Shown in pieces: positions 1 through 2,877 of a DNA stretch of 2,877 bases (positions within the stretch are counted from its first letter, which is position 1; every line of letters starts with the position of its first letter). Source of the stretch: Escherichia coli (GTDB taxonomy: Bacteria > Pseudomonadota > Gammaproteobacteria > Enterobacterales > Enterobacteriaceae). The notes beneath the pieces are model-generated. The model was not told the DNA's origin. It saw nothing but the letters and a program-made list of their open reading frames with translations, and searched no databases. Both the position numbers and the translations under genes were made by a program. The DNA is taken from NCBI RefSeq assembly GCF_003334785.1, contig NZ_QOWV01000054.1. One strand, given 5' to 3'.

Positions 1-1
1 G

Positions 2-391
2 TGGCTTGCGCAGTGCGGGCTGACGGTGGAGCAACTGGCCAGACAGGTGGAGCCGGAATACACACCGGCGCGAAAAGTTCATTTTTACCACTGCGACCAC
101 CGGGGCCTGCCGCTGGCGCTCATCAGCGAAGACGGCAATACGGCGTGGCGCGGGGAGTATGATGAATGGGGCAACCAGCTTAATGAGGAGAACCCGCATC
201 ACCTGCACCAGCCGTACCGTCTGCCAGGGCAGCAGCATGATGAGGAGTCGGGGCTGTACTATAACCGTCACCGGCACTACGATCCGTTGCAGGGGCGGTA
301 TATCACCCCGGACCCGATTGGGTTGAGAGGTGGATGGAATATGTATCAGTATCCGTTGAATCCCATACAAGTGATAGACCCAATGGGGTTA
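2..391 (+). other. Conserved Rhs core terminus (last YD repeat through DPxGL motif)
   Basis: GC-rich by eye. The translation ...[79 protein letters not shown] matches the conserved enterobacterial Rhs core end as I recall it. Confidence 0.85.
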
Positions 392-841
392 GATGCGATT
401 GAGAATATGACATCAGGTGGACTAATTTATGCCGTATCTGGTGTACCTGGATTGATTGCTGCAAACAGCATTACTAACAGTGCTTACCAGTTCGGTTATG
501 ATATGGATGCTATTGTTGGCGGAGCTCATAATGGGGCCGCCGATGCAATGAGACATTGTTACTTGATGTGTCGAATGACTAAGACATTTGGATCAACAAT
601 AGCTGACGTGATAGGTAAAAATCATGAGGCGGCAGGGGATAGACAAGGTCAGCCAGCTAAAGAAAGAATCATGGATCTTAAAAATAACACTGTCGGTATT
701 GCTTGTGGCGATTTTTCTGCCAAATGTAGCGATGCATGTATTGAAAAATATAACACTGGGCAACTCTTCGGGTTAGATGGTATAAAAGCAGATAATCCAA
801 TAAAAGCAAAGCAAGGGAGTTCAGATGCTTCAAATTATTAG
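2..841 (+). CDS. rhs: Rhs-family polymorphic toxin, 3' portion (5' end lies outside the window): end of conserved RHS/YD-repeat core followed by variable C-terminal toxin domain
   Basis: The reading frame is open from nt 2 (WLAQCGLTV...), so the GTG at 26 in the ORF track is not a real start. The translation contains the last YD repeat [16 protein letters not shown] (nt 278-325) and the core-terminating DPxGL motif as DPMGL (nt 377-391). Stop codon TAG at 839-841. Nucleotide composition drops from GC-rich to AT-rich around nt 330-360, the classic Rhs core/tip discontinuity. Confidence 0.9.
392..838 (+). other. Variable Rhs C-terminal tip (putative toxin domain, about 149 aa, family unassigned)
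   Basis: It lies immediately after DPMGL and is AT-rich, unlike the core. The sequence is [30 protein letters not shown]...[18 protein letters not shown]...KNHEAAG...[14 protein letters not shown]...; it has a His/Cys-rich segment and none of the nuclease, ADP-ribosyltransferase or HExxH motifs I can recognise by eye. Confidence 0.75.
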
Positions 842-844
842 AGG
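840..844 (+). promoter_or_regulatory. Shine-Dalgarno-like AGAGG for the downstream ORF, overlapping the toxin stop codon
   Basis: AGAGG at 840-844 sits 5 nt upstream of TTG at 850. The arrangement suggests translational coupling of the toxin and the downstream gene. Confidence 0.4.
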
Positions 845-849
845 CAAAC

Positions 850-1308
850 TTGTCATTTTTTTTAATTACCCTTTGTTTATTTGTTGTTTACCTTGGGTTT
901 GATAACAATTCAAATTCTGACATCGTATTTTATGGACATAAAACACCAAAGAGCGTTGAGATATATCTTTCTGAAAAAAATATTATTTATAAAATAATTA
1001 ATGACCAAAAAATTAGTAGAGGGAATGGTCATTTTATAAGTATAATGGTTAATAATTACAGGACGCACTGTGGAGTGGTTGATATAAATCTTAATTTTTT
1101 CAATGATATTCTTTATAGCGTGCGATTAAAAAACATTAGTAAACTGGAGAATATGGAGTTCTGCGCTACAAAACAACGGGTGTATTTTAGTGATAAAAAC
1201 AAGAAGGCTAGTTATAAAATAATTAATTATGGAGACTATTATGATGTTGATTATTATGATAACAATTTGAAAAATGAAGTTTTTGACTGGATTGGTAAAT
1301 GGTCATAA
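850..1308 (+). CDS. Hypothetical protein, candidate cognate immunity protein for the Rhs C-terminal toxin (152 aa if the TTG start is used)
   Basis: ORF 850-1308 lies directly downstream of the toxin tip on the same strand with an 8-nt gap. It is AT-rich like the tip. TTG at 850 is the first possible start in this frame after an upstream stop at 793-795; the first in-frame ATG is at 1045. The assignment is by position only; I recognise no domain in it. Confidence 0.55.
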   Translation: MSFFLITLCLFVVYLGFDNNSNSDIVFYGHKTPKSVEIYLSEKNIIYKIINDQKISRGNGHFISIMVNNYRTHCGVVDINLNFFNDILYSVRLKNISKLENMEFCATKQRVYFSDKNKKASYKIINYGDYYDVDYYDNNLKNEVFDWIGKWS

Positions 1309-1478
1309 TGAACAACACCAGAAAGAGAAAAATATAAAATACATACAGAAAGACATGAGAGCAAGGGACGGGGCAGGGCAAGATCATGAAAATTGTGATG
1401 TAAATCACGATTTTCATCTTTGCTTTAACGCCTACAGGTGATCAAAATTTAACCTTTGGAATAACTAAAAAGATAAAA

Positions 1479-1483
1479 AAGGA
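1479..1483 (+). promoter_or_regulatory. Shine-Dalgarno-like AAGGA upstream of the GTG start of the transposase pseudogene
   Basis: AAGGA at 1479-1483 with a 6-nt spacer to GTG at 1490. Confidence 0.35.
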
Positions 1484-1489
1484 CGCCAG

Positions 1490-2634
1490 GTGAGTATTCA
1501 AAGTTTGCTTGATTATATTTCAGTGACCCCTGATATACGACAACAAGGAAAGGTTAAACATAAATTATCTGCTATTTTGTTTCTCACCGTATGTGCAGTA
1601 ATTGCAGGTGCCGATGAGTGGCAGGAAATTGAAGATTTTGGACATGAAAGACTTGAATGGCTAAAGAAATATGGTGATTTTGATAATGGCATTCCGGTCG
1701 ATGACACCATTGCACGCGTTGTGAGTAACATTGACAGTTTGGCCTTTGAAAAGATGTTTATTGAATGGATGCAGGAGTGCCATGAAATCACTGATGGTGA
1801 AATTATAGCAATAGATGGAAAGACCATAAGAGGCTCCTTTGATAAGGGAAAAAGAAAAGGAGCAATCCATATGGTGAGTGCATTCTCGAACGAAAATGGT
1901 GTTGTACTGGGGCAGGTGAAAACGGAAGCCAAAAGTAATGAGATTACAGCCATTCCAGAGTTGCTTAACCTACTGTATTTAAAGAAAAATTTGATAACCA
2001 TTGATGCTATGGGCTGTCAGAAAGATATCGCTTCGAAGATCAAAGATAAAAAAGCAGATTATCTTCTGGCAGTAAAAGGCAATCAGGGGAAATTACATCA
2101 TGCATTCGAGGAAAAATTTCCTGTAAATGTGTTTTCTAATTATAAAGGCGATTCGTTTAGTACGCAGGAGATAAGTCATGGAAGAAAAGAAACACGTTTG
2201 CATATTGTCAGTAACGTAACGCCTGAACTTTTGTGATTTTGAATTCGAATGGAAGGGATTAAAAAAGCTTTGTGTAGCATTGTCATTCAGGCAGAAGAAA
2301 GAAGATAAATCAGCAGAAGGTGTAAGCATCCGATATTATATTTCATCAAAGGATATGGATGCTAAAGAATTTGCACATGCTATCAGAGCGCACTGGCTGA
2401 TCGAGCACAGTCTTCATTGGGTGTTAGATGTAAAAATGAATGAAGATGCCAGCCGGATAAGAAGAGGAAACGCAGCCTAAATAATATCTGGAATAAAGAA
2501 GATGGCACTGAATTTATTAAGAGATTGCAAAGACATTAAGGGTGAAGAGGAAAAGAAAGAAGGCTGCGTTAAACACAGGGAAAGATCATCAGAAGTTCAC
2601 TTTTTGTACTAAACAATTCGCATTTTATGTTTAA
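1490..2634 (+). pseudogene. ISAs1-family (Rhs-associated H-rpt-like) transposase, disrupted by two frameshifts and one in-frame stop
   Basis: Frame 2 (1490-2236) gives MSIQSLLDYISVTPDIRQQGKVKHKLSAILFLTVCAVIAGADEWQEIEDFGHE...AIDGKTIRGSFDKGKRKGAIH...NEITAIPELL...DAMGCQKDIA...YLLAVKGNQ...[19 protein letters not shown], then stop. Homology continues in frame 0 from about 2235 ([20 protein letters not shown]...YYISS...[29 protein letters not shown]), then an in-frame TAA at 2478-2480, then IISGIKKMALNLLRDCKDIKG, then a shift to frame 1 near 2540 (VKRKRKKAALNTG...) ending at TAA 2632-2634. Total span is about 381 codons against about 378 aa for intact family members as I recall. Confidence 0.85.
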
Positions 2635-2707
2635 AAATTGAGATATTCCTTATTACCTAAAGCTGTTTTTTATTGCTTACACATGATCAAATACTCCTTA
2701 CATAATT

Positions 2708-2713
2708 AAGGAG
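2708..2713 (+). promoter_or_regulatory. Shine-Dalgarno AAGGAG for the second transposase gene
   Basis: AAGGAG at 2708-2713 with a 6-nt spacer to ATG at 2720. Confidence 0.5.
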
Positions 2714-2719
2714 AACAAA

Positions 2720-2877
2720 ATGGAACTTAAAAAATTGATGGGACATATTTCTATTATCCCCGATTACAGACAAGCCTGGAAAATGGAACATAAGTTATCG
2801 GATATTCTACTGTTGACTATTTGTGCCGTTATTTCTGGTGCAGAAGGCTGGGAAGATATAGAGGATTTTGGGGAAAC
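2720..2877 (+). CDS. ISAs1-family transposase (H-repeat-associated protein, YhhI/YdcC-like), N-terminal 52 codons; 3' end lies outside the window
   Basis: ATG at 2720 with a strong RBS. The translation [52 protein letters not shown] closely matches the N-terminus of E. coli H-rpt proteins as I recall them. It is paralogous to, but clearly diverged from, the N-terminus of the pseudogene at 1490. Confidence 0.85.

Follow-up and report, generated by a model that had tools for sequence, protein, structure and literature searches.

The DNA analysed here, a stretch of 2,877 nucleotides that we call the window, matches many complete Escherichia coli genomes at 100% identity and corresponds to the RhsE locus of K-12; NCTC9041 and A14 are the only genomes that match the whole window at 100% in a single piece. 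It begins with the 3' end of an Rhs core (positions 1-391, + strand), which is recognized by NCBIfam RHS_core up to the last model position (1141-1261 of 1261), by NCBIfam Rhs_assc_core (4.9e-25), and by Pfam RHS (2.6e-17), and which ends at the DPxGL cleavage motif (DPMGL, 377-391). In the same open reading frame (26-841, +), the core gives way to an Rhs C-terminal toxin tip of 149 amino acids plus a TAG stop codon (392-841, +), composed of a hydrophobic stretch and then a helical DUF6973/Min-Wnt/BteO-like domain, with the Pfam DUF6973 span at about 470-709. Directly 3' of the tip is a second open reading frame on the same strand, running from a TTG at 850 to 1308 (+, 152 amino acids), in which we distinguish the remainder of a putative signal-anchor helix (850-900), a linker (901-945), and a double-wing alpha/beta domain (946-1305). 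GC content declines along the way from 0.62 in the Rhs core, through about 0.42 in the tip, to about 0.27 in the second gene.

A preliminary description of this DNA had proposed the 850-1308 frame as a candidate immunity gene, and its account of the layout is accurate: the frame is present, the toxin TAG lies at 839-841, 8 nt before the TTG, the sequence AGAGG (840-844) overlaps that TAG, and there are no in-frame ATG, GTG, or TTG codons between TTG 850 and ATG 1045. The frame is open far beyond chance, since the probability of 152 codons without a stop in DNA of 27% GC is 2.9e-7 and that length was reached in 0 of 5000 shuffles. The same description recognized no features in the protein and suggested an uncharacterized immunity family, but the gene is an already-known one, E. 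coli ydcD (b1457 in K-12), with both an NCBIfam model and a PDB entry. The predicted product scores 207.1 bits (E = 1.5e-61; curated cut-off 65) against the YdcD family model NF050020, residues 3-152 of the TTG product aligning to model positions 9-164 of 164; that the model reaches 8 positions N-terminal of this product fits a truncated N-terminus. Outside a single run of T nucleotides the DNA is identical to K-12 ydcD, and the window protein is identical to K-12 YdcD from residue 14 onward. A crystal structure of YdcD residues 26-160 (PDB 8WJ5, titled 'Double-wing domain of E. coli YdcD') has been deposited as 'Uncharacterized protein YdcD'. Other searches returned little: the ORF had no significant Pfam family, PADLOC defence models had no matches to YdcD, the tip, or the small protein YncO encoded downstream, and a YdcD profile searched against PDB sequences recovered YdcD's own structure only, with no match to OmpA or to BtiO, the immunity protein discussed below. 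We found no functional study in the literature on ydcD, DUF6973, 8WJ5, and rhsE. Most literature matches to 'ydcD' refer to an unrelated Bacillus gene, and the 'RhsE' of an in-silico study of EHEC was judged to be a different module, its candidate downstream immunity ORF being 61 amino acids long.

Both oddities of the open frame, its TTG start codon and its N-terminus without a charged region, can be traced to one base. The T-run at 856-863 (+) has eight residues in the window (T8) and seven in MG1655 (T7), and the additional T cuts the gene body off from its native start, an ATG at 825-827 (+) located 17 nt inside the toxin ORF, as established from the MG1655 annotation and translation. In the T7 allele, ydcD begins at ATG 825, shares its first 17 nt with the toxin gene, and encodes 160 amino acids with the N-terminus MLQIIRGK, whose charged R6 and K8 precede a hydrophobic helix. 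In the window, by comparison with K-12, the frame that contains this ATG and the first 12 residues differs from that of the gene body, and the ATG 825 frame stops after 25 codons. TTG 850 is merely the first in-frame start codon left after the additional T, and not a native feature, and the charged N-terminal region that the preliminary description found missing is absent because the frameshift removed that part of the protein. PGAP, which gives the gene an extent of 825-1308 (+; NCBIfam YdcD_fam, 1.5e-61), marks ydcD as 'frameshifted' in all four of the T8 genomes that we inspected. The native start also has the strongest Shine-Dalgarno pairing with the 16S 3' end, at -7.9 kcal/mol for AAGGGAG at 813-819 (+), which ranks in the top 3.7% of window positions, compared with -5.8 kcal/mol for TTG 850 and -2.2 kcal/mol for ATG 1045. 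In a relative 60% identical to YdcD (P0038), the Shine-Dalgarno sequence, the overlapping ATG, and a similar N-terminus (MLQIIKRG) are all kept. Among the 2,459 complete E. coli genomes that carry the junction between tip and ydcD, 22 match the T8 junction exactly and 2 match it with one mismatch, while the remaining approximately 2,435 fall in a band of 95-99% identity that contains, among the matches listed, 85-base T7 matches and one 87-base match, probably T9. The T7 allele accounts for about 99% of these genomes and T8 for about 1%. A homopolymer indel of one base can leave behind an odd start codon together with an apparently atypical N-terminus, an oddity that is resolved at once when other genomes are compared.

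Given this allele, T8 strains could still make a usable protein if translation began at TTG 850, producing a 152-amino-acid YdcD able to insert into the membrane and protect despite the loss of its basic N-terminus. The AGAGG 5 nt upstream of the TTG allows the -5.8 kcal/mol pairing, the product would retain the whole folded domain and, ahead of acidic residues, a hydrophobic stretch of 17 residues (mean Kyte-Doolittle 2.38), and NCTC9041 retains an intact toxin gene beside its T8 allele. We consider such use of the TTG unlikely, however, because the stronger Shine-Dalgarno sequence and the ATG remain 25 nt upstream, and ribosomes starting at ATG 825 would read through the TTG into a 25-amino-acid dead-end peptide, which should hinder initiation there. 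The AGAGG is merely the R6-G7 codons of native ydcD, and the T8 allele, besides being confined to about 1% of genomes, is found mostly beside decaying Rhs fragments and is called a pseudogene by PGAP. Programmed -1 ribosomal frameshifting at the T-run was considered as a rescue and rejected, as a -1 shift from the ATG frame enters the Rhs frame and not the ydcD frame; by reading frames, the ydcD frame is restorable only by a +1 shift or by loss of one U from the transcript.

The window copy of ydcD is either a frameshifted pseudogene or the product of a homopolymer miscall. We found T8 on two haplotypes that differ by about 2.3%, and at two places in the chromosome, namely, the RhsE site (near pptA) and the T6SS-1 site (near yafV), which indicates that the T-run is prone to indels. 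HB-Coli0 (China) and GF8 (Switzerland), sequenced independently and in different years, share the same T8 locus structure, in which the adjoining Rhs fragment carries both a truncation and a frameshift; this has the look of genuine decay in an orphan cassette. The situation differs in NCTC9041, where the frameshifted ydcD is the sole copy and lies behind a full-length VgrG-Rhs pair; a full-length toxin beside a frameshifted ydcD is awkward unless the T is miscalled, the toxin is not fired, or some YdcD is made. It is possible, if somewhat doubtful, that the additional T is a sequencing or assembly error and that the source genome is T7 with ydcD intact from its ATG. NCTC9041 is one of the two genomes matching the whole window in a single piece, and an inactivated sole immunity gene next to a full-length VgrG-Rhs would be surprising. 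Long-read-only assemblies are prone to homopolymer indels, and many other single-contig frameshift chimeras of the AT-rich ydcD exist in public databases (for example, P0001 and P0051). Against an error, T8 is common to independently sequenced strains from different countries and years, so that it looks inherited and real in at least one lineage, and the adjacent Rhs gene is truncated or frameshifted in three of the four T8 genomes inspected, which fits genuine decay. Many YdcD 'variants' of 142-159 amino acids are chimeras of ydcD with an overlapping frame at window positions 881-997, and the number of such frameshift chimeras indicates that homopolymer indels are common in this AT-rich gene.

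The hydrophobic N-terminus had been explained in the preliminary description in one of two ways, either by tethering of the protein to the membrane or by a true start at ATG 1045, and the two have fared differently. Intact YdcD begins with a short basic segment (R6, K8), which is followed by a hydrophobic helix of 17 residues (residues 2-25 form the helix in the predicted model) and by a compact double-wing alpha/beta domain, and most full-length relatives have a basic N-terminus with a hydrophobic stretch; this conservation is consistent with tethering. A start at ATG 1045 would produce a soluble protein of 87 amino acids and has in its favour that it is the first in-frame ATG in the window, but it is refuted by structure and conservation: the conserved motifs FxG and RGNGxF of the family are encoded 5' of it, the crystallized construct spans residues 26-160, and such a start would halve the single domain of residues ~41-160 that is seen both in the crystal and in the AF2 model. 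Its Shine-Dalgarno pairing is weaker than that at 62% of window positions, and we give this start practically no credence. With regard to how tethering would be achieved, the YdcD N-terminus has no lipobox of the form [LVI][ASTVI][GAS]C, the only cysteine of the hydrophobic region occurring in I-T-L-C with Leu at -1, and no AxA-type signal peptidase I site, there being no small-x-small pattern after the helix (VYLGF/DNN). As neither is present, we infer that the N-terminal helix is an uncleaved signal anchor. Two cysteines, C82 and C113, are invariant in the family alignment, which fits an exported YdcD containing a disulfide.

Several features of the locus connect ydcD to the toxin upstream. 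The upstream gene has an Rhs core ending in PxxxxDPxGL and then a variable DUF6973 tip, and the small downstream gene on the same strand overlaps it by 17 nt in the intact T7 allele, in keeping with the usual toxin-immunity arrangement to which the preliminary description had appealed. Similar overlaps with the toxin gene are seen at other loci (17 nt in L008 and 8 nt in L010). Within E. coli the linkage is near complete, with 2,521 genomes containing the tip segment, 2,462 the body of ydcD, and 2,459 the junction of the two. The pair follows VgrG in NCTC9041 and lies inside an Hcp-VgrG-Rhs (T6SS) cluster in E2863. The association extends to distant homologues: among ten divergent relatives examined (27-60% identical to YdcD), five (P0038, P0025, P0030, P0026, and P0022) lie directly behind tips that are 47-82% identical to the RhsE tip, so that the putative immunity gene accompanies the same tip family, and the tip upstream of P0030 is annotated as Pfam DUF6973. 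One further relative, P0019, sits after a degraded tip remnant. Three are orphans, comprising P0031, which lies within the immunity array of a different Rhs toxin, and P0021 and P0024 from Budvicia, which have no toxin nearby. Immunity genes that diverge faster than their toxins, together with scattered orphans, are the usual pattern for such pairs. Among the closest comparison systems are the Rhs/RhsI pairs, such as Serratia Rhs1-CT/RhsI1 (PDB 6XTD) and Salmonella TreTu/TriTu (PDB 7ZHM), with which the ydcD locus shares a core ending in DPxGL and, beyond a variable tip, a small downstream gene that is AT-rich and overlaps the toxin gene; further similarities are the position behind VgrG or in a T6SS cluster and the occurrence of orphan copies.

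Some observations on individual relatives may be recorded here. The stand-alone YdcD-family gene of Budvicia diplopodorum (P0024; GCA_009800925.1, L006 6001-6498) has no toxin nearby and is flanked by truD on one side and by an eptA-like gene or surE on the other, within the otherwise housekeeping ftsB-ispDF-truD-surE-pcm-nlpD-rpoS region. Directly 3' of the 60%-identical ydcD relative in L008, positions 1003-1949 contain another orphan Rhs fragment, which has a DUF4329 tip and is accompanied by a small downstream ORF of its own; L008 is a stacked array of displaced toxin-immunity cassettes. The YdcD family as a whole is tiny: a set of 1.84 billion representatives contains 36 clusters of it, and many of these are fragments from E. 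coli. Several truncated fragments (P0061, P0067, P0072, and P0075) carry the name 'dCTP deaminase' in NCBI nr, apparently through a mis-annotation that has propagated. Two very long proteins, P0020 (2118 amino acids) and P0029 (3337 amino acids), match YdcD in 31 and 4 short stretches, respectively, and these matches are probably compositional, to N/K/I-rich repeats.

The toxin tip itself provides a second line of argument. It matches Pfam DUF6973 (1.2e-11), and does so over the same model positions (17-100) as BteO, a T6SS effector of Bacteroides fragilis that is toxic only in the periplasm (PMC12541434; PDB 9UU0, 9UU1). The tip residues R54, H55, H78, E79, and D95 are invariant and align to R143, H144, H167, E168, and D191 of BteO, which are essential for its toxicity (PMC12541434). 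In hhalign comparisons with published Min-Wnt domains the tip reaches probabilities of 92-96%, and it has the helical core with its active-site positions (in H2, H3, and H4) as well as the sNxxGR motif that marks the SAA-Wnt clade. By these comparisons, the RhsE tip, an orphan in E. coli K-12, is homologous to BteO and a member of the Min-Wnt Lipocone toxins. A Foldseek search with the tip model, which has moderate confidence (pLDDT 69), did not recover BteO, and a word-indexed search with the tip found near-identical or error-laden E. coli copies only. The essential residues of BteO (RH, HE, D) coincide with the positions predicted to be catalytic in the Min-Wnt Lipocone family, and BteO has a perfect sNxxGR motif (NNQIGR). 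BteO does not appear in the Lipocone main text, and the Lipocone work is not cited in the BteO paper, as far as the accessible portions of both papers extend. Enterobacterial tips have five invariant cysteines (C56, C60, C105, C112, and C116 in tip numbering) that BteO lacks, which suggests disulfide stabilization in the periplasm; the same cysteine pattern also gave spurious weak matches to influenza HA2.

The two lines of work on these toxins differ in the target that they propose. The BteO paper gives OmpA-like peptidoglycan-binding domains as the target and calls the effector 'non-enzymatic' (PMC12541434), whereas the Lipocone analysis predicts that Min-Wnt domains attack lipid-linked envelope precursors (Burroughs, Nicastro and Aravind, eLife 2025; PMC12419801). 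Because toxins of this kind act, or are predicted to act, in the periplasm, there is a rationale for a membrane-anchored YdcD. BtiO, the immunity protein of BteO, carries a signal peptide (PMC12541434), and all of the immunity proteins identified in the Lipocone paper are TM proteins or lipoproteins (PMC12419801). BtiO is a structural mimic of the OmpA C-terminal domain, and YdcD does not have the BtiO fold, although the toxin domains of the two systems are homologous and the residues essential for toxicity are kept. Nor could the fold of YdcD be assigned here to any of the types described for Min-Wnt immunity, namely, BamE-like, jelly-roll, 4-TM, and a small four-cysteine domain (PMC12419801). 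YdcD, DUF6973, PF22322, WP_000939263, RhsE, and P31991 are absent from the text of the Lipocone supplements, to the extent that this text is accessible (PMC12419801). We see it as an evenly balanced possibility that YdcD represents a distinct 'double-wing' immunity class for Min-Wnt/BteO toxins, unrecognized by either paper.

Taken with the position of the gene, these properties suggest that YdcD is probably a membrane-anchored immunity protein for the upstream Rhs toxin. The possibility that YdcD is no immunity protein, and is instead a small membrane protein with no relation to immunity, or else serves the Rhs toxin as a chaperone or other accessory factor, has some observations on its side: functional data on YdcD were not found in the literature, two relatives (P0024 and P0021) occur in contexts unrelated to any toxin, and YdcD has no fold similarity to BtiO. 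We nonetheless find it improbable, since the position of the gene, its overlap with the toxin gene, and its tracking of divergent tips of the same family are the standard signature of cognate immunity genes, and immunity genes typically have orphan copies, such as the one seen here in another Rhs immunity array. The known chaperones of Rhs toxins (EagR type) are cytoplasmic proteins with genes located upstream, whereas YdcD possesses a helix for export or anchoring.

Returning to the immunity reading, which is well supported by genomic context and toxin type, we put the probability at roughly 80% that the ORF is the ydcD of an RhsE-type element and encodes a probable periplasm-facing immunity protein to the Min-Wnt/BteO-like tip, broken in the window by T8. 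The Rhs toxin would be delivered by sibling cells through the T6SS, and its tip, a helical Min-Wnt/DUF6973 toxin, may target OmpA-like peptidoglycan-binding domains or lipid-linked envelope precursors. The YdcD helix, acting as an uncleaved signal anchor, would tether the double-wing domain to the inner membrane so that it faces the periplasm, where the domain could bind and block the toxin. If this is true, K-12 and its relatives hold a tractable toxin-immunity pair with a solved immunity structure, and the RhsE tip and YdcD could be used to decide between sequestration of OmpA-like domains and enzymatic attack on lipid-linked envelope precursors. What is added here is modest: RhsE-CT/YdcD is linked to BteO and to the Min-Wnt Lipocone toxins, a link made in neither source paper, and ydcD, a K-12 gene without an assigned function, gains a probable one.

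Downstream of the toxin and ydcD, the window contains several further features. The yncO gene (1223-1408, - strand; RefSeq annotation) encodes a hydrophobic small protein of 61 amino acids, overlaps the final ~85 nt of ydcD in antisense orientation, and is listed in a table of a small-protein survey (PMC6001520). A terminator-like 14-bp inverted repeat with a T-rich tail (1386-1417, +) lies 78 nt after the ydcD stop codon, where it coincides in part with the 5' end of the oppositely oriented yncO; it is the one terminator-like site found in 600-1520, compared with 0.2 expected from shuffles. The remainder of the window is occupied by two tandem ISAs1 (H-repeat) transposase genes, the first a degenerate pseudogene (1490-2634, +; NCBIfam transpos_ISAs1, 1.7e-87; annotated 'frameshifted; internal stop') and the second the start of ydcC (2720-2877, +; an ISAs1-like ISEc5 transposase by RefSeq annotation), which looks intact and is cut by the window end. 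This tandem pair is the classic H-repeat arrangement of Rhs elements.

Follow-up and report, generated by a model that had tools for sequence, protein, structure and literature searches.

A truncated ISEc26-type element interrupted by H-rpt at the 3' flank of the Escherichia coli rhsE locus

Introduction

The 3' flank of the RhsE locus of Escherichia coli carries two directly adjoining insertion sequences (ISs), which raises the question of how these elements came to lie next to each other and what part they had in the turnover of the toxin/immunity cassette upstream of them. The analysis described here concerns a stretch of 2,877 nucleotides from E. coli (NCBI RefSeq assembly GCF_003334785.1, contig NZ_QOWV01000054.1), referred to as the window. 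A sequence-only reading of this DNA had described two ISAs1-family elements in tandem, inserted serially into a hotspot. An association of H-rpt with Rhs loci, on which that reading drew, is indeed known from the literature, where this insertion sequence is counted among the components of Rhs elements (PMC3486870, PMC3032704). According to the genome paper of E. coli W, transposition of H-rpt has not been observed (PMC3032704), and a mobilome preprint reported no detectable circles from ISAs1.

For the comparison with other strains, 5426 complete genomes were surveyed, with counts based on BLAST coverage thresholds; a handful of genomes was read base by base.

Gene content of the locus

The window covers the E. 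coli RhsE locus from the C-terminal tip of rhs through ydcD, yncO and yncI to the start of ydcC. It is 100% identical to strain NCTC9041 and differs from K-12 MG1655 at a single base. In the matching E. coli genomes (100%), the annotated gene order is rhsE-ydcD-yncO-yncI-ydcC-pptA, and the region is the known and already annotated 3' flank of the RhsE toxin locus. The following genes precede or overlap the first element:

1..841, plus strand: 3' end of rhsE, comprising the end of the Rhs core with the DPIGL motif (311-325) and then the C-terminal tip with DUF6973
825..1308, plus strand: ydcD, the ORF 3' of the tip and presumed immunity gene (NCBIfam YdcD_fam, 207 bits)
1223..1408, minus strand: yncO, a small annotated ORF (RefSeq; also in the ORF list)

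The rhsE part matches the NCBIfam models RHS_core and Rhs_assc_core as well as Pfam RHS and DUF6973; the gene is annotated in K-12 and is full-length in NCTC9041. In ydcD, the window has a run of eight T (856-863) versus seven in K-12, which shifts the first codons. The in-frame ORF runs from TTG 850, and the gene is annotated as frameshifted in NCTC9041. The reading frame of yncO starts inside the left end of the first element and runs out into the 3' end of ydcD. A scan of the window against Rfam returned no family at threshold. In other strains, IS1, IS3 or IS5 is found within this stretch.

Identity and extent of the two elements

The remainder of the window is made up of the two elements, termed copy 1 and copy 2 in the order in which they follow ydcD:

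1374..2575, plus strand: copy 1, an ISEc26-type ISAs1 element with the yncI pseudogene, 98.6% identical to ISEc26 of O157:H7
1374-1391, plus strand: left inverted repeat of copy 1, CAGGGCAAGATCATGAAA, with a GATC inside
1375..1426, plus strand: strong, terminator-like hairpin in the left end of copy 1, with its core palindrome at 1386-1417; the terminator scan also picked it up
1439..1446, plus strand: TGATCAAA block of copy 1 with a GATC inside, lying 66 nt inside the element and 51 nt ahead of GTG 1490
1490..2480, plus strand: broken transposase frame of copy 1, consisting of 1490-2236 (248 codons), a frameshift and a continuation to TAA 2478-2480
2566..2575, plus strand: GCGTTAAACA, target of copy 2 and left copy of its duplication; the right copy is absent from the window locus
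2576..2877, plus strand: the initial 302 bp of the H-rpt copy 2 (ydcC; ISEc5/ISEc1 type), the rest lying past the window
2576-2593, plus strand: left inverted repeat of copy 2, CAGGGAAAGATCATCAGA, agreeing with the right repeat at 15 of 18 positions
2708-2713 and 2720, plus strand: start signals of copy 2, AAGGAG and ATG, respectively; the ORF is confirmed

The prototype of the ISAs1 family is ISAs1 of Aeromonas, and family members in ISfinder span about 1.2-1.5 kb with one transposase ORF. Membership was judged by terminal inverted repeats of about 14-22 bp and a target-site duplication of about 8-10 bp. Both copies belong to this family by transposase model, size and terminal inverted repeats, and a target duplication of 10 bp was found for copy 2 in strain EC20017429 (see below). 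Against the NCBIfam model NF033564 for ISAs1 transposases, which has a curated cut-off of 70 bits, the two ORF pieces of copy 1 score 293.5 and 82.3 bits and the transposase of intact ISEc26 scores 415 bits. The 52 codons of copy 2 within the window reach 25.5 bits and thus stay under the cut-off; full-length ydcC, encoding an ISAs1 transposase of 378 amino acids, reaches 416 bits. With 61% nucleotide and 58% amino acid identity between them, the copies are two different ISAs1-family elements and represent distinct lineages rather than a recent duplication, as had been read from their sequences.

Intact ISEc26 of O157:H7 is 1305 bp long and has both inverted repeats, which agree at 16 of 18 positions. 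Copy 1 lies at the same junction 3' of ydcD/yncO and retains about 1202-1204 of the 1305 bp; its right end is gone, together with the right inverted repeat. Its beginning had been placed at 1420, and has to be moved 46 nt farther upstream to 1374 because the left inverted repeat is located at 1374-1391. The ORF starts with GTG at 1490 and has the N-terminus (M/V)SIQSLLDYISVTPDIRQQG. Several lesions in comparison with the O157:H7 element bear out its assignment as a pseudogene: one additional nucleotide near 2228, a GAA codon turned into TAA (2478-2480), five nucleotides deleted near 2544 and the loss of the last ~98 bp. The hairpin at the left end has a folding energy of -22.6 kcal/mol (z -6.7), and none of 200 shuffled sequences was equally stable. 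In its outer stem, the left inverted repeat is paired with the TTGCTT region, TTGCTT itself forming the 3' arm.

Copy 1 is present in 2529 of the 5426 genomes, with a median of one place per genome. Its insertion point lies 65 nt 3' of ydcD, and the ydcD/ISEc26 junction is identical in every genome inspected. A synthetic query for the empty site found it in 0 of 5426 genomes, so that the target is without an uninserted reference; a search for a target duplication yielded only a 5-nt CGGGG on both sides of the intact element. The behaviour of copy 1 is that of a fixed, single-copy passenger travelling with the ydcD cassette and not that of an active IS.

Copy 2 shows no essential difference from H-rpt (ISEc1/ISEc5; ydcC, yhhI and ybfD in K-12) with its CAGGG... 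terminal inverted repeats. It is 96-100% identical to ISEc5/ISEc1 H-rpt copies, including one beside rhsB. Full-length matches at independent sites (positions 1-1291) define a length of 1291 bp, with a median of five copies per genome. The right inverted repeat is located at 9848-9865 of the longer locus sequence L001, in which three inverted-repeat matches were found versus 0.01 expected by chance. The transposase gene ydcC is intact in this lineage.

A conserved block upstream of the transposase genes

The upstream regions of both transposase ORFs had been thought to share a motif TTGCTT...TGATCAAA at similar distances from the start codons. This holds for one part of the motif. TGATCAAA has two sites only in the window, 1439-1446 in copy 1 and 2684-2691 in copy 2, which are mutually aligned and positionally conserved; it is also conserved in ISEc26 and in all H-rpt copies examined except that of EC20017429, which reads TGTTCAAA. 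TTGCTT, in contrast, occurs five times in the window without positional homology, precedes TGATCAAA by 13 nt in copy 1 and by 5 nt in copy 2, and in copy 1 is a lineage-specific SNP, with TGGCTT in W2-5 and O157. The distances from the start of TGATCAAA to the start codons also differ, being 51 nt in copy 1 versus 36 nt in copy 2. TGATCAAA lies 66 nt inside the element end in copy 1 and 109 nt inside it in copy 2 and is not a part of the IS ends, a result that the sequence-only reading had itself named as speaking against its proposal.

A sigma-70 promoter scan found three sites versus 5.6 expected, none of them before copy 1; the only candidate before ydcC is a weak TACACA-17-CATAAT promoter. 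There is therefore no support for TTGCTT...TGATCAAA acting as a promoter. Conservation across the family was not found either, as five ISAs1 elements from plasmids could not be aligned in this region of their left ends, and only recurrent GATC sites are common to them. Family members outside E. coli (ISAs12, ISKpn31 and unnamed copies carried by Salmonella and Enterobacter plasmids) encode transposases with 45-52% identity to YdcC, and their termini start with CAGGG. The subterminal non-coding regions of these non-E. coli elements cannot be aligned, and TGATCAAA is confined to the two E. coli lineages. Two of the non-E. coli lineages, like both E. coli elements, have a GATC in the left but not in the right inverted repeat. 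Together with the GATC near the transposase promoter, this could couple the activity of H-rpt to Dam methylation, by analogy with IS10.

Copy 2 is inserted within copy 1

The description of the elements as a tandem proved inexact. In EC20017429, copy 2 lies inside copy 1, flanked on both sides by a 10-bp duplication, GCGTTAAACA, and followed by the ~98-bp tail of copy 1. The order in this strain is GCGTTAAACA, H-rpt from CAGGGAAAG to CTTGCCCTG, GCGTTAAACA, the ISEc26 tail from CATGTTATATAG to the right repeat, and then CGGGGGGATT leading towards yafV. The uninterrupted ISEc26 contains GCGTTAAACA once. Of the flanking direct repeats that had been proposed as a check, there is thus a pair of 10 bp around the nested H-rpt, but none around the two elements as a unit. 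Judged from the sequence, the duplication is a clear historical footprint of H-rpt transposition. It is unlikely that the structure is an assembly artefact, since its right-hand junction is common to up to 284 genomes.

In the window, copy 1 breaks off precisely where copy 2 starts with its left inverted repeat, and in this locus pptA follows directly after copy 2 without the tail of copy 1. The lack of the last ~98 bp and of the right inverted repeat is thus explained by the interruption of copy 1 by H-rpt. Orphan tip/immunity cassettes, which had been considered beyond copy 2, are not present there: pptA begins ~90 bp past the right inverted repeat, and a search 3' of the ISs for an rhs orphan array (partial core, new tip and immunity ORF) found pptA in K-12 and NCTC9041. 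In W2-5 and EC20017429, yafV lies beyond copy 2.

Distribution and recombination signatures

The left junction between copy 1 and copy 2 is present in 2191 of the 5426 genomes, and an uninterrupted ISEc26 adjoins yafV in 310. The K-12-type arrangement at pptA was found in 1274 genomes and arrangements at yafV in 873, with the right-hand junction kept in at most 284. Among the matches listed, the ISEc26 tail with its 93-bp flank occurs only next to yafV, and this flank is common to the uninterrupted element and the nest.

O157:H7 and S171-1, which carry another Rhs tip, share the junction between the right repeat of H-rpt and pptA, and so do lineages that lack copy 1, among them strains with just one H-rpt. 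The H-rpt of S171-1, its left end too, shows 99.9% identity to that of K-12. Between K-12 and W2-5, there are three mismatches over ~1275 nt of the ydcD 3' end and copy 1, in contrast to 51 over the 1291 nt of H-rpt. The W2-5 H-rpt carries the nest allele for its first ~800-900 nt, followed by variants of the yafF-type resident, the degenerate right repeat of the latter among them. In JNEC-KY175, a different tip and immunity gene are followed by H-rpt, then the duplication and the fossil ISEc26 tail. In three independent recombinant configurations, the downstream boundary of Rhs cassette exchange lies in or at H-rpt.

In the K-12/window arrangement, the exchange point could not be located by SNP mapping because the K-12 allele corresponds to the pptA resident throughout; from position 39 on, it is distinct from the nest allele of EC20017429. 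A crossover would accordingly have taken place in the first 38 nt or between near-identical copies, or was erased by gene conversion. Strain AR_0081 has a 261-bp deletion reaching into pptA, with the breakpoint precisely at the right inverted repeat of its H-rpt, so that an IS-mediated deletion route retains some credit. The proposal that ISs mediated the turnover of toxin/immunity cassettes is borne out as to their involvement, but the mode resembles homologous recombination between H-rpt copies and not transposition.

Proposed history of the locus

As the H-rpt/pptA junction is found in strains with another Rhs tip, the simplest history consists of two single insertions followed by recombination between H-rpt copies. 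This history, a nested pair of which the left part was kept, is considered probable. An ISEc26-type element would have inserted once 3' of ydcD and travelled thereafter with the RhsE-type tip/ydcD cassette. A 1291-bp H-rpt of the ISEc1/ISEc5 type would then have transposed into ISEc26 ~98 bp from the right end, presumably at the yafV locus, duplicating GCGTTAAACA. Other H-rpt copies are long-standing residents of the vgrG-rhs islands, located at their distal borders beside pptA and yafV. The nested H-rpt may have undergone homologous recombination with such a resident, the exchange on the opposite side presumably involving the rhs core, and the cassette would in this way have reached pptA. The product would be the order ydcD, truncated copy 1, H-rpt and pptA, neither the copy 1 tail nor the second duplication copy having been carried along. 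Finally, copy 1 would have decayed further by frameshift, stop codon and small deletion, with ydcC staying intact.

The original proposal of independent side-by-side insertions into an Rhs 3' hotspot, in which the right end of copy 1 simply decayed, accords with the facts that two different ISAs1 elements do abut and that several H-rpt sites and other ISs surround Rhs loci. It is nevertheless very unlikely, as the end of copy 1 coincides exactly with the first base of the left inverted repeat of copy 2, one junction is common to 2191 genomes, and EC20017429 has the missing tail across copy 2 behind a perfect 10-bp duplication. Two serial events did occur, but both were single and old, without recurrent hits: a recurrent hotspot is unsupported because the ydcD/ISEc26 junction is uniform in the genomes inspected, no empty site was found among 5426 and the copy 1/copy 2 junction is so widely shared. 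There is some support for a softer form of the idea, since the two Rhs loci examined are bordered by no fewer than four distinct H-rpt insertion sites, and IS1, IS3 or IS5 lies within the stretch in other strains. Transposition of the pair as a composite unit, via the left inverted repeat of copy 1 and the right one of copy 2, is hardly credible. These outer repeats are 89% complementary over 18 nt, and the pair is found beside pptA as well as beside yafV. However, the flanks ...GGGACGGGG and GGCATTATT... are unrelated and lack a duplication, the loci stay near-identical to the left of copy 1, past its left repeat and through ydcD, and their right ends are not the same, W2-5 having the degenerate yafF-type repeat. 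Furthermore, the elements are non-identical, directly fused and free of cargo between them. ISs bracketing cargo between flanking duplications, as expected of a composite transposon, are thus not found here.

Alternatively, the nest could have formed in situ at pptA, with the tail and the DNA almost as far as pptA removed by an adjacent deletion of H-rpt (intramolecular transposition from its right repeat) and the left side later swapped in strains with other tips. The deletion in AR_0081, the missing duplication around the pair and the end-to-end uniformity of the K-12 copy 2 allele fit this course of events. It is weakened by the restriction of the ISEc26 tail and its flank to yafV among the matches listed and by the H-rpt/pptA junctions in lineages without copy 1, some of them with a single H-rpt, and the forms in O157, in S171-1 and at the yafV locus would still require recombination inside H-rpt. 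This alternative is therefore regarded as improbable, and the recombination of a nested with a resident H-rpt as the preferred history.

Relation to Rhs cassette exchange

Both elements and their association with Rhs are already known, and yncI and ydcC are annotated beside rhsE in a well-studied locus. Since the sequence-only reading largely restates such annotated features, it matters little by itself. Modest additions are the corrected anatomy of a nested pair with defined ends and a 10-bp duplication, and the transposition footprint of H-rpt, which contrasts with the statement that none has been observed (PMC3032704).

The arrangement resembles the C-terminal displacement and orphan-tip recombination described for Rhs proteins (Jackson et al. 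2009, PMC2935791) in that alternative tips occupy two vgrG-rhs loci, at both of which the cassette of DUF6973 tip and ydcD is found here. In a term search, that paper yielded no hit for H-rpt, H-repeat, insertion sequence or transposase. In contrast to the published model, a downstream exchange boundary can be proposed here, in or at H-rpt. It is tentatively suggested that H-rpt copies at the distal borders of vgrG-rhs islands may serve as portable downstream homology arms which, together with the conserved upstream rhs core, would allow double-crossover swaps of whole tip/immunity cassettes between Rhs loci and strains, a coupling to GATC/Dam being a lesser addition. If this is true, the association of Rhs with H-rpt would be functional and not accidental. 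If general, the exchange boundary at H-rpt would fill in the 3' half that the C-terminal displacement model still lacks for the shuffling of T6SS Rhs toxin/immunity pairs.

Two ISAs1-family elements at the rhsE locus

The window (2877 nt) has 100% matches in E. coli chromosomes, e.g., that of NCTC9041, and the sole difference to K-12 MG1655 is one extra T in a homopolymer. Gene order in K-12 is rhsE (pseudogene), ydcD, yncO, yncI (pseudogene), ydcC and pptA, with ydcC annotated as 'H repeat-associated putative transposase'; in NCTC9041 it is yncG-yncH-vgrG-rhs (full length)-ydcD-yncO-ISAs1 pseudogene-ydcC-pptA. The rhs 3' end in the window encodes the end of the Rhs core together with a DUF6973 tip, and ydcD matches the YdcD family. 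A T8 run in ydcD (856-863) is T7 in K-12, with the first codons shifted, and NCTC9041, an exact match to the window, has ydcD annotated as 'frameshifted' next to a full-length rhs. The run could reflect a true slip in the homopolymer or a long-read homopolymer error, or ydcD could use an alternative start, a TTG at 850. The region is tolerant of repeated IS insertion, and several strains that are otherwise identical have the rhs-tip/ydcD/ISAs1 stretch broken up by elements of the IS1, IS3 and IS5 families. Past the second ISAs1 element, no orphan tips or cassettes, for which the sequence-only reading had proposed a search, are present at the K-12 and NCTC9041 loci.

Both N-termini quoted in that reading are present, starting with GTG at 1490 (copy 1, the yncI pseudogene element) and ATG at 2720 (copy 2, the H-rpt carrying ydcC). 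The two ORF pieces of copy 1 and full-length ydcC score well above the cut-off of the ISAs1 transposase model, and the 52 in-window codons of copy 2, taken alone, fall below it. Since the copies share 61% nucleotide identity and the intact transposases of their lineages 58% amino acid identity, they represent different lineages, as had been claimed. Copy 1 is 98.6% identical to an O157:H7 element annotated as ISEc26, and positions 1-1291 of copy 2 are 96-100% identical to E. coli copies annotated as ISEc5 or ISEc1, including one beside rhsB. H-rpt has a median of five copies per genome. That Rhs elements include H-rpt insertion sequences has been described (PMC3486870, PMC3032704), and RefSeq annotates both genes; as first put forward, the finding was already known, and the feature is real but ordinary.

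Element ends and nesting

Features of the two elements (window coordinates)
1223-1408, minus strand: yncO small protein gene, starting inside the left-end hairpin of copy 1 and running outward across the ydcD 3' end
1374-1391: CAGGGCAAGATCATGAAA, left end of copy 1
1375-1426: very stable hairpin at the left end of copy 1, with a T-rich run behind it
near 2228: copy 1 lesion, extra base
2478-2480: copy 1 lesion, GAA>TAA
near 2544: copy 1 lesion, 5-nt deletion
2566-2575: GCGTTAAACA, after which copy 1 stops (lesion), exactly at the start of copy 2
2576-2593: CAGGGCAAGATCATGAAA, left end of copy 2
about 990 nt beyond the window: CAGGGCAAGATCATGAAA inverted, right end of copy 2

The K-12 locus holds three occurrences of the 18-nt terminal sequence CAGGGCAAGATCATGAAA, where 0.01 would be expected by chance. 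Copy 1 lacks a right end, and its four lesions were called against the intact ISEc26 of O157:H7 (1305 bp, both repeats present). A search with the ISEc26 right end revealed genomes where no more than the last ~110 nt of the element adjoin yafV. In one of these, EC20017429, rhs and ydcD are followed by ~1204 bp from the start of ISEc26, GCGTTAAACA, H-rpt (1291 bp), GCGTTAAACA, the last ~98 bp of ISEc26 carrying the right repeat, a 93-bp flank and yafV. As GCGTTAAACA stands on both sides of H-rpt in this strain and only once at the insertion point in uninterrupted ISEc26, copy 2 has transposed into copy 1 in textbook fashion, duplicating a 10-bp target. The supposed tandem is therefore a nest, and the PGAP pseudo-CDS of NCTC9041 that crosses the junction into the H-rpt left end (1490-2634; 9490-10634 in its own locus, L017) is an annotation artefact.

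In four ISAs1 lineages (ISEc26, H-rpt, a Salmonella plasmid copy and ISAs12), the left inverted repeat reads GATC at positions 9-12, for which the right repeat has GAGC or GATT (window 1382-1385 and 2584-2587; K-12 locus L001 9848-9865; O157:H7 locus L002 6288-6305; further ISAs1 elements L011 276-293 and 1514-1531, L012 82-110 and 1494-1522). More GATC sites lie just upstream of their transposase genes. By analogy, this pattern may reflect a Dam-dependent asymmetry like that of IS10. An ISAs1-family element on the E. hormaechei plasmid pRHBSTW-00040_3 has its 39-nt left end duplicated, 113 nt apart (L010 91-129, 204-242).

Shared upstream motif and left-end hairpin

Of the motif TTGCTT...TGATCAAA proposed to be shared upstream of both genes, only the second half holds. 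TGATCAAA occurs in the window only at 1439-1446 and 2684-2691; the two sites can be aligned with each other, and the motif is kept in ISEc26 and the H-rpt copies examined, with the sole exception of the EC20017429 copy, which has TGTTCAAA instead. Lying 66 nt (copy 1) and 109 nt (copy 2) inside the element ends, TGATCAAA is no part of them. TTGCTT occurs five times, with unlike spacing (13 nt in copy 1 vs 5 nt in copy 2), and its copy 1 occurrence is a lineage SNP, since W2-5 and O157 have TGGCTT. There it forms the 3' arm of the terminator-like hairpin, paired with the left repeat (predicted dG -22.6 kcal/mol, z -6.7). A perfect-palindrome version is conserved in O157 ISEc26, and copy 2 is without this hairpin. 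The predicted structure could terminate ydcD read-through into the IS. Because yncO starts within it, the yncO start is IS-derived sequence.

A promoter scan of the window showed no enrichment; ahead of ydcC it gave only a weak TACACA-17-CATAAT site, whose spacer contains GATC. More distant ISAs1 elements lack TGATCAAA, yet GATC sites lie upstream of the transposase gene there too. At a guess, the TGATCAAA block might serve as a promoter element sensitive to Dam or as a subterminal binding site.

Resident H-rpt copies and distribution

The junction of the copy 2 right repeat with the pptA flank is also found in strains with another Rhs tip and without copy 1 at pptA. In O157:H7, vgrG and rhs are followed by two small ORFs, an IS1 remnant, ydcC and pptA; S171-1 shares this layout, and the ydcC copies of S171-1 and K-12 are 99.9% identical, also counting the left end. 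AR_0081 carries a solitary H-rpt at this position between ansP and yddH (L004 9001-10291), in a region without yncG, yncH, vgrG or rhs. From these three strains it follows that an H-rpt is a resident of the island border adjoining pptA. In AR_0081, a 261-bp deletion into pptA ends exactly at the H-rpt right inverted repeat, resembling an adjacent deletion mediated by the IS. Another H-rpt, whose right repeat is degenerate, is resident 24 bp away from yafV, and the yafF remnant of K-12 is what survives of it.

Two O157:H7 variants were also observed. At pptA in Z1832, the ydcC pseudogene contains six extra tandem AGCAGAAC octamers (48 bp) ~950 nt into its H-rpt (L005 9001-10339), where other copies have one. 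At yafV in F6667 (L002 1428-6305), an orphan module of 5'-truncated rhs, ydcD and ISEc26 has an H-rpt on its left, whose right repeat directly abuts the rhs core, a composite-like arrangement.

Configurations among 5426 complete genomes
Copy 1 present: 2529 (median one place per genome)
Copy 1/copy 2 left junction: 2191
K-12 arrangement (copy 1, copy 2, pptA, yddH): 1274
Arrangement at yafV: 873
Uninterrupted ISEc26 adjoining yafV: 310
Right-hand junction of the nest kept: 284, thus at most 284 of the yafV-locus genomes

An empty site (ydcD flank without ISEc26) was found in none of the 5426. By these counts, both insertions look like single old events, inherited and moved, rather than the repeated hits of the serial-insertion hotspot that had been suggested.

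Origin of the arrangement and cassette exchange

The window's left junction is that of the nest, its right junction that of the H-rpt resident at pptA. Homologous recombination of the nested H-rpt with this resident would be the simplest route. K-12 and W2-5, which carry the cassette at different loci, show 3 mismatches in ~1275 positions over the ydcD 3' end and copy 1; their H-rpt copies differ at 51 of 1291. The first ~800-900 nt of the W2-5 H-rpt are identical to the EC20017429 nest allele; beyond them, the W2-5 copy has variants in common with yafF, the degenerate right repeat among them. In JNEC-KY175, a different tip and immunity gene precede H-rpt, the duplication and the ISEc26 tail, the latter two being a fossil of the displaced ydcD cassette. 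This divergence, the mosaic and the fossil support recombination within H-rpt copies. In the K-12/window type, copy 2 equals the resident allele along its whole length, which leaves no mappable switch point; the crossover may date from when the H-rpt copies were still near-identical. Alternatively, though less probably, the nest may have formed in situ at pptA, followed by an H-rpt-mediated adjacent deletion, for which AR_0081 provides a precedent; among the hits sampled, the ISEc26 tail adjoins yafV only.

The earlier reading is partly confirmed in what it observed and partly supported in its interpretation; its proposal that the ISs may mediate cassette turnover would narrow to recombination between H-rpt copies, as in W2-5 and JNEC-KY175. 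H-rpt transposition has never been observed according to the E. coli W genome paper (PMC3032704), and a term search of the C-terminal displacement paper (PMC2935791) turned up neither H-rpt nor insertion sequences. Added here are the nested anatomy, with a footprint of H-rpt transposition, and evidence, from the handful of genomes read in detail, for H-rpt copies as downstream homology in moves of tip/immunity cassettes between the pptA and yafV Rhs loci. It is conceivable, if still rather doubtful, that H-rpt serves functionally as a recombination anchor when Rhs cassettes are exchanged.

Follow-up and report, generated by a model that had tools for sequence, protein, structure and literature searches.

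The feature at positions 1490–2634 of the 2,877-nucleotide stretch of Escherichia coli DNA analysed here (the window) is the K-12 pseudogene yncI, a decayed copy of ISEc26 that is already annotated and known. Our account of it, which we regard as almost certainly correct, is that a decayed ISEc26 element lies at 1373–2575, that its transposase gene has been disabled four times and that its right end has been lost. The ISEc26 copy downstream of the RhsE toxin/immunity module still has the left inverted repeat, the 5′ leader and the GTG start, and it has been disabled by the insertion of one C at 2228, the conversion of E330 to a stop at 2478, a 5-bp deletion at 2540–2544 and an H-rpt/ISEc5 insertion at 2575|2576. 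In this last event a second ISAs1-family element, H-rpt/ISEc5 with its gene ydcC, landed inside codon 364. The K-12-type locus is also without the displaced 3′ tail of ISEc26 and its right inverted repeat, and the remnant would be inert DNA inherited along with the Rhs module. No evidence contradicting this account was found in our analysis. The finding concerns an ordinary, known pseudogene of a known insertion sequence and matters little beyond annotation hygiene; it provides a sharper description, with four disabling events in place of “frameshift plus stop”, a 3′ boundary at 2575 and the last 59 nt assigned to ISEc5. That one IS is nested in another, and that this arrangement occurs at two chromosomal loci, adds a little to what is known of the build-up and decay of Rhs-linked H-rpt arrays.

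The RhsE locus and the family of the transposase

The window matches many E. coli genomes at 100% identity, and its sole difference from one MG1655 record (NZ_CP032667) is one T in the T-run at 856–863. Its content is that of the K-12-type RhsE locus, with the rhsE 3′ end, ydcD, yncO, yncI and the start of ydcC; in the MG1655 record the annotated order is the 3′ end of the rhsE pseudogene, ydcD, yncO (minus strand), a transposase pseudogene and ydcC. RefSeq/PGAP labels the feature “ISAs1 family transposase; frameshifted; internal stop”, with coordinates that map to 1490–2634 of the window, and the pseudogene flag is present in each K-12-type record inspected. The gene ydcC, starting at 2720, is labelled “ISAs1-like element ISEc5 family transposase”. 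yncI has been described as a pseudogene in MG1655 and as a full-length ISEc26-family transposase gene in O157:H7 Sakai (PMC11540155), and it has been employed as a chromosomal integration site (PMC11566304).

Across the window the G+C content changes from about 0.6 (1–200) to 0.27–0.31 (801–1400). Within positions 1–841 the Rhs core ends with DPIGL/DPMGL motifs at about 307–395 and is followed by an AT-rich C-terminal tip, and then by ydcD and the IS remnants; this transition from core to AT-rich tip is the classic composite Rhs structure. The T-run at 856–863 has eight T in the window and seven in MG1655 NZ_CP032667. With eight, the ydcD frame from the ATG at 825 stops after about 25 codons, and with seven it yields the 160-aa YdcD. 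In O157:H7 F1273 and 2014C-3057, too, PGAP lists ydcD as “frameshifted”; the T-run may truly vary in length between strains, or long reads may have miscounted the homopolymer. When the entire window was searched against Rfam with gathering thresholds, nothing matched.

The assignment to ISAs1/H-rpt transposases, made earlier in a sequence-only reading of the window, was confirmed by profile and homology searches. The frame-repaired translation scored 412.5 bits against the NCBIfam model NF033564 (ISAs1 family transposase; cutoff 70), covering profile positions 1–314 of 314, and the unrepaired first ORF alone scored 293 bits. Pfam searches with the repaired translation placed PF13808 at residues 8–94 (6.5e-31) and PF01609 at residues 102–342 (9.9e-30), which is the ISAs1 architecture of an N-terminal DDE_Tnp_1_assoc domain followed by a DDE_Tnp_1 catalytic domain. 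A tblastn search with the intact neighbour YdcC, an H-rpt protein, recovered the homology split over two frames, at 56% identity and with E values of 4e-98 and 3e-33. The alignment of 23 homologues shows no variation at D109 or D172 and at least 90% conservation at E305, and the Pfam DDE domain points to these three as the putative catalytic residues.

Two further hallmarks of ISAs1 elements are missing from the window copy and present in its O157:H7 orthologue. The single uninterrupted ORF of about 370–390 aa is broken at 2228, 2478, 2540–2544 and 2575|2576, and of the paired terminal inverted repeats the left alone is found, at 1373–1390. The D109 and D172 codons lie 5′ of the first lesion and the E305 codon lies 3′ of it. 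With no frame joining all three residues and one terminal repeat missing, the copy should therefore neither make a transposase nor move as a two-ended element. Its disabling lesions are defined against an intact close orthologue and recur in independent genomes, as in a pseudogene, and its sequence identifies it as a dead, not a functional, ISAs1 member. That the copy has lost its activity is our inference, as is the order in which the events took place.

Four lesions, a nested H-rpt element and the IS left end

A database search returned, as an intact relative, the 390-aa ISEc26 family transposase WP_000027427.1 (P0001), which is 94% identical and whose gene adjoins the same ydcD–yncO DNA in O157:H7 strain F1273. 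The lesions were placed by base-level DNA alignment to the intact ISEc26 of O157:H7, together with three-frame translation. The frame from 1490 reads to SNVTPELL and then meets the TGA at 2234–2236; the next frame starts with an 11-residue stretch, runs on to RRGNAA and the TAA at 2478–2480 and continues from IISGIKK to KDIKG; the third frame, after KDIKG, reads VKRKRKKAALNT. The features, all on the plus strand, are as follows.

1373–1390, plus strand: left terminal inverted repeat of the ISEc26-like element, GCAGGGCAAGATCATGAA
1375–1426, plus strand: stem-loop at the IS left end, with a core 14-bp near-perfect stem at 1386–1417, between the inverted repeat and the transposase start
1490–2227, plus strand: transposase fragment A, codons 1–246, with the GTG start, the PF13808 domain and the D109 and D172 codons
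2228, plus strand: lesion 1, one C inserted (GAA[C]TTTTGT), shifting the frame at codon 247; DNA alignment column 849
2234–2236, plus strand: TGA resulting from lesion 1, which closes a 248-codon ORF
2235–2477, plus strand: transposase fragment B, codons 249–329, out of frame with the start, holding the E305 codon; second tblastn segment, E = 3e-33
2478–2480, plus strand: lesion 2, nonsense change GAA to TAA (E330 to stop), G to T at 2478
2540–2544, plus strand: lesion 3, a lone remaining GGGTG where the intact gene has GGGTGGGGTG; 5 bp lost in codons 351–353, second frame shift
2542–2575, plus strand: transposase fragment D, codons 353 to 364, the last one partial (VKRKRKKAALN, T)
2566–2575, plus strand: left copy of the ISEc5/H-rpt target site, 10 bp, GCGTTAAACA; true 3′ limit of ISEc26-like sequence
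2576–2877, plus strand: lesion 4, left end of H-rpt/ISEc5, with its inverted repeat CAGGGAAAGATCAT from 2576 and the ydcC ORF from 2720

The GTG start of fragment A is the PGAP start of intact ISEc26. At lesion 1 the window reads CCT GAA C TTT TGT GAT against CCT GAA TTT TGT GAT in the intact gene (full intact state, GAATTTTGT), so that the 1-nt frame change proposed for about 2229–2236 is accounted for by a C inserted at 2228 (within 1 nt), the proposed range being the stretch up to the TGA. The in-frame TAA had been read correctly and replaces the GAA of E330, a column that is invariant in the 23 homologues. The second frame change had been located well, at 2538–2545, and proves to be a 5-bp deletion, not a 1-nt change. 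The intact gene here reads ATTAA GGGTG GGGTG AAG, a perfect tandem of which one unit is gone in the window, and the loss would be a slipped-repeat deletion of a kind typical of replication slippage. Each lesion is thus fixed at base level by alignment to intact ISEc26, and none is an alignment artefact. All three of the lesions first proposed are present, but their total was one short, as an H-rpt/ISEc5 insertion cuts the 3′ end.

Homology to ISEc26 does not run the full length of the gene, as had been claimed, but ends abruptly at about 2575–2577, inside codon 364 of 390. Positions 2576–2634 (translated as “GKDHQKFTFCTKQFAFYV*”) are the non-coding left end of ISEc5/H-rpt, 59 nt that PGAP counts into the pseudogene, and the 19 codons read between AALNT and the stop at 2634 come from the left end of ISEc5. 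The segment 2576–2719 is present in about 5,300 genomes, independently of yncI, and the whole H-rpt/ISEc5 element measures 1291 bp from CAGGG to the CCCTG after ydcC. In strain SI-NP020 the order is GCGTTAAACA, a nested ISEc1/5 element (1290 bp), GCGTTAAACA again, then CATGTTATATAG and the ISEc26 tail, which comprises 111 bp with the right inverted repeat. Here one IS has inserted into another, within codon T364, and has duplicated 10 bp of its target. O111:H8 8234, 2014C-3057 and UTME-7 also have this 111-bp tail 3′ of the nested element.

Downstream of ydcC the ISEc26 tail is absent in K-12 and PK5, and it is absent from any position in K-12 genomes. K-12 has neither the right copy of the 10-bp target site nor the right inverted repeat of ISEc26, and at the K-12-type locus the ISEc5 right end abuts GGCATTATTG without a target duplication. 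The dead ISEc26 element in fact spans 1373, the start of its left inverted repeat, to 2575. A loss of the K-12 tail by simple recombination inside the nested H-rpt was tested and is not supported, as the SNPs between the pptA-locus and yafV-locus copies, which concentrate in the first 500 nt of H-rpt, form a mosaic with no clean breakpoint. H-rpt is reportedly 1291 bp long with a 1134-bp ORF, and tandem defective H-rpt copies are said to occur in RhsC, which would be an analogous situation.

The 1307-bp O157:H7 ISEc26 is bounded by an 18-nt terminal inverted repeat (94% complementary), with arms at 2974–2991 and 4263–4280 of the O157:H7 locus sequence L002, and positions 1373–1390 of the window reproduce the left arm exactly. 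The ISEc5 repeat CAGGGAAAGATCAT resembles the ISEc26 repeat GCAGGGCAAGATCAT, and the terminal repeats of ISEc26 and ISEc5/H-rpt have the common core CAGGG(C/A)AAGAT. ISAs1-family elements produce a short target-site duplication of 8–10 bp on insertion; a search of O157:H7 for such a duplication flanking ISEc26 itself gave none that was convincing.

The RNA fold of 1373–1500 has an energy of −34.4 kcal/mol, with a z-score of −4.7 against shuffled sequences, and the left-end hairpin was also picked up by a terminator-like scan as its sole notable match. The stem-loop is extended by inverted-repeat bases that pair with 1419–1426, and it includes the yncO start codon on the opposite strand; any function assigned to it would be conjectural. 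In a sigma-70/terminator scan of 1300–2877, promoter-like sites were fewer than in shuffled sequence and none was found upstream of 1490. YncO (1223–1408, minus strand) starts at 1408, inside the ISEc26 left end, and reads outward over the inverted repeat at 1373–1390, so its first 12 codons, plus any promoter, would be IS-derived. It also overlaps the 3′-terminal part of ydcD, which lies on the other strand.

Spread of the lesions and alternative readings

To follow the lesions across the species, short queries centred on each of them were compared with 5426 complete E. coli genomes, matches to the K-12 state being exact over 61–65 nt. The counts are given below; for lesion 3 the intact state was counted in genomes that covered 80% or more of a 132-nt intact query spanning the lesion-3 and ISEc5 insertion sites.

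Lesion 1 (C inserted at 2228): K-12 state exact in 2144 genomes; intact state exact in 311
Lesion 2 (TAA at 2478): K-12 state exact in 2197 genomes; intact state exact in 309
Lesion 3 (5-bp deletion): K-12 state exact in 1882 genomes, with 325 more differing by 1–3 positions; intact in 310

The lesions are therefore common to about 40% of complete E. coli genomes (about 2,200 of 5,426), and the intact state is found in about 310, the examples listed being mostly O157:H7. No intermediate alleles, carrying a subset of the lesions, were evident among the 5426 genomes; the intact counts are nearly equal (311, 309 and 310), which leaves room for a handful of such alleles at most. Six pseudogene alleles were fetched from two loci, those of K-12 and PK5 beside pptA and those of SI-NP020, O111:H8 8234, 2014C-3057 and UTME-7 beside yafV, and all six carry the three lesions and the same ISEc5 junction. 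One sampled O111:H8 genome has an unrelated SNP at 2522 and keeps the lesion-3 deletion. What the alignments and genome counts show directly is the lesions themselves, where they lie and how widely genomes share them, as well as the nested insertion and the target duplication that accompanies it. The lesions are real, shared and old, and a strain-specific mutation is excluded; the copy was probably dead already in the common ancestor of all sampled pseudogene copies.

This sharing across genomes means that the lesions are not sequencing errors and not recoding, in agreement with the earlier judgement that the element is long dead; the intact orthologue is a single 390-aa ORF. Homopolymer miscalls do occur in these assemblies, as the one-T difference between the window and MG1655 at 856–863 illustrates. 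However, no lesion is a homopolymer-length change, each K-12 state is exact in about 1900–2200 independent complete genomes with the intact state confined to about 310, mostly O157:H7, and RefSeq flags the pseudogene in all K-12-type records inspected, so that frame changes and a stop arising from sequencing or assembly errors in an otherwise intact gene are hardly conceivable. Programmed frameshifting is known from IS families such as IS1 and IS3, and this precedent is what a recoding explanation, with ribosomal frameshifting at 2228–2236 and 2540–2545 and readthrough of the TAA, could draw on. It would demand three independent recoding events, whereas the intact orthologue and all 23 aligned members are uninterrupted single ORFs of about 362–398 aa; moreover, the C-terminal 27 codons are physically gone, with ISEc5 DNA in their place, and the lesions are simple mutations of an intact allele about 1% different. 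We consider recoding of this kind to be next to impossible.

A further reading is that the 248-aa N-terminal ORF (1490–2236) is still translated, giving a truncated DNA-binding protein that might act, for example, as a trans-acting inhibitor of the neighbouring H-rpt. The native GTG start is kept, with AAGGA 7 nt upstream, the PF13808 domain is complete, gene calling has yielded an identical 248-aa product, whose cluster (P0010) has 2147 member sequences, and the terminal repeats of ISEc26 and ISEc5 are alike. Against this, the ORF is no more conserved than the flanking dead or non-coding DNA (99–100% identical), and its three polymorphisms among the sampled pseudogene alleles, too few for dN/dS, are all missense and all at second codon positions. 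K-12 has Ala at the D28 column that is invariant in the family alignment of 23 homologues, no sigma-70-like promoter match lies upstream of the start, and the gene has served as an integration site (PMC11566304). That the fragment is made and acts in this way, the one reading under which any function is left, is thus very improbable, the intact start region being the one support found; the 248-codon ORF does have a plausible Shine-Dalgarno sequence and start codon, from which a truncated product may still be made. A slightly wider proposal, that the remnant is not wholly inert, either through a 248-aa fragment with a DNA-binding-type domain but without the full catalytic triad that would modulate H-rpt/ISEc5, or through an IS left end that would supply the yncO start codon and expression signals, is marginally less improbable and still quite unlikely. 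A decayed ISEc26 thus remains our preferred reading.

The decay itself has not gone far. With the lesions set aside, 10 substitutions and one A-run indel separate the K-12 copy from that of O157:H7 across about 1205 nt. The coding differences are five missense changes (codons 13, 28, 89, 163 and 360) and one synonymous change (codon 143), plus the nonsense change. Compared with one Salmonella homologue as outgroup (P0002), A28 and Y163 are derived on the pseudogene lineage. The alanine at the invariant column 28 would fit relaxed constraint, the numbers being too small for a formal test. The description “long-dead” is accordingly supported by the wide sharing of the lesions and not by heavy decay, as divergence is small.

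Related copies and comparison with known elements

A module composed of the Rhs core, ydcD, yncO and the ISEc26 copy is found at two chromosomal sites in different strains, the yafV-ivy-fadE locus (L002, L003, L005, L006) and the pptA locus (L001, L007), both of which are listed as Rhs locations by Archer et al. 2011 (PMC3032704). The nested H-rpt copy at yafV is a pseudogene too (“internal stop”), whereas ydcC of K-12 is intact. The H-rpt copies of the two loci show about 35 differences in their first 500 nt (L001 8575–9865 against L003 4676–5965, L005, L006 and L007), the ISEc26 DNA directly left of the nested H-rpt shows 1–3 differences in 1205 nt between loci, and the nested H-rpt of PK5 is a mosaic of both H-rpt types. 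These patterns suggest that, following a single insertion event, the several H-rpt copies within a genome underwent gene conversion with one another.

An ENA metagenome contig encodes, beside nfrB/nfrA-like genes (L008, 1004–2140), an intact 378-aa hybrid transposase, P0008. From residue 1 to about residue 160 it matches the K-12 yncI reading exactly, T13, A28 and M89 included, and the remainder is YdcC/ISEc5-like, with the switch point in the shared SNEITAIPELLN stretch. P0008 looks like a recombinant of ISEc26-type and H-rpt-type copies that would bypass all of the yncI lesions. In UTME-7 (L004, 1 to about 3400) the Rhs core, the ydcD region, the yncI copy and the 5′ part of the nested IS are about 75–88% identical to other strains, with many small indels, and identity is back to about 100% from about 3800 on; all three yncI lesions are still visible. 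Either the assembly was poorly polished over this stretch, or the copy has truly diverged or been hypermutated.

Neither the yncI annotation nor the published description (PMC11540155) resolves the 5-bp deletion or identifies the last 59 nt of the annotated feature as ISEc5 left-end DNA; both give frameshifts or a premature stop. The closest known element is ISEc26 of O157:H7, which has about 98.6% DNA identity to the window copy over 1205 nt and the same left inverted repeat, leader, GTG start and upstream Rhs core, ydcD and yncO. It is intact, 1307 bp long, with both inverted repeats and a single 390-aa ORF, whereas the window copy carries all four lesions (inserted C, TAA, 5-bp deletion, ISEc5 insertion) and is without the last 27 codons and the right inverted repeat. 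The chromosomal site also differs, the window copy lying at pptA and the O157:H7 ISEc26 at yafV. The H-rpt/ISEc1–ISEc5 elements, represented by ydcC, belong to the same IS family, have the same domain architecture, likewise lie downstream of Rhs cores and have terminal repeats with a similar core, but their identity to the yncI copy is 56% for the protein and about 68% for the DNA, and K-12 ydcC, unlike yncI, is an intact 378-aa ORF within a complete 1291-bp element.
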